Positions 1-58,938 of a DNA stretch of 58,938 nt are shown one piece after another; within the stretch, counting starts at the first letter, position 1, and every line of letters starts with the position of its first letter. Source of the stretch: Candidatus Falkowbacteria bacterium (GTDB taxonomy: Bacteria; Patescibacteriota; Patescibacteriia; Patescibacteriales; GWE2-39-37); assembly GCA_037137775.1 (NCBI GenBank), contig JBAXJQ010000004.1:1-58938 (forward strand). The letters are read 5' to 3'. The position numbers were made by a program, and so were the translations under genes. Below the pieces are notes generated by a model. That model saw only the letters and a program-made list of their open reading frames with translations, searched no databases and had not been told where the DNA came from.

Positions 1-76
1 CGAAGTTCGTTTGAAACGTAGTGAAAACGAATTTGGGTGGAGGCTTTCGGAGAAAACCGAAACCGCATGTGAGTTG

Positions 77-149
77 TTGTGCGATGTTTGTTTTTTCTTT
101 TCATTCCACAGCAGAGGAATAGCATTTCTGTAATGAATTAATTGAATTC
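77..149. repeat. Left arm of ~70-bp imperfect inverted repeat flanking ORF 202-1044
   Basis: TTGTGCGATGTTTGTTTTTTCTTTTC...GCATTTCTGTAATGAATTAATTGAATTC aligns with the reverse complement of 1104-1171 (TTGTGCGAAATTTGCTTTTTCTTTTC...GCATTTCTGAAATGAATAAATTGAATTC). Confidence 0.85.
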
Positions 150-201
150 CTTCCTTATTTTTGGGCAGAGGGGATAAAGGGGTGAATGCCCAAAAAACAT
201 T

Positions 202-1044
202 TTATTCTTTCGATTTTGGACTAATAACTGTAACATATTCAACGTAACCATTTCTTAAAAGTACTTCTGAATCACACTCCTTGTAATCATCAGGATAGCC
301 AAAGACGCTGTTGTTGGTTAAAATTGCACTTTCAGAATCCAAAACTCTTTTTATTTCATTAATGACATCTTTAGTATACTGACCATCCTTAATTATATAC
401 CCATCAGTACCAAAAGATAACACACCCACAGATTTATCCGGTAAACGCTTTAAAAAAGTTAGAGCGTCTTCCCTGATTATTGAGTATGGGATTGGTTTTG
501 TGCCAACTTTAATATTTTTATGAGATGCTATTTGCTCATCAAGTTCTTGATTATTAAGTAAATTTTCTGCGAGTTCTTGAAAATTATGCGGTTCTATGGC
601 TACATATCCCTTGGCTCCGAGCCAAGATGATACTATATAACCAATTGATTGTTTTCCCGCACCCAGGTCTACCAAAGGTTTATTTTGGCACAATTGCAGG
701 AGCTTTTTATAGCTATCCGTTTTATTATTATTTAGTTCATAATCCAGGCTACTAAGTAAATCATACATATATGGCTCTGTTAAACTAGTCCCAACTGACA
801 CTGGCACATCTCGTACAGGATTACTTATATCGTTATTTCTATATTCACTTTCAATAGTTTCACGTGCATTATTAATATTGACTAGATTTAGGCCGGGAAT
901 TATTTCTTCTGGATTAACAAGCAGTGCAAGTCTTTCGTCTAATTTTATAGCCTCTTCATTGTTTTTATTAATCTCCTTATTTTTTTTATCCTCAGGAAGC
1001 TTTTCAAAATCCTGCCGTTTTTGAATTATCCAATCTTCTCTCAT
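202..1044 (-). CDS. Class I SAM-dependent methyltransferase-like protein with charged N-terminal extension
   Basis: 280 aa. Motif I-like LVDLGAG, then VAIEP, REDALTFLKRLPDKSV and EIKRVL, typical of Rossmann MTases. AT-rich. Confidence 0.6.
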   Translation of the reverse strand: MREDWIIQKRQDFEKLPEDKKNKEINKNNEEAIKLDERLALLVNPEEIIPGLNLVNINNARETIESEYRNNDISNPVRDVPVSVGTSLTEPYMYDLLSSLDYELNNNKTDSYKKLLQLCQNKPLVDLGAGKQSIGYIVSSWLGAKGYVAIEPHNFQELAENLLNNQELDEQIASHKNIKVGTKPIPYSIIREDALTFLKRLPDKSVGVLSFGTDGYIIKDGQYTKDVINEIKRVLDSESAILTNNSVFGYPDDYKECDSEVLLRNGYVEYVTVISPKSKE

Positions 1045-1103
1045 GTTTGTATTTAAAAAATAATTAATAAAGATTATTCCATATTCCCCTCCTTAATAAA
1101 AGA

Positions 1104-1171
1104 GAATTCAATTTATTCATTTCAGAAATGCGTCCGCCGTTAGGCGAAAAGAAAAAGCAAATTTCGCACAA
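1104..1171. repeat. Right arm of imperfect inverted repeat
   Basis: Reverse complement of 77-149 as two conserved blocks separated by a variable spacer. Confidence 0.85.
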
Positions 1172-1230
1172 CTCGTTATTATACGAAATGTTTTCGTATA
1201 ATATACTGATTTTCGTATGTTATACGAAGT
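1161..1230. other. Cluster of dif/loxP-like half-sites (putative tyrosine recombinase site)
   Basis: ATTTCGCACAA-CTCGTTA-TTATACGAAAT (1161-1189), TTTTCGTATAA (1191-1201), TTTTCGTATG (1210-1219), TTATACGAAGT (1220-1230). Confidence 0.5.
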
Positions 1231-1364
1231 ATTTATACATTATTATTGTTTGACAACTATGGGATATAGTTTAATAGTATACTCTCTAGCTATTAATGCA
1301 ATAGTGGGCTTGCTCTTGATGACAGAGTATCATACAATATAAGAGTAATAATTATTGACAAAAT

Positions 1365-1760
1365 ATGCCACAAATTAGCGAAAAAGTTATAAAAGACAAG
1401 ATGTTAAAAGAAACCGTCACTGGTTTTGTTCAGTTCATTCGAGAACAAGGCGTTGTTGGCCTGGCCATTGGTTTTATCCTTGGTACCTCGATTAACAAAG
1501 TAGTTACTTCGTTGGTTAATGACATCATCCAGCCTTCAATCGGATTATTGTTTGGCTCGGGTCAGGAATTGGCCACGATGCATTATAAAACAATTATGTT
1601 TGGTCGATTTATTGCCGGCTTGATTGATTTTGCTATTATCGCTGCCGTAGTTTATTTTGGCTTTAAAGGATTAAAACTTGATCGCTTGGATTTAAAAAAA
1701 GAGGATAAAGACAAGTTAAAAACCGAAACGGTATTAATGAAGCCGCCCGTGGCAAAATAA
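1365..1760 (+). CDS. mscL: Large-conductance mechanosensitive channel MscL family
   Basis: FIREQGVVGLAIGFILG...VTSLVNDIIQP...GRFIAGLIDFAIIA. The start may be ATG 1401. Confidence 0.85.
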   Translation: MPQISEKVIKDKMLKETVTGFVQFIREQGVVGLAIGFILGTSINKVVTSLVNDIIQPSIGLLFGSGQELATMHYKTIMFGRFIAGLIDFAIIAAVVYFGFKGLKLDRLDLKKEDKDKLKTETVLMKPPVAK

Positions 1761-1761
1761 C

Positions 1762-1920
1762 ATGCGCTCTCAAGCTCGTAACAAAGTTGGCAGTAAGGCA
1801 ACTAATCCTGGCTATCGCACGCCCTCGCGGTGGCTTGCCAAACGTGCCAATCCTACCGTGCCAAATGTTAAATATAATTCATTGCAACCATTAAAATATG
1901 AACCTCGCAAAACTAAGTGA
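1762..1920 (+). other. Possible 52-aa basic small ORF and/or structured RNA hairpin
   Basis: MRSQARNKVGSKATNPGYRTPSRWLAKRANPTVPNVKYNSLQPLKYEPRKTK starts 1 nt after the mscL stop and overlaps the rlmN start. Nested hairpin at 1787-1850. Confidence 0.3.
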
Positions 1921-2902
1921 AGTGTTGGCTAAAGAACCGACCTATCGCTACAAACAAGTATTAAAAGCTATTTTTCAGGATTTGATCAGCGATTGGCCCG
2001 AAGCCACTACTTTGCCCAAATCATTGCGTGAACGACTGGCAACCGATTGTCCTTTAACAATCACCGCCACGGCAAGCAAGGGTAAGGCGGTGCGTAAGGC
2101 GTTAATTGAGTTAACTGATGGCGCAAAAATTGAAACCGTTCTAATGGGTCATGGTGATGAGCGCAATACGGTTTGTGTTTCCTCTCAAGTCGGCTGCCCA
2201 TTAGGCTGTTTGTTTTGTGCAACAGGTAAACTGGGTTTTACCCGAAATTTGGTGGCAGAGGAAATTGTTGAACAGGTGATCTATTTTGCCCGCGAACTGA
2301 AAAAAGAGCAGAAAACTATTAGCAATATTGTGTTCATGGGCATGGGTGAGCCGTTTTTAAATTATGACGAGGTGTTAAAAGCGATTCGTTGGCTACACGA
2401 CCCAGAGCGTTTTAATATGGGTGCACGGCGTTTTTCAATTTCTACCGCCGGTTTGCCTGAGGGTATTAAGCGTCTAGCCAAAGAGGGCTTAGAGATTAAC
2501 TTGGCTTTGTCCTTGCATGCGCCAACAAATGATTTGCGTCAGCAGATTATGCCCATTGCCAAGCAATACAGCCTCAAGCAAATTTTTACTGCTATCGATT
2601 ATTATGTTGAAAAAACCAACCGGCGGGTGATGTATGAATATGTGATGATTAATAATTTAAACGACAAGCCGGAACACGCCCGCCACTTGGCCAAATTACT
2701 TTCTGGTCGTCTCGGCTTTGTTAATCTAATCGCCTATAATCAGACTGGGATGTTTTCTGCCTCGCCAAGCGAGCGGATCAAAACCTTTATTAAAATTTTA
2801 GAGGCGGAAAAAATCAGTGTGGTCGAGCGTCAGCGATTCGGGCAGGGCATTGATGCCGCCTGTGGGCAACTGGCTGCCAAAAAGCGTACTCTAAAAAAGT
2901 AA
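1898..2902 (+). CDS. rlmN: 23S rRNA A2503 C2-methyltransferase RlmN (radical SAM)
   Basis: CVSSQVGCPLGCLFC, FMGMGEP, SLHAP, IDAACGQL. Confidence 0.95.
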   Translation: MNLAKLSEVLAKEPTYRYKQVLKAIFQDLISDWPEATTLPKSLRERLATDCPLTITATASKGKAVRKALIELTDGAKIETVLMGHGDERNTVCVSSQVGCPLGCLFCATGKLGFTRNLVAEEIVEQVIYFARELKKEQKTISNIVFMGMGEPFLNYDEVLKAIRWLHDPERFNMGARRFSISTAGLPEGIKRLAKEGLEINLALSLHAPTNDLRQQIMPIAKQYSLKQIFTAIDYYVEKTNRRVMYEYVMINNLNDKPEHARHLAKLLSGRLGFVNLIAYNQTGMFSASPSERIKTFIKILEAEKISVVERQRFGQGIDAACGQLAAKKRTLKK

Positions 2903-2968
2903 TTGCGGAAAAGCACCTGGGGTGCTAAAATTAAAGCATAATCAAATAATTAGGCAGGGGGTGATTTT

Positions 2969-3247
2969 ATGAACATGAAACCAAATGTCGGTACAACCGA
3001 TCGTATTATTCGTATCATTATTGGTTTAGCCATCATCGGCTGGGGCGTATACGCCAAAAATTGGCTCGGTGTAATCGGTTTGATTGTATTAGTTACTGGT
3101 GTAATCGGCTGGTGCGGCCTGTATACTATTCTTGGTCTCAACACAACTTGTAAATGCGGTCCTGATTGTAAGTGCAAACCAGAAGGGGAAAAACCAAACA
3201 CTACGCCACCAACTCCAACTTCAACTCCAACTACTCCTACCGTTTAA
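2969..3247 (+). CDS. DUF2892/YgaP-like small membrane protein with Cys-rich, Pro/Thr-rich tail
   Basis: NVGTTDRIIRIIIG...GWCGLYTILGLNT, tail CKCGPDCKC...PTPTSTPTTPT. Confidence 0.8.
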   Translation: MNMKPNVGTTDRIIRIIIGLAIIGWGVYAKNWLGVIGLIVLVTGVIGWCGLYTILGLNTTCKCGPDCKCKPEGEKPNTTPPTPTSTPTTPTV

Positions 3248-3286
3248 GGATTGGTGTTTATTTTTTAACATGAAACATAATTATTT

Positions 3287-4228
3287 ATGTTGTTTAGTTT
3301 ATTTTTAACTGTTTTGGGCTTGATCGTGTTTGAGGTAATTAGCAGTATTGATAACGCAATCGTCAATGCCCATGTTTTAAAAACATTGCCCGAAAAATAT
3401 CGTAAAATATTTTTAGTCTGGGGTTTATTTATTGCCGTATTCGTGGTTCGTGGTTTATTGCCATTTTTAATCGTCTGGATGGTAAATCCGGCGCTTGGCA
3501 TTGGCGAGGTGTTCGGCTTTGTTTTTTCTAACGATCCGAAAATTGCCGAATACGTCGAAACATCTAAGCCGATTTTGTTACTTGGCGGAGGTATTTATCT
3601 TTTTATGGTCTTTTTAGCCTGGTTATTTTTGGAAGAAAAAAAATACGCCTTTTTAGTCGAAGGCTTTATCCATCGTCAAGGCATTTGGTTTTATGCTATT
3701 AGCTCGCTGGCGCTTACCTGGGTAGTCTACATGGCTTTGAAAACCAATCCGATTTTAGCACTGTCTGCTTCAATTGGCGCTTCTGCGTTTTTTATAACAG
3801 ACGGCTTTAAGAAAAATGCAGAGGACAAAGAAAAAGAGCTATTAAAACCTGGTATTGGTGCTTGGAGTAAGATTTTATATTTAGAAGTGATTGACGCCTC
3901 ATTTTCGATTGATGGTGTTATTGGTGCATTTGCCTTTACCTTATCCGTACCACTTATTTTAATTGGCAATGGTATTGGTGCCTTTGTGGTACGTGAATTT
4001 ACGATTAAAGGTATCGACTTAATTGCGAAATTTGCCTATTTAAAAAACGGGGCCATGTATTCCATTGGTCTGCTTGGTGCTATTATGGTAATGGAAGCGT
4101 TTGGCGAACACGTCGCTTTTTGGGTAGCGCCAGTGAATACTTTCGTTTTGCTTGGATTTTTTCTGTTTTTATCTTATCGTGAAATTAAATTACAGGAGAA
4201 AATGACAGCTACACAAATTACAAAATAA
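3287..4228 (+). CDS. DUF475/TerC-superfamily integral membrane protein
   Basis: FEVISSIDNAIVNA, LYLEVIDASFSIDGVIGAFA, YLKNGAMYSIG. Confidence 0.85.
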   Translation: MLFSLFLTVLGLIVFEVISSIDNAIVNAHVLKTLPEKYRKIFLVWGLFIAVFVVRGLLPFLIVWMVNPALGIGEVFGFVFSNDPKIAEYVETSKPILLLGGGIYLFMVFLAWLFLEEKKYAFLVEGFIHRQGIWFYAISSLALTWVVYMALKTNPILALSASIGASAFFITDGFKKNAEDKEKELLKPGIGAWSKILYLEVIDASFSIDGVIGAFAFTLSVPLILIGNGIGAFVVREFTIKGIDLIAKFAYLKNGAMYSIGLLGAIMVMEAFGEHVAFWVAPVNTFVLLGFFLFLSYREIKLQEKMTATQITK

Positions 4229-4247
4229 TTTAATATAACTATATAAC

Positions 4248-6122
4248 ATGCATCACAAAAGCAAAGGAGGACGCTTAGCAGTTTGTTTTATGGTTGTTGC
4301 CATTTTGGCGATAACAGCCATAAGCGCGAGAGCGGAAGCAATGTCGGATGGTTCAACTTCGACAGTAAGTCAAGTATTGCCGAATACACAGGTTAACCTT
4401 ATATCGGCAATTGTTAACACAAGCACCGCTGCCGTCGAGCAGAATGCGTATAAAGCTGCGGTTAAAATTAAGACCTATAAGCAAAATGGTGACTATAATT
4501 TGTCACTACTTGGTACTGGTTCTGGTTTTTTTATTAATAATTCTGGTTTAGTATTAACCAACTACCATGTTATTAGTAATGATGATTCCAGTCGGTATAG
4601 TCAGACCACAGTTGATACCAGCGATATGCCCTTAGCTTTTTTAATCTGCACCACCAAAAGCACTGCCGAAGAACCGGAGTGTGGTTATACTGCCAAGTTG
4701 GTAGCCAAAGACAAGGATTTAGACTTAGCCTTGTTGCAAGCCGTGCCGATTACTAAAATCACTCAATCCTTAAACTCTTCATTTTTAGAATTAAACCAGA
4801 CCGACTCAACCCAGATTAATGATACGATTGTTGCAATCGGTTATCCTGGCGTTGGCAGTGAGACCATTACTATTACCCGTGGTATCATCTCGGGCAAAAC
4901 CAATAAATACAGCAAGGATTGGTTAAAGACTGATGCGGTTATTTCTTTTGGCAACTCCGGTGGGGCGGCCATTGATCAGAACGGTAAGGTGGTGGGCATC
5001 ACCAGTATGGCCTATTCTGACATGCTTGGTACGATTGGTTATATTATTAATGTAACCTCGATTAACAGCTGGGTCAGTGCTCATCTCTATGACGCGCCTC
5101 AAGAAAATGTGCTGATGCAGCGGATGGCAGACATGGCCTGGAAATCAAAAATTTTGAAGTCGAGTAATAAATATATCAATTTAGCGCCACCGTACGAAAT
5201 TACCAAGCCTCAGGATTGGAAGTTTGAATACAATCAGGAGGATCAACTTTATATTAATAAAGAAAAAGACGAAGACGGCGGCTCGGTAACCGTTTCCTAT
5301 TCTCGTGAACCGTTTCTGACGAATCTTAAAGACACAACAGTGTATGCCAAGATGCAAAAGCTTGATTCTTTGAACGATGTTAATTCGATTAAAGAAACAG
5401 CGGTTAATTTTGGTGGCAAAACGAAAGGAAAAAAAGTAACCGTTAATAGTACTTCATATTCTAGCAATTCCAGCGATATTTATTATCTATTTACCGCTGG
5501 CAATAGTTGGATTCAGATTGATTATAATTACGGTAAAAATAATAAAGACAAAACAATTGTCGAAAGCATTATTAAGTCCTTTCGCTTACGTGAGGGTGGA
5601 GCTGCCTTTGTTCCACTAAAAAAATATGTCAATCAGTGGAAGGGCGTGCCAAAATATACGTTAACTGGCAATGCGAATTGGCTTCTGCAAGATCAAAACT
5701 CAAAGAGTACCTCATTGCTTGCAATCAATAGCGCGAATAAGCTTTATGTGGCTGCTTTTTCGATGCAAAAGTTTGACCCAGAGACGGAAGACAAAAGTGC
5801 CAAAGCCATTATTGCTGATTTCAATAAGACTACCATTGATTTAAAGCAGATGTTAAAGGTGGTGCCTACGATTGATTTTTTCTCCGAAGTGAAGCCAAGT
5901 ATAAATTTAAGTAAGACAGCCACTGGCTTTACTCGCATGATGATGGCTATGTCTAAAAAAGACAGCACTATTAAAGGCTACTTGGTTAACTACACCTATT
6001 ATAAAAAAGTATCAAAAGATTTTGTGATGCAGATTGAATTGAATGCCTTTGAACCGGACAAGAAAAAGATTCCACAAATAGCCACTGACTTTGAGAAGTT
6101 GTTGAAAAATCTCACATTCTAA
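4248..6122 (+). CDS. Secreted trypsin-like (S1) serine protease with C-terminal extension
   Basis: Signal peptide, GTGSGF, catalytic triad motifs LTNYHV / DLDLALL / GNSGG. Confidence 0.85.
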   Translation: MHHKSKGGRLAVCFMVVAILAITAISARAEAMSDGSTSTVSQVLPNTQVNLISAIVNTSTAAVEQNAYKAAVKIKTYKQNGDYNLSLLGTGSGFFINNSGLVLTNYHVISNDDSSRYSQTTVDTSDMPLAFLICTTKSTAEEPECGYTAKLVAKDKDLDLALLQAVPITKITQSLNSSFLELNQTDSTQINDTIVAIGYPGVGSETITITRGIISGKTNKYSKDWLKTDAVISFGNSGGAAIDQNGKVVGITSMAYSDMLGTIGYIINVTSINSWVSAHLYDAPQENVLMQRMADMAWKSKILKSSNKYINLAPPYEITKPQDWKFEYNQEDQLYINKEKDEDGGSVTVSYSREPFLTNLKDTTVYAKMQKLDSLNDVNSIKETAVNFGGKTKGKKVTVNSTSYSSNSSDIYYLFTAGNSWIQIDYNYGKNNKDKTIVESIIKSFRLREGGAAFVPLKKYVNQWKGVPKYTLTGNANWLLQDQNSKSTSLLAINSANKLYVAAFSMQKFDPETEDKSAKAIIADFNKTTIDLKQMLKVVPTIDFFSEVKPSINLSKTATGFTRMMMAMSKKDSTIKGYLVNYTYYKKVSKDFVMQIELNAFEPDKKKIPQIATDFEKLLKNLTF

Positions 6123-6131
6123 GATAATATC

Positions 6132-6159
6132 AAGGAGGTGCAACTAGCACCTCCTTTTT
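6132..6159 (+). terminator. Intrinsic terminator
   Basis: AAGGAGGTGC-AACTA-GCACCTCCTT followed by TTT. Confidence 0.7.
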
Positions 6160-6164
6160 ATCAT

Positions 6165-7028
6165 ATGACCATGAAATTAACACGACCAAAAATTGGCGCC
6201 CATGTTTCCGCTGCTGGCGGAGCGTATAAGGCCATTGCGAATGCTGAACATATTGGGGCAGAATGCATCCAGATTTTTGGTGGGTCGCCCAAAATGTGGC
6301 GGGCTAAACAGTTAGATGAAGCAGTATTGAAAAAATATCTCACGCTTAAAAAATCATCAACCCTAGGCAATGTCTATTTACATGCAAGCTATTTGGTAAA
6401 TCTAGGTAGTGATAAAGCAGCTAATCGGGAGAATTCTGTACTGAGTTTGATTGATCACATGATGATTGCGGAGCAACTTGGTGCTTGCGGGGTGATTTTT
6501 CATCTTGGCTCAAGCATGTCTGGTACCAAGGCAGAGGCATTAGAATTTACCGTGCGAGGTATGAGTGAGGTGTTAAAACAAGTGCCGGGCACATCATGGT
6601 TGATCATGGAAAACTCAGCTGGTGGCGGCAATAAGTTGGGTTTAGACTTTGGCGAGGTGGGTGAGATTATGAAGCGGGCTGACTCCGAACGGGTAAAGGT
6701 TTGTTTGGACACGGCACATATTTTTGAGGCTGGGGGGATTGATGAATATTCACCAAGTAAAATCAAAGCCTTGTGTGATGATTTTGACCGTGAAGTCGGA
6801 TTAGATAAATTAGTTACTTTGCATATTAACGATTCCAAGACGCCATACAACTCCCATCATGATCGGCATGAAAATATTGGTGATGGACACATTGGTTTGG
6901 ATGGTTTTACACATTTGGCCAAGGAAAAAAGGTTATGGGACAAAGACTGGCTTTTAGAGGTGCCAGGCTTTGATAATCAAGGCCCAGATGCCAAAAATAT
7001 TCAGATTCTTAAAGGTTTGTTCACATAA
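6165..7028 (+). CDS. nfo: Endonuclease IV
   Basis: IGAHVSAAGG, HASYLVNL, FHLGS, MENSAG, CLDTAH, HINDSK, DRHENIG. Start moved to ATG 6165 because the track's GTG lies inside the terminator hairpin. Confidence 0.93.
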   Translation: MTMKLTRPKIGAHVSAAGGAYKAIANAEHIGAECIQIFGGSPKMWRAKQLDEAVLKKYLTLKKSSTLGNVYLHASYLVNLGSDKAANRENSVLSLIDHMMIAEQLGACGVIFHLGSSMSGTKAEALEFTVRGMSEVLKQVPGTSWLIMENSAGGGNKLGLDFGEVGEIMKRADSERVKVCLDTAHIFEAGGIDEYSPSKIKALCDDFDREVGLDKLVTLHINDSKTPYNSHHDRHENIGDGHIGLDGFTHLAKEKRLWDKDWLLEVPGFDNQGPDAKNIQILKGLFT

Positions 7029-7057
7029 AATAGCTAAGATTAAATATTTTTTAATAC

Positions 7058-7082
7058 AACCAGGCACTTGGCCTGGTTTTTT
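7058..7082 (+). terminator. Intrinsic terminator after nfo
   Basis: AACCAGGC-ACTTG-GCCTGGTT + TTTT. Confidence 0.7.
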
Positions 7083-7104
7083 AACTAGGGTTAGATAAAT
7101 TTGT

Positions 7105-7133
7105 TTGACATTTTTAACAATCTGTGCTATAAA
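7105..7133 (+). promoter_or_regulatory. Sigma70-type promoter of the four-gene operon
   Basis: TTGACA-17 nt-TATAAA with extended -10 TG. Confidence 0.75.
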
Positions 7134-7179
7134 AACAAGCTGCACTTTGATAATTTTAACAAGAAAGGAAATAGAAGTC

Positions 7180-7461
7180 ATGGCAAATTATTACCATGTT
7201 TTAGGCGTGCGAAAAAACGCCACGGAAGAAGAAATTAAGTCGGCATATCGCCAGAAAGCAACCAATCATCACCCAGACATGGGAAAGGAGGGAGAGCAGT
7301 TTAAGGAGATAGCGGAAGCCAACGCGGTGTTATCCGACCAGGAAAAACGGAAGGAGCATGACCGCGGCTTGGCCACAGAAACTACTGCGAACGCGTATGC
7401 GACCGCACACCATCTTGTCAAGGAATTCCTTGACGCAACCAGAAAAGGAGAGATCTCATGA
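7180..7461 (+). CDS. atcJ: Short J-domain co-chaperone, AtcJ-like
   Basis: NYYHVLGV...[17 protein letters not shown]...VLSDQEKR (HPD motif). 93 aa with a short C-terminal helix, AAGGA upstream. The J-domain is secure. The atcJ name rests on operon context. Confidence 0.7.
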
Positions 7462-8003
7462 AGAAAAAGATTGTTGTTACTGGTCCCGTTGCTCTGCTGT
7501 ACCACGAACTCCGCTGTGAGCTCCACGACGTTGTGGAGGGTGGCATGTTGGTCAATGCTTTCGGCGCGTCTCATCGCGCCGGTATTTTTACCCCAGCATG
7601 TGCAGACTTTTACCACGACCAACCGGTTTTGGTGGCGATCGCACTGTTGGATCAGGTGGTGCTCTGTAATGAGGCGCACGAAATGCGCAATTTGTTAATA
7701 TTGGCGGAAACGCCTACGTTTTCGCAACTTCGCAATCTCATTAAGCCCACTGACGTTGGTGAAAAAGTCTTTGACGTTTTATCTGGGGGTGAGGTGCTGG
7801 CACGGGCTATGCTTCTGCTGGCATTGTGCCGGTTGGAAGAATGGGGCGAGATTGTCGTTGATCTTCGGTTGGACGAGCGGTTGTCCGGTGAGATAATTCA
7901 AGATACAATCTTGAAGAATTTGACCGATGACGAAAGTGCAGTTAACAACATGGCAGCGGCTGGATCTGATCTGGCCGATCACCACGATGGAGGTGGACGA
8001 TGA
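7458..8003 (+). CDS. atcA: AtcA-like protein
   Basis: Overlaps the J-protein stop (ATGA), [15 protein letters not shown] segment and acidic C-terminus ending AAGSDLA resemble recalled proteobacterial AtcA (not database-checked). Confidence 0.55.
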
Positions 8004-8692
8004 GTTTACCAATTTTTATTACCCAGGTGAAGAGCCTGGTTGCCAGCGGTCTGTTGGTCGATGCGGAAAAAGCTTTGCTGATGATGGCGGAAGAGTACGG
8101 CGAAGCTGCTGTACGCGACCTCGCCACGCGCGAGCCCGCTCAAACCTTCGCGTCCCTGATCGGTGCCAGTAACGGCAACGACGTACCGGCTATGGCATTC
8201 TACATGCCACCGGAGAAATATGTCGAAGCATCGCTGCTGGCAATGAGTCAGTATTTCCTCGAGCCCGGACGTTCCGAGCGGGAAGTAATGCTTCGTGCCC
8301 GAGATATCTTTTCCGGCGTGGTCTTCGGTTATTTACCGGAAGAGCGCAAAGAAGAACTTCTGCGCGCCTTTGCTGCGGATGATGGCGGGTTGCTTATCCT
8401 TCTTTTGGCAGCCTATGACTGTCAAGATGATGAGCAGAACCATGAGTATGCCGACCTGCCGCTTATCAGAGATGACAATCCCTTCGCGGTCATGGCAGCG
8501 CTTAAGCATTACCACCTCTACGATGCCATCATCAGCATCGAGGCGGTATTGTTTCAGGAGCTTGTACCGACCATCACTGCCATCGCGCATGAGATTGTAC
8601 ACGTGGTCGAAGAATTGACCAGAGGGCAAGCCCCAACGCCGGCGGAACATCGGTCAAGCATTTTTATGCCGACCAGACAACTTGCCGCCTAA
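8000..8692 (+). CDS. atcB: AtcB-like protein
   Basis: ATGA overlap, GGAGG SD. N-terminus LPIFITQVKSLVASGLLVDAEKALLMMAEEYGEAA resembles recalled AtcB N-termini (not database-checked). Confidence 0.6.
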   Translation: MSLPIFITQVKSLVASGLLVDAEKALLMMAEEYGEAAVRDLATREPAQTFASLIGASNGNDVPAMAFYMPPEKYVEASLLAMSQYFLEPGRSEREVMLRARDIFSGVVFGYLPEERKEELLRAFAADDGGLLILLLAAYDCQDDEQNHEYADLPLIRDDNPFAVMAALKHYHLYDAIISIEAVLFQELVPTITAIAHEIVHVVEELTRGQAPTPAEHRSSIFMPTRQLAA

Positions 8693-8711
8693 TTGCGGCA
8701 CGGAGGAACCC

Positions 8712-10130
8712 ATGGGCGGCACAATCGCAATCCAAGACCCCCGCCCGAATTTGATCGTCGCTCTTGAGTATGGCCAGAAAACCGGCCTGCTCAAGAGTGA
8801 TTTTTATCAATCGGCGGAAGATGACTTGGTTAGCATTGTTATCGAGCTGACCAAGATGTTTCATCAACCCGGCCTCGTGAATAGTTATTACGTGGCCTTA
8901 CACGAGGCAGTAGGTCTTATCAGTCTGGTGTTGGTCCACTATTGTGGCCAAGACCAGGCCAAGGCATTCGCCATGATAAGCGAGTACGGTTTGGTCGAGC
9001 TCTTCGCCAATGGCTGGGAGTTCATCGCCAAGCTGGAAAACACAAAACCAGAACAACAGAAATTGCTGGCCGCCCTCGCTTATGAGCCACATGTTCACTG
9101 GCAGGGGTGGTCGCAATACCAGCATCTGGCATTTCGAAAGCAAACACAGTCGCGTCAGGTAGCGTTCAGACGACAGCTGTGGACTAAGTGCTATAAGCGC
9201 AACTTGACCGAGCAGGGATATCGAACTTTGCTTTTGTCTTTGCGCTATCTCGGTGTTGCCTTGCCGCAACCTTTGGACGGTCAAACGTTGGTGGTAATCA
9301 TTGACGCCATTCAGCGTCAGGCAGTCCATCGAATTGAGGACATTGCCAAAAGGTTATTCGGCCTAGATGAAGAGGCTAGAAAACTGTTGTCTGTGGATAT
9401 GGCAGGGTTGTTATTTCCTGCCATTAATCCAATCGAGGTGGTAGCAAAAACCGATGTATCAGCTGCGATGATGGCATTAACCACTCAATTTGATTTTTAC
9501 ATCGATGCGAGTGCTATGGAACACGCCGTTAAGACGTTTCAGCTCGAAGAGCAATTGAAGTGTCTGGGTAAGTCAGAGCTATTTGAGCGCATCAGCGCTT
9601 TTGCTAGCCAACCTCAGCTTCAGACCAAAGCAGTCGAAATTCTGATTGCCAAACACTCGATGGTTTTGTCTGACTGGCTTGATTTGCTCGAGATATTTAC
9701 CAGATGGGAGGATTATTTTCCCTGGAACGAATATCTCAGAACCGATGTGGTTGCTTTACTTCAGCACAAAAATATCAGACAGAATGTGCTGAGGGAGAAA
9801 CTGTCCGTACTCGTTTCGGAGCAGGGTGTGCCAGATGAATGGTTGCCGATTTTTTGGCAGCTCCGTCAACTGTTGGATCGCTATCAAGAAAGAGCGTTGA
9901 TTGGTTGTTTAAACTTTAAACAGCTCAACGCACTTTTTTCCAGCGATACAGCTGGCGACCTTCAGTTGTTGGCGTTATCAGTTGCTGAATTATTTATCGA
10001 ACGGCAACCATCTGATTGGGCGGCACAATTAAAACCGCTCATTGCTCTTTTAGAAAACCAGGTTTCCTGCTACTTTGAATGGCCCGCGTTAAAACGGGCA
10101 ATGCAGTGCAAGAAAGCTGGCAAAAAATGA
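8712..10130 (+). CDS. atcC: AtcC-like helical protein with long C-terminal region
   Basis: GGAGG SD before ATG 8712. IQDPRPNLIVALEYGQKTG...GLISLVL resembles recalled AtcC N-termini (not database-checked). Confidence 0.55.
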   Translation: MGGTIAIQDPRPNLIVALEYGQKTGLLKSDFYQSAEDDLVSIVIELTKMFHQPGLVNSYYVALHEAVGLISLVLVHYCGQDQAKAFAMISEYGLVELFANGWEFIAKLENTKPEQQKLLAALAYEPHVHWQGWSQYQHLAFRKQTQSRQVAFRRQLWTKCYKRNLTEQGYRTLLLSLRYLGVALPQPLDGQTLVVIIDAIQRQAVHRIEDIAKRLFGLDEEARKLLSVDMAGLLFPAINPIEVVAKTDVSAAMMALTTQFDFYIDASAMEHAVKTFQLEEQLKCLGKSELFERISAFASQPQLQTKAVEILIAKHSMVLSDWLDLLEIFTRWEDYFPWNEYLRTDVVALLQHKNIRQNVLREKLSVLVSEQGVPDEWLPIFWQLRQLLDRYQERALIGCLNFKQLNALFSSDTAGDLQLLALSVAELFIERQPSDWAAQLKPLIALLENQVSCYFEWPALKRAMQCKKAGKK

Positions 10131-10131
10131 C

Positions 10132-10163
10132 ACGGCGAGGCTAAACACCTCGCCGTTTTTTTT
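10132..10163 (+). terminator. Intrinsic terminator closing the four-gene operon
   Basis: ACGGCGAGG-CTAAACA-CCTCGCCGT + T-run. Confidence 0.85.
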
Positions 10164-12282
10164 ATTGTAATTGGATTACTTCAATCTGGCCATCTGTTTG
10201 CCAGGTTGGGTTTGATATTTTTTGTGGTGAATCATACAGCCACATCGCTAACAGAGCATTACGGAATGCTGGTGTTTGACGGAGATCGGTAACCAGTTGT
10301 TGGCGCGCTTTATTTAAATCTGGATCAATTTTTTTTGCCAATAACCAATTGCGCACGCCAAGATCAAGACTAACCGCGCCAGCATAGACTTGGTCACCAT
10401 TGGTCGTGGTGATGTTCGTTTGCCAAAATTTTGCTTGCCAGCGGCTTTGGCGGCGGGTACCAGTGTGGCGAGTGAAGCCGAAGTCGTTAGTCTGGACACG
10501 CCAATAGGATGCGGTTAACGGAGCCTCAATATACGGTTTTTGAGTTACAAAATCAAAGGCGCTGGTAAAGAGTGTGCTGAGTGAGGGTTGATTAGTCACT
10601 TGCCAGCCAGCCGTTGTCATAACTTTTTTAAGGTTAGTATTTTTGGAAACAATCAGCATGACATTAAGTGGTTGTTCAATATCACCATTTGTTTTTTCAA
10701 TATAGCGAGGCAGTTGTCGTTCGGACCACTCGAGCAGCGGTTCGTTGCTTGTAATGACGGGCAGGGGATTAAAGCGGGCAAATGTAATTTTTCTTTGATG
10801 CAACCACCAATCAGCAGAAAAATCTGTTAGCGCGAAAATAATTAGGGTGCCAGCTATAAGATGTTTAAAAAATAAAGAGTATTTTTTCTTTTGAATCGGG
10901 TGATTTTTTAAATACCATTCATTTACGCTTATGCCTACAATTAACCAGACGGCACCAAGGACATAGCCTGTTAACACGTCACTTAAATAGTGAACACCCA
11001 AATATAAACGACTGAAGCCGATTAACACGACAAAGGCAATCCAAATAAAAAGCCAGTTGATTTTTTTACGCCACTCGGTTTGTTGGCGAAGAAAATAGTA
11101 GAGAAAAAAGCCATAAAAAGCAATAACCACCGTGGCATGACCACTGGGAAAGGAAAAAAGTGATTCTTGATAAGCACCAGAAAGTGGGCGTGGTCGAGCG
11201 GTAATCATTTTACCAAGATAGGTAAGCAGGGTACTGCCGCCAAGGCTTACCCACAGGCCGATTAAGTATGAACGGTTGCGCGTTACCAGCCAGAAGGCTG
11301 ACAATAGCAAGGCAAAAACAATAACAACCTCGGGCTTGGCGAGACTAGAAATAAAGAAAAATAGTTTTAACAGAGCAGGGTGGCGTAAGCCATTTAGCCA
11401 GAGATTAAATGAGTTGTCGATTTGCACAATCCATTCTTGATTTAAGACACCTTCAACCAAGCCAGTGAGCAGAGAGATTAAATAGATGAGCGTTAGGGTT
11501 ATTAGCGTCGTAGGTAAGCCGGAAAATTTTTGGCGGGTCAGACGTTGGTAGAGCCAAGCAATAAAGTGGGGATGAGCTTTGACAAAACGTGTCACTTTAG
11601 GCAGATGGGCAATTTTTTCGGTTCTATTTTTGAGTACCGCATTAAGCGCTTGCCAGAATTCCAAACCGCGTCGCAAAATTAACCATTTAATCAGATAGAG
11701 CAAGCCAAAAAAGATAACAAAGAAGATGATGGCTTTTTCAAAACGATTAGCCCAGAATTCAACCGAGTTTAAGGCTTGACCAAAAAAATAGCCAAGGCTT
11801 AGATGAATGGCGGTCCAGCTGACAACACTGATAATATCAAGGGTTAAAAATCGGAGCACTGGCATATTAACCAAGCCGGCAATAAAAGCGGTGAAGGGAC
11901 GAACAAAACCAATATAGCGACCAAAAATTACGCTCTTGTTGCCATGACGCTCAAAAAAGGCTTGGCCTTTTTCCAAGTGAGCAGCGCGGAAAAACGTGTT
12001 TTCTGGCTTAAACCAGCCAACACCACGTTTGCCCAGGTAATAACTGACTAAATCGCCACAAACAAAACCAAGCGAGCTAACAAACAGTACATCACCGATA
12101 TCAAGCGCTCCTTGGGCGGCCAGTGCACCGAATAAAAGCGCCAAAATCGCACCAGGCACAATTAGGCCAACGAGCACAAGTGACTCACCAAAGAAAATGG
12201 CAAAAATCAGCCAATAGCTCCACGCACCAAGGTTTTGGATATTGGGAACAAGTTGGGATAAAAATGAATTTAGCATATTCAT
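10162..12282 (-). CDS. DedA + PAP2 phosphatase + LssY-like C-terminal fusion
   Basis: ESLVLVGLIVPG/GRYIGFVR (DedA), KMITARPRP/SFPSGHA/SRLYLGVHYLSDV (PAP2), C-terminal QPLNV...IDPDLNKARQ...TDG. Confidence 0.88.
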   Translation of the reverse strand: MNMLNSFLSQLVPNIQNLGAWSYWLIFAIFFGESLVLVGLIVPGAILALLFGALAAQGALDIGDVLFVSSLGFVCGDLVSYYLGKRGVGWFKPENTFFRAAHLEKGQAFFERHGNKSVIFGRYIGFVRPFTAFIAGLVNMPVLRFLTLDIISVVSWTAIHLSLGYFFGQALNSVEFWANRFEKAIIFFVIFFGLLYLIKWLILRRGLEFWQALNAVLKNRTEKIAHLPKVTRFVKAHPHFIAWLYQRLTRQKFSGLPTTLITLTLIYLISLLTGLVEGVLNQEWIVQIDNSFNLWLNGLRHPALLKLFFFISSLAKPEVVIVFALLLSAFWLVTRNRSYLIGLWVSLGGSTLLTYLGKMITARPRPLSGAYQESLFSFPSGHATVVIAFYGFFLYYFLRQQTEWRKKINWLFIWIAFVVLIGFSRLYLGVHYLSDVLTGYVLGAVWLIVGISVNEWYLKNHPIQKKKYSLFFKHLIAGTLIIFALTDFSADWWLHQRKITFARFNPLPVITSNEPLLEWSERQLPRYIEKTNGDIEQPLNVMLIVSKNTNLKKVMTTAGWQVTNQPSLSTLFTSAFDFVTQKPYIEAPLTASYWRVQTNDFGFTRHTGTRRQSRWQAKFWQTNITTTNGDQVYAGAVSLDLGVRNWLLAKKIDPDLNKARQQLVTDLRQTPAFRNALLAMWLYDSPQKISNPTWQTDGQIEVIQLQ

Positions 12283-12393
12283 TATTATAGCGGTAAATCA
12301 AAAAAAGCCAAAGCAGCAAATTAATATGTAAATATTTAATCTCGAGGTTTTTAGCATTACCTATATATAGCTCTAATAAATTTTTAAAAAATT

Positions 12394-12423
12394 AAAAACC
12401 TGACAGTGGATTGTCAGGTTTTT
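12394..12423 (-). terminator. Intrinsic (bidirectional-type) terminator
   Basis: AAAAACCTGACA-GTGGAT-TGTCAGGTTTTT. Confidence 0.75.
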
Positions 12424-12441
12424 ATATTGAAATGTAAAAAA

Positions 12442-12894
12442 TTATTCTCGTATTTTTTTCGCTAGTGCGGCTAATTTTTCATCATCAGCTCGTTCAAAGT
12501 CATGGGAGGAGATGTAGCCATCATATTTTTCAAAGTAGACTCGATTATTTGATTTGATCGGCTTCCATTCCGGAATATTCGTGCCGTGCATCGGAAACAA
12601 TTTAGCGTGAAGGTGATCAACTCCGAAGCCTTCGAAGATAAAACCACAACGTCCGACATCGTTTAATTTAGCATCTAGTAATTTGCCGACTTTCTTTGAT
12701 GCCAGCGTTAGTTCGCACAAGACTTCATCTGAAGCATTAAAGGCGTAGCTGGGGTAATGTTTTTTAGGTATAACAACGGAAAAGCCTTCAGTGTTCGGAA
12801 AAATGGATAAAAAGGCGATGTGATTGTTATCCTCCCAGATTTTATGACAAGGCGCTTCCCCCTTAACGATTTTACAAAAAATGCAGTCTTCCAT
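12442..12894 (-). CDS. HIT family nucleotide hydrolase
   Basis: DCIFCKIV, IPKKH, GVDHLHAKLFP (variant HIT motif). Confidence 0.9.
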   Translation of the reverse strand: MEDCIFCKIVKGEAPCHKIWEDNNHIAFLSIFPNTEGFSVVIPKKHYPSYAFNASDEVLCELTLASKKVGKLLDAKLNDVGRCGFIFEGFGVDHLHAKLFPMHGTNIPEWKPIKSNNRVYFEKYDGYISSHDFERADDEKLAALAKKIRE

Positions 12895-13011
12895 ATAGTT
12901 AATTAATTTTAATAATTAATATTATATTATATAAAACGTAATAAATAAACTAGATTTTAATATTACCCGAAAAAATACAAATTGCAAAGAAACTAAATTT
13001 TTGTAGAATTA

Positions 13012-13037
13012 AAAAAAGCCCTTGACGGGGCTTTTTT
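13012..13037 (-). terminator. Terminator after rpmB
   Basis: AAAAAAGCCC-TTGACG-GGGCTTTTTT. Confidence 0.75.
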
Positions 13038-13047
13038 AGAGAAGTAG

Positions 13048-13227
13048 TTATGCTTTGGAGATTTTGGCTAGAGTTCTAATACAGCTGGTACAGATTTTTA
13101 TCTTGCCACCGGACACTTTTTTGCTTTGCAAATTAATGTGCTGGCGCTTGGTTGTTTTGATATTGGAGTGTGATCGTGAAGCGTCTTTGGTTGCGCCCCG
13201 GTTGCATGCGTCGCATCTTAATGCCAT
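13048..13227 (-). CDS. rpmB: 50S ribosomal protein bL28 (missed by ORF track)
   Basis: Manual translation: MALRCDACNRGATKDASRSHSNIKTTKRQHINLQSKKVSGGKIKICTSCIRTLAKISKA (SHS..NLQ..CTSCIRT). Confidence 0.93.
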   Translation of the reverse strand: MALRCDACNRGATKDASRSHSNIKTTKRQHINLQSKKVSGGKIKICTSCIRTLAKISKA

Positions 13228-13356
13228 ATTGGTCTAAAATTAAATAATCAGTTGATTGCAATCAGGCGCAGAGCCAGGCAATATGGGAGCATCATAGCAC
13301 AAACGTTTGCTTTTGGCAAGATTGATGATATGATAAACAAATAAACAAAAATCAAT

Positions 13357-14055
13357 ATGATAGTTATCACCATCTTATTCGTTTTAGCCTTGCTGGGCTC
13401 AGCTATTTTTCATGAATATGCTCATGGCTTGATGGCTAAATATTTGGGCGATCATACGGCCGAGGATGCTGGCCGCTTAACCCTTAACCCCATACCACAT
13501 CTTGATCCGATTGGCTCGGTGTTACTCCCCTTGATCATGGTTTTGTCTAATACTGGCTTTTTTTTCGCTTGGGCCAAGCCTGTGCCGTATAATCCGTATA
13601 ATTTACGGGATCAAAAATTTGGTGATTTAAAAGTTGCGTTAGCTGGTCCAGGCTCTAATTTGATATTAGCCATTTTTTTTGGCATGATGACTCGGCTTAT
13701 TCCACTTTCAACCGGGGAAAAGATGGACATGGCGATGAACTTTTTCTCCAACAATTATGACGCCTTGTCTAGTCAATTGGCTGGTTCTTTTTCAGCTAGC
13801 CTTTTAGCCTTGTCTCTAGTGTTTTGTTTTGTTAATTTAAGCTTGATGGTTTTTAATCTGGTGCCAATTCCACCTCTCGATGGTTCTAAGATTTTGCTAA
13901 CTTTTCTATCAGCACGAGGACGAATGCTCTATCATCAATACAGTATGTATGGGTTTATTGTTTTATTTGGCTTGATCTTTTTAGGTGCTTTTAATTTGCT
14001 TGTTTACCCAATTTTATATCTTTTTTCTCTGCTTTCAGGCCTATCATTTTTTTAG
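13357..14055 (+). CDS. Site-2 protease (peptidase M50)
   Basis: HEYAH, GRLTLNP, AGPGSN, FNLVPIPPLDG. Confidence 0.92.
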   Translation: MIVITILFVLALLGSAIFHEYAHGLMAKYLGDHTAEDAGRLTLNPIPHLDPIGSVLLPLIMVLSNTGFFFAWAKPVPYNPYNLRDQKFGDLKVALAGPGSNLILAIFFGMMTRLIPLSTGEKMDMAMNFFSNNYDALSSQLAGSFSASLLALSLVFCFVNLSLMVFNLVPIPPLDGSKILLTFLSARGRMLYHQYSMYGFIVLFGLIFLGAFNLLVYPILYLFSLLSGLSFF

Positions 14056-14067
14056 AAAATAGCAGTG

Positions 14068-14096
14068 TTGACATTTTATAGCCAAATTGCTACAGT
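14068..14096 (+). promoter_or_regulatory. Sigma70-type promoter of the str operon
   Basis: TTGACA-17 nt-TACAGT with extended -10 TG. Confidence 0.7.
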
Positions 14097-14246
14097 ATGA
14101 TAGCCTTTTAGAAATAACCGGCAAGCTCCTTTCGGGGCTTTATTTTAGTATTATTTAAGTAATTACCGTAATCCATCTTGATTGTCTGATTCTTTGTATC
14201 AGTTACACGTGGCGTGGCTGATCGGATAGGGCAGGGATGACCAAGT

Positions 14247-14678
14247 ATGCCGACAATTAACCAATTGGTCCGCAAAGGCCGAACTTTGCAAAAAACGAAG
14301 AGCAAAAGTCCGGCTATGCAATCGACCTTAGATACCTTGCATCGCAAGCGAACTACCTTGCCACGCGGCGCCGCCTTTAAGCGCGGTGTTTGTTTGAAAG
14401 TTACTACTACAACGCCAAAGAAACCAAACTCGGCGTTACGAAAAATCGCCCGTGTCCGTTTGTCGAACGGCATGGAAGTTACCGCTTATATTCCTGGTGT
14501 TGGCCACAATTTACAAGAACATTCCGTGGTGCTCATTAAGGGTGGCAAAACCAAAGATTTACCAGGTGTTCGCTATAAGATTGTGCGTGGTGTTTACGAC
14601 ACCCAGGGCGTTGCCAATCGCAAACAGTCCCGTTCACTCTATGGCGCTAAACGACCTAAGGCAGCCGCCGCTAAGTAA
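14247..14678 (+). CDS. rpsL: 30S ribosomal protein uS12
   Basis: [28 protein letters not shown]. Confidence 0.99.
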
Positions 14679-14696
14679 TTTTATAGAACTATATAT

Positions 14697-15164
14697 ATGA
14701 GAGGAAAACCAGCACCCAAACGTAAAATTGAAGGCGATGTCCGGTATAACGATATCGACGTTGCTAAATTCATTAACTATATCATGCGCGATGGCAAGAA
14801 GAATACTGCCCAACGCGTTGTCTACTCTTGTTTTGATATTATCAAAGATAAGACCAAGCAGGATCCCCGTCATGTCTTTAACAAGGCATTAAAAAACGTA
14901 GCTCCAATCGTTGAAGTTCGCGGTAAGCGCGTTGGCGGTTCCAACTATCAAGTGCCATTTCAAGTTCGCGGTGAACGTCGTTTTGTTTTGGCATTTCGTT
15001 GGATTATCGCTGCCGCTGAAGGCCGTTCCGGTCGTCCGATGGGCGAGAAGTTAGCTGAAGAAATCATGGCCGCCTTCCGTAACGAAGGTACTGCCATCAA
15101 GAAGCGTGACGATGTCCACCGTATGGCTGAGTCCAACAAGGCATTTGCTCATTTCTCACGCTAG
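14697..15164 (+). CDS. rpsG: 30S ribosomal protein uS7
   Basis: KFINYIMRDGKK, RVGGSNYQVP, HRMAESNKAFAH. Confidence 0.99.
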   Translation: MRGKPAPKRKIEGDVRYNDIDVAKFINYIMRDGKKNTAQRVVYSCFDIIKDKTKQDPRHVFNKALKNVAPIVEVRGKRVGGSNYQVPFQVRGERRFVLAFRWIIAAAEGRSGRPMGEKLAEEIMAAFRNEGTAIKKRDDVHRMAESNKAFAHFSR

Positions 15165-15260
15165 TCAGAAGTTGAATCATTATTATTTAACAATATATAG
15201 TTTTCGGTTTTTGCTATGAATTTTTTAAAAACTGAAAATTAAACATTGATCATTATTTAT

Positions 15261-17339
15261 ATGCCCCGAGAATTTTCACTCGATAAAACCCGCAACATCG
15301 GCATTATTGCCCATATCGACGCCGGTAAAACAACCGTGACCGAACGTATTTTGTTTTACACTGGTAAAAAGCACAAGATCGGCGAAGTGCACGAAGGTGC
15401 GGCTGAAATGGATTGGATGGAACAGGAACGCGAACGTGGTATTACGATTACCTCTGCTGCGACTACTTGTTTCTGGAACAACACTCGCATTAACATTATT
15501 GATACCCCTGGTCACGTAGACTTTACTGCTGAAGTAGAGCGCTCTTTGCGCGTACTCGACGGTGGCGTTATGGTTTTCGATGGTGTAGCTGGCGTAGAAC
15601 CACAATCCGAGACAGTTTGGTATCAGGCAGAAAAATACAAAGTACCGCGCATTGCCTTCATTAACAAAATGGATCGCACTGGCGCGGATTTTTATAAGGA
15701 TCTTGATTCAATTCACACTCGCCTAACCAAGAATGCATATCCGATTCAGTTGCCAATTGGTGCTGAGGATAAGTTCTTGGGCCTCATTGACCTATTTGAA
15801 CGTGAAGCTCATTTTTATCTTGATGACCTTGGTACTAAGCATGAAATTCGTGAAGTGCCAGAAGACATGAAAGATAAAGTAGAAGAATTTCGCGCACGTC
15901 TCGTTGAAGCAATCGTTGAAGACAATGAAGTCTTAATGGAAAAATATTTGGCCGGCGAAGAAATTCCCGTAGCTGATTTAAAACAACAGTTGCACAAGGC
16001 CGTCATTGCCAATAAGATTTTGCCAGTGTTGTGTGGCAGTGCGTTGAAAAACAAAGGCGTTCAGTTTTTACTCGACTCTGTAGTTGAATATTTACCATCA
16101 CCGTTAGAAATCCCACCATTAATTGGTCATGATCCAGAAGATGAAACTAAAAATATAGAAGTTAAGGCTAGTGATGATGAAAAATTTAGTGCCTTAGCGT
16201 TTAAAATTGCGACCGACCCATTTGTGGGCAAGCTGTGTTTTATCCGTGTCTACAGCGGTGTATTAAATGCTGGCACCTATGTCTTAAATGTGGCAACTGG
16301 TGAGAAAGAACGCATCGGCCGTATTGTCCGTATGCATGCTAATCACCGTGAAGAAGTGAAAGAAGTCTATGCGGGTGAAATTGCTGCTGTTATCGGCCTA
16401 AAGGCAACCACCACTGGCAATACCTTGTGCGATCCAGATCGCCCCGTTTTACTTGAGTCCATTACTTTTCCAGAACCAGTTATTCAAATTGCGGTGGAAC
16501 CAAAGACCAAAGTTGATCAAGAAAAAATGGGCATGGCCTTATCCAAGTTGGCTGAAGAAGATCCAACCTTCCGTGTGGCGAGTAACGAAGAAACCAATCA
16601 GACTTTGATTTCTGGTATGGGCGAATTGCATTTGGATATTATTATCGATCGTATGCGCCGCGAGTTTAATGTGGAGGCCAATGTTGGTCAGCCACAGGTA
16701 GCGTATCGTGAAACCATTAAAACCGCAGCTCAGGCTGAGGGTAAATATATCAAACAGTCCGGTGGTCGTGGACAATATGGCCATTGCTGGTTGAAGATTG
16801 AACCGAATGAAAAGGGTAAAGGTTTTGAATTTAGTGACGACACAAAAGGTGGCTCGATTCCTCGAGAATATATCCCAGCTATCGGCAAGGGTGTGAAAGA
16901 AGCCTTGAGTCGTGGTGTGTTAGCCGGTTATCCCATGGTAGATATTAAAGCCTCGGTGTACGATGGTTCATATCACGAAGTTGACTCCAACGAATCTGCC
17001 TTTAAAATTGCTGGTTCAATGGCCTTTCAGGAAGCTGCTCGCAAGGCGAAGCCAATTATTCTTGAGCCAGTGATGAAAGTTGATGTGGTTACTCCGGAGC
17101 AGTTTATGGGCGATGTGATTGGTGATTTAAACTCCAAGCGTGGCCAAATTGAAGAAATGACCGACCAAGGCCAGGCTAAGTTAGTCAAAGCCAAAGTACC
17201 ATTAGCAAATATGTTTGGATATTCCACCAGCTTGCGTTCGATGACCCAGGGTAGGGCAAGTTATTCTATGGAATTTGCCTATTATTCCGAGGTGCCAAAC
17301 AATGTCGCTGAGGAAATAATTGGTAAGAATAAGAAATAA
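15261..17339 (+). CDS. fusA: Elongation factor G
   Basis: [33 protein letters not shown] at 15261. Confidence 0.99.
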
Positions 17340-17399
17340 GTTTGACGATTGTAGCCCCATAAGAGTACAATTATTAAACAGAAATATTAAGAAAATGTT

Positions 17400-17816
17400 A
17401 TGCGAGATCCTTTGCGCCAAGCGCTGGAATTAGCCAAAAAAACTGGAGACCGATTAATTGTTTTTGATCGACCTGATTCCGACACCCCTTTTGTGATTAT
17501 GGGTTTGGCCGATTATGAAAAAATTGCATTGGTTGGCAGTTCAGTGCGTGGCTTGACAGAAGAGGAGCTAGTTGATAAAATAAATCGCGATATCGCCCTG
17601 TGGAAAAGTGATCAGGATCAGGTTGCAAGCGATATAAATCCACAAGATTTTCTTTCAGCCATGGGCCCAGATTCAGATTCACCAACCATGCCAACGGAAG
17701 AATCCACAAGCGCAGAAGTAGTACGACCACACTGGTCAATTAAACAAGATATTAAACAAGCCGCCGATGAAGTTATTGAAGAGGATCGGCAGTATCTTGA
17801 AACAGTGCAGTATTAA
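17400..17816 (+). CDS. Hypothetical protein inserted between fusA and tuf
   Basis: 138-aa ORF with Phd/YefM-like N-terminal pattern and acidic tail. Possible promoter TTGACG-18-TACAAT at 17342-17371. Confidence 0.7.
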   Translation: MRDPLRQALELAKKTGDRLIVFDRPDSDTPFVIMGLADYEKIALVGSSVRGLTEEELVDKINRDIALWKSDQDQVASDINPQDFLSAMGPDSDSPTMPTEESTSAEVVRPHWSIKQDIKQAADEVIEEDRQYLETVQY

Positions 17817-17920
17817 ATAAAGTAATTTTTAATTAACAATAGCGGCTGGTTGCCTACGTTAATACCAGGCTAATAACTATCACTCCCAGAGGGTGGTGGG
17901 CCGTACAAGCTAAAAACAAT

Positions 17921-19108
17921 ATGGCGGAAAAATTCGAACGAACAAAGCCCCATGTCAACATTGGCACAATCGGCCACGTTGACCACGGCAAAACCACATT
18001 AACTGCAGGCATCCTTCAGGTCTTGGCCTCACGAGGATTTACTGCTTCTAATCGCTCAGTTGATCAAATCGACTCAGCTCCAGAAGAAAAAGCTCGCGGT
18101 ATTACCATTGCTACAGCTCACGTTGAATATGAAACTGAAAAGCGTCATTATGCACACGTTGACTGTCCTGGTCATGCTGATTATGTGAAGAACATGATCA
18201 CTGGTGCTGCTCAGATGGACGGCGCTATTTTGGTAGTAGCTGCAACTGACGGTCCTATGCCTCAGACTCGTGAGCACATCTTGCTTGCTCGTCAAGTTGG
18301 CGTGCCTTACATCGTAGTCTTTTTGAACAAGTGTGATATGGTTGAAGATAAGGAATTAATCGACTTGGTTGAGGAAGAAGTACGTGATTTATTAAAGAAG
18401 TATGAATTCCCAGGCGATGTTACTCCTATTATTCGCGGTTCTGCTTTGCAGGCCTTGAATAACCCAACAGGTGAATATGGCGACGCTGTTATGGAATTAA
18501 TGAAGGCAGTTGATGAATATATTCCAGAGCCAGTTCGCGATACTGATAAGCCTTTCTTGATGCCGATTGAAGACATCTTCTCGATTGAAGGTCGTGGCAC
18601 AGTGTGTACCGGCAGAATTGAACGCGGTATTATCAAAGTCAATGAAGAAATCGAAATCGTCGGTTTAGGCGATACTCGCAAGACCGTCGTTACCGGTATC
18701 GAAATGTTTAACAAGTCTCTTGATCAGGGTATGGCTGGCGACAATGCTGGTTTGCTCTTGCGCGGTGTTAAGAAGGACGAAGTCGAGCGCGGCCAAGTTA
18801 TGGCTAAGCCAGGCACCGTTACTCCTCACTCCGAATTCGAGGCTGAAATTTATATTTTGACCAAGGAAGAAGGTGGACGTCACAAGCCATTTTTCAAGGG
18901 CTATAAGCCACAGTTTTATATTCGTACTACCGATGTAACCGGTGAAGTCGAGTTGCCCGCTGGCAGCGAGATGGTTATGCCTGGCGATACGGTGAATTTA
19001 GTTGTTAAATTATTGACTCCAGTTGCTTTGGAAGAAAAGCAGCGCTTCGCCATTCGCGAAGGCGGCCGCACTATTGGTGCTGGCGTTGTAGTCAAAATTC
19101 TTAAATAG
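17921..19108 (+). CDS. tuf: Elongation factor Tu
   Basis: [31 protein letters not shown]. Confidence 0.99.
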
Positions 19109-19117
19109 CAGATCCTG

Positions 19118-19141
19118 CCCTCACCAAAATTTTGGTGAGGG
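19118..19141. repeat. Perfect 24-bp palindrome after tuf
   Basis: CCCTCACCAAAA/TTTTGGTGAGGG with no U-tract. Confidence 0.8.
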
Positions 19142-19194
19142 TTGATCGGTTATGTAAGATAACCAAATGCACTTAACAAACGTTACGATTTATT

Positions 19195-19557
19195 ATGTCT
19201 GAAGCCAAAGAGACAGCGACACACAAAAAGAGTGGCGACAAGAAAGAGGAATTTTCACAACGCATCCGCATCAAGATTAAGGCGTTCGATCACAAGATCA
19301 TTGATCAATCGACACGCACCATTATTGATACTGCGGTAAGAAGCGGTGCTAAAGTTTTTGGTCCGATTCCATTGCCAACTGAAAAAAAGAAGTACACAGT
19401 TAACCGTTCTACCTTCGTGCACAAAGATGCCCGCGACCAGTTCGAGATGCGTATTCATAAGCGCGTGGTAGATATTGTCGAGCCATCAGCTCAAACCATT
19501 GAGGCCTTGTCCAGTTTGAGTTTGCCTTCCGGTGTCGATGTCGAGATTAAAATGTAA
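19195..19557 (+). CDS. rpsJ: 30S ribosomal protein uS10
   Basis: [27 protein letters not shown]. Confidence 0.98.
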
Positions 19558-19560
19558 AAT

Positions 19561-19842
19561 CTTTTAGCGGTTGTTCTTTATTGCTCCTGCGGAGACTATA
19601 AAGAACCGATGACTCACACGTCATCGAGCCCCTTGCATTAATTTGCATAACCGTGTAAACTATAAAAGTCATTTAAGCCCGATTGTGGATTACTTCCGTT
19701 TTTAGCGGAAAAGGGTCTAATATTAGTGCTTAATTGGAAGAAAGGATTAACGTTCAACACACAAAAAACTTAGCATTCGCAAACAAAAAGCAATTTTTGA
19801 TTGTTATGGGCTGGTTTGTTGAACAAATCAGTTTTTCTTTTT
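19561..19842 (+). ncRNA. Putative structured cis-regulatory RNA between rpsJ and rplC
   Basis: Four-way junction at 19567-19654 plus terminator-like hairpin 19810-19832 with U-tract. 316-nt gap without a long ORF. Confidence 0.5.
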
Positions 19843-19873
19843 GTAAAAAATAGGATGTATTTAGGATAATATT

Positions 19874-20644
19874 ATGAAATTTGCCTTAGCCAAAAAAATT
19901 GAAATGACCGAGGTCTGGCGCAACGAAATCGTAGTGCCAGTTACTAAAGTCAAAGTCGAACCAGGCACGGTTGTGCAGGTGAAAAATCAAACCAAGGATG
20001 GCTATACTGCAGTTGTGGTTGGTTTTGGTTTAAGAAAGCCAAAAAATATTAACAAGCCACAATTGGGGCAGATGAAGGATTTAGGAAATTTTCGTTATTT
20101 AAAAGAGTTCCGCTATAAATTGGATCGAAATCAGGCTGAAAAGGCTGAATTTGAACAATTGACTCGGGGCGGTAAAATAGATTTAACTACGTTTGAAACT
20201 GGTGATGAAGTAAGTGTTACTGGTACCAGCAAAGGACGCGGTTTTCAGGGTGTTGTTAAGCGACATCGTTTTCACGGTCAAAATCGTACCCATGGCAACA
20301 AGGATCAGTCTCGTATGCCTGGCTCAGTTGGCGCCGGTGAACCGCAGCATGTTTTTAAGGGTACACGCATGGGCGGGCGTATGGGTGGCAAGAGTGCAAC
20401 CGTTAGCAATTTAGAGATAGTTGAAATTGATGCTACCGATCAAACCATGCTTATCAAAGGTGCGTTGCCTGGGTGTCGCAATAGTGTATTATATATTTGT
20501 GGTCGGGGTGCATTATCACTGGCTTCGGCTGAAATTATCGAGCCAGAAGTCGAAGAGGTAGTTGAAACCACTGAAACCGAACCAACCGAAGAAGTAAGCG
20601 CTGAAACTACCGAGACTCCAGCGACTAACGTAGAAAGTAAATAA
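19874..20644 (+). CDS. rplC: 50S ribosomal protein uL3 (acidic C-terminal extension)
   Basis: GTSKGRGFQGVVKRH, VFKGTRMGGRMG. Confidence 0.98.
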   Translation: MKFALAKKIEMTEVWRNEIVVPVTKVKVEPGTVVQVKNQTKDGYTAVVVGFGLRKPKNINKPQLGQMKDLGNFRYLKEFRYKLDRNQAEKAEFEQLTRGGKIDLTTFETGDEVSVTGTSKGRGFQGVVKRHRFHGQNRTHGNKDQSRMPGSVGAGEPQHVFKGTRMGGRMGGKSATVSNLEIVEIDATDQTMLIKGALPGCRNSVLYICGRGALSLASAEIIEPEVEEVVETTETEPTEEVSAETTETPATNVESK

Positions 20645-20664
20645 ATATTCAAGCAATTGAACAT

Positions 20665-21318
20665 ATGGCCAAAGTTACGCTTTACAATCAGCAAGCAGAA
20701 AATGTCGGAGAGGTTACCGTTTCTGACAAGATTTTCAATTTGAAAGTCAATGAAGGCTTGGTTCATCAAGCAATGGTTACCCAGCTCGCTAACCAACGAC
20801 AGGTTTTGGCACACACCAAAATCCGCTCCGAAGTTCGCGGTGGTGGTAAAAAGCCATGGAAGCAAAAAGGTACTGGCCGCGCACGTTCCGGTTCAACTCG
20901 ATCACCGATTTGGATTGGTGGTGGTGTAACTTTTGGTCCATTAAAGGAGCGTAACTTCAGCAAGAAGATTAATAAGAAGATGAAACAGCAAGCAATTTTT
21001 ATGTCATTAGCTGATAAGCTTACCCAGAAGCAATTAGTGGTTGTAGACAATTTAGCTGTTACTGAATATAAGACCAAGTCAGTTGCCGGCATTATGCGCG
21101 GCTTTGAAAGTAAAGTATTAGAGTTGCCCGCTAAAACAAAACGGAGCTGGGTGGTGATTGTTGATCAGAAAGAACCGTTTGTTATGACCTCGGGTCGCAA
21201 CCTGGTTGGGGTAGAGATGATCACCTTAGATAATATCAATCTTGTTTCATTACTTTCCGCTCGTAGTATATTGATTACCAAAGATGCGGTTACTAAACTT
21301 GAAACCAGACTAAAGTAA
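20665..21318 (+). CDS. rplD: 50S ribosomal protein uL4
   Basis: RSEVRGGGKKPWKQKGTGRAR. Confidence 0.98.
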   Translation: MAKVTLYNQQAENVGEVTVSDKIFNLKVNEGLVHQAMVTQLANQRQVLAHTKIRSEVRGGGKKPWKQKGTGRARSGSTRSPIWIGGGVTFGPLKERNFSKKINKKMKQQAIFMSLADKLTQKQLVVVDNLAVTEYKTKSVAGIMRGFESKVLELPAKTKRSWVVIVDQKEPFVMTSGRNLVGVEMITLDNINLVSLLSARSILITKDAVTKLETRLK

Positions 21319-21322
21319 TCCT

Positions 21323-21730
21323 ATGGCAATTGTAAATAAAACAACGAAGACCGACGAAGCCACTACCCAGACAGCGAGCATGAAAGATTTATATGCTGGC
21401 AGTACGGCTACCGCCAAAACAGATAAACCAGCAGCAACAAAATATTCCCGCGCTTACCGTGTTTTGCTTAAGCCATTGGTTACCGAAAAGGCAAGTGTTA
21501 TCGGGGCTATAAATCAATACGTTTTTTCCGTTGCTATAGATACGAATAAAATCGAAGTTGGCAAAGCAGTTGAAGCCGTGTATGGCGTACGACCTGTCAG
21601 CGTCAACATGATTCGCATGCAAGGTAAAGCCGTCCGCTATGGCCGCACCAAGGGCAGACGCAAGGCGTGGAAAAAAGCGATTGTTACCTTGCCTGAAGGC
21701 AAGACAATTCAAGTTTACGAAGGCGTTTAA
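21323..21730 (+). CDS. rplW: 50S ribosomal protein uL23 (N-terminal extension)
   Basis: KPLVTEKA, WKKAIVTL. Confidence 0.97.
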   Translation: MAIVNKTTKTDEATTQTASMKDLYAGSTATAKTDKPAATKYSRAYRVLLKPLVTEKASVIGAINQYVFSVAIDTNKIEVGKAVEAVYGVRPVSVNMIRMQGKAVRYGRTKGRRKAWKKAIVTLPEGKTIQVYEGV

Positions 21731-21742
21731 CATCAGTTTTAT

Positions 21743-22585
21743 ATGGGTATCATAAAAGTCAAACCAACAATAAACAGCCGGCGTAGCGTCAGCTACTCCG
21801 ATTTCGCTGAAATAACCAAGACTACGCCAGAAAAGCGGTTGATTATTGCTAAACGTCGTAAAGGCGGACGCAACAATCAAGGTAAAATTACCGTTCGTCA
21901 TAAAGGCGGCGGAGCAAAACGCGCTATCCGTATTGTTGATTATAAAAGAGATAAGTATGAGGTCCCAGGTAAAGTAGCAGCGATTGAATACGATCCAAAT
22001 CGTGGCGCTCGCTTGGCACTGATTTTTTATACAGATGGTGAGAAACGATATATTATTGCGCCAGTTGAATTGAATGTCGGCGCCACCATTGTTAGTTCAA
22101 AAGAACAGATCGAAATTTTACCAGGCAACGCTATGCCGGTTAAATTTATTCCAGCAGGTGTGATGATTTACAATATCGAATTACAGCCAGGCCAGGGCGG
22201 CAAAATCGCTCGCGGTGCCGGCACCGGCGTTCGCGTCATGGGTGTTGAAGGCAAATTCGCGCAAATCAAAATGCCATCCGGAGAAATTCGTCTGATTAAG
22301 AAAGAATGCTTGTGCTCAATCGGCCAAGTGAGCAATCCAGACAAGAGCAATGTTTCTTTGGGCAATGCTGGTCGGAGTCGCCATTTGGGCATCCGTCCAA
22401 CCGTTCGCGGTACAGCCATGAATCCAAACGATCATCCTCATGGTGGTGGTGAAGGTAATCAGCCAATCGGTTTACGATATCCAAAAACCAAGTGGGGCAA
22501 ACATGCCTTGGGTGTAAAAACTCGACGCACCAAGAAAGCATCCACTAAACTGATTGTCCAACGTCGTAAAAAGAAAAGCCGTTAA
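21743..22585 (+). CDS. rplB: 50S ribosomal protein uL2
   Basis: GRNNQGKIT, EYDPNR, RGTAMNPNDHPHGGGEG. Confidence 0.99.
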   Translation: MGIIKVKPTINSRRSVSYSDFAEITKTTPEKRLIIAKRRKGGRNNQGKITVRHKGGGAKRAIRIVDYKRDKYEVPGKVAAIEYDPNRGARLALIFYTDGEKRYIIAPVELNVGATIVSSKEQIEILPGNAMPVKFIPAGVMIYNIELQPGQGGKIARGAGTGVRVMGVEGKFAQIKMPSGEIRLIKKECLCSIGQVSNPDKSNVSLGNAGRSRHLGIRPTVRGTAMNPNDHPHGGGEGNQPIGLRYPKTKWGKHALGVKTRRTKKASTKLIVQRRKKKSR

Positions 22586-22609
22586 TTTTTATAGCAAGCG
22601 AATAAACCT

Positions 22610-22903
22610 ATGTCACGAAGTTTAAAAAAAGGACCATATATCAACGAGCGTTTAGTTAAGAAAGTAATGGCGCTCAACCCGAATGATAAGACAATTATCA
22701 AGGTTTGGGATAGGGCTGCTACAATTACCCCGGAAATGGTCAGTTTCACCTTTGGTGTTCATAACGGACGTCAGCACACCCCTGTTTATGTGGTTGAAAA
22801 TATGGTTGGACATAAGTTGGGTGAATTTTCACCAACTCGCAAATTTGTTAGCCATGGTGGTAAGATTGCCAAAGAGCAAGCCAAGGCTAAGGCCAAAAAA
22901 TAA
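22610..22903 (+). CDS. rpsS: 30S ribosomal protein uS19
   Basis: [21 protein letters not shown]. Confidence 0.99.
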
Positions 22904-22913
22904 TTAGAATTAT

Positions 22914-23492
22914 ATGGAAATATCAGCAAAAGCCAGTAATATCAGAATGTCATCGAAAAAGGTACGCTTAATTGCGGACTTGGTTCGAGGCAAACAATTG
23001 GCAGTAGCATTTGATCAGTTAAATTTCAGTAAAAAATCAGCTGCTCGACCAGTCTACAAGCTGTTGTTTTCCGCCAAGGCAAATGCCGAGCATAATTTTA
23101 ATTTGCAAGCTGATAATTTATTGGTAAAATCAATTCAGGTAAATGAAGCGCCACGATTAAAGCGTTGGATGCCAAAAGCACATGGCCGGGCTACCTCCTT
23201 ACACAAACATGGCAGCCACATTTTAGTTACTCTTGCAGAAATTAAAGATACGGGCGAGCACAAGGCTCGTGCAGAAAAAGCAGATGCACCAGTTAAATTA
23301 AATCAGAAACCAGTTGTTGATGAAGGTGTTAAGGTGGCAAAGAAAGACGAAAAAGCAGTTGCTGGTGAAACCGAATTGGACAAGGGAGCTAAGACCAATG
23401 ACCCAAGATATACTGGCCGCAGTGGCCATGCCAAAGTTGAAGGCAGTACCAAGGGTTTTGTGGGTAAGATGTTTCAGCGCAAGAGCGGCTAA
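22914..23492 (+). CDS. rplV: 50S ribosomal protein uL22 (long C-terminal extension)
   Basis: KVRLIADLVRG, SAKANAEHN, LKRWMPKAHGRA. Confidence 0.97.
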   Translation: MEISAKASNIRMSSKKVRLIADLVRGKQLAVAFDQLNFSKKSAARPVYKLLFSAKANAEHNFNLQADNLLVKSIQVNEAPRLKRWMPKAHGRATSLHKHGSHILVTLAEIKDTGEHKARAEKADAPVKLNQKPVVDEGVKVAKKDEKAVAGETELDKGAKTNDPRYTGRSGHAKVEGSTKGFVGKMFQRKSG

Positions 23493-23520
23493 TATTTTCG
23501 AGAATAACTAATACGATACT

Positions 23521-24213
23521 ATGGGACAAAAAGTCAATCCAAAAATTTTCCGCATCGGCATAACCAGAACGTGGGATTCGAAGTGGTTTGCAACCGGCAT
23601 GACCTATGTACGGAATCTTGAACAGGATACCAAAGTGCGTAAGCATTTGGTCAAAGAATTGAAAGAGGCCGGCGTTGATCGCGTTGAGATAGAACGTAAT
23701 AATAAGAAAATTATTATTAATATTTTTACCGGCAAGCCAGGTTTGATTATCGGTCGCGGTGGTTCTGGCGCAGAAGATTTGAAAAAGAAATTACATCGGC
23801 TATATTTGAAGAACTATAAAATTGGCGATATTACCTTAAGTATAACTGAATTTGATCGACCAAATTTAAGCGCACAGATTGTAGCTCAGTCGATGATTTT
23901 AGAAATTGAAAAGCGTATGCCTTTCCGACGTGTGATGAAACAGGCAATCAACCGAGTCGAACGAGCTGGCGCGCTAGGAGTTAAAGTTGCAATCAAGGGT
24001 CGTTTAAACGGCGCAGAAATTGCTCGCGGTGAGGTATTAACTTCTGGCAAGATTCCACTTCATACCATGCGTGCTGATATAGATTATTCACGTGGAGTGG
24101 CTCGCACCACCTACGGAGCCATCGGCATTAAGGTTTGGATTTATAAGGGCGAAATATTTGAAGCAGCATCCGCTGCCAAAGGCGGAATTTTAAAAGCCCA
24201 CCCTAAAAAATAG
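23521..24213 (+). CDS. rpsC: 30S ribosomal protein uS3
   Basis: MGQKVNP, GRLNGAEIAR, PLHTMRADIDY. Confidence 0.99.
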   Translation: MGQKVNPKIFRIGITRTWDSKWFATGMTYVRNLEQDTKVRKHLVKELKEAGVDRVEIERNNKKIIINIFTGKPGLIIGRGGSGAEDLKKKLHRLYLKNYKIGDITLSITEFDRPNLSAQIVAQSMILEIEKRMPFRRVMKQAINRVERAGALGVKVAIKGRLNGAEIARGEVLTSGKIPLHTMRADIDYSRGVARTTYGAIGIKVWIYKGEIFEAASAAKGGILKAHPKK

Positions 24214-24231
24214 TAAAACAGTACACGAGAT

Positions 24232-24639
24232 ATGTTAATGCCAAAGAAAACTAAATGGCGCAAATCGCATAAGGGCAGTCGGGGTGGCAAAGCCACACGT
24301 ATGATTGCCGTCAGTTTCGGTGAATACGGTTTGCAGAGTTTGGAAAATTGCTGGGTAACCGCCCGTCAGATTGAAGCTACTCGTCGCGTATTAACCAGAT
24401 ATTTACGCAAGACCGGTAAATTATGGATTCGCGTATTTCCACATAAGCCTGTTACCCAAAAAAGTGGTGAAGTACCAATGGGTAAAGGTAAGGGTTCGGT
24501 TGATCATTACGTTGCAGTAGTTAAGCCTGGCATGATCTTGTTTGAAATGGAAGGTATCCCTATTGAGGTCGCTCGTGAAGCAATTGTCTTAGCTGGACAT
24601 AAATTGCCAATCAAAACTAAATTTGTAACCAAACAGTAG
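24232..24639 (+). CDS. rplP: 50S ribosomal protein uL16
   Basis: MLMPKKTKWRK, WIRVFPHKP, MGKGKG. Confidence 0.99.
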   Translation: MLMPKKTKWRKSHKGSRGGKATRMIAVSFGEYGLQSLENCWVTARQIEATRRVLTRYLRKTGKLWIRVFPHKPVTQKSGEVPMGKGKGSVDHYVAVVKPGMILFEMEGIPIEVAREAIVLAGHKLPIKTKFVTKQ

Positions 24640-24643
24640 TCAT

Positions 24644-24859
24644 ATGGAATGGAAAGAAATAACAACTAAATCGACTTCTGACTTGCATCGCCTTTTGGCT
24701 GAGACCAGAGATCATCTACGCGATTTGCGTTTTAAAGACGCAGCCAAGCAGTTGAAATCCGTCCGACAGATTCGCGACACGAAAAAAACGATCGCTCAGA
24801 TTTTAACCAAGCTTCATGTGATCAATACGACCGAAGCGCCAGTTGAAAAACAACAATAA
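24644..24859 (+). CDS. rpmC: 50S ribosomal protein uL29
   Basis: LRDLRF...IRDTKKTIAQILT, plus operon position. Confidence 0.93.
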   Translation: MEWKEITTKSTSDLHRLLAETRDHLRDLRFKDAAKQLKSVRQIRDTKKTIAQILTKLHVINTTEAPVEKQQ

Positions 24860-24868
24860 TATTATTTT

Positions 24869-25135
24869 ATGAAGAAGCAAGCAACCACAACTGAGACAGT
24901 TAAACCAGCCGTTATCCAACGCACCTTTACCGGTGTGGTAACGAGCAGCAAGATGGATAAGACCATTGTGGTTAAAGTTGACCGTATTGCTATCCATCCA
25001 AAATATCAGAAACGGTACACGGTTTCACAAAAATACAAAGTCCACGATGAACAAAATAAATATAAAGAAGGCGCTCAGGTGAATTTCGTCGAATGTCGTC
25101 CATTGTCACGGGACAAGCGCTGGAGAGTTTTATAA
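24869..25135 (+). CDS. rpsQ: 30S ribosomal protein uS17
   Basis: [31 protein letters not shown]. Confidence 0.98.
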
Positions 25136-25154
25136 GCTAACATCACGTAATTAT

Positions 25155-25526
25155 ATGATACAGGCAGGAACAAGATTAAAAGTAGCCGATAACAGCGGCG
25201 CCAAACGGGTGCAATGCATTAAGGTGCTTGGTGCAACCAAAAAACGCTATGCTCGCATTGGCGAAATTATTACGGTAGCCGTTAAAGAAGCTGCGCCTCA
25301 TATGCCGATCAAAAAAGGTGATGTTGCTCAGGCAGTAATTGTCCGTGTTGCCAAAGAAATTCGTCGCAAGGACGGTAGTTATCTTCGCTTTGATGAAAAT
25401 GCTTGTGTGATTATTGATAAGACCAAGCACGAACCGAAAGCCTCACGTGTTTTCGGACCAATCGCTCGTGAAGTGCGTCGCGCTGGTTTTGCCAAGATTG
25501 CCTCGCTTGCACCTGAAGTGCTTTAG
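25155..25526 (+). CDS. rplN: 50S ribosomal protein uL14
   Basis: [21 protein letters not shown]. Confidence 0.99.
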
Positions 25527-25547
25527 TTTTAATAAATTGGGAAGTAT

Positions 25548-25874
25548 ATGAATATTAAGAAAAACGACCAAATCATGATCATTGCCGGTAAAGACAAAGG
25601 CAAGGCAGGCAAAGTATTGCAAGTCTTTCCTAAGGAAAGCCGTGCGAGCATCGAAGGATTAAATCTTTTGGTCAAACATTTGCGTCCACGTCGTGAAGGA
25701 GAGAAGGGACAACGAATTGAATTTCCCGCTCCGCTTAATCTTTCCAATCTAATGCTTGTTTGTCCTAAATGTGGTCGCGCCAGTCGAACCGGACAAAAAA
25801 TTCAAGAAACCGCTGGCGGCAAAAAGCAATCCAAAGTTCGTTTTTGTAAAAAATGTAAGCAAGTAATCGACTAA
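25548..25874 (+). CDS. rplX: 50S ribosomal protein uL24
   Basis: IAGKDKGKAGKV. Carries CPKC...CKKC. Confidence 0.97.
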   Translation: MNIKKNDQIMIIAGKDKGKAGKVLQVFPKESRASIEGLNLLVKHLRPRREGEKGQRIEFPAPLNLSNLMLVCPKCGRASRTGQKIQETAGGKKQSKVRFCKKCKQVID

Positions 25875-25878
25875 TTCT

Positions 25879-26427
25879 ATGCCTCGACTTCACGAAAAAT
25901 ATAAAACAGAAATAGTGCCGAAGTTGAAAGAACAGCTGGGCATTACCAATACCTTAGCTACGCCACGTATGCTTAAAGTGGTTTTGAATGTTGGTGTTGG
26001 TCGTCATACGAAAGAACAAGCCTTTGTAGATAATGTAGAAAAGACCTTAACCAAGATTACCGGTCAGCGCCCAGTTAAGACCAAGGCAAAAAAATCCATC
26101 GCTTCGTTTAAAGTTCGAGAAGGTCAGATTATTGGAGTGAAGGTTACCCTACGCGGCAAACGGATGTATGATTTTATTGAAAAACTGGTTACCATATCTT
26201 TTCCTCGCATTCGCGACTTTCGCGGCATCTCCTCGAAGTTGGTCGATAAGCAGGGAAATATGACAATCGGCTTTAAAGAACATATTGCCTTTCCTGAAAT
26301 CAAAGTTGATGAGATTGACAATGTCCACGGGCTAGAAATCTGTTTAGATTCCACCGCCCATGATCGCGAAACTGGTTTGGCACTATTTACCTTACTAGGA
26401 TTTCCGTTTAAGCCGGAAGAAAAATAA
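25879..26427 (+). CDS. rplE: 50S ribosomal protein uL5
   Basis: [25 protein letters not shown]. Confidence 0.99.
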
Positions 26428-26447
26428 TACGTTTAAAAAGTTTATTT

Positions 26448-26633
26448 ATGGCTACTAAAGCACAAATCGCAAAATCGAATCGGCAACCAAAGTACAGCAC
26501 GAGAATCGTCCGCCGCTGTTGGCGTTGTGGTCGGAATCACGGCTATATGCGTGATTTTAATCTCTGCCGCATCTGCTTTCGCGAATTAGCCTCGAGCGGA
26601 GATCTGCCGGGCATAACTAAATCAAGCTGGTAA
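26448..26633 (+). CDS. rpsZ: 30S ribosomal protein uS14, Zn-binding type Z
   Basis: RCWRCGR...LCRICFRE...PGITKSSW. Confidence 0.97.
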
Positions 26634-26673
26634 AGCCATAAACATTTTTCCATATTTGTTAAGAAGCAATATT

Positions 26674-27087
26674 ATGATCGATCCTATCGCAGACATGCTT
26701 ACTCGAATACGCAACGCTTCAGCCGTCGGCAAGCGCGAGGTGGTTTTGCCTATGAGCAAAATTAAACTCAGCATTGGCCAGATTCTTGAACGTGAGGGCT
26801 GGGTTGGCAAAGTCGAGGTCATTAAAGCAGGCGGTCAAAAAAACCAAGCCTCCCAATTTGATCAGTTGAAAATCGTGTTGAAATATTTACCGGACGGCAA
26901 ACCAGCAATCAGTTTCTTGCAGCGGATCAGCAAGCCAAGCTTGCGCCGCTACGTCGGCAAGGACGAATTGCCTCGTGTGCTCAACAACATGGGCATTGCT
27001 ATTCTAACCACACCAAGAGGGTTGATGACAAATAAAGAGGCCAGAAAGCATGGTTTGGGTGGTGAGGTTATCTGTGAAATTTACTAA
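26674..27087 (+). CDS. rpsH: 30S ribosomal protein uS8
   Basis: MIDPIADMLTRIRNA, RISKPSLRRY, GGEVIC. ATG at 26674. Confidence 0.98.
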   Translation: MIDPIADMLTRIRNASAVGKREVVLPMSKIKLSIGQILEREGWVGKVEVIKAGGQKNQASQFDQLKIVLKYLPDGKPAISFLQRISKPSLRRYVGKDELPRVLNNMGIAILTTPRGLMTNKEARKHGLGGEVICEIY

Positions 27088-27106
27088 GGAACTATAAGCT
27101 ATCCGT

Positions 27107-27652
27107 ATGTCTAGAATCGGAAAATTACCAATTATCTTGCCAGCTGGTACCCAAGTTTCCTTGGATAAGGACATGATTGTTGTTCGTGGTCCGAAGGGCG
27201 AGTTAAGTCAAAAAATTCATCCATATATCACGTTGGCTATATCAGAAAAAGAAGTTGTGATTACGGTAAGTTCCCCTGATATTAAAAAAGAACGAGCAAT
27301 GTGGGGGCTGTATCGTAGCTTAGTTCAGAATATGGTAATCGGTGTAACCGAAGGCTATGAAAAAAAACTGGAAATCAATGGTGTCGGTTATCGCGCTGCC
27401 ATTGTTGGCAATACCTTAACGTTGAATGTTGGGTATTCCCATCCTGTAGTTTTCGATTTGCCTGAGGGCATTACTGGACAGGTTACTGCCAATATCATAA
27501 CCTTGGGTGGTATTAATAAATATATGGTTGGCGAAACTGCCGCCAATATCCGTCGCGTGCGTAAGCCAGAGCCATATAAAGGCAAAGGTATTAAATATAT
27601 TGACGAAGTTATCCGTCGCAAGGCTGGCAAGACTGCCGCTAAATCTAAGTAA
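27107..27652 (+). CDS. rplF: 50S ribosomal protein uL6
   Basis: MSRIGKLPI, GVGYRA, KPEPYKGKGI. Confidence 0.99.
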   Translation: MSRIGKLPIILPAGTQVSLDKDMIVVRGPKGELSQKIHPYITLAISEKEVVITVSSPDIKKERAMWGLYRSLVQNMVIGVTEGYEKKLEINGVGYRAAIVGNTLTLNVGYSHPVVFDLPEGITGQVTANIITLGGINKYMVGETAANIRRVRKPEPYKGKGIKYIDEVIRRKAGKTAAKSK

Positions 27653-27671
27653 TCACCTTTTTTAGAACTAT

Positions 27672-28025
27672 ATGAATAGCGCCAAAGTAAAATTAGCAAA
27701 ACGTGATCGTCGCCGTGCCAAAATCAGGGCCAAGATTCACGGTTCAGCCGAACGGCCTCGTTTGAGTATTTTTCGCTCCAATCGTGGTATGTTTGCTCAA
27801 TTGATTGATGATCAGGCGCATCAAACTTTAGTTAGCGCCCATAGCCGAGAAATTAAAGATGTTACTGGTAAAGTTTCGGTTAGTGGTGCATTAGGCAAGG
27901 TGTTAGCAGAAAAAGCAAAAGCGAAAAACATTACTAAAGCGGTTTTTGATCGAGGTGGATTTAAATATCATGGTCGCGTCCAGGCGTTGGCCGATGGTGC
28001 CCGCGAAGGCGGATTAGATTTTTAA
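27672..28025 (+). CDS. rplR: 50S ribosomal protein uL18
   Basis: RPRLSIFRSN, FDRGGFKYHGRV. Confidence 0.99.
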   Translation: MNSAKVKLAKRDRRRAKIRAKIHGSAERPRLSIFRSNRGMFAQLIDDQAHQTLVSAHSREIKDVTGKVSVSGALGKVLAEKAKAKNITKAVFDRGGFKYHGRVQALADGAREGGLDF

Positions 28026-28051
28026 TACAGTTATTCACATTATTTTAGTAT

Positions 28052-28669
28052 ATGAGCGAAACCGAAAAACAAGTTAATGCCAAACCAGCAACCGGTGCTC
28101 CTGCTCGACCAGGTGGCCGTAGTAGCGCGGCGGGCAAGGGTGGTCGCAAACAAGCTCCACGCGGCAAACGAGACGAGCCAGTTGATGAATTTGAACAAAA
28201 AATCGTTGACCTAGCTCGTGTTACTCGTGTGATGGCTGGTGGAAAGAGAATGCGTTTCAGGGCTTGCGTTGCTGTTGGCAATCGTCAGGGCAAAGTTGGT
28301 ATCGGTTTGGCTAAAGGGTTGGATGTTACTGCTGCAATTTCCAAAGCTGCCACACAGGCTAAAAAAGCAATGGTTGATGTACCAATTGTGAACGACACCA
28401 TTCCTCATCAGATTAAATTCAAGAGTGGTGCAGCTGAAGTATTGTTTAAGCCAGCTGCTCGTGGCCGTGGTATTATTGCCGGTGGAGCAGTGCGTATGGT
28501 TTTGGAATTAGCCGGTATTAAAAATATTACCAGCAAGACGTTGGGCACCAATAATAAGGTAAATAACGCTAAGTGTGTTATTGAGGCTTTGGCTAGCTTG
28601 AAACGTCCGGTAAAAAAGGTTAGAATGGAGAGTGTAAAGACCGAGGCTCCAGTAATTGAAAACGCCTAA
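28052..28669 (+). CDS. rpsE: 30S ribosomal protein uS5
   Basis: RVTRVMAGGKR, GIIAGGAVR. Confidence 0.98.
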   Translation: MSETEKQVNAKPATGAPARPGGRSSAAGKGGRKQAPRGKRDEPVDEFEQKIVDLARVTRVMAGGKRMRFRACVAVGNRQGKVGIGLAKGLDVTAAISKAATQAKKAMVDVPIVNDTIPHQIKFKSGAAEVLFKPAARGRGIIAGGAVRMVLELAGIKNITSKTLGTNNKVNNAKCVIEALASLKRPVKKVRMESVKTEAPVIENA

Positions 28670-28692
28670 ACGGGTATTAATTTATAATCGTT

Positions 28693-29133
28693 ATGTTATC
28701 ACTAAATAGTTTAAGACCAGCTAAGGGCTCGATTAAAAATCGCAAACGTGTCGGTCGCGGTAACGCCTCTGGCCACGGTACCTATGCTACTCGCGGTTTG
28801 AAAGGTCAAAAATCCCGTTCCGGTGTTAGCGGTTTGAAGCGCTTGGGTATGCGTCCCATGCTTTTGAGCTTGCCAAAGAAGCGTGGTTTTACCTCGTTGC
28901 AAGCCAAGGCTCAGGTGGTCAATTTGCGCCAGCTTAACGGCAAATTTAAAGACGGTGCAACCATCTCACCAAAATCATTGGCCCATAAAGGCTTAGTTGA
29001 AGATGCCAGCAAGACTATTAAATTGCTCGGCCAAGGTGAATTGAAATTGAATAATTTGAGCATAGTTAAGATTGACGTTAGCGAAAGCGCAAAGGCCCAA
29101 ATTGAAAAATTAGGCGGCAAAATTAGCGCATAA
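28693..29133 (+). CDS. rplO: 50S ribosomal protein uL15
   Basis: RVGRGNASGHG, RGLKGQKSRSG, LPKKRGF. Confidence 0.98.
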   Translation: MLSLNSLRPAKGSIKNRKRVGRGNASGHGTYATRGLKGQKSRSGVSGLKRLGMRPMLLSLPKKRGFTSLQAKAQVVNLRQLNGKFKDGATISPKSLAHKGLVEDASKTIKLLGQGELKLNNLSIVKIDVSESAKAQIEKLGGKISA

Positions 29134-29147
29134 ATTTCCCATATCCC

Positions 29148-30422
29148 ATGATGGAAAAATTAGCCCAAATCTGGAAAGCCAAAGACCTGCGCCAAAGCAT
29201 TATATATGTTTTGGCCATGTTGGTTATTTTTCGTATTGTCGCTCACATTCCAATTCCCGGTGTAAATGTCTCCGAGCTTGGTTCTTTTTTGAAAGACAAC
29301 CAAGTGCTTGGTCTATTGAATCTTTTTTCCGGTGGCGGCATTGAAACGTTTTCTATCGTCATGATGAGCGTTGGTCCATACATTACTGCTTCAATTATTT
29401 TTCAATTGTTAGGTATGATTGTGCCTGCGCTTGAAGAAATGAACAAAGAAGAATCTGGACGTCAGAAAATTAACATGTGGACTCGTTGGCTAACCGTACC
29501 GATGGCCATGTTGCAATCCTATGGCATGATCACAATCTTACAGCGCACTGGTCGTGGGATTATTACATCTATCACCCCTTTCGACATGATTTTAATGATC
29601 ATCTCCATTACGGCAGGTACCGTCTTTGTGATGTGGCTTGGAGAATTGATTAGCGAGAAAAAAATCGGCAATGGCATTTCCTTGTTGATCTTTGCCGGTA
29701 TCGTGGCACGTATTCCAAATACCATTCAATCAGTTATCTTATCTTATGATCCGTCAAAATTACAGATGATTATTGGTTTTTCTTTAATTGCTATTATCAC
29801 TATTGTGGCAGTAGTAATTATTTCCGAGGGTCAACGCAATGTCCCGGTACAATATGCTAAACAAATACGGGGTAATCGAATGTATGGCGGTTCCAATAGT
29901 CATTTGCCATTACGGGTTAATATGGCTGGTGTGATTCCAATCATCTTTGCAGTTTCCGTTGCCATGTTTCCTCCATTGATTGCCCAATTCTTTTTGAACG
30001 CCAAAAGTGCAGCCTTGGTTAAGGCAGCCACTTGGGTGGTTGATTTATTCCAAAACAATCAATTATTTTACGGGGTGCTCTATTTCGTCTTAGTCTTTGC
30101 CTTTACCTTTTTCTACACCGAAGTTGTTTTTCATCCCGCTCAGATTGCAGAAAACTTGCAAAAGCAGGGTGGTTTTATTCCTGGCATCCGACCAGGTCGT
30201 CATACCGCTGAATATTTAGCCTATACTACCTATAAAATTATGCTAGCTGGCGCCTTATTTTTAAGTCTTATTGCCATCTTGCCTTTGATTTTAAAGTATT
30301 TTACCGGTAATCAATCCTTAGCTATTGGCGGTACTAGTTTATTAATCGTGGTTTCGGTGGTGATTGAAACGGTTAAGCAGATTGAATCCCAGCTAACCAT
30401 GCGCCAATACGACGGCTTGTAA
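29148..30422 (+). CDS. secY: Preprotein translocase SecY
   Basis: PYITASII, GNGISLLIF, AGVIPIIFA, IPGIRPG, GGTSLLIVV. Confidence 0.99.
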   Translation: MMEKLAQIWKAKDLRQSIIYVLAMLVIFRIVAHIPIPGVNVSELGSFLKDNQVLGLLNLFSGGGIETFSIVMMSVGPYITASIIFQLLGMIVPALEEMNKEESGRQKINMWTRWLTVPMAMLQSYGMITILQRTGRGIITSITPFDMILMIISITAGTVFVMWLGELISEKKIGNGISLLIFAGIVARIPNTIQSVILSYDPSKLQMIIGFSLIAIITIVAVVIISEGQRNVPVQYAKQIRGNRMYGGSNSHLPLRVNMAGVIPIIFAVSVAMFPPLIAQFFLNAKSAALVKAATWVVDLFQNNQLFYGVLYFVLVFAFTFFYTEVVFHPAQIAENLQKQGGFIPGIRPGRHTAEYLAYTTYKIMLAGALFLSLIAILPLILKYFTGNQSLAIGGTSLLIVVSVVIETVKQIESQLTMRQYDGL

Positions 30423-30445
30423 ATAAAGATATCATTTGAGATAAT

Positions 30446-30469
30446 AAAAGCCGCTTGACAGCGGTTTTT
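30446..30469 (+). terminator. Terminator after secY
   Basis: AAAAGCCGCT-TGAC-AGCGGTTTTT. Confidence 0.7.
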
Positions 30470-30516
30470 GTATTATGAGCGAATAGTGATATAATAAAGC
30501 ATAGTTAAAATATTAT

Positions 30517-31248
30517 ATGGCCCTACAAACAATATCATCAGGGAGTAATTCTGGAGGGATTGGTCGTAATCGGGTAACGCCGATCGGGCGAATGAGCACT
30601 GAAAAATTACGCAAAAACACTGAGATAATAAGAAGTGCGCCTTGGAAGGTGAAGCATTATAGAGAAATCGCTGGTAATATTAAGCAGGGTATTGAAAAAG
30701 CGCGGGAATTATTTAAACAAGGCAAGCATTCAGAGGCGGAAAAGGTCCATAACGAAAAAATTCAGAAAGCGATTAAGGCAAAACATTTTAGCATTACCGA
30801 TAAGTTTATCAGTGATGTAATTGTCGAACAAAGCGGATATAACTCTTCGCGAATTAAATTAAAAAAAGATTTACATAATCTCGGCTTAAAAAAAACAGAA
30901 CATGCCAATATAATTATAGGTATTGCCGAGAACGATGCTAAAAAAATTTATACTCCAGAAGAATTACATAAGTTTAACCGTGTAAACGAACGAAGTCGGA
31001 ACGACAGAATTAAAAGCGGTCAAGAAGTTGCCAGAGAGCTCGATAAGTCTTATAAAGGGCAAATCTCGGTTATGTCATCACATGGTGCAACTGGTGTTAC
31101 GGAAAGTCAATTACAACAGCAAGCTACTGGGTTAAGTTCCGCGCCGACAGGAGTGGCGGAAGTAGGTACTACCATAATGCCAACCGCAGAAAAGCCGATA
31201 GAAGATAGCACGTCCCCAAAAAGCCCTATTGCACCGTTTTCATTATAG
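30517..31248 (+). CDS. Hypothetical basic protein inserted between secY and adk
   Basis: 243-aa ORF preceded by TG-A-TATAAT extended -10. No recognisable motif. Confidence 0.7.
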   Translation: MALQTISSGSNSGGIGRNRVTPIGRMSTEKLRKNTEIIRSAPWKVKHYREIAGNIKQGIEKARELFKQGKHSEAEKVHNEKIQKAIKAKHFSITDKFISDVIVEQSGYNSSRIKLKKDLHNLGLKKTEHANIIIGIAENDAKKIYTPEELHKFNRVNERSRNDRIKSGQEVARELDKSYKGQISVMSSHGATGVTESQLQQQATGLSSAPTGVAEVGTTIMPTAEKPIEDSTSPKSPIAPFSL

Positions 31249-31265
31249 TTAATAATTTTTTCTTT

Positions 31266-31916
31266 ATGCCAAACTATTATATTTTTTTTGGTGCGCCTGG
31301 CTCTGGTAAAGGCACTCAGGTGGTGCAATTGGCCGAACGATTGTTGTTGCCAGTAATTTCAACGGGCGATTTATTGCGGCAAGAAACTGAAGCAGGTAGT
31401 GATTTAGGTAAACGTGTACAAGCGGTGATGGCCTCCGGTCAGCTGGTGGATGATCAGACCGTGGCAGAATTGGTGCGTAATCGATTACTTTTACCTGACG
31501 CTGTCAGTGGGGCGATTTTTGATGGATACCCCCGACGCTTAAGTCAGCAGGAGTATCTTTTGGCTATTATTTCGCCGTTGGTCGGTACAGGTAAAATCGT
31601 GCCGATATTAATTGATGTTAGCGACACAGAAGTGGAATCACGATTAAGTGGACGTCGAGCCTGCTTGTGTGGTGCAACGTATCATCTGAAGTATAAAGTG
31701 CCACAACAAGAAAATATTTGTGATATCTGTGGTCAAACGTTGTTTCAACGAGAAGATGATAAGCCAGAGGTAATTAATGAACGTTTACAGGTGTATCATG
31801 AGCAAGTCGAGCCAGTTTTGACCTATTGGCGAGATCAGAATAAGTTAATAACGATAAATGGTGAACAGCCGATTGATTCCGTTACCAGGGAGTTGTTTGG
31901 CAAAATTGAACAATAA
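31266..31916 (+). CDS. adk: Adenylate kinase
   Basis: GAPGSGKGT, STGDLLR, DGYPR, Cys-containing LID, QREDD. Confidence 0.96.
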   Translation: MPNYYIFFGAPGSGKGTQVVQLAERLLLPVISTGDLLRQETEAGSDLGKRVQAVMASGQLVDDQTVAELVRNRLLLPDAVSGAIFDGYPRRLSQQEYLLAIISPLVGTGKIVPILIDVSDTEVESRLSGRRACLCGATYHLKYKVPQQENICDICGQTLFQREDDKPEVINERLQVYHEQVEPVLTYWRDQNKLITINGEQPIDSVTRELFGKIEQ

Positions 31917-31925
31917 ATTATTTTT

Positions 31926-32702
31926 ATGATTCGCATAAAAAGTAATAATGAAATTGCACTATTACGAGAAGGTGGCAAACGCCTCGCCTCGGTATTACGA
32001 ACGGTAGCCGCAAAAGTGGCTGATGGTGCTGGTACAGTTGATTTAGAAAATTTAGCTTGTGCGTTAATCGAGCAAGCAGGTGGACGACCTTCATTTAAGC
32101 TCTATCGCCCCTCATCCGATAGCCAGCCCTTTCCAACTGCGCTGTGCATCTCAATTAATAATCAAGTGGTGCATGGACCGGCTACGCCTAATCGGATAAT
32201 CAAGAACGGTGATATCGTTAGTATTGATGTGGGCATGGAATATCCGGCTAAAAATGGCTTATTTACCGACATGGCCACCACGGTTGCGGTGGGTAAAGTG
32301 AGTAAAGAGGCACGCACACTGATAAAAGTAACGCAAAAATCTTTGGAATTAATGATTAAAAAAGTGCGAGCAGACGTCACCCTGTTTGATTTGGGTAAAA
32401 CAGTCGAAGATTACGTCGAAAGCTATGGTTTTGCGGTGGTGCGCGATTTGGTTGGTCATGGAGTGGGTTACGGGGTGCATGAAGAACCGCAAATTCCCAA
32501 CTTTGCTCAAGCGAGCAGTAAACAAATTATATTAAAGCCAGGCATGGTAATTGCCTTAGAACCGATGGTAAATTTGGGTAGCTTTCGCATAGTCACCGAT
32601 CGTGATGGATTTACGATTCGTACAGCCGACAATAGTTTAAGTGCCCATTTTGAGCATACTATTGCCGTGACTGAACATGGGTATATTATATTAACCGCAT
32701 AA
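31926..32702 (+). CDS. map: Type I methionine aminopeptidase
   Basis: CISINNQVVHG, GHGVG, HEEP, EPM, SAHFEHT. Confidence 0.97.
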   Translation: MIRIKSNNEIALLREGGKRLASVLRTVAAKVADGAGTVDLENLACALIEQAGGRPSFKLYRPSSDSQPFPTALCISINNQVVHGPATPNRIIKNGDIVSIDVGMEYPAKNGLFTDMATTVAVGKVSKEARTLIKVTQKSLELMIKKVRADVTLFDLGKTVEDYVESYGFAVVRDLVGHGVGYGVHEEPQIPNFAQASSKQIILKPGMVIALEPMVNLGSFRIVTDRDGFTIRTADNSLSAHFEHTIAVTEHGYIILTA

Positions 32703-32706
32703 TTTT

Positions 32707-33126
32707 GTGAAGCAATACTTAGGTATCGACTATGGCACGAAACGTATCGGTTTGGCCTTGGGGGATGATTTAACCAAGGTGGTAACGCCTTTTGGCGTGG
32801 TTTCATCGATTGCGGACATCGTTGATGTGCTCGAACGCGAGCCAGTCGATCAAATTGTGGTTGGGTTGCCTAAATCAATGCACGGCGAATCTGGTGCTAT
32901 GCAAGCTCAAGTTGAGCAATTTGTGTGTGAGCTTGGTTTGGCCACTGGCGTGCCAATTGATGTCATTGACGAGCGGCTTTCTAGTAAGGCAGGTGATGCT
33001 TTGGGCAAGACCAAGGATAGTGTTCAAAAAAAAATGCGCCAGGCCAAGGCTTCGCGCGACGCCATTGCAGCGATGCTAATTTTACAAAGTTATTTAGATC
33101 GACAGTCCTATGGAGGAAACGTATAA
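32707..33126 (+). CDS. ruvX: Holliday junction resolvase-like RuvX/YqgF
   Basis: LGIDYGTKRIGLA, VVGLP, DERLSS, DAIAAMLILQSYL. Confidence 0.93.
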   Translation: MKQYLGIDYGTKRIGLALGDDLTKVVTPFGVVSSIADIVDVLEREPVDQIVVGLPKSMHGESGAMQAQVEQFVCELGLATGVPIDVIDERLSSKAGDALGKTKDSVQKKMRQAKASRDAIAAMLILQSYLDRQSYGGNV

Positions 33127-33814
33127 TATTGATGCGATAATAACCAGACGATTACCGTTTCGAGAGCATGATCTACAACTTACCGTCTATAGCGCAGAGC
33201 GAGGCAGGCAGGTATTAGTCGCTCGTGGGGCGCGCAAGTTTCAATCCAAGATAGCAGCTCATGTCGAACCGTTTAACCGAATCCAGGGCTTAGTAGTTCG
33301 AGGCAAGGGCTTTGATTATTTGGGCAGTGCGATTAGTCTTAGTGGTCGTGCTCAATTAAAAAACGACATTGATCGGCTTTTTTTAGTCGGCGAGGCGGTG
33401 CGTTTATTTAATCAGGTGGTTACCGAAGCGGAAACAGAAGTGGTTTTGTTTGAACTTTTGGATCAGTATCTACAGCTAAACAGTTATGAAACCTTAATCG
33501 CGCCAGACTTGCTTTTTTCTGTTTTTTTAGGTAAGTTATTGTTTCACCTTGGGTATGCGACAGAATTGTATTCTTGTACTCAATGTCAAAAGCCGTTAAC
33601 ATCAAGTGATAATAAAATAATATCCAGTCGTCGCGGTGTTGTGTGTAATGTGTGCCAACCGGTTAAAACCAGTTTAAGCATCAGCGATACCTGTATTAAG
33701 TTGTGGCGTTTGGTTATTACCCAAGAGTTTAGCTATTTTAAAAATATTATTACCGAACAATCGGTAATTGACGAACTTTGTAGCACCATTCGGGCGGCGT
33801 ATCACTACCTATGA
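33110..33814 (+). CDS. recO: DNA repair protein RecO
   Basis: REHDLQLTVYS..RG..VARGARK, Zn finger CTQC...CNVC. Confidence 0.9.
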   Translation: MEETYNIDAIITRRLPFREHDLQLTVYSAERGRQVLVARGARKFQSKIAAHVEPFNRIQGLVVRGKGFDYLGSAISLSGRAQLKNDIDRLFLVGEAVRLFNQVVTEAETEVVLFELLDQYLQLNSYETLIAPDLLFSVFLGKLLFHLGYATELYSCTQCQKPLTSSDNKIISSRRGVVCNVCQPVKTSLSISDTCIKLWRLVITQEFSYFKNIITEQSVIDELCSTIRAAYHYL

Positions 33815-33824
33815 GGAGGCAGTC

Positions 33825-33914
33825 ATGAACAAAACTCAAAATGTATCTGGGCCAACTTTTCGGGCTGAATCAAGACAACCCGACGTAAAAGGAGAAAAGA
33901 TCGATGGTAAATAA
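33825..33914 (+). CDS. Possible 29-aa peptide
   Basis: GAGGAGG SD then MNKTQNVSGPTFRAESRQPDVKGEKIDGK. Confidence 0.3.
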   Translation: MNKTQNVSGPTFRAESRQPDVKGEKIDGK

Positions 33915-34092
33915 CACACAAGCAGTTCAACCAGGAGCAGGGCCACCGTATACGGTGTTTCATTCCGAAGGACAATCAATACCTTTTATGATATTTTCGG
34001 TAGCCAAAGGTTGGGCCGATTGTGTCGACAATCCACAGATTTTTGATTGTAAAAAGGTCTTGGTTTATCCGCTATCCGTAGCCAGAAAATAA
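33904..34092 (+). CDS. Possible 62-aa hypothetical protein
   Basis: AAAGGAG SD, followed by hairpin 34105-34129. Confidence 0.4.
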   Translation: MVNNTQAVQPGAGPPYTVFHSEGQSIPFMIFSVAKGWADCVDNPQIFDCKKVLVYPLSVARK

Positions 34093-34104
34093 TGGCACCA
34101 AACG

Positions 34105-34129
34105 AAGCCGGCTCACCTAGAGCCGGCTT
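34105..34129 (+). terminator. Terminator-like hairpin
   Basis: AAGCCGGCTC-ACCTA-GAGCCGGCTT with a weak U-tract. Confidence 0.55.
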
Positions 34130-34169
34130 GATTCTTGACTAAACGATATTATCGGGGTAAGATATATTT

Positions 34170-34431
34170 GCTTGACAAAAAAATAAACAAAAATCGCTTG
34201 TTAATGTTTAATATTAGCAAAATATTTCGGCAAACACCGAAAGAGATGCGGGAAGAAAGTCTGGTTAGGGTGGTATAAGTCCACCCAAGGCGGACAAGTA
34301 GAACCCGACGTTGGCTCACGTTACGAGCAATAAAGAGTGTCCGCCCAAGGCGGAAACTAAGGTGGTACCACGGAGACAACTCTTCGTCCTTAGATACGAT
34401 TTTTTCGTATTTAGAGATGAGGAGTTTTTTT
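34170..34431 (+). promoter_or_regulatory. T-box riboswitch leader of aspS
   Basis: T-box AAGGTGGTACCACGG (34359-34373) pairing with CGTCCTT as antiterminator. Long terminator ending GAGGAGTTTTTTT. Upstream promoter TTGACT-17-TAAGAT (34135-34163). Confidence 0.85.
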
Positions 34432-34450
34432 ATTTATACTAAAAAATAAT

Positions 34451-36244
34451 ATGTTACGAACACACACTTGCGGCGAACTCGGCCGTGAACAAATTGGCGA
34501 AACCGTTACGATCACCGGTTGGGTGCATCGACGTCGAGATCATGGCGGCATTATCTTTATTGATCTGCGTGACCGCTATGGCATTACGCAAATCAAGTTT
34601 GACAACTCGACTGATGCAGACAAATTACGTAGTGAGTGGGTGATTAAAGTTGTGGGCAAAGTGGCTGCTCGCCCAAATGAGATGGTTAATGAAAAATTAG
34701 CCACCGGCGCAATTGAAGTCGAGTGCGTAGAACTGACCATTCTTTCTGAGGCCAAACCTTTACCTTTTGAGATTAGTGATGAAAAAACTGGCGAAACCGG
34801 TGAAGCGATTCGTTTGAAATATCGTTTTTTAGATTTGCGACGGAAAAAAATTCAAGATATGTTAGCCACCAAAGCGAGGTTTTTTGCGCATATCCGAAAA
34901 TATTTCAATGATCGTGATTTTATCGATGTGCAAACACCGATTTTGGCTAACTCTTCACCGGAAGGTGCTCGTGATTTTTTAGTGCCGTCACGTTTATATC
35001 CGGGCAAGTTTTATGCCTTACCACAAGCGCCCCAGCAGTTCAAACAATTGCTGATGGTTGGTGGCCTCGATCGATATTTCCAGATTGCGCCATGCTTCCG
35101 CGATGAAGATCCGCGCATGGATCGCGCTTATGGTGAATTTTATCAGTTGGATATGGAAATGAGTTTTGTTGAGCAAGAAGATATTTTTGCCATTATGGAA
35201 CCATTGATGTTGGAATTGAACGAATCATTTAGCACAAAAGAAGTTATTGGATTGGAGGCCGACGGACGGTTTAAGCAACTTTCATGGAAAGAGGCTATGA
35301 ATAAATACGGGATTGATAAACCAGACTTGCGTTTTGATCTCGAAATCAAACCCGTAACAGAATTAGTTATAGACTGTGGCTTTTCAGTTTTCACTGAAGC
35401 AATTAAAAATGGCGGCGTGGTGCATGCCTTAAAAATTGACGGTGGTGCAAAATTTAGTCGTAAAGAGATTGACGAGCTAACTGAAATCGCCCGAAAAAAA
35501 GGCGCCAAAGGTTTAGCGTATATTTCTTTAAAAGAAGGTGAGATCAGTTCGCCGATAATTAAATTTTTGGGCGACGAGTTAACCAAGGAAATAATTACAT
35601 CTGTTGAAGCCAAAGATGGTGACATTATTTTCTTTGCCGCCGATATCTGGCGCACGGTCTGCGATGTTTTGGGTGCGGTTCGAAATGAATGCGCAACAAG
35701 ACTGGGTTTAAAAGACAACACTAAGGCAGCGTGGTGTTGGGTTAAAGATTTTCCAATGTATGATATTTCTGAAATCGAAGAGGGCAGGGTGGATTTTGGG
35801 CACAACCCATTCTCTATGCCACAAGGTGGTATGCAGGCTTTAATGGAGCAACATCCAATGGAGATTTTAGCCTATCAATACGATATGATTTTAAATGGGT
35901 TTGAGGTTTCCAGTGGAGCGATTAGAAATCACGACCCAAAAATTATGTATAAGGCTTTTGAAATCGCTGGCTATACCAAAGAAGAAGTTGACACTCGGTT
36001 TGGTGGCATGATCAAGGCCTTCCAGTTTGGCGCACCACCACATGGTGGCAACGCACCAGGCGTTGATCGTATTTTGATGGTGTTAAATGATTGGGACTCG
36101 ATTCGCGATATGTACGCCTTTCCGAAAGATGGTCAGGGTCGTGATGTGATGATGGACAGCCCCAGCGAAGTGGGTGAGCGACAGCTTAAAGAATTGTACA
36201 TCAAAACAAACTTACCGCCCAAGGCAGATAAGAAAATTGATTAA
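34451..36244 (+). CDS. aspS: Aspartate--tRNA ligase
   Basis: RTHTCGEL, RRDHGG..FIDLRD, LPQAPQQFKQ, CFRDED, GAPPHGG. Confidence 0.98.
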   Translation: MLRTHTCGELGREQIGETVTITGWVHRRRDHGGIIFIDLRDRYGITQIKFDNSTDADKLRSEWVIKVVGKVAARPNEMVNEKLATGAIEVECVELTILSEAKPLPFEISDEKTGETGEAIRLKYRFLDLRRKKIQDMLATKARFFAHIRKYFNDRDFIDVQTPILANSSPEGARDFLVPSRLYPGKFYALPQAPQQFKQLLMVGGLDRYFQIAPCFRDEDPRMDRAYGEFYQLDMEMSFVEQEDIFAIMEPLMLELNESFSTKEVIGLEADGRFKQLSWKEAMNKYGIDKPDLRFDLEIKPVTELVIDCGFSVFTEAIKNGGVVHALKIDGGAKFSRKEIDELTEIARKKGAKGLAYISLKEGEISSPIIKFLGDELTKEIITSVEAKDGDIIFFAADIWRTVCDVLGAVRNECATRLGLKDNTKAAWCWVKDFPMYDISEIEEGRVDFGHNPFSMPQGGMQALMEQHPMEILAYQYDMILNGFEVSSGAIRNHDPKIMYKAFEIAGYTKEEVDTRFGGMIKAFQFGAPPHGGNAPGVDRILMVLNDWDSIRDMYAFPKDGQGRDVMMDSPSEVGERQLKELYIKTNLPPKADKKID

Positions 36245-36277
36245 AAGTGGGTAGAAAATAGGTTTTGGCCGGAAAGA

Positions 36278-36305
36278 GGGGCCCTGTGCGGAAGCATAGG
36301 GCCCC
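36278..36305. terminator. GC-rich hairpin between convergent genes
   Basis: GGGGCCCTGTGC-GGAA-GCATAGGGCCCC. Confidence 0.6.
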
Positions 36306-36327
36306 GTGGGTTTTTGTGGAGGAAGCC

Positions 36328-36537
36328 TCACAGTTTAAGCGAGTGTGGCCATCTCCGATGTTTAGCTTTTTGCAGTGTGTCTGTCGAAGTTTCCTGTATT
36401 AGCGCGTCATTGTCGGCACGCGGGTTTACAGGAAAATTTTGCATTTCAACAGCTACTACAGGTTTTTCCGGCTCTAAGGTGGGAGGGGTGGATAAGACTC
36501 GCTTTTTAGAAAAGCAAGGTCCTAGCAATTTTTTCAT
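36328..36537 (-). CDS. Small hypothetical protein (69 aa)
   Basis: AAGGAGG SD 6 nt before ATG, converging on the hairpin after aspS. Confidence 0.5.
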   Translation of the reverse strand: MKKLLGPCFSKKRVLSTPPTLEPEKPVVAVEMQNFPVNPRADNDALIQETSTDTLQKAKHRRWPHSLKL

Positions 36538-36746
36538 GAGTGGCCTCCTTGGAGTGGTGTGATAAATTTTATAAAATATAGCACAAAGTTGATATTTTGT
36601 CTATAGTAGTAGTAATTAGGAGGAATAAATAATACTTTTTTAGCTAAAATTAAACAAAAAGTAATGTTTACATTTTGAATAATTCTGTTAAAATTAATAG
36701 ACACAGATAATTAATATCTGTTGAAAAATAACTTATCAACACTCAT

Positions 36747-37691
36747 ATGGAACCTCTAAAAACTCAAGGTAGTCACACGGCTAAATTTGCCTTTTACTAC
36801 CTACTTTCACTGGTAACGTTACTCTTTACCGCCTTGTCAGTAGGCATGGTTTGGTTTGCGGTAATTGATTTAAAAGTAGCCGACACCTTGGCCATGGGCA
36901 CAGATTCAGGTTCGCTCAGGTTTGCTTTATCGGCTCTACTGATTGCAGCGCCAATTTATTTTTGGATGGCGCGATCAATTGCCGTAAGTCTTAGAAAAGG
37001 TGAGTTAGACCATAACGCACCCATCCGACGTTGGTTAACCTATTTAATTTTGTTTATCGCCAGTGTGGTGGTTATCGGTTGGTTGATCGGCGTATTTAAC
37101 ACTTATTTTAATGGTGAATTAACAAAACGGTTTTCGCTAAAGACGTTAACCGCATTACTCATTTCTGGAGTAGTGTTTAGTTATTATTTTTTTGACATCC
37201 AAGAGCTTTGGCGCGCTAAAGAAAAAATAGTTCGTAACGGCTATCTGTATGGGTCGGTTGCGGTTGTAATTCTTAGTTTGGTGTTTGGCTTTATGTTTAT
37301 GGAGTCACCACGTCTCGCCAGGGAACGTCGTCAAGATGAACAGTTGCTCGCTCAATTTGATCAGATTGACGGAGCAATTAATAGCTACTTTGCGGAAAAC
37401 CAAAAGCTTCCAGCAAGCCTTAAACTTTTAGTAGACGAAAAAAGAATTATTGATACCAAGATATTAACCAATCCAAATAAAGCAGATGAGCAGCTTGGTT
37501 ATAAGCCGGGTAAAGATAAAATTTATGAACTTTGTGCTACCTTTGTAGCTAAGAGTCCAGACAATACATCTTATACATATTATCTTAGCCAACGTTGGCC
37601 GCATGAAGCTGGCTATCAATGTGTTAGTCAACGGCTGACCGCAATTATAGCTCCAGATACCAAACCAATAATTGCGCCAGTAGTTAAATAA
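36747..37691 (+). CDS. DUF5671-like membrane protein with pilin-like C-terminal domain
   Basis: Multiple TM helices, IRRWLTYLILFIA, C-terminal SP..R.RRQD...YELCATF...C. Confidence 0.7.
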   Translation: MEPLKTQGSHTAKFAFYYLLSLVTLLFTALSVGMVWFAVIDLKVADTLAMGTDSGSLRFALSALLIAAPIYFWMARSIAVSLRKGELDHNAPIRRWLTYLILFIASVVVIGWLIGVFNTYFNGELTKRFSLKTLTALLISGVVFSYYFFDIQELWRAKEKIVRNGYLYGSVAVVILSLVFGFMFMESPRLARERRQDEQLLAQFDQIDGAINSYFAENQKLPASLKLLVDEKRIIDTKILTNPNKADEQLGYKPGKDKIYELCATFVAKSPDNTSYTYYLSQRWPHEAGYQCVSQRLTAIIAPDTKPIIAPVVK

Positions 37692-37748
37692 TTTTGCACC
37701 ATTTTGATAAATTTGGTATAATAATAAAAATTATTTACCACTTCATTT

Positions 37749-38750
37749 ATGGCTACTGCTAAAAAAGGCACAGTACAATCAAAAAATTCAACTGATTTTG
37801 ATCCTTTACGACAATCAAACCCAGAGCAGTATCGTGATGCAGAAGGAGTTAGTCTGGGTAAACTACGTTTTGGATTGTGGTATGTTAAAAATACTCCTCT
37901 CATACGGCGCTTTGGTGTTGGTATCTTGTTTTTCGTTTCATTTAGTTTAGCCATTTATGGCATTGGTGGCATATTTTATTATTGGGGTTTTAATTATGCC
38001 AAGGATCAGCAATTAATCAAGGATGAGTTAGCAAGTTCAATTAATCATGATTATATTGTTTTAAGTGGGCCAAAAGAATCAATCTTTGGACCGCCTCAGG
38101 TATTCAATCCGCAAGAAGGAAAATACGATTTTGCATCCGAGATTAAAAATGAAAATGAGCGGTTTTACGCAATGGTAAATTACCACTTCGTGTTCTTAGG
38201 TGGTATGACTTCAGCACGATCCACCATGATTCTGCCAGGTGAAAAAAAACATTTATTCGCGCTAGGCGAGACGCTTGATTCCGCCCCTGTTGGCGCTAAA
38301 CTTGTCATTAATAGCGTTAATTGGCAGCGCATGCAACGTCATCAAATTCCAGATTGGCCAGCGCTTCGCCAACAATTATTAAATATTGAGATTACCGCAC
38401 CAACCTTTGTGCCAGCTAGTGGTACGGGTTTGTCTGATCAAGCAAATATTTCTCAGGTCTCGTTTACTCTTGCTAATAAGACAGTGTATAATTATCTCAA
38501 AGCAGATTTTCAAGTATTACTTTATGGCGGAGGTAATTTAATGGGGGTATATGATTATCCTGCCGGCCCATTATTGTCGGGTGAGACACGAAAAATTAAT
38601 TTTAATTTAGCTGGTAATTACGGGTCAGTTTCCCAAGTAGTAGTGGTGCCTGATATAGATGTTATGAATGCAGGCAATTTCCTCAAAGTTAATAGCAATG
38701 AAACCTTTACTTCAAATCCGGCTTTATTGCCGTATGATTTCCAAAATTAG
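37749..38750 (+). CDS. Single-pass membrane protein with beta-rich extracytoplasmic domains
   Basis: One TM near the N-terminus, 333 aa. Confidence 0.7.
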   Translation: MATAKKGTVQSKNSTDFDPLRQSNPEQYRDAEGVSLGKLRFGLWYVKNTPLIRRFGVGILFFVSFSLAIYGIGGIFYYWGFNYAKDQQLIKDELASSINHDYIVLSGPKESIFGPPQVFNPQEGKYDFASEIKNENERFYAMVNYHFVFLGGMTSARSTMILPGEKKHLFALGETLDSAPVGAKLVINSVNWQRMQRHQIPDWPALRQQLLNIEITAPTFVPASGTGLSDQANISQVSFTLANKTVYNYLKADFQVLLYGGGNLMGVYDYPAGPLLSGETRKINFNLAGNYGSVSQVVVVPDIDVMNAGNFLKVNSNETFTSNPALLPYDFQN

Positions 38751-38759
38751 TTTGACTCT

Positions 38760-39866
38760 ATGTGGCGTAGACTAATCGAATACGCCAAGCACATGGATTG
38801 GATTATGCTAGCGGCAGTATTTTTACTGCTCGCTTTTGGTTTGGTGGAAATTTACAGTGTTTCTTTGGGTCGTGGCGAATCTGATATTGCCATGTTTAAA
38901 AAACAGTTAGCCATGATTTTGATAGGACTTGGTTTAATGTTCTTTATCGCCTTTAATGATTATCATTGGCTCAGAAGCTTTGGTAATTATTTTTATATTC
39001 TGGCGATTATTTCTTTAGTATTGGTTTTGTTTTTTGGCAGAACGATCAATGGCACTAAGGGCTGGTTTTATATTGGCGGTTTTGGCGGTCAACCAGTCGA
39101 ATTTGTTAAGTTTGCCTTGATTTTGTTTTTAGCGCGTTATTTTTCCGCAGTCAGTTTTCGCGCCTCCACCATTAAACATTTAATCGTTACCGGTCTATCG
39201 ACGTTGTTTTTATTTTTCTTGGTCATGCGCCAGCCAGATTTTGGGTCGGCCATGTTATTGTTTGTTTTATGGGTCATTATCATTTTATCGGCAGGTTTAT
39301 CTAAAAAATACATTTTTGTTCTGGTTGGAATTATGGCAATTTTATTTGTTGGGGCCTGGGGGTTTTATTTTAAAGATTATCAAAAACAGCGAGTGCTAAC
39401 TTTTTTTAATCCATCATTTGACCCTCTGGACCAAGGCTATAATGTGGCTCAGGCTATCATCGCTGTTGGTTCTGGTGGATTAACTGGTCGGGGTGTCGGC
39501 TTTGGCTCGCAATCGCAACTCAAATTTTTACCGGAAAGTCAGACGGATTTCATTTTTGCCGTGGTAGCTGAAGAATTGGGCTTTTTGGGGGTGGGGTTAG
39601 TATTTCTTTTTTTCGCCGTCTTTTTCTATCGGTGTATTGCCAGCTTAAAACAGGCCAACAATGATTTTGCTACCCTGTATATATTAGGTGTCATTGGCTT
39701 GATATTTGTTGAAATGTTCGTTAATATTGGTATGAATATTGGCATTTTGCCCGTGGTCGGTATTGCCTTGCCATTTATCAGCTATGGCGGTAGTGCAGCG
39801 GTTATAAACCTCATAATGGTCGGGGTCTTGCAAAGTATTATTATTCGTTCTAGAATGAGTTATTAA
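38760..39866 (+). CDS. rodA: SEDS peptidoglycan glycosyltransferase (RodA/FtsW family)
   Basis: QPVEFVK, QPDFGSA, LPESQTDFIF, LPFISYGGS. RodA versus FtsW is not certain. Confidence 0.8.
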   Translation: MWRRLIEYAKHMDWIMLAAVFLLLAFGLVEIYSVSLGRGESDIAMFKKQLAMILIGLGLMFFIAFNDYHWLRSFGNYFYILAIISLVLVLFFGRTINGTKGWFYIGGFGGQPVEFVKFALILFLARYFSAVSFRASTIKHLIVTGLSTLFLFFLVMRQPDFGSAMLLFVLWVIIILSAGLSKKYIFVLVGIMAILFVGAWGFYFKDYQKQRVLTFFNPSFDPLDQGYNVAQAIIAVGSGGLTGRGVGFGSQSQLKFLPESQTDFIFAVVAEELGFLGVGLVFLFFAVFFYRCIASLKQANNDFATLYILGVIGLIFVEMFVNIGMNIGILPVVGIALPFISYGGSAAVINLIMVGVLQSIIIRSRMSY

Positions 39867-39890
39867 AATATTAATTGTTAAATATTCGTT

Positions 39891-40523
39891 ATGAAAGAAA
39901 CTTTTAGCTTAACTGCCCAAAAAAGAGATGTAAAAATTGAACGTCCACGACAATTACGTCGCGATGGCCAGGTACCAGCCGTGGTTTATGGTCTAGAATT
40001 TGCCAGCCAGTCGATCAAACTTGTCGCCTCAGATTTAGACAAAGTTATTTATAAGGCAGGCGAAACTCACTTGGTAGAGCTTGCGATCGAAGGCACTGCG
40101 CCAGTCAAGGTTTTAATCTATGACGTGGCTCGTGATTTGGTTAAAAACAAGTTAATTCATGTTGATTTTCTCAAGGTAGACATGAAAGAGAAAATTACTA
40201 TTGAAATCCCACTACATTTTATTGGTGAGGCTAAAGTGGTCAAAGACTTTGGTGCCGTATTGTCTCGGGCTCATGACCATTTAGAGGTCGAATGTTTACC
40301 CGATGCCTTGGTTGATTTTATCGAAGTTGATGTTTCTGTGTTAGCCGAGATGGGTGACCAGATTCACGTTCGTGATATTTCCTTGCCAACCGGCATGATT
40401 ACAACTTTGGATGGCGATGATGTGTTGGTGAGTGTAATTGTACCAGAAACTCAGGAGGAGATTGTTCCAATTGAAGTCGCACCAGTTGTCGAGCCAGTCG
40501 CCGGCAAAGCGAAAGCGGAGTAA
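39891..40523 (+). CDS. rplY: 50S ribosomal protein bL25/Ctc
   Basis: LRRDGQVPAVVYG, IHVDF, IPLHFIGE. Confidence 0.95.
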   Translation: MKETFSLTAQKRDVKIERPRQLRRDGQVPAVVYGLEFASQSIKLVASDLDKVIYKAGETHLVELAIEGTAPVKVLIYDVARDLVKNKLIHVDFLKVDMKEKITIEIPLHFIGEAKVVKDFGAVLSRAHDHLEVECLPDALVDFIEVDVSVLAEMGDQIHVRDISLPTGMITTLDGDDVLVSVIVPETQEEIVPIEVAPVVEPVAGKAKAE

Positions 40524-40560
40524 TTTAGCAAAGCACAAATTTTTACAAAAAACGCCCGCC

Positions 40561-41418
40561 TTAGTGCGAGCGTTTTTTGATATGGCCGAGGCGGTTGTGG
40601 CCGCGAAGATCTTTAAGTAGAGTAAATGTAGAATCGGGAAATGATTGTTTAGCTAAAGTGGTGAAGCGCTGTTTTTGGCTCGGATCAATTTCGCAGAATA
40701 AGTCAAAGGCAGATAAATTAAGTGAGTTTATTTGTTTAAATAATTTCTGGTACAACACTAGCCCATGTTCACCACCATCCAGTGCCAGCCGTGGCTCATG
40801 TGCTATACTGGGCGAGGTATCAATCTGCAAACGGGTAAGGTAAGGCAAGTTGGCAATAAAAACAGGTACTGCTGTTTTATTATGTATGAAATCTTTAGTC
40901 TTGAGGGAGACTAATAAATTGTTTTTAATAAAAGTAATGTCAACTTGATGTAGCATGGCATTACGTTTCGCTACTGTCAGGGCGTTACTGGAAATATCAA
41001 CGGCAGTTACTTTTGCATTAGGTAATAGTTTGGCCAATGTAATGGCAATACAGCCGGAGCCAGTACCAATATCAATAATAGTAAGCGGTTGATTTGTAAT
41101 ATGTGATAGTGCCAAAACTTGTTCGATAATTAATTCGGTTTCTGGACGAGGAATTAAAACGCTGGGCGTAACTTCAAAGTCTAAGCCATAAAATGCTTGT
41201 TGACCGACTAAATAAGCGATTGGCCAACCACGTTGGCGGTTAGTAATCAATTGTAAAAATGTACGTTCTGATTTTTTTGTAATAATTATTTCTGGGTGAG
41301 TGAGTATGTGCTCGCGAGTGCATGATAACACATGCACCAAAAGCAATTCGGCTTCAAAGCGGTTTAGCTTATTTTTAATGAGTTTTGCCCCAGAGTGTAT
41401 TGCCTCGCCTATGGTCAT
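40561..41418 (-). CDS. prmC: Release factor glutamine methyltransferase
   Basis: VLIPRPETE, DIGTGSGCI, ANLPY, ALDGG. Lies downstream of prfA. Confidence 0.95.
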   Translation of the reverse strand: MTIGEAIHSGAKLIKNKLNRFEAELLLVHVLSCTREHILTHPEIIITKKSERTFLQLITNRQRGWPIAYLVGQQAFYGLDFEVTPSVLIPRPETELIIEQVLALSHITNQPLTIIDIGTGSGCIAITLAKLLPNAKVTAVDISSNALTVAKRNAMLHQVDITFIKNNLLVSLKTKDFIHNKTAVPVFIANLPYLTRLQIDTSPSIAHEPRLALDGGEHGLVLYQKLFKQINSLNLSAFDLFCEIDPSQKQRFTTLAKQSFPDSTFTLLKDLRGHNRLGHIKKRSH

Positions 41419-41422
41419 GGGA

Positions 41423-42475
41423 TTATTTGCTAGAGCGCAATTCTTTGAGGGTTTGCCTGAGGGCGGTAATGATCTCGGCTAATTCGCCATCCATAATGCG
41501 ACTGATGGAATGCCACGAAGTATTGATGCGATGGTCAGTTACCCGATCTTGTGGGAAGTTGTAGGTACGGATTTTTTCGGAGCGATCACCAGTGCCGATT
41601 TGCGCTTTGCGCTCGGCTGCCTCCTTTTGTTGTTGATCGAAGCGGTATTTTTCATACAAGCGAGTGCGCAATACTTCGAGGGCCTTCACTTTATTTTGCT
41701 GTTGTGATTTTTGGTCTTGGCAGGTTACCACCAAACCAGTGGGGAGGTGGGTGATTCGAATGGCCGAGTTGGTGGTGTTCACTTTTTGTCCACCAGGTCC
41801 GGAGGCGGCGTAGGTATCGATGCGAATTTCTTCTGCTTTAATCTGTACATCAACTTCGGTGGCTTCCGGTAATACAGCCACCGTAGCGGCCGAGGTATGA
41901 ATACGTCCGGCCTTCTCTGTTTCTGGTACACGTTGGACGCGATGCGTGCCAGATTCGAATTTTAAATTAGAATACACATTTTTACCGGCAATTTGAAACA
42001 CAATTTCTTTATAGCCACCAAGTCCGGTCGCGTTGGAATCGAGCAGTTGTAATTTCCAGCCCATGCGTTCACAAAAGCGGGAATACATGCGAAACAGATC
42101 GGCAGCAAATAGGGAAGACTCATCGCCACCCGTACCGGCGCGAATTTCCATGATAATATTTTTTTTGTCATCCGGATCTTCAGGATGTAATTCGGTTTCA
42201 ATTTGTTCATGCAAGTCTATCGCCTTGGCCTCAAGCTCTGGTAGTTCGGCATTGGCCATCTCTGCCAGCTCCGTATCTTCATTGCTGGCAATCATTTCTT
42301 TGTTTTGTTCGATGGCTCTGGTTATTTGCTCCCATTCAGAAATCAACCCAATCACTTCTTTCAGTTCGGCATGCTTTTGAGAAAGCGTGCGTAACTGATC
42401 CATGTCGCATGAGACCTCGGTGCTGGCTAGTGCTTGCTCCAATTCATTAAATTGTTGTTTGATGGTTTCGTACAT
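41423..42475 (-). CDS. prfA: Peptide chain release factor 1
   Basis: EIRAGTGG, RVPETE (PxT), GPGGQ, RTYNFPQDR. Confidence 0.98.
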   Translation of the reverse strand: MYETIKQQFNELEQALASTEVSCDMDQLRTLSQKHAELKEVIGLISEWEQITRAIEQNKEMIASNEDTELAEMANAELPELEAKAIDLHEQIETELHPEDPDDKKNIIMEIRAGTGGDESSLFAADLFRMYSRFCERMGWKLQLLDSNATGLGGYKEIVFQIAGKNVYSNLKFESGTHRVQRVPETEKAGRIHTSAATVAVLPEATEVDVQIKAEEIRIDTYAASGPGGQKVNTTNSAIRITHLPTGLVVTCQDQKSQQQNKVKALEVLRTRLYEKYRFDQQQKEAAERKAQIGTGDRSEKIRTYNFPQDRVTDHRINTSWHSISRIMDGELAEIITALRQTLKELRSSK

Positions 42476-42487
42476 ATTGCAATAAAA

Positions 42488-42544
42488 AACGGTTATCTGG
42501 TTTTACGGGCGAATGATTCACCACTGCAAAACGAGATAACCGTT
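42488..42544 (-). terminator. Long hairpin between rpmE and prfA
   Basis: AACGGTTATCT...AGATAACCGTT with inner pairing, followed by a T-run on the minus strand. Confidence 0.6.
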
Positions 42545-42551
42545 AGAATAG

Positions 42552-42836
42552 TTATTTGCTGGTTTTATCTGCCTTGGCTTTGGCCTTGGCAGCGCGTTTG
42601 ACGGTCTTACCTTTGCGAGTTTCACTAACCGCTGCCTTAGCATCAGCTTTGGCACGGAATTTTTCAACGCGACGGGCAGGGTCAACCAACTTTTGTTTGC
42701 CGGTGTAGAATGGGTGGCAAGCCGAGCAAAGCTCAGTTTTGATTTCGGACAGGGTAGAGCCGGTCACGAAAGTGTTGCCACAGGCACAGGTAACCGTGGC
42801 TTCCGTGTGGTACTGTGGGTGGATGTCCTTTTTCAT
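42552..42836 (-). CDS. rpmE: 50S ribosomal protein bL31 (Zn-binding type)
   Basis: [25 protein letters not shown]. Start at ATG 42836. Confidence 0.97.
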
Positions 42837-43266
42837 AAATATATTGCCTCGGTTGAGGCCTAGTAATAAAAAAACTTCTTTCCAAATGGTCAAAAGCCTT
42901 ATTATAGTATTATATTATCGCCTCTCTGTCAAATATTGGCTAGGGAATTAACCCAATCACAGCTAAACCAATTGCTGAAATCAATAATTTAATTACTGAA
43001 AACCAAATCAAGTGCTTTTTCTTGATTTTTTTGGCTAATTTTAAATATTTTTTTACTTTTTCCATTAGGATGTTTAAAGGAATACTTTATATTATAGCAT
43101 ATATTATTTATATTGTCAATATTTACAAATTTTGATAAAGCTTTTAGTATATAGATAACTTTCCTTGTATTAAGCAAGGGATATAATTATAAACTCTCAT
43201 GCTTTGCTGGTTTTCTTGTCCGGTTCGGAACCGGATTCCGCGAAGCAGAGGCTAAAAGAAAACACT

Positions 43267-43977
43267 ATGGAAAATCTTCCATCATTAGAGGAGATGCTTA
43301 AGGCTGGTATGCATTTTGGGCATCGTACTTCAAAATGGCACCCTAAAATGGCGCCATACATTTTTAGTTCACGCAATGGCGTGCACATCTTGAATCTCAC
43401 TAAGAGTAAGCAGTTGTTAAAGCAAGCTTTGGTGGTTCTTGAACAAGCAGCCAGCGAAGGCAAAACCATTTTATTGGTCGGCAGTAAGACTCAAGTTAAG
43501 ACTGTTTTGAAAGAATCAGCCTTGGCTTGTAACATGCCTTATGTCAACGAAGGTTGGCTGGGTGGCACTATTACAAACTTTGCCATTATCCGCAAAGCGA
43601 TTCGTAAGTATAAAGACTTGCTGGCTGAACGCGATGGTGGTAAGTTGGATAAGTACACCAAGAAAGAGCGTTTGCAAATCGATCGCGAAATTAACCGCCT
43701 AGACAAAAAGGTTGGTGGCTTGGTTAATCTAAACAAGGCGCCGGACATTATGTTTATCTGGGACATCAAAGAAGAAAAAACAGCTTTGGCTGAGGCAAAA
43801 AAATGCGGTATTACCGTGGTGGCAGTTTGTGACACCAATGTTAACCCACAAAATGTCGATTATGTCATTCCAGCTAACGACGATGCCAGTAAGACTATTA
43901 GCATGATTCTTGGCTTGATCAGCGTATCCATTAAACAGGGTGTGGAACATATCGGTCAAAAACCACAAAACAAATAA
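43267..43977 (+). CDS. rpsB: 30S ribosomal protein uS2
   Basis: MLKAGMHFGH, WLGGTITN, DTN, IPANDD. Start at ATG 43267. Confidence 0.98.
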   Translation: MENLPSLEEMLKAGMHFGHRTSKWHPKMAPYIFSSRNGVHILNLTKSKQLLKQALVVLEQAASEGKTILLVGSKTQVKTVLKESALACNMPYVNEGWLGGTITNFAIIRKAIRKYKDLLAERDGGKLDKYTKKERLQIDREINRLDKKVGGLVNLNKAPDIMFIWDIKEEKTALAEAKKCGITVVAVCDTNVNPQNVDYVIPANDDASKTISMILGLISVSIKQGVEHIGQKPQNK

Positions 43978-44003
43978 GTTAACTCACTAATTATTGCACC
44001 CCT

Positions 44004-44816
44004 ATGGCAATATCTTTAGAGCTCATTAAAGCCCTGCGTGAGAAATCTGGCGCAGGCATGTCCGATTGTAAAAATGCTTTAGACGAGGCGGCTGGTGATA
44101 TGGATAAGGCAATCGATATTTTACGCAAAAAGGGCATTGCGAAAGCGGCCAAGCGAAACGATCGTGAAACCGGTGAAGGTTTGATTAAGATAGCGATCAA
44201 TGAAGAAAATAATGAAGGCTATATTTTTGAAATTAACGCCGAGACCGACTTTGTCGTTCGCAGCGAACAATTTCAGCAGTTTGCCAATGATTTAAACGTA
44301 GTAGTGGTGGCTGGTCGTCCAGAACACCTTGAGGCGTTTTTGAATTTACAGATGAACGATGGTATTTCGGTGCGCGAGGCACTGGAACGACTCAGTTCAA
44401 TTGTGGGTGAAAAGCTAGAAATTAAACGGTATGCCATGATCACATCTGGTGGCACTGTGGCTGCTTATAGTCATGCGGGCGAGCAGATTGGCTCACTCGT
44501 AGCCATTGATTTGCCGATGCAGTCAGAGCTTGCTAAGGAAATTGCCATGCAGGTTGCTGCCAGTAATCCAAAATACATTTCAAGTGATGAAATTGAACCG
44601 GCTGAGTTAGCCAGAGAAAAAGATATTTATTTAGAACAGCTTCGCAAGGAGGGCAAACCGGAAGAAATGTTGGAAAAAATTGTTGGTGGCAAACTAAATA
44701 AATTTTTTGAAGATATTTGCTTATTGAATCAGGAGTTTATCAAAGATGACACGAAAAAAGTAAGCGATTTGCTTAAGGGGGCAAAGATAGAACAGTTTGT
44801 CCGTTACGCCTTGTAA
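44004..44816 (+). CDS. tsf: Elongation factor Ts
   Basis: LREKSGAGMSDCKNAL, ETDFV. Confidence 0.98.
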   Translation: MAISLELIKALREKSGAGMSDCKNALDEAAGDMDKAIDILRKKGIAKAAKRNDRETGEGLIKIAINEENNEGYIFEINAETDFVVRSEQFQQFANDLNVVVVAGRPEHLEAFLNLQMNDGISVREALERLSSIVGEKLEIKRYAMITSGGTVAAYSHAGEQIGSLVAIDLPMQSELAKEIAMQVAASNPKYISSDEIEPAELAREKDIYLEQLRKEGKPEEMLEKIVGGKLNKFFEDICLLNQEFIKDDTKKVSDLLKGAKIEQFVRYAL

Positions 44817-44852
44817 TTTTATTTACTAGTCCGATTTATCGGATCATCATAT

Positions 44853-45671
44853 ATGCGTCTTGCAAAAATTCGAATCATGCCGTGGGATAAATCGACCTAT
44901 GCTGATCCTGCTGGTGTATCGATTAATACAGGTGAATGGGCAGTGGTAAAAACCGACCAAGGAGCTGAGCTGGGTCAGGTGCTTGGCTTTGAACAAGCCG
45001 AGACGGCTTTGCCGACCAACGCTGATGCCGAAGGGCAAAATGTGTTAGTACGCCGAGCGACTATAGAGGACTTGGAAAAAATTCCTGACGCGGAAAGGCG
45101 TCAGTCAGTTTTAGCTGAGTGCAGGCAGTTAGTCGCCAAACATAATTTAGCCATGAAGTTGATTGATGTTCATTTCTCCTTGGATGGCTCAAAGCTAACT
45201 ATCGCTTTTATTGCCGATGGTCGAGTTGATTTTCGCGATTTAGTCAAAGACATGACCCGATCATTCAATCGTACTATTCGATTGCAGCAGATCGGTATTC
45301 GCGACGAAGCCCGGTTAATGGGTGATTGTGGTCACTGTGGCAAAACACTTTGTTGCCGCACTCATTTAAAAGATTTTGCTTCTATTACCTCAGAGATGGC
45401 CGAAGCGCAACAGTGCGAACATCGTGGCTCGGATCGTATCTCCGGAGCATGTGGACGTTTGATGTGTTGCCTGGCCTATGAATTGCCTGGCTACGTGGAA
45501 ATGTCAAAAAGCATGCCCCAAATCGGATCGGTAATTGTACACGAAGGGGTAAAAGGCGAGGTATTATCTCATCATTATCTCAAAGGCACCGTGAGCGCCA
45601 AGTTTCCTGATGTTGACGGGCGAGGTGGCTATGCCATTATTGAAGTGCCAGTAGGGAAAGACAAAAAATAG
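44853..45671 (+). CDS. PSP1-domain protein (RicT/YaaT family)
   Basis: ADGRVDFRDLV, QIGIRDEA, CGKTLCC, ISGACGRLMCCLAYE. Confidence 0.92.
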   Translation: MRLAKIRIMPWDKSTYADPAGVSINTGEWAVVKTDQGAELGQVLGFEQAETALPTNADAEGQNVLVRRATIEDLEKIPDAERRQSVLAECRQLVAKHNLAMKLIDVHFSLDGSKLTIAFIADGRVDFRDLVKDMTRSFNRTIRLQQIGIRDEARLMGDCGHCGKTLCCRTHLKDFASITSEMAEAQQCEHRGSDRISGACGRLMCCLAYELPGYVEMSKSMPQIGSVIVHEGVKGEVLSHHYLKGTVSAKFPDVDGRGGYAIIEVPVGKDKK

Positions 45672-45688
45672 CATAAGCTTATATCATG

Positions 45689-45717
45689 AAAAATAACGCC
45701 TCAGGGCGTTGTTTTTT
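45689..45717 (+). terminator. Intrinsic terminator
   Basis: AAAAATAACGCC-TCAG-GGCGTTGTTTTTT. Confidence 0.75.
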
Positions 45718-45764
45718 ATGGTAAAAAAGGGCATAATAAGAGCATAACGTTTTAATTATTATTT

Positions 45765-47777
45765 ATGAAATTGGTTCGACCAGACGGCTACGAAAAAATG
45801 CTTCCAATCTTAATTGTTTTGGTGGTTTTATTAGCGGCAAGTAATTTGTTTACCATCTTTTGGTTAAAGCAAAGTTTGCAACCAAAGACGCAGACGCAAA
45901 ATCAAAACTATAATGTTGTCGATAATAAAGACTTAGCCCAATATGATCGAGACAATGATGGCTTAACCGATGATAAAGAACTGTTGTACAAGACTAATCC
46001 ATTATTAGCTGATACCGATGGTGATGGGTTTACGGATAAGCAGGAAATCGATTCAGGACACGATCCATTGGTTGCGGACGTAAAAATTGTGCCACCTGTC
46101 AATTCAACGAGTAGTGAATTGACCGTTGAGTGGGAAAAAACACCCGTAAAAGTAAGCGGTGAAGAGGTGTTTAAACCAGGTGAGATAGATGCTGCTATTG
46201 AAAAATTTAGTCTTGCGCAATATGTCGAATCCGATTGTGCTAAAGGGCAAAAAGCAGCTGAGTGCATTAAGATAATAAAAAATCTTAGAAATGATTTTGA
46301 CAAGGGATTAGATATTGTTCGAGTTGGCAAGGTTGTGTCTGGCAAATATGTAGATAGCGATGTGTTGGTAATGAAATATTTTTCTTCACCATATGAAATG
46401 GGTACTGGTGTGAACGGCGCTAGGGTGATATCTGGTAAAAATTTACCTAAAAATATTATCCTTGAAGCGCAATCTGAGAAATTTGGATTAATTGGTGAAA
46501 ATTTATTTGATCGTGATGCATCGTCGACAATAACAAACCTTGAGCCAGCTGAAAAAATCGCTATACCAAATTCAAAAATTAATTTAGTACGAATACAGAA
46601 AACATCCAATCTATTAAATCAATCACAAAATATTAGATTTTTGTCGGACCTCAGTAATGTTGAGTCGTTATTTAAATATGATGGTGATAAATATGTGTAT
46701 AAATATATTCAATATCAAGGCGGATGTTTTCTAGTATTAGCTAATGATGGAACGGTTAGAGAATATTTCTTTGATGATCCAATTTTTGCTGGTTATAACA
46801 AAAAATTTGAACGTTATTATGAAGGAGAAGTGTTTCAATTGAATATTGCTGGAAAGTTAATTGAAAAACACTATATTGTTGCCAAAATGACTGGGTGCGG
46901 CCCGCAAGGTTGTTATAGCTATCCTGAATATATTAAAAGCAAGAATCAACTTGAAATAGTAGGTACATTTAGTAACGGAGATTCTATTTATGAGTTAAAA
47001 GATGAAAAAATCACAACGGATATAAATATTACTTCGGCAGAAACTAAACGAGTTAGCGTATTGAAAAATGCTTATGATTCGTATTTTCCCGGATATGATG
47101 AAAAAACGCAAAAACAAAAATCTAAAAAGTCATATGCAACATTTTTAGCAGATCACCCTTTAATTTATTGGCAGGATCCATTTGGTGGTTTTGTTGAATT
47201 AGTCAACGTGGACTACATGCAGATGGTGGAATGCGGTAAGCCAGTAATTTATTTATACCCAATTAAAACTACCACGGTTTCAGTAAAGGTCACACCAAAT
47301 GGCGGTTTCTCTAAAACTGAACCTGAGTATGGTCAGGGCTGGAATGTGGTAGCCGAACCAAATGGTCAGTTGAAAAATATCGCAGACAACAAAGCCTATC
47401 CCTATTTATTTTGGGAGGGCAGGGGGTTGAATTATGTCCGTCCAACAGAAGGCTTTGTGGTGAAGAAAAATGAGGTTAATCAATTTTTGTCAGATAAACT
47501 CGCCTTGCTTGGCATGAACAAAAAAGAAATCGCGGATTTTAAGGAATTCTGGTTACCTCGCATGCAAGCTAAACCGTATTATTTTGTCTCATTTGTGCCC
47601 AAAGAGCAGTTTGATCAATTGGCACCGCTCAAAGTTGAGCCCAAACCAGACACGGTTATTCGCGTGTTTATGGATTATGAAGCCCTGGATGCGCCAATGA
47701 AAAATATTGAGCCTAAGTTGATTACCCCAGTCCGACGTGGTTTTACCGTTGTAGAATGGGGCGGCGCTTTGCGCTAG
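45765..47777 (+). CDS. Membrane-anchored exported protein with Ca-binding DxDxDG repeats and KPVIYLYP C-terminal domain
   Basis: N-terminal TM, DRDNDGLTDDKE/DTDGDGFTDKQE, CGKPVIYLYP...YLFWEG...VVEWGG. Confidence 0.8.
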   Translation: MKLVRPDGYEKMLPILIVLVVLLAASNLFTIFWLKQSLQPKTQTQNQNYNVVDNKDLAQYDRDNDGLTDDKELLYKTNPLLADTDGDGFTDKQEIDSGHDPLVADVKIVPPVNSTSSELTVEWEKTPVKVSGEEVFKPGEIDAAIEKFSLAQYVESDCAKGQKAAECIKIIKNLRNDFDKGLDIVRVGKVVSGKYVDSDVLVMKYFSSPYEMGTGVNGARVISGKNLPKNIILEAQSEKFGLIGENLFDRDASSTITNLEPAEKIAIPNSKINLVRIQKTSNLLNQSQNIRFLSDLSNVESLFKYDGDKYVYKYIQYQGGCFLVLANDGTVREYFFDDPIFAGYNKKFERYYEGEVFQLNIAGKLIEKHYIVAKMTGCGPQGCYSYPEYIKSKNQLEIVGTFSNGDSIYELKDEKITTDINITSAETKRVSVLKNAYDSYFPGYDEKTQKQKSKKSYATFLADHPLIYWQDPFGGFVELVNVDYMQMVECGKPVIYLYPIKTTTVSVKVTPNGGFSKTEPEYGQGWNVVAEPNGQLKNIADNKAYPYLFWEGRGLNYVRPTEGFVVKKNEVNQFLSDKLALLGMNKKEIADFKEFWLPRMQAKPYYFVSFVPKEQFDQLAPLKVEPKPDTVIRVFMDYEALDAPMKNIEPKLITPVRRGFTVVEWGGALR

Positions 47778-47781
47778 AACT

Positions 47782-49569
47782 ATGCCTAAACAAATTAAAA
47801 TTTTGTTAGTACTCATAAGCCTGCTTGCGGTTGCGCAAGCAGGCTTGTTGATTGCTGCCCAAGTAGAATCGGTTGATAAAAAAATGCCAGCTAGTGACTT
47901 ATCAGCACTTGGAAAAATCGCAAGTAGCACAGAAAAAATTTTGCCAACCAATAATAAATCAGATCGAGTGTATGGTGGTATCTTGCCGCATCACTTAATG
48001 GTAAAGGATTATATTGTCGCCTATCTGAACAATCTGCCCGATGTAGAATATGACACCGTAGTATTAATCGGCCCGAATCATTTCGAAAAGGGCGAGGCAA
48101 TTATTTCTACCAAACGTAATTGGGAGACCGAAAATGGCACGCTCGAGTCGGCCAGTGGAACTATTGAAAAACTTGGCCTTAAAATTAACGACGCGCCATT
48201 TAAAAATGAGCATTCAATTGGTGGCTTAGTTAGTTTGATAAAAAAACGGTTGCCCAGTGCTAAAATTGTGCCGATTATTTTGCGACAGAATGCTAAGCAG
48301 TTAGATGTAATTAGGCTTGCAGATGCGCTCAAAAACAATGTTGATTCAGAGAAAACCTTGGTTTTGGCCAGCGTTGATTTTTCTCATTATCAGCCAGTGC
48401 CTGTGGCAAATTTTCACGATCAAGTGAGTCGTGCAGTGATTGAGCAATTTGATCTTGGCCGGTTAAAATCGATTGAAGTTGATTCGCCCAATTCGCTTTT
48501 AGCGGTGCTCACTTATTTGGAAAAAATTGGTGTTAAGAAAAGCGAGTTGAAATTTTCGACTAATTCCGGCGTCTTAGCACCAGCAACCGCAGACTACACC
48601 ACCAGTCACAATTTTTATTATTTTTATCAAGGTAACGCTCAGACGCCCAAATTTTTTAGCGGATTATTTTTTGGCGATGCTATGTTAGATCGTAATGTTG
48701 GCACAAAAATATCTCGTATTGGCATGAGTAAATTATTAGCACCAATTGCGGGCGAGGAAAAACGATTTTTAATGGGTGCCGATGTGGTTAGTTTTAATCT
48801 AGAAGGGGCGGTTACGAACAAAGGAGCACATTATCCGCCAAGTAATACTAATGATTTTGCGTTTTCACCAGCTAACGTAATTGAGTTTAAAAAAATTGGC
48901 TTCAATTATGTAACTATTGCCAATAATCATCTATCCGACCAGGGGCAAAAAGGAATTGAAGAAACAAAAAATAATTTAACTTCAATTGGTTTACCATTTT
49001 CCGGTTGTGCCGATCGGCAGGTTGGCGATTGTAGTGTGATCAGTCAATCATATGGTACCACTAAAGTCGGTTTAATCGGTCTAAGCATGGTGTATGGTGA
49101 TTTTGATCCCGATCAAGCGAAAAAAATAGTTCAGACGACAAAAAGTGCAAATGATTTAGTGGTGGTTAATATTCATTGGGGTAGTGAGTATACGCATCAA
49201 TTTTCTAAAAAGCAGCAGAATATCGCCCATGCCTTGATTGACGCTGGCGCGGACGTAATTATCGGTCACCACCCTCATGTCGTTCAGGGTATCGAGATGT
49301 ATAAAAACAAGCCGATTTTTTATTCCTTGGGTAATTTTATTTTTGATCAGTATTTTTCAGTAGATACTCAGGAGAGTTTGTCTGTTGGGTTGTTTTGGGA
49401 TGGAGTTAAATGGACTTGTAATTTATTTCCTTTAAAGCAGTCTGGCAGTGTGCCAAGTTTGATGGCTGGGAAGCAAAAAACAAATTTTTTAACTAAACTT
49501 GCTGGTTGGTCAGTCGGTAGTGTTGAATTTAAGCAACAAATAACAAAAGGCGAGATAAAAAATGAGTAA
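47782..49569 (+). CDS. MEMO1/AmmeMemoRadiSam-B-like domain fused to CapA (PGA_cap) metallophosphoesterase
   Basis: ILPHH, IGPNH, EHS, ASVDFSHY, then GDAMLDR, NLEG, ANNH, HWG, GHHPHV, YSLGNF. Confidence 0.88.
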   Translation: MPKQIKILLVLISLLAVAQAGLLIAAQVESVDKKMPASDLSALGKIASSTEKILPTNNKSDRVYGGILPHHLMVKDYIVAYLNNLPDVEYDTVVLIGPNHFEKGEAIISTKRNWETENGTLESASGTIEKLGLKINDAPFKNEHSIGGLVSLIKKRLPSAKIVPIILRQNAKQLDVIRLADALKNNVDSEKTLVLASVDFSHYQPVPVANFHDQVSRAVIEQFDLGRLKSIEVDSPNSLLAVLTYLEKIGVKKSELKFSTNSGVLAPATADYTTSHNFYYFYQGNAQTPKFFSGLFFGDAMLDRNVGTKISRIGMSKLLAPIAGEEKRFLMGADVVSFNLEGAVTNKGAHYPPSNTNDFAFSPANVIEFKKIGFNYVTIANNHLSDQGQKGIEETKNNLTSIGLPFSGCADRQVGDCSVISQSYGTTKVGLIGLSMVYGDFDPDQAKKIVQTTKSANDLVVVNIHWGSEYTHQFSKKQQNIAHALIDAGADVIIGHHPHVVQGIEMYKNKPIFYSLGNFIFDQYFSVDTQESLSVGLFWDGVKWTCNLFPLKQSGSVPSLMAGKQKTNFLTKLAGWSVGSVEFKQQITKGEIKNE

Positions 49570-49633
49570 TATTTTAAGGATATTTAGTTTTGTGCTATAA
49601 TTACGATAATTAATAATTTTTTAAGGTATACGT

Positions 49634-50641
49634 ATGAACATCGCAATCAACGGCTTCGGTCGCATCGGTCGAGCCACGTTTAAGGCACTGTTGGAAAAAA
49701 AAGGCATCACAGTGGTTGCCATTAATGACTTAACCGATACTAAAACGTTGGCACATTTACTGAAGTATGATTCTTGCTATGGTACCTTTAACCACAAAGT
49801 GTCTGCAACAACTGACAGCGTGGTGGTTGATGGTCAGAAATATTGTGTTTATGCGGAAAAAGATCCGACTGCCTTGCCCTGGAAAGAATTAAAGGTTGAT
49901 GTAGTCATTGAAAGCACTGGTCGTTTTACCAACAAAGAGGAGGCCGGCTTGCATCTTAAGGCGGGTGCGAAGAAAGTAGTTATTTCTGCACCAGGCAAGG
50001 GCGAGGGTCTAAAGACTATTGTTTTGGGGGTAAATGAAGATAAACTAACCAAAAATGATTCGGTTTTTTCCATGGCCTCTTGCACAACGAATTGTTTAGC
50101 GCCAGTAACAGCAGTTATTGAGCGTGAATTTGGTATTGTTAAGGCGATTATGACTACGATTCATTCTTATACTGCCGATCAGAATTTGGTGGATGGCCCA
50201 CATAAAGATTTGCGTCGCGCTCGTGCCGCCGCGTTAAATATTGTACCAACTTCGACCGGTGCTGCCATTGCCGTGGCTGAAACTATTCCCAAGCTCAAAG
50301 GCAACTTTGATGGCGGGGCAATGCGAGTACCAACACCAACTGGCTCGTTATGCGATGTAGTGTATATTACCAAAAAGAAGGTAACTGTTGAGCAAGTTAA
50401 CCAAGCTATTATGAAGGCAACCAAAGAACCCCGCCTAAAAGGTATCTTAACCGCGACCAATGAACCAATCGTGTCTTCCGATATTGTCGGTAATCCAGCC
50501 AGCTCCATTGTAGATTTGGAGCTAACCAAGGTACTCGGTGGCGACATGCTCAAAGTGGTGGCTTGGTACGATAACGAATGGGGTTATTCCTGTCGCTTAG
50601 CCGACCTTTGCGTCTTTATTGGTAAGAATAAATTAGTCTAA
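49634..50641 (+). CDS. gap: Type I glyceraldehyde-3-phosphate dehydrogenase
   Basis: INGFGRIGR, ASCTTNCLAP, WYDNEWGYS. Confidence 0.99.
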   Translation: MNIAINGFGRIGRATFKALLEKKGITVVAINDLTDTKTLAHLLKYDSCYGTFNHKVSATTDSVVVDGQKYCVYAEKDPTALPWKELKVDVVIESTGRFTNKEEAGLHLKAGAKKVVISAPGKGEGLKTIVLGVNEDKLTKNDSVFSMASCTTNCLAPVTAVIEREFGIVKAIMTTIHSYTADQNLVDGPHKDLRRARAAALNIVPTSTGAAIAVAETIPKLKGNFDGGAMRVPTPTGSLCDVVYITKKKVTVEQVNQAIMKATKEPRLKGILTATNEPIVSSDIVGNPASSIVDLELTKVLGGDMLKVVAWYDNEWGYSCRLADLCVFIGKNKLV

Positions 50642-50645
50642 TCGT

Positions 50646-51104
50646 ATGGCAAAGGTGACCGTTGCAAATATAATGATAAAAAAGGTAATTACCACTACCC
50701 CTAACAATGGAGTGGTAGAGGTTGCCAGATTATTAGATAAAAAGAAAATTCATGGGATTCCAGTAATTAATGAGCTGAAAGAGGTGGTTGGCATAATAAC
50801 TGAAACTGATTTTTATCTTAAAAATGAACTTGGCTTTCATATCCCTTCTTATATTGAGTTCATTAAAAATTCAGAGTTTGCTAAAGGTAAAAGTCAAAAA
50901 CAGAGTCAAGAGTACAAGCAGCTTATTAATGCCAAGGTTAGTGATGTAATGACACCGAAGTGTTTTACGATTTCACCAGAAACCACGGTAGAGGAGTTAA
51001 TCGCCATATTTAAAAAGAAAAAGTTGTACACGCTGCCGGTAGTTAATAATTCTAAAAAATTAGTTGGCATTGTTACCATTGCCGACATTATTAAATTAAT
51101 CTAA
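50646..51104 (+). CDS. CBS-domain pair protein
   Basis: IHGIPV...VGIITETD and LPVV...LVGIVTIADI. Confidence 0.92.
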   Translation: MAKVTVANIMIKKVITTTPNNGVVEVARLLDKKKIHGIPVINELKEVVGIITETDFYLKNELGFHIPSYIEFIKNSEFAKGKSQKQSQEYKQLINAKVSDVMTPKCFTISPETTVEELIAIFKKKKLYTLPVVNNSKKLVGIVTIADIIKLI

Positions 51105-51109
51105 AAATT

Positions 51110-52687
51110 ATGGCGTTACCAAAACAAACACGTCCAATCGAGCAGATCGTGAAAAAAAACTATTCCTGGTGGAATACGAATTTTGTCACGGTAGAAAAAA
51201 CTGAGGTTAAGACGTGGCAAGTTATTTTTGTCGTTGCCTTTATTTGTGGCATTGCTAGCGCCATGACCTGGATGATTTCAACAGGTAATAGCTCATCTTC
51301 AAGTGCGGCCTATCTACCACCAACTGGCACATCATCAGCAGCGCTATATTTAAATTACTCCGCCTCTAGTACGGTTGTTAATGGCAAAATTGCCATTAGT
51401 GGTATTTACACAAACTACAAGACACTCTCAGGTACTCGTGGAATTATGAATTTTTATCAAAATGACCTAGTTACCTTAATTCCAATGGCTAACCCTGGAT
51501 ATTATTTTGCAGGCTGGGGTGGCGATTGTGCATCTGCTAATGTTGGTACTTGCGGTAATAATCAAGACAAGGTTTGTGTGGTGCAAATGAATAGTGTGAA
51601 AAACGTAATCTCATATTTTAATCCAATAGTGCCTGTTTCAACCACCACGATATTAACAATAAATAATTCTTTGCCAGCCGCTGGAAGTATTTATATGAGA
51701 AATATTAAGGGCACGAGTATATTAAGTAGTGGTTCTTTTGCTCAACAATATGGCGATGTTGTCACTTTAACTGCCAGCACATACACCGGCTTTGCGTTTC
51801 AAGGGTGGTCCGGTGATTGTGCTTTAACAAGCAGCACGGTTTGTCAGGTCACTATGGCTGGAAATAAAACAGTAAAGGCAAACTTTACCACATCAACAAT
51901 ATCATCATTTGGATATGTAAATTTAGTGCCAACTTCATTGAATGGTGGTAGTGGGGTGTTTAATCTTTATAGTAAATTACAAAACAAGACGATTACCGCG
52001 TCGAGCGGGGTGATAACTTACAATGCAGGGGATACCATAACCTTAACACCGATGCCTTCGGTAGCCTCTCAAGTTTCTGCTTGGACCGGGGATGGTTATT
52101 ATCCAACAACTAGCACCGCTTTTCGTAATATTACAATCAATGCAAATTATACGAGCAATGTTTTTGTGACTTTTAGAAGCGCAACAAGCACATCAACTAC
52201 TACGGCAGGTTATACCGTAACATATAATGGCAATGGTAATACTGGCGGAACAGCTCCTATTGATAATAAAATTTATCTTTCTGGTTCGTATGCACAAGCT
52301 GCATATGCTGGAACAATGACTAAGACTGGTCATAATTTCTCTTGGAATACTAAGGCGGATGGTACTGGTGTGGTGATGGGTCAAGGCACTGTTTTTCAAA
52401 TAGGGTCATCCAGTGTGGTTTTTTATGCAAATTGGAATCCGATAGCCTATAAATTAGCTGTTAATAAGTCGGGAGTAGGTGCAGGACGAGTTGCAACCAA
52501 TCCTCTGTATATTGATTGCGGTTTAACATGTTCAAATAACTTTAATTACGGAACAAATTTAACATTAACTGCATATCCTGTTGGTAGCTCAACTTTTGCA
52601 GGTTGGTCTGGTGCGTGCACTGGTATAAATCCATCTTGCAATTTAACTATAGCAACAACTACGAATGTAATTGCTACTTTCAAATAA
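51110..52687 (+). CDS. Ser/Thr-rich surface protein with InlB-B-repeat-like domains
   Basis: N-terminal TM, repeated VTL..P..GY.FAGWGGDC / F.GWSG.C units, WNTKADGTG. Confidence 0.8.
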   Translation: MALPKQTRPIEQIVKKNYSWWNTNFVTVEKTEVKTWQVIFVVAFICGIASAMTWMISTGNSSSSSAAYLPPTGTSSAALYLNYSASSTVVNGKIAISGIYTNYKTLSGTRGIMNFYQNDLVTLIPMANPGYYFAGWGGDCASANVGTCGNNQDKVCVVQMNSVKNVISYFNPIVPVSTTTILTINNSLPAAGSIYMRNIKGTSILSSGSFAQQYGDVVTLTASTYTGFAFQGWSGDCALTSSTVCQVTMAGNKTVKANFTTSTISSFGYVNLVPTSLNGGSGVFNLYSKLQNKTITASSGVITYNAGDTITLTPMPSVASQVSAWTGDGYYPTTSTAFRNITINANYTSNVFVTFRSATSTSTTTAGYTVTYNGNGNTGGTAPIDNKIYLSGSYAQAAYAGTMTKTGHNFSWNTKADGTGVVMGQGTVFQIGSSSVVFYANWNPIAYKLAVNKSGVGAGRVATNPLYIDCGLTCSNNFNYGTNLTLTAYPVGSSTFAGWSGACTGINPSCNLTIATTTNVIATFK

Positions 52688-52796
52688 AGACTATATATGT
52701 TTAACTCTAAAACTTAAACTTATTTAGTTTGAGTTTTAGGCCTTGAACATGATAATAATGTATTAATAAATTTAAGTGTAATGCTTCGCAATAACT

Positions 52797-53852
52797 ATGA
52801 ATGTAATACTGGAAAAAATTGAAGCAGCAAAATTAATTGGCCGCGGTGGGGCTGGCTTTAGCGTGGCGAGTAAATGGCGCATGGTGGCAACTGCTACAGG
52901 TGAGAAAAAATACGTAGTGTGTAATTGTTCCGAGGGCGAACCAGGGGTAAAAAAGGATGGCTATATTATCGAACATTATGCGCAACAAATCATTAATGGC
53001 ATGTACTTGGCAATCCAGTTTTTAGGCGCTGAAAAAGGTATTTTTTATCTTAACGAGGCATATTATAAACAGTATAAAAATATATTAGAGCAGGCAATTA
53101 CTGCGTCGGGAGCCAAGATTGAATTGTTTGTTAAGAATCATGAGGCGGGCTATGTTGGTGGCGAGGAAACAACCGTGCTGAATGTTATCGAAGGCAACCG
53201 TGCTGAGCCCCGCTTGCGCCCACCGTATCCGCCAACCAGCGGCTTGTGGGGCTGCCCAACTTTGGTTAATAATGTTGAAACGTTTTATAACGTCAGCTTA
53301 GTAAATAGCGGCGAGTATAAAAATGAACGGTTTTATACCGTTATTGGTGATACTTTGCATGAAGGTGTGTATCAATTACCAGCTAATTTAACAGTGGAGC
53401 AGGTTCTAAAACAAACTGAGAATTGGCCGAAATATGAATTTTTTGTGCAAGTGGGTGGTGATGGTGCTGGTGAAGTGTGGTCTCAGAAACAATTGAAGCA
53501 ACTAGCAACCGGCTCTGGCTCGATTCATGTCTATAGTTTGTCGAAGTATAAACCCATCGATTTAATGCTTGGTTGGGCAAATTTTTTCAAAGCCGAATCT
53601 TGTGGGCAGTGCGTACCGTGTCGTGAAGGCACGTATCGACTTGTTGAGGCGTTACATGAAGACAAACCGAATTGGCCTTTGATTGCTGATGTGTTATTTA
53701 GTTTAAGTGAGTCATCTTTTTGTGGCTTGGGTGTGGCTGCATCAATTCCAATTCGCACCTATGTCGCCAATGTCTTGGCCAGCTATCCAGAAAAATCAAC
53801 CAACTTACCGATTGGGAGTAAAAAGGTTATTTGTTCAAACATTACTAACTAA
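52797..53852 (+). CDS. NuoF/HydB-like NADH-binding flavoprotein (compact)
   Basis: GRGGAGF, VCNCSEGEPG, YVGGEET, NNVET, ESCGQCVPCREG...SFCGLG. Confidence 0.88.
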   Translation: MNVILEKIEAAKLIGRGGAGFSVASKWRMVATATGEKKYVVCNCSEGEPGVKKDGYIIEHYAQQIINGMYLAIQFLGAEKGIFYLNEAYYKQYKNILEQAITASGAKIELFVKNHEAGYVGGEETTVLNVIEGNRAEPRLRPPYPPTSGLWGCPTLVNNVETFYNVSLVNSGEYKNERFYTVIGDTLHEGVYQLPANLTVEQVLKQTENWPKYEFFVQVGGDGAGEVWSQKQLKQLATGSGSIHVYSLSKYKPIDLMLGWANFFKAESCGQCVPCREGTYRLVEALHEDKPNWPLIADVLFSLSESSFCGLGVAASIPIRTYVANVLASYPEKSTNLPIGSKKVICSNITN

Positions 53853-53859
53853 AAATCAT

Positions 53860-55065
53860 ATGGAAACAAGTCAAAATGAAGGTTTGCCAAATGCTATACC
53901 ACCATTAACGCCACTGGCGCCAACCCTTGAGTTGACCCCGATTTCGGATTTGCTTTCAAAATCATTTGAGATTTACTGGTCACGGTTTAAAAAATTTACC
54001 CAACTGGAATTGTTAGGCTTGTTGGCTTTTGTGCCAATTGGTGTTTTAGCAACATTGTACTTAGTTATAAGCTCCATATTACAAAAATCAGCCGCAATAA
54101 CTATATCTTTTTTTGTTATTTCTTTTGTAACGGTAATTTTTTCTATTATTTTTGCCATTGTTACTCAAGTTGCAATGTATTTTTATTTAAATGATTTAAA
54201 AATAGATACAAAAATTAAAGATTTATTACTGCTGGCCAAATCAAGAGCATTTCATTTCTGGTCAACCTCGATATTGGTTGGCTTGGTGGTAATAGCTGGT
54301 TTTATTTTCTTAGTTGTGCCTGGAATAATTTTTGCTGTTGCGCTTTCGATGACGGCGTACGTTTATGTTTTTGAAGGCCTTCAGGATACTCAGGCATTGC
54401 AGCGAAGCAGGGAATTAGTGCGAGGATATTGGTGGCCGGTGGCGATTAGATTGTTGACCGCGTTACTTATTTCTTATGCAATACAAGTCCCTAGATATTT
54501 TTTAGGTGATGGGGTTGATGGAGCAATTTATTCCCTATTCGAAATAGTAGCAAGATTGATTTTTTATCCTTGGTTTATTGTGTATTCATTTTTGATTTAT
54601 CGTGATTTATATAAGATTAAAGGGGCAAGCCAATCTGAAAATAAAAAAAGTAAATTCGGGATGGTGATTTTAGTAATTTTTTGTGCAATTTTTATTCTTG
54701 GCTTGTTCGCCTCATTCATGTTGGTTTCGCTAGATAGTGCACGTATGAAGTCGAGGGATGCAAAAAGAATCTCGGATATAAATCAAATAAGGGTTGCTCT
54801 GGGGATATATCGAAACGATAAAAATAAATATCCTGAGCAATTAACAGAGCTTAGTCAGTTCGGTCTAGATATAAGTAAAGATGTTGACCCAAAAACAAAA
54901 GCTTCGTATGAGTATATTTTGGATAAAGATGATTATAAGTTGTGTTTTAATTTAGAAGAAGCAAAAACAGTCGGCGTTAGAAACTACCAAAAAGGGAAAA
55001 ATTGTATCAATAGTAAGAATGAAATAGATGTCAATAATTTTGATTCCGTTCAAGATAATCAATAA
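53860..55065 (+). CDS. Multi-pass membrane protein with C-terminal type IV pilin/GspG-like domain
   Basis: ATG 53860 (the track start overlaps nuoF). TM bundle then SLDSARMKSRDAKRISDINQIRVALGIY...YP...DP..YKLCFNLE. Confidence 0.75.
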   Translation: METSQNEGLPNAIPPLTPLAPTLELTPISDLLSKSFEIYWSRFKKFTQLELLGLLAFVPIGVLATLYLVISSILQKSAAITISFFVISFVTVIFSIIFAIVTQVAMYFYLNDLKIDTKIKDLLLLAKSRAFHFWSTSILVGLVVIAGFIFLVVPGIIFAVALSMTAYVYVFEGLQDTQALQRSRELVRGYWWPVAIRLLTALLISYAIQVPRYFLGDGVDGAIYSLFEIVARLIFYPWFIVYSFLIYRDLYKIKGASQSENKKSKFGMVILVIFCAIFILGLFASFMLVSLDSARMKSRDAKRISDINQIRVALGIYRNDKNKYPEQLTELSQFGLDISKDVDPKTKASYEYILDKDDYKLCFNLEEAKTVGVRNYQKGKNCINSKNEIDVNNFDSVQDNQ

Positions 55066-55068
55066 TTC

Positions 55069-56796
55069 ATGCCAAGCCAAAAAATTTCCATAAAACTTAA
55101 TAATAAATTGATTGCCACAGAGCCAGGTCAAACGATTATGCAGATTGCCGCTGCCAATGGGGTGGAAATTCCCAGTTTGTGCGAACATCCGGATTTTCCG
55201 CACAAGGCCAATTGCCGGGTGTGTGTGGTGGAGGTGACCATGCCGAATAGTAATGGTAAAAGTCGTTTAATGACGTCTTGTTCAGTAGCGGCGGCCGAGG
55301 GCATGGTAATTGAAACCGACTCACCCAAAGTGCGTCGTGCCCGCAATACTAATTTAGAGATGATCTATGCAGAGCATATTGAGAAGTGTGCTACCTGCGT
55401 GTGGCGTTTAAATTGTAAACTCTTGCAATATGCAGCGAAGTATAAAATTTTGTTGACTACCTTTAAAGAGCGCAAAGTTGATCGGCCAACCTATAAATTC
55501 GCCAATGCCGTTGAGCTGGATGGTAGTCAGTGTATTGATTGTCGAAATTGTATCGAGGCCTGTTCTCGCATTCAGGGGATTAATTATCTCGAAGTCAAAG
55601 GCAAAGGCGTGAACCAAGAAGTTTGTCCCACCAGCGATAAAAATATTGAATGCATTTTGTGTGGCCAGTGTGCAGTGCATTGCCCGGTCAGTTCAGCACA
55701 GGAGCAATATCACTATCAAGAAGTAGAAAAAGTAATTGCGGATAAGAAAAAAATTACTGTGGTTCAGTTTGCCCCATCAATTCGGGTTTCAATTGGCGAG
55801 GAACTAGGCCTGGCTTATGGTGATATTGTGACCGAACAGATGACTGAGGCACTTAAACTACTTGGCTTTGATTATGTGTTTGATGTTAATTTTGCTGCTG
55901 ATGTCACGACCATGGTGGAGGCCGGGGAGTTGATTGAGAGGATTACCGAAAAAAAGCCAATGCCGATGATTACCTCTTGCTGCCCAGCGTGGGTGCGATA
56001 TGTTGAGTATTATCGACCAGATTTAATCCCACATCTCACCACCGCCCGTTCGCCGCAAATCCATCTTGGGGGCATTATTAAAACCTATTGGGCCGAGCAG
56101 GTTGGCGTGCGCCCCGAAGATATTGCCTTGGTTTCGATTATGCCGTGCACCGCTAAAAAGTATGAAGCCAGTCGGTCAGAACTTAAAATTAATGGCATGG
56201 ATCCGGTTGATTATGTCTTAACCACCAGGGAATTGGCCTTTATGATTAAAAGTGCTAGTATTGATTTTACCAAACTTAAAGGCGTAAAAACTGATAATCC
56301 GCTAGGAGAATTTACCGGCGCAGCCGCGATATATGGTGGTTCGGGCGGGGTGATGGAGTCTGCCTTGCGGACAGCTCAGGCAGTAATTTGTGGCGCTGAA
56401 AGTAAGCTGTGCCATGATCGGTTAGAATTTTTAGATACGCGCGGTTTAGATGGCATTAAGGAAACAACAGTGGAAATGGGCCAAAAGAAATTAAAAGTCG
56501 CAGTCATTAATGGCATCGGTCATTTTAAAGAGTTTGAATCACGCTTAATGGAATACGATTATGTTGAAGTTATGGCCTGTCCGGGCGGTTGTATTGGCGG
56601 TGGTGGTGAGCCGATTCCAACTACGGCTGAAATACGCAAACAGCGCATGGAGGCCTTACAACGCATTGATCGGAATCAGCCCGTACGCGAGGCGCATAAA
56701 AATAAAGGTGTCAAAAAAGCACTCGACTGGCTTAAAACTCAAGGCAAGCTAGAGCATACGGTTTTGCATACCACATACGAGAAACGAAAAAAGTAA
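55069..56796 (+). CDS. hydA: [FeFe]-hydrogenase group A catalytic subunit
   Basis: H-cluster motifs TSCCPAW, MPCTAKKYE, EVMACPGGCIGGGG. N-terminal 2Fe-2S, His-ligated 4Fe-4S (HIEKCATC) and two 4Fe-4S motifs. Confidence 0.93.
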   Translation: MPSQKISIKLNNKLIATEPGQTIMQIAAANGVEIPSLCEHPDFPHKANCRVCVVEVTMPNSNGKSRLMTSCSVAAAEGMVIETDSPKVRRARNTNLEMIYAEHIEKCATCVWRLNCKLLQYAAKYKILLTTFKERKVDRPTYKFANAVELDGSQCIDCRNCIEACSRIQGINYLEVKGKGVNQEVCPTSDKNIECILCGQCAVHCPVSSAQEQYHYQEVEKVIADKKKITVVQFAPSIRVSIGEELGLAYGDIVTEQMTEALKLLGFDYVFDVNFAADVTTMVEAGELIERITEKKPMPMITSCCPAWVRYVEYYRPDLIPHLTTARSPQIHLGGIIKTYWAEQVGVRPEDIALVSIMPCTAKKYEASRSELKINGMDPVDYVLTTRELAFMIKSASIDFTKLKGVKTDNPLGEFTGAAAIYGGSGGVMESALRTAQAVICGAESKLCHDRLEFLDTRGLDGIKETTVEMGQKKLKVAVINGIGHFKEFESRLMEYDYVEVMACPGGCIGGGGEPIPTTAEIRKQRMEALQRIDRNQPVREAHKNKGVKKALDWLKTQGKLEHTVLHTTYEKRKK

Positions 56797-56805
56797 TCTA
56801 AACTT

Positions 56806-57420
56806 ATGACATACTATATTAACGATGATGAGCGAGAACAGTTAGTAGAGGATCAACAGCAACGTGAAGACGAACAAGAACCTGAAGAGGGTTTAGAACA
56901 GGAACAGGAAATTCCGCGCGTAGACACTTGGGCTGCAGCGCGGTTTATTACTTTAGCAGGGCTAGCCACCGGTTTGCCTTTTGTAATTCATTATCAGTTA
57001 TTGTCTGGCCCAATCGTGAATGCGATTTTGATAATATTATTGTTTGTAGTTGGTATCCGCAGTGCCTTGTTGGTGGCCTTAATCCCTAGTTTAATGGCCT
57101 TGGCTGGAGGATTACTCCCCTTACCACTCGCGCCCGCTGTGCCCTTTATTATGATTAGTAATGTGTTATTTGTCTTAGTGATTGACTATTGTTACAAAAG
57201 AATGAAAGATCCGCAACAAGGCTATTGGACGGGCGTGATTGTTGGCGCTGGTGCCAAGTTTATCTTTTTATTTATATCAGTAAATTTAATCGTCCGCATT
57301 GCCGCCAATCAAGCATTGGCACCAAAAGTGGCTCAGATGATGAGCTGGCCCCAGTTTGCCACTGCTTTGGCCGGCGGGGTGATTGCCTGGGCGGTTTTAC
57401 GTTGGTTAAAACGAATTTAA
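56806..57420 (+). CDS. ECF transporter S-component-like membrane protein with acidic N-terminus
   Basis: QLLSGPIVNAIL, PFIMISN, MMSWPQFATALAGG. Confidence 0.7.
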   Translation: MTYYINDDEREQLVEDQQQREDEQEPEEGLEQEQEIPRVDTWAAARFITLAGLATGLPFVIHYQLLSGPIVNAILIILLFVVGIRSALLVALIPSLMALAGGLLPLPLAPAVPFIMISNVLFVLVIDYCYKRMKDPQQGYWTGVIVGAGAKFIFLFISVNLIVRIAANQALAPKVAQMMSWPQFATALAGGVIAWAVLRWLKRI

Positions 57421-57424
57421 TAAT

Positions 57425-57853
57425 ATGACACAATATCCTTACCCACGCATTGGTATTGGCGTGATGATTCAAAATGAACAAGGTGAGGTTTTGCTCGGTT
57501 TGCGTAAAAGTTCGCATGGGACTGGCGAATGGAGTTTTCCAGGCGGTCACCTAGAAATGGGTGAGACTATGTTTGAGTGCGCCAAGCGAGAAGTAGCAGA
57601 AGAAACCGGGTTGGTTGTTGATGACTTTGAATTAATTTCAGTTGCCGATGAATTGCGTTATTACGAATCCGATGGTAAACACTATGTTAATATCGGCATC
57701 AAGGCCAAATATGCCGGTGGCGAGCCGCAACCGCTCGAGCCGGATAAATGTGCCGAGTGGCAGTGGTTCAGTCTCGATGCCTTGCCAGAAAAACTGTTTC
57801 AAGGCACGGAATTGACGATTACTAATTTTAAACGAGGGAAAATATATGGATAA
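57425..57853 (+). CDS. NUDIX hydrolase (NUDT15/MutT-like)
   Basis: Nudix box GGHLEMGETMFECAKREVAEETG, EPDKCAEWQWF. Confidence 0.93.
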   Translation: MTQYPYPRIGIGVMIQNEQGEVLLGLRKSSHGTGEWSFPGGHLEMGETMFECAKREVAEETGLVVDDFELISVADELRYYESDGKHYVNIGIKAKYAGGEPQPLEPDKCAEWQWFSLDALPEKLFQGTELTITNFKRGKIYG

Positions 57854-58529
57854 ACCAGGAAAATTAGCAAAATTTATTGTCGTAATTTTAATTTTTGGAT
57901 TTTGGCTCTCATTTATTAAAGGCTTTACTGAGCCATCGTATATTTGGGGTGCAGAAAATGCTGCATTTACGAGTCTTTTTACAATGTTAAATCTTATAAT
58001 CTCCACTCCAATATTTGCTTGGGATGTATTTCGATACAACAAATGGAAAAGCATTTTAACTTCTTTTGATAGCTTTTTTTATTTTGCGGATATTATTACA
58101 TTATTTGGTTTATTTATTAGTTTTTTGTTTTTAATCGGTATGTTAAATCAAAAAAACTTTTTATTTTTGTGCCAATCCAGTCAGTGTCATATTGAAGAAG
58201 CATTATACAAAAAAGACATAACCGCATGCGAATTACTTAAAGATGATAATTCAAAATTAAAATGTTTTTTAAATTTTTCTTACCAATGGGGTGAAAATGC
58301 AGATATGGCACCAAAAGATTTAAGACCGTGTCAGGAAATTAACAAATTAAATATCAAAGACAAAACTTACCATTACAACGAATGTGTTGTTAGAGTCGCA
58401 AAAATCACTGGCGAGATTAGCTTTTGTCAGCAATTGGATACCTCTTTGCGACCAACTTCAAACACCAAGGGTGTTACAAGTGTAATAGATGAATGTGAGA
58501 TTGGTGTAAGAAATCAGTATCGTAAATAA
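57846..58529 (+). CDS. Hypothetical membrane protein with Cys-rich C-terminal domain
   Basis: Three TM segments then repeated Cys pairs. AT-rich. Confidence 0.65.
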   Translation: MDKPGKLAKFIVVILIFGFWLSFIKGFTEPSYIWGAENAAFTSLFTMLNLIISTPIFAWDVFRYNKWKSILTSFDSFFYFADIITLFGLFISFLFLIGMLNQKNFLFLCQSSQCHIEEALYKKDITACELLKDDNSKLKCFLNFSYQWGENADMAPKDLRPCQEINKLNIKDKTYHYNECVVRVAKITGEISFCQQLDTSLRPTSNTKGVTSVIDECEIGVRNQYRK

Positions 58530-58616
58530 CTATATGAAGTACATACTAAAAATTTCTTTATCCTCTGCTATTGTTGTATTCGTTTCAATGCTCGAATCCA
58601 AAATATTCAAAATATT

Positions 58617-58928
58617 TTATGATATAATTTTTCCAGCACAAAAAATAAGTAATATCATTGTTGATATTCCGCTTAAACAAAATAATTCATTTGAAGCAGG
58701 AATGGTTTTTGTAGTTCCTTCAATATTTATAACTAATGAAATAAATTCATCTGGATGCCGAGGATCTCTTTTTGTTATCCCATCAGGTTTAAACTGATCA
58801 TCAGGAACTTCTTTTAAAAAAATACTTTCATTTCCTATTAAATAACTCATTTCTCTAGAATTATCATCTACGTGTATTATTATCATTGTTGCATGGTTAG
58901 TTTCTTGTGGTGCTGCTGCTGCTGACAT
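58617..58928 (-). CDS. Hypothetical protein, possibly with a premature stop
   Basis: 103-aa ORF whose frame stays open ~28 codons past the TAA. Competes with + ORF 58534-58797. Confidence 0.3.
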   Translation of the reverse strand: MSAAAAPQETNHATMIIIHVDDNSREMSYLIGNESIFLKEVPDDQFKPDGITKRDPRHPDEFISLVINIEGTTKTIPASNELFCLSGISTMILLIFCAGKIIS

Positions 58929-58938
58929 AATATATAAG

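Follow-up and report, generated by a model that had tools for sequence, protein, structure and literature searches.

The I2 helix is held to have made single-strand recombination of integron cassettes possible. Classical integrons (class 1, VchIntIA 2a3v), as described in parts of PMC4889954, PMC5027507 and PMC2727003, associate a recombinase gene divergent from a co-oriented cassette array, an attI site with repeated binding arms between the two, and hairpin attC sites that share a conserved AAC/GTT crossover and are chimeric in arrays. Passages of PMC4889954 and PMC7790495 place an IntI-specific insertion of ~35 aa, the I2 helix, near patch III of the enzyme, where it reads the extrahelical bases of the classical attC. 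In the account of Cury et al. (2016, PMC4889954), CALINs are cassette arrays without an integrase nearby, the integrase being elsewhere in the genome. In the sections of Smyshlyaev et al. (2021, PMC8138268) on 'Integron-like' simple tyrosine recombinases, the catalytic-domain insertion is reported as not fully conserved and is called essential for integron function, and no arrays or sites are described there for the insertion-less members. In the rAID-1 systems of Bacteroidales (bioRxiv 10.1101/471110; PMC12247911), the genes follow the recombinase 3' end, and in the main-text passages we found no description of a mechanism, an attI, hairpin folds or end pairing. Finally, the pdif (XerC/D-dif) modules of Acinetobacter plasmids carry cargo between two-arm, short-spacer tyrosine-recombinase sites, which are, in the part of PMC9771954 that describes them, short double-stranded sites at both ends used by the host XerCD.

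The window analyzed here is the whole stretch of 58,938 nucleotides from a Candidatus Falkowbacteria genome (G000; 1.21 Mb, 41 contigs); it corresponds to G000:C4:1-58938, i.e. it begins at a contig start. Positions 1-1232 very probably comprise the attI-like docking site and first cassette of an integron-like array; an I2-less recombinase of 272 aa, encoded on contig C21, likely recombines this array in trans. The array anatomy, five attI copies for one recombinase, an empty site, unrelated cargo between similar arms, a switch of partner at AAC and the pairing of cassette ends are all observed. The array works like an integron, yet it is set apart from the classical ones. With them, it shares the catalytic residues, a recombinase gene divergent from the cassette genes, an attI with repeated arms next to the integrase (on C21, the window copy being an orphan), AAC/GTT hairpins, chimeric sites and co-oriented genes. 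In contrast, the I2 insertion is absent; the attC stems form continuous 11-bp helices that have an asymmetric spacer of 2-3 nt, a branched top and no extrahelical bases; attC sites reach 438 nt; the cassette ends pair tens of bases past the box; several attI platforms coexist in one genome; and this 1.2 Mb genome falls in a size class said, in the part of PMC4889954 concerned, to lack complete integrons. Because it fails on two defining features, I2 and the extrahelical bases, we do not file the array as a classical integron. It resembles a CALIN (at least two attC and no integrase nearby) through three sites on contig C2 and the cut site of the window, all non-canonical. Unlike the CALINs described in that same paper, its sites are non-canonical and it keeps an intact attI-like site, so that it can likely still receive cassettes. 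Compared with pdif modules, where short XerC-spacer-XerD sites stand at both ends, the left end here is a 90-nt branched hairpin and the recombinase is a dedicated one. Within main-text passages of the open-access literature, we found nothing on arrays that lack I2, on several attI platforms per genome or on pairing between cassette ends.

An initial annotation, made from the sequence of the window, had reported imperfect inverted repeats at 77-149 and 1104-1171. The repeats and their conserved blocks are real, their ends lying one base further out, at 76 and 1172. The outer pair (76-102/1146-1172, 27 nt) is 89% complementary and the inner pair (122-149/1104-1131, 28 nt) 93%, and a single BLASTN alignment covers 76-149 versus 1172-1104 (E 1.6e-8). 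By local inverted alignment the score is 68, a value reached by none of 1,500 random 1.3-kb windows of the genome (maximum 44). The left arm (76..149, plus strand), which is the 3' end of the cassette, starts with GTT (76) and contains a putative recombinase-binding box (76-87, plus strand) followed by a cassette-specific extension with its own small hairpin (88-149, plus strand). The right arm (1104..1172, minus strand), the 5' end of the cassette, terminates in the AAC at 1170-1172, where we place the crossover.

As had been proposed, the arms enclose exactly one AT-rich and oppositely oriented gene (202..1044, minus strand), the sole ORF between them, with a GC content of 33.7% versus 41.5% for the window. 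Its 280-aa product matches no Pfam or NCBIfam family above cut-off, the nearest named clusters in the Atlas are class I SAM methyltransferases, and a DLGAG motif is invariant in the 14 aligned homologues. Comparison of its structural model (pLDDT 77) gives methyltransferase-fold structures as weak matches (E about 2e-5, TM 0.3-0.4), in keeping with a predicted class I SAM-dependent methyltransferase-like fold. The gene is present in only 2 of the 301 genomes of the class, a distribution expected of cargo; around its sole class-level homologue (L216, in genome G372), no att site was seen by eye in the stretches inspected. Just past the stop codon, a putative terminator-like stem-loop (158..196, minus strand) is seen in the window and in L053, L054, L061, L063 and C2, i.e. 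it is conserved across the arm family of the window; a terminator scan with a loop limit of 8 nt missed it. An Rfam search returned three chance-level matches, none at gathering score. The host gene mscL (1365..1760, plus strand, PF01741) flanks the array and lies outside the element.

The initial annotation had seen recombinase-like sites at both outer ends; these are indeed att-like, but the two ends are not equivalent, the left one being an attC-like hairpin and the right one an attI-like site. The left site (1..78, plus strand) is a branched hairpin truncated by the contig start, with about 15 nt lost on its left. It is made of inner hairpins at 3-34 and about 42-60, a stem arm at 64-73 and the outer-box GTT at 76-78, it folds as a three-way junction, and complete near-identical versions occur in L053 and in the genome G005. 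The CGAAGT at the window start, previously suspected to be a truncated half-site, turns out by comparison with the complete L053 site to be the inside of the attC-like stem, cut by the contig start. In sequencing run X1, a 102-nt contig consisting of window positions 1-87 plus 15 nt reaches a depth of 47.9, against 9.7-13.6 for its unique neighbours. The attC-like site is thus a collapsed repeat, which explains the break of contig C4 at the window start.

In general, these sites run from an AAC through 3-4 unpaired bases into a continuous 11-bp stem that carries two inner hairpins, and they close with one unpaired base and GTT; a TGGG linker joins the inner hairpins in 145 of 164 sites. A loose hairpin scan of the genome being swamped by terminators, we used a tailored parser, which recovers four sites in the G000 genome and none in the reversed genome. 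Altogether, 161-164 distinct sites were parsed, bounded by complementary boxes with conserved AAC/GTT, the RYYY/RRRY part of the boxes being looser than the classical consensus. Since this parser selects for ungapped stems, the stems were recounted without any stem requirement: 72 of 98 distinct pattern matches had ungapped 11-bp stems and 4 had one bulge, no stem being found in 22, and the recount did not yield the extrahelical bases required of a classical attC stem. Sites can be as long as 438 nt, and in 6 of 161 the terminal loop accommodates a complete small gene, always on the cassette strand, whose product has 66-108 aa and is mostly membrane-like (C2:93957-94302 in L002; L035, L071, L073 with two, and L084). 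TATAAT-like boxes, also on the cassette strand, lie inside inner hairpin loops in L061, C3:9820-10010 and other long attC loops, and could possibly be promoters carried inside the site.

On the right, the attI-like site (1161..1232), which has no adjoining integrase and has copies elsewhere in the genome, consists of two inverted 11-bp arms (1161-1171 and 1179-1189) separated by a 7-bp spacer, with further repeats of the arm 12 and 41 bp on (1191-1201 and 1220-1230). Its left arm is supplied by the first cassette. A promoter scan gave 6 hits for 6.7 expected by chance, with one candidate Pc at 1256-1228 on the minus strand. The genome holds four full attI-like copies (window, C24, C21, C3) and a partial one (C5), of which the C21 copy is the one that adjoins the recombinase, 110 bp upstream of the gene; 51 and 55 of 60 bases of the window copy are identical to the C21 and C24 copies, respectively (85-92% over 60 bp). 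Candidate extra sites on C15, C20 and C30 were rejected, as they lie within coding or phage DNA. By eye, an attI-like core is present upstream of related recombinases in 13 of 15 loci. A search with the attI pattern found 61 places in 35 of the 151 genomes of the order and none in reversed controls, with two to five copies in 15 genomes of the 151; on a set of 41 genomes, 32 matches were found in 15 genomes, for 3 control matches. A recombinase match follows immediately downstream of 18 of the 61 places and a broken copy adjoins one, the other 42 having neither. The orphan copies have housekeeping genes as neighbours and, towards the cassettes, accessory genes; some retain the recombinase leader and first codons (L038, L051, L029), which suggests that whole platforms were copied and then lost the enzyme.

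Two further observations concern the surroundings of attI. The C3 copy (C3:10703) stands at a synteny break, the genes found upstream of an Rrf2-type regulator in four of five relatives being on C1 here; this break is possibly an att-mediated rearrangement, and because of it no empty site can be demonstrated for the C3 copy. In L008, L010, L011, L012, L017 and L018, hairpins rich in GC and units without genes form a conserved nest beside attI, upstream of the recombinase, where an extra long stem (AAT...ATT) also encloses one attC.

Concerning the extent of the array, the initial annotation had taken the module as perhaps the last unit of an array extending to the left. The array does extend to the left, on contig C2, but the cassette of the window is its first, attI-proximal unit. 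At its end, C2 carries three attC-like sites that are intact and four co-oriented, complete cassette bodies; genes encoding 360 and 211 aa occupy two of these bodies, and the other two are gene-less 47-bp hairpins (C2:93912-93959 and C2:94300-94346). A further gene-less hairpin cassette of this kind (C5:17856-17903) occupies the first position and differs little from one of those on C2. The gene pair at C2:92845-93322 lies about 100 bp upstream of mscL in three of five family relatives (G002, G003, G005), the tRNA beside it sits by mscL in a fourth (G001), and no attI core was found at the mscL locus in any of the five. This synteny argues that the C2 end, an unassembled gap and window positions 1-1232 form one insertion at an otherwise empty site, so that C2 would join C4 across the gap. 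A second empty site is provided by C5, where the gene pair interrupted by the attI copy is adjacent in all five relatives. Neither flank of the C2/C4 array carries a recombinase, in agreement with the earlier remark that none was in view; the candidate lies on C21.

The initial annotation had made its proposal depend on three points: that the arms recur elsewhere, that they enclose other cargo, and that the gene is not fixed and syntenic in relatives. All three hold. Window-type arms enclose unrelated cargo in C2, L053, L054, L061 and L063, loci whose records include Parcubacteria, Falkowbacteria and Buchananbacteria, and the scattered distribution of the gene was given above. In L054 (a Parcubacteria record), the cargo comprises two genes, one of them isopentenyl-diphosphate isomerase-like by eye, plus a tRNA-like sequence. 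The att-site anatomy, the C2 array and the empty site thus agree with the original view of a mobile module akin to an integron cassette and predicted to be handled by a tyrosine recombinase.

A contig that resembles the right arm up to 1-2 differences, found in runs X2 and X4, continues past 1172 into attC-type sequence, not attI. Such contigs could belong to different cassettes or to other organisms with a common arm; even so, they fix the partner switch, indirectly and to the level of the triplet, at AAC. The four variable outer-box bases match within the cassette in 37 of 70 cases and across the attC in 14 of 164, for a random level of 7%, which is the signature of circles joined at GTT/AAC. 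Indirectly, these data point to the cassette (gene plus attC) as the exchange unit, with a crossover in AAC. No excised-circle or inversion joint, for which the initial annotation had advised a search, was found in the contigs of four runs, contigs being prone to drop rare variants. In run X1, from which this DNA may come, the 36-nt piece 1137-1172 has a depth of 10.7 and a 62-nt piece across the attI junction 5.4, depths that are not cell shares.

The candidate recombinase (C21:725-1543, 272 aa) is an IntI-like tyrosine recombinase in which the catalytic motifs GLRVSE, GKGNK, HSLRH, LGH and TQLYT are present. Its best profile matches are NF040815 (219 bits, cut-off 220) and TIGR02249 in two pieces (203 bits, cut-off 265). 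In the alignment, VchIntIA (2a3v) jumps from 187 to 244 while the C21 protein goes from 184 to 199, from which about 40 residues, i.e. the IntI-specific I2 insertion, are missing. The same holds in related loci: the metagenome set comprises at least 126 loci, of which 80 have long flanks, and in 78 attC-bearing ones all 8 near-complete recombinase matches align with 0-4 gaps, i.e. also without I2. The family occurs in 63 of 151 order genomes, with a match in 26 of 35 attI-positive versus 37 of 116 attI-negative genomes, kin not being independent; 9 of the 35 attI-positive genomes have no match at E<=1e-40. The attI core accompanies the IntI-like gene, not the host Xer-like gene (C1:95484-95999), and it is by association that the C21 recombinase is linked to the orphan attI sites. 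In G005 (L190, C1:371315-371544), the middle of the recombinase is deleted behind an intact attI, residues 1-42 and 238-270 being left, and the first cassette there combines the attC of the window with a different cargo of 416 aa.

To evaluate the pairing of cassette ends, 70 bodies of at least 260 nt were scored among the 74 parsed, the 4 shorter ones being listed apart, with a score that skips the first 14 bases. A score of at least 30 was obtained for 33 of 70 own pairs; cross pairs reached it in 1.3% of cases, direct-orientation controls in 1 of 70 and ordinary genes in 4 of 715. The own-pair mean (32.2) exceeds the permutation maximum (20.5), and the own other end is the best partner among 70 in 32 cassettes. 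The remaining 37 cassettes score below 30, some of these bodies probably hiding an undetected attC. When the 70 bodies are divided by their boxes, a score of 30 or more is reached by 25 of the 37 whose boxes match fully and by 8 of the 33 others. The mismatch at positions 10-11 is retained in 67 and 70 of the 70 cassettes, respectively, and pairing resumes in exact register from position 13, with an in-register identity at positions 13-25 of 0.5-0.64 for own pairs and 0.25-0.39 for cross pairs. Within the window's family, the inner block varies between cassettes and stays matched within each, own-arm duplexes averaging -46 kcal/mol versus -18 for swapped arms, with the own arm best in 8 of 13 (L100 and L104 were omitted from this matrix, their ends coming from different cassettes). 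The left arm of the window fits the right arm of L053 slightly better than its own (53 versus 51), because the two are near-identical members of the family. Whichever strand is folded, the arms of the window are paired at minimum energy. Each arm also has its own small hairpin, different from that of the other arm and found at the same place across genera. Register, specificity and energy thus indicate that the repeat prolongs the recombination stem in a cassette-specific manner and is not a transposon end.

We propose that the C21 recombinase most likely runs an integron-type reaction in trans on the orphan attI sites, its catalytic activity, single-stranded substrate and choice of strand being predictions. 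The cassette would leave and enter as a single-stranded circle, through a single exchange of strands at AAC that involves the double-stranded attI and a folded attC-like site. In the excised circle, the 70-bp arms would add about 60 bp to the attC stem and steady the fold on which integration depends; pairing of the long ends may also aid the enzyme in excising cassettes. For internal cassettes, the arms could enable a four-way junction of the single strand, made of the outer box, the cassette stem and the two inner stems, in which opposite arms would bear the two AAC sites, so that one exchange would release two finished hairpins and a recombinase tetramer could resolve the structure like a Holliday junction. 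We tentatively hypothesize, as a possibility with a real though lesser chance of being right, that such a resolution substitutes for the control of the second exchange by I2 and the extrahelical bases; the idea is inapplicable to the first-position cassette of the window while it is at attI. A little more doubtful still is the broader view that Patescibacteria possess a second kind of integron, with an I2-less recombinase, several attI platforms and cassette end stems that prefold a four-way junction, so that excision would be an intramolecular resolution of a Holliday junction without need of I2 or extrahelical bases.

Other readings of the arms accept or replace the integron-like array. They could be a by-product of cassette creation, a gene having dropped into the loop of a gene-less hairpin or an end having been copied by template switching, with a symmetry that decays and has no function. 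The 47-bp gene-less hairpin cassettes present in the genome (C2, C5), arms that sometimes abut start or stop codons exactly (L056, C2:95843-96556) and the covariation of arms within a cassette speak for it, but the asymmetries are conserved (the position 11 mismatch in 70 of 70, the differing small hairpin of each arm), which looks like selection on structure. We regard it as unlikely, and it is compatible with the integron-like reading. Somewhat less probable is an array that is integron-like but whose arms work in RNA, as a 5'-3' panhandle of the cassette mRNA affecting stability or translation. In several short-armed cassettes (L073, L090, L095, L141), the complementarity does reach or enter the coding sequence. 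However, the pairing starts in the exact crossover register and prolongs the recombination box, and the window family has a terminator-like stem between the stop codon and the 3' arm and, in several members, a TATAAT-like box that separates the 5' arm from the start codon, so that the arms would fall outside the transcript.

The two readings that dispense with the integron-like array are far less probable. An invertible segment or pdif-type module, as also suggested initially, would be recombined as double-stranded DNA by the host Xer protein, whose gene is indeed in the genome, and the attI core, with its two arms of 11 bp and its 7-bp spacer, is organized like a tyrosine-recombinase site. 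Such a module is very improbable: the left site is a hairpin, unlike the right one in kind, which does not fit two short Xer sites; the orientation is fixed, 65 of 70 cassette genes pointing away from attI, as in all 13 compared members of the window-arm family; the four runs show no inverted joint; and the attI core keeps company with the other recombinase. A MITE-like, non-autonomous transposon with 70-bp terminal inverted repeats and passenger genes would account for the same repeats flanking unrelated cargo in several genomes, and we give it the least credit of all, since all complete examples have attC-like or attI-like sites as their boundaries, where the junction shows GTT/AAC, the ends differ freely between cassette families yet stay paired, unlike transposase-bound ends, and no target duplication was seen at the window junctions.

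On the integron-like reading, the system is a direct test of the proposed Xer-to-IntI transition and offers a route to CALINs, in which a platform is copied, the integrase lost and attI kept. The paired ends and the gene-less hairpin cassettes give a handle on how cassettes are created; should the view of a second kind of integron be true, these hairpins and the genes lodged in loops would be snapshots of cassette birth. As a tool, a short recombinase whose folded sites are programmable could also be of use. Integron detection tools key on I2 and on canonical attC folds, and these arrays would therefore be missed by them.

Elsewhere in the G000 assembly, four families of common sequences are found at contig ends (C1/C3/C5/C6/C32; C10/C13/C20/C26; C28/C30/C33; C7/C23/C31), which are probably the ends of collapsed insertion sequences, and one of them also interrupts the attI position in L021. 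Finally, a small integrated element lies at C30:7000-11200, with a phage-type integrase beside a tRNA gene and ORFs that are replication-like and Zot-like by eye.

Follow-up and report, generated by a model that had tools for sequence, protein, structure and literature searches.

The Atc system is already known from published work. In Shewanella oneidensis, AtcJABC directs DnaK, a chaperone, to a protein that binds RNA polymerase and is needed for growth in the cold (Maillot et al. 2019, PMC6715715). According to a preprint (10.64898/2026.09.07.749886), AtcJ binds AtcC via a PX7W motif that is degenerate or absent in some members with binding kept; the Solidesulfovibrio AtcJ, without PX7W, still binds AtcC. 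The same study shows that AtcB binds a basic helix of RpoC via two aspartates, D37 and D60, and that double alanine variants lose both binding and toxicity, the loss of binding being seen in Shewanella, Collimonas and Janthinobacterium. All AtcB proteins selected there retain both aspartates, the fit between AtcB and polymerase is lineage-specific, and the Atc target genes and mechanism are described as still unknown. Of six natural AtcB proteins, three do not bind the E. coli polymerase. Patescibacteria, CPR, candidate phyla and Parcubacteria are never named in its main text. Our literature search found no paper on a J-domain protein with DnaK in Patescibacteria, and no other Atc study on the CPR or on an AtcB lacking the aspartates; the table of 294 genomes in the preprint may be relevant to either point.

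Here we analyse a four-gene operon in a window of 58,938 nucleotides (the whole stretch of DNA examined) from the 1.21-Mb, 96.7% complete genome of a Patescibacterium, in agreement with the CPR host proposed by an earlier, sequence-only reading of this DNA. The unit is almost certainly homologous to Atc, and we assign it canonical Atc function with moderate confidence. Judged from the aligned residues, its distinctive feature is an AtcB with E35/N58 at the polymerase-binding sites next to an AtcJ without PX7W.

An insulated operon in the order of atcJABC

Four co-oriented genes on the plus strand make up the operon: an atcJ-like gene encoding a J-domain protein (gene 1, 7180-7461, 93 aa), a gene in the atcA position with an acidic C-terminal tail (gene 2, 7458-8003, 181 aa), an atcB homologue predicted to be all-helical (gene 3, 8000-8692, 230 aa) and an atcC homologue (gene 4, 8712-10130, 472 aa). 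A terminator-like hairpin after nfo (7058-7078, plus strand), found in the hairpin scan, sets the operon apart from nfo. It is followed by a putative sigma-70-type promoter on the same strand (7105-7133), read off the sequence by eye and composed of TTGACA at 7105-7110, 17 nt and TG-n-TATAAA, with TATAAA at 7128-7133; the site is absent from the output of our promoter scanner, which demands T at the last -10 position. The hairpin scan also placed a two-way terminator-like hairpin, on both strands, at 10132-10156, where the operon and the converging dedA/PAP2 gene meet; the repeat search recovered this hairpin as inverted repeat I3. Altogether, 11 terminator-like sites were found, against 5.0 +/- 2.2 in shuffles.

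The junctions between genes 1 and 2 and between genes 2 and 3 are ATGA overlaps, a gap of 19 nt separates gene 3 from gene 4, and a purine-rich, Shine-Dalgarno (SD)-like stretch precedes each of the four starts (aaaggaaa, aggag, ggagg and ggagga). No stop or frameshift interrupts the four reading frames across ~2.95 kb. The insulated unit that the sequence-only reading had described, with an upstream terminator, a promoter, four co-oriented genes of which the first three are ATGA-coupled, SD sites and a closing terminator, is thus borne out in each of its parts. So is its impression of a raised GC content, which we computed: the operon has 50.0% GC versus 40.3% for the genome, a value reached by 0.23% of 2,198 equal-length windows. 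Its GC3 is 0.53 versus 0.37, and its codon use falls in the lowest 1–4% of the genome's 860 genes.

Homology of the four proteins to Atc

We compared the four proteins with the NCBIfam Atc models NF050028 (AtcJ), NF047888 (AtcA), NF047889 (AtcB) and NF047890 (AtcC). None met a cut-off, and the AtcA and AtcB models gave no match to them. Gene 4 nevertheless matched NF047890 at E 5e-8 over residues 12–159, with 32.8 bits against a cut-off of 370. Self-built AtcC profiles containing no window sequences matched it at E 1e-11 to 1e-19, one of them, made of gammaproteobacterial sequences only, at E 1.5e-11. A phmmer search with gene 4 over 1.84 billion representatives returned seven other proteins, six of which match NF047890. 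Gene 4 consists of the AtcC N-terminal region (residues 12–159) and a long C-terminal extension that is partly common to one relative, P0006 (28% identity over 399 columns). The proposed resemblance of this protein to AtcC is thereby supported. A PDB sequence search with the AtcC profile gave a best E of 0.36.

For gene 3, a structure search of the ESM Atlas placed three rows at TM 0.61–0.65, with the next at 0.37, and two of these top three clusters carry AtcB Pfam families. Self-built AtcB profiles, made from 8, 11 and 25 sequences with those of the window excluded, matched gene 3 at E 8e-5 to 3e-3, ranking it first among 2,318 genome ORFs, and its score was reached by none of 2,000 shuffles. 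Together, the structure and profile matches uphold the likeness to AtcB. Other searches with this protein were negative: NF047889 did not match, pairwise BLAST against the AtcB of another CPR operon (G040) gave nothing, Foldseek of the AtcB model of gene 3 returned no match at E <= 0.001, and the best E in a PDB sequence search with the AtcB profile was 0.028. The AlphaFold model of gene 3 is all-helical (pLDDT 71, pTM 0.74); because the 18-row alignment behind it was itself made up of AtcB proteins, it does not count as separate evidence for AtcB. Word-based protein searches returned a single relative for gene 3 and nothing for gene 4, and no Pfam family matched genes 2–4 at useful E-values.

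Gene 1 matched the Pfam DnaJ family PF00226 at E 2.6e-21 over residues 3–61, with HPD at residues 31–33, and is the minimal HPD J-domain protein that it had been taken for; just one other J-domain protein was found in this genome. The AtcJ model NF050028 matched it at E 4.7e-10, under the cut-off and more weakly than generic DnaJ models, and this match is therefore not diagnostic of AtcJ.

Gene 2 is AtcA by position, and the alignments suggest that homology is likely, though not significant. An hhalign comparison with the AtcA core covered residues 54–125 in a plausible but weak alignment (E 0.03, probability 1.7%). The AtcA score was matched by 5–21 of 2,000 shuffles, and gene 2 was not the top genome ORF in five of the six profiles. 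The acidic tail is present (10 D/E in the last 45 residues), and the AtcA DP-x-x-P segment is not recognisable. NF047888 had no match anywhere in the genome, pairwise BLAST against the G040 AtcA gave nothing, and the ESM Atlas structure search gave no usable match (model pTM 0.33); an AlphaFold model built from two rows was unusable (pLDDT 39.5). The likeness to AtcA that the sequence-only reading saw holds for position, order and size, with no significant profile or structure match. Its proposal of a highly diverged Atc system accordingly stands for genes 3 and 4 and for the J-A-B-C order, with gene 2 a putative AtcA. This gene is likely an AtcA that evolves fast and can be dispensed with.

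Like S. oneidensis AtcJABC, the operon has four genes in one orientation with a short HPD J-protein (~93 aa) at the front; the sizes of genes 1–3 are similar, the AtcC N-terminal region and the AtcB fold are homologous, and gene 2 has an acidic tail. Unlike in S. oneidensis, AtcC has 472 aa rather than 298, AtcA is not significantly matched and the host is a 1.2-Mb Patescibacterium; genes 3 and 4 share 14–20% identity with gammaproteobacterial AtcB and AtcC.

Altered residues at the polymerase and AtcC contacts

The canonical AtcB aspartates D37/D60 correspond to E35/N58 in gene 3, in ungapped register. In an alignment of 43 AtcB proteins, 41 of them outside the window lineage (35 gammaproteobacterial, many close kin, and six CPR-type), the first site is D in 40/41 and the second in 41/41; all six CPR-type proteins have D at the second site and five have it at the first, the exception, L008, also carrying E. 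A relative 85% identical to gene 3, P0005, has the same E/N pair and is intact across 202 residues. Three residues from N58, in the same predicted loop (residues 56–64), lies D61, which we guess might stand in for N58. In the host RpoC, the stretch that aligns with the basic helix of Aeromonas is likewise a basic helix, and dnaK, dnaJ and grpE are all present in the genome.

In the C-terminal tail of gene 1, neither P nor W of PX7W is found in register in the AtcJ alignment, whereas the motif is present in all 19 other AtcJ rows aligned. Two further residues of gene 1, K26 and N48, stand where at least 90% of AtcJ rows have L and Y, respectively. The operon differs from S. oneidensis at both the AtcB aspartates and PX7W. 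Compared with the preprint's Atc systems by description, it resembles those outside Beta- and Gammaproteobacteria in an AtcJ without PX7W and an AtcC longer than in Shewanella; those systems keep both AtcB aspartates, whereas the window keeps neither as aspartate.

Patchy distribution and probable origin

The AtcC profile matched 3 of 316 genomes of the order (this genome, G040 and G540) and 4 of 401 in the class sample (this genome and three of family f183). Within f183, 3 of 12 sampled genomes carry the operon, two of the copies beside dnaX. With the NCBIfam AtcC model, 2 of 401 genomes of the phylum sample matched, the second weakly and with a stop. For comparison, an AtcB search of the Aeromonas order sample matched 31 of 251 genomes; in a 400-genome sample of the Aeromonas class, the centre genome alone matched. 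These counts are floors, as first-look searches can miss divergent copies, and they omit two weak AtcC matches: G019 (E 3.9e-4), not recovered by the order-wide profile search, and G300 (E 2.4e-4, with a stop).

The J-A-B-C order recurs at six other CPR or CPR-like loci (G040, G540, L008, G1433, G1667 and G1576), so the four genes occur together elsewhere, and Atc in the CPR is patchy and not unique to this genome. L008 is a metagenome contig whose AtcC clusters with a protein named Patescibacteria, and the G540 operon adjoins rpsL in the same broad neighbourhood as in this genome. This operon shares with the other six its genes, their order, a GC content above the flanks and patchiness; in contrast to it, PX7W and the second aspartate are conserved in all six, and both aspartates in five. 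The NCBIfam models, moreover, recognise A, B and C of G040 with E-values of 1e-12 to 1e-15, whereas A and B of the window go unmatched. Five sequencing runs were listed, of lake or fresh water DNA, and only three of them contain half, or close to half, of the words; one of these three is possibly the source of this DNA. Among the runs listed, none was an RNA run with the locus, and no variant sites were listed for the contigs of runs X2–X5.

None of six same-family genomes (74–96% complete) matched the AtcC profile. In three of them (G001, G003 and G005), the flanking genes lie on one contig without the operon: nfo and dedA/PAP2 are 45 nt apart in G003, and G001 and G005 carry a different small gene between them with no Atc profile match. 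In G004, another gene follows nfo, at the contig end. The two ends of the cassette show neither a prominent flanking direct repeat nor a prominent terminal inverted repeat. Given the empty site in three same-family genomes and the atypical GC and codon use, a lineage-specific sideways gain into a variable nfo–dedA slot is likely the simpler reading, and the horizontal acquisition proposed earlier is likely. The GC excess by itself was rejected as showing that the transfer was recent: in each of the six other CPR-type operons, GC lies 2–10 points above the flanks, the f183 copies included, of which the two beside dnaX look inherited. As GC is raised even in inherited-looking copies, it neither proves nor dates a transfer, and this part of our explanation is correspondingly weaker.

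That the operon was instead inherited within Patescibacteria and lost repeatedly is somewhat unlikely, and compatible with the mechanism proposed below. The two further carriers among the 316 genomes, the f183 copies, the position of the G540 operon near rpsL, the GC raised in all CPR copies and the preprint's argument for vertical inheritance in Proteobacteria (10.64898/2026.09.07.749886) all fit inheritance. The nfo–dedA interval, by contrast, has the appearance of a variable insertion site, and the window proteins do not group with those of G040 or G540 with support in trees that are largely unresolved. In these AtcB and AtcC trees (16 and 22 rows, the gammaproteobacterial rows a subset and AtcC cut to 200 residues), the window proteins form long branches whose only supported relationships are to P0005 and P0006, and no donor can be named from them.

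A proposed chaperone module with an altered polymerase contact

Taking homology, residues and genome content together, we suggest, with a probability of about 0.5, that the operon works as a DnaK-gated AtcJ–C–B module in which the grip of AtcB on polymerase is weakened or re-tuned. AtcJ would recruit DnaK through its HPD motif, as inferred from Shewanella (PMC6715715 and the preprint), and its helical tail, lacking the usual tryptophan, would dock on the N-terminal domain of AtcC. The AtcC scaffold would hold AtcB, which would touch the RpoC basic helix using E35 and perhaps D61, and DnaK would limit the amount of AtcB staying on polymerase. This proposal is consistent with the independent homology of AtcC and AtcB, the gene order repeated at six other loci, the presence of both target and chaperone, the intact frames, coupling and signals, and the E/N pair kept in P0005. 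PX7W-less binding of AtcC and the lineage-specific fit of AtcB to polymerase have precedents in the preprint (10.64898/2026.09.07.749886). Against it, the second aspartate is invariant outside this lineage, so that N58 departs clearly from the norm, replacement of both aspartates by alanine abolishes binding in Shewanella, Collimonas and Janthinobacterium, PX7W is kept in every other AtcJ aligned, no NCBIfam cut-off is met and the homology of gene 2 is not significant. The DnaK-gated transcription brake of the sequence-only reading is accordingly less secure, as both aspartates needed for polymerase binding are altered and PX7W is missing.

The same substitutions could mean that AtcJ and AtcC still bring DnaK to AtcB but that AtcB has exchanged RNA polymerase for another client. 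All the published contact residues have changed together (E35/N58, the lost PX7W and the unrecognisable AtcA DP-x-x-P), gene 3 is the longest branch in the AtcB tree, the E/N pair is kept in the 85%-identical relative, frames and signals are intact, and the lineage-specific AtcC extension is common to P0006. We nonetheless consider a change of client unlikely: no candidate client is encoded nearby, E35 is a conservative change also found in L008, D61 lies close to N58, and the host keeps the RpoC basic helix.

Quite unlikely is relaxed selection, under which an acquired Atc operon would be drifting to loss of function. Each of the four genes departs at conserved positions, gene 1 at two J-domain columns that are nearly invariant, the operon is missing from all six same-family genomes searched and its codon use is atypical. 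Yet the ~2.95 kb carry no stop or frameshift, neither the coupling nor the SD sites, the promoter or the terminators are damaged, the AtcB of P0005 is intact over its 202 residues and P0006 shows that the lineage is old.

An unrelated J-domain system without Atc kinship, or an anti-phage defence system, is highly improbable: genes 2 and 3 show no pairwise BLAST similarity to G040 proteins, no protein reaches an NCBIfam cut-off and gene 3 has one weak, partial PADLOC 2.0.0 match (CARF3, E 0.0036, 56 residues), but the other three proteins match no PADLOC model, which leaves the suggested defence role without support, and the independent profile and structure matches of genes 3 and 4, which follow a J-protein in the order known from Atc, largely refute the fallback of an undescribed system.

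Implications for Atc biology

The natural combination of an E/N AtcB with a PX7W-less AtcJ offers a test of whether those residues are the sole binding route, and the same variant a test of whether polymerase is the sole Atc client. If AtcB has indeed been re-targeted, the architecture of a dedicated J-protein network would have persisted in a CPR cell although each of the published contact residues was exchanged. With this operon, the Atc family also extends to ultra-small symbionts.

Genomic setting of the operon

The slot after nfo, in which the operon of the window lies, looks like a variable insertion site: its content differs across four genomes of the same family (loci L110, L111, L112 and L113), each of which carries another gene there or none. 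A 17-nt sequence recurs as a direct repeat (window 7104-7120 and 7146-7162), with 88% similarity between the copies and a spacing of 42 nt. The repeat overlaps both the operon's −35 box and its leader, and could be an operator or a chance occurrence. Farther along, rpsL lies 4 kb downstream of the operon (window 7180-14678), and rpsL-rpsG directly follow the atc operon of another Patescibacteria genome, G540 (L050:793-4662). This shared proximity could be a coincidence, or it could reflect a common hot spot or ancient synteny. The locus of a third such genome, G1667 (L093:2506-3566), has a 90-aa ORF, presumably GIY-YIG-like, that is repeated in tandem as three near-identical copies spaced ~394 nt from one another; these lie between its dnaX and its atc operon and are apparently interleaved with tRNA-like sequence. 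Separately, a canonical atcJABC is present on NZ_AP026896.1 (L007); this 4.9-Mb record bears the label of an Aeromonas caviae plasmid and is probably a chromosome.

RNA polymerase and related protein families

The RpoC of the window genome (G000:C16:24809-27862; L082) contains an ~80-residue insertion that is also found in G003, a same-family genome lacking the operon, and in G040, a same-order genome carrying it, and is absent from Aeromonas RpoC. The insertion is positioned a little upstream of the AtcB-binding basic helix and could affect access to it.

Last, the N-terminal regions of four of the eight AtcC proteins tested (P0011, P0013, P0008 and L078:2196-3113) matched positions ~294-367 of Pfam DUF6178 (PF19676; E values of 9e-7 to 2e-4), and none of the eight AtcB proteins tested matched this family. 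PF19676 was also annotated on 11% of the members of one Atlas AtcB cluster. DUF6178 may be related to the Atc proteins, possibly as a fusion of AtcB-like and AtcC-like parts.
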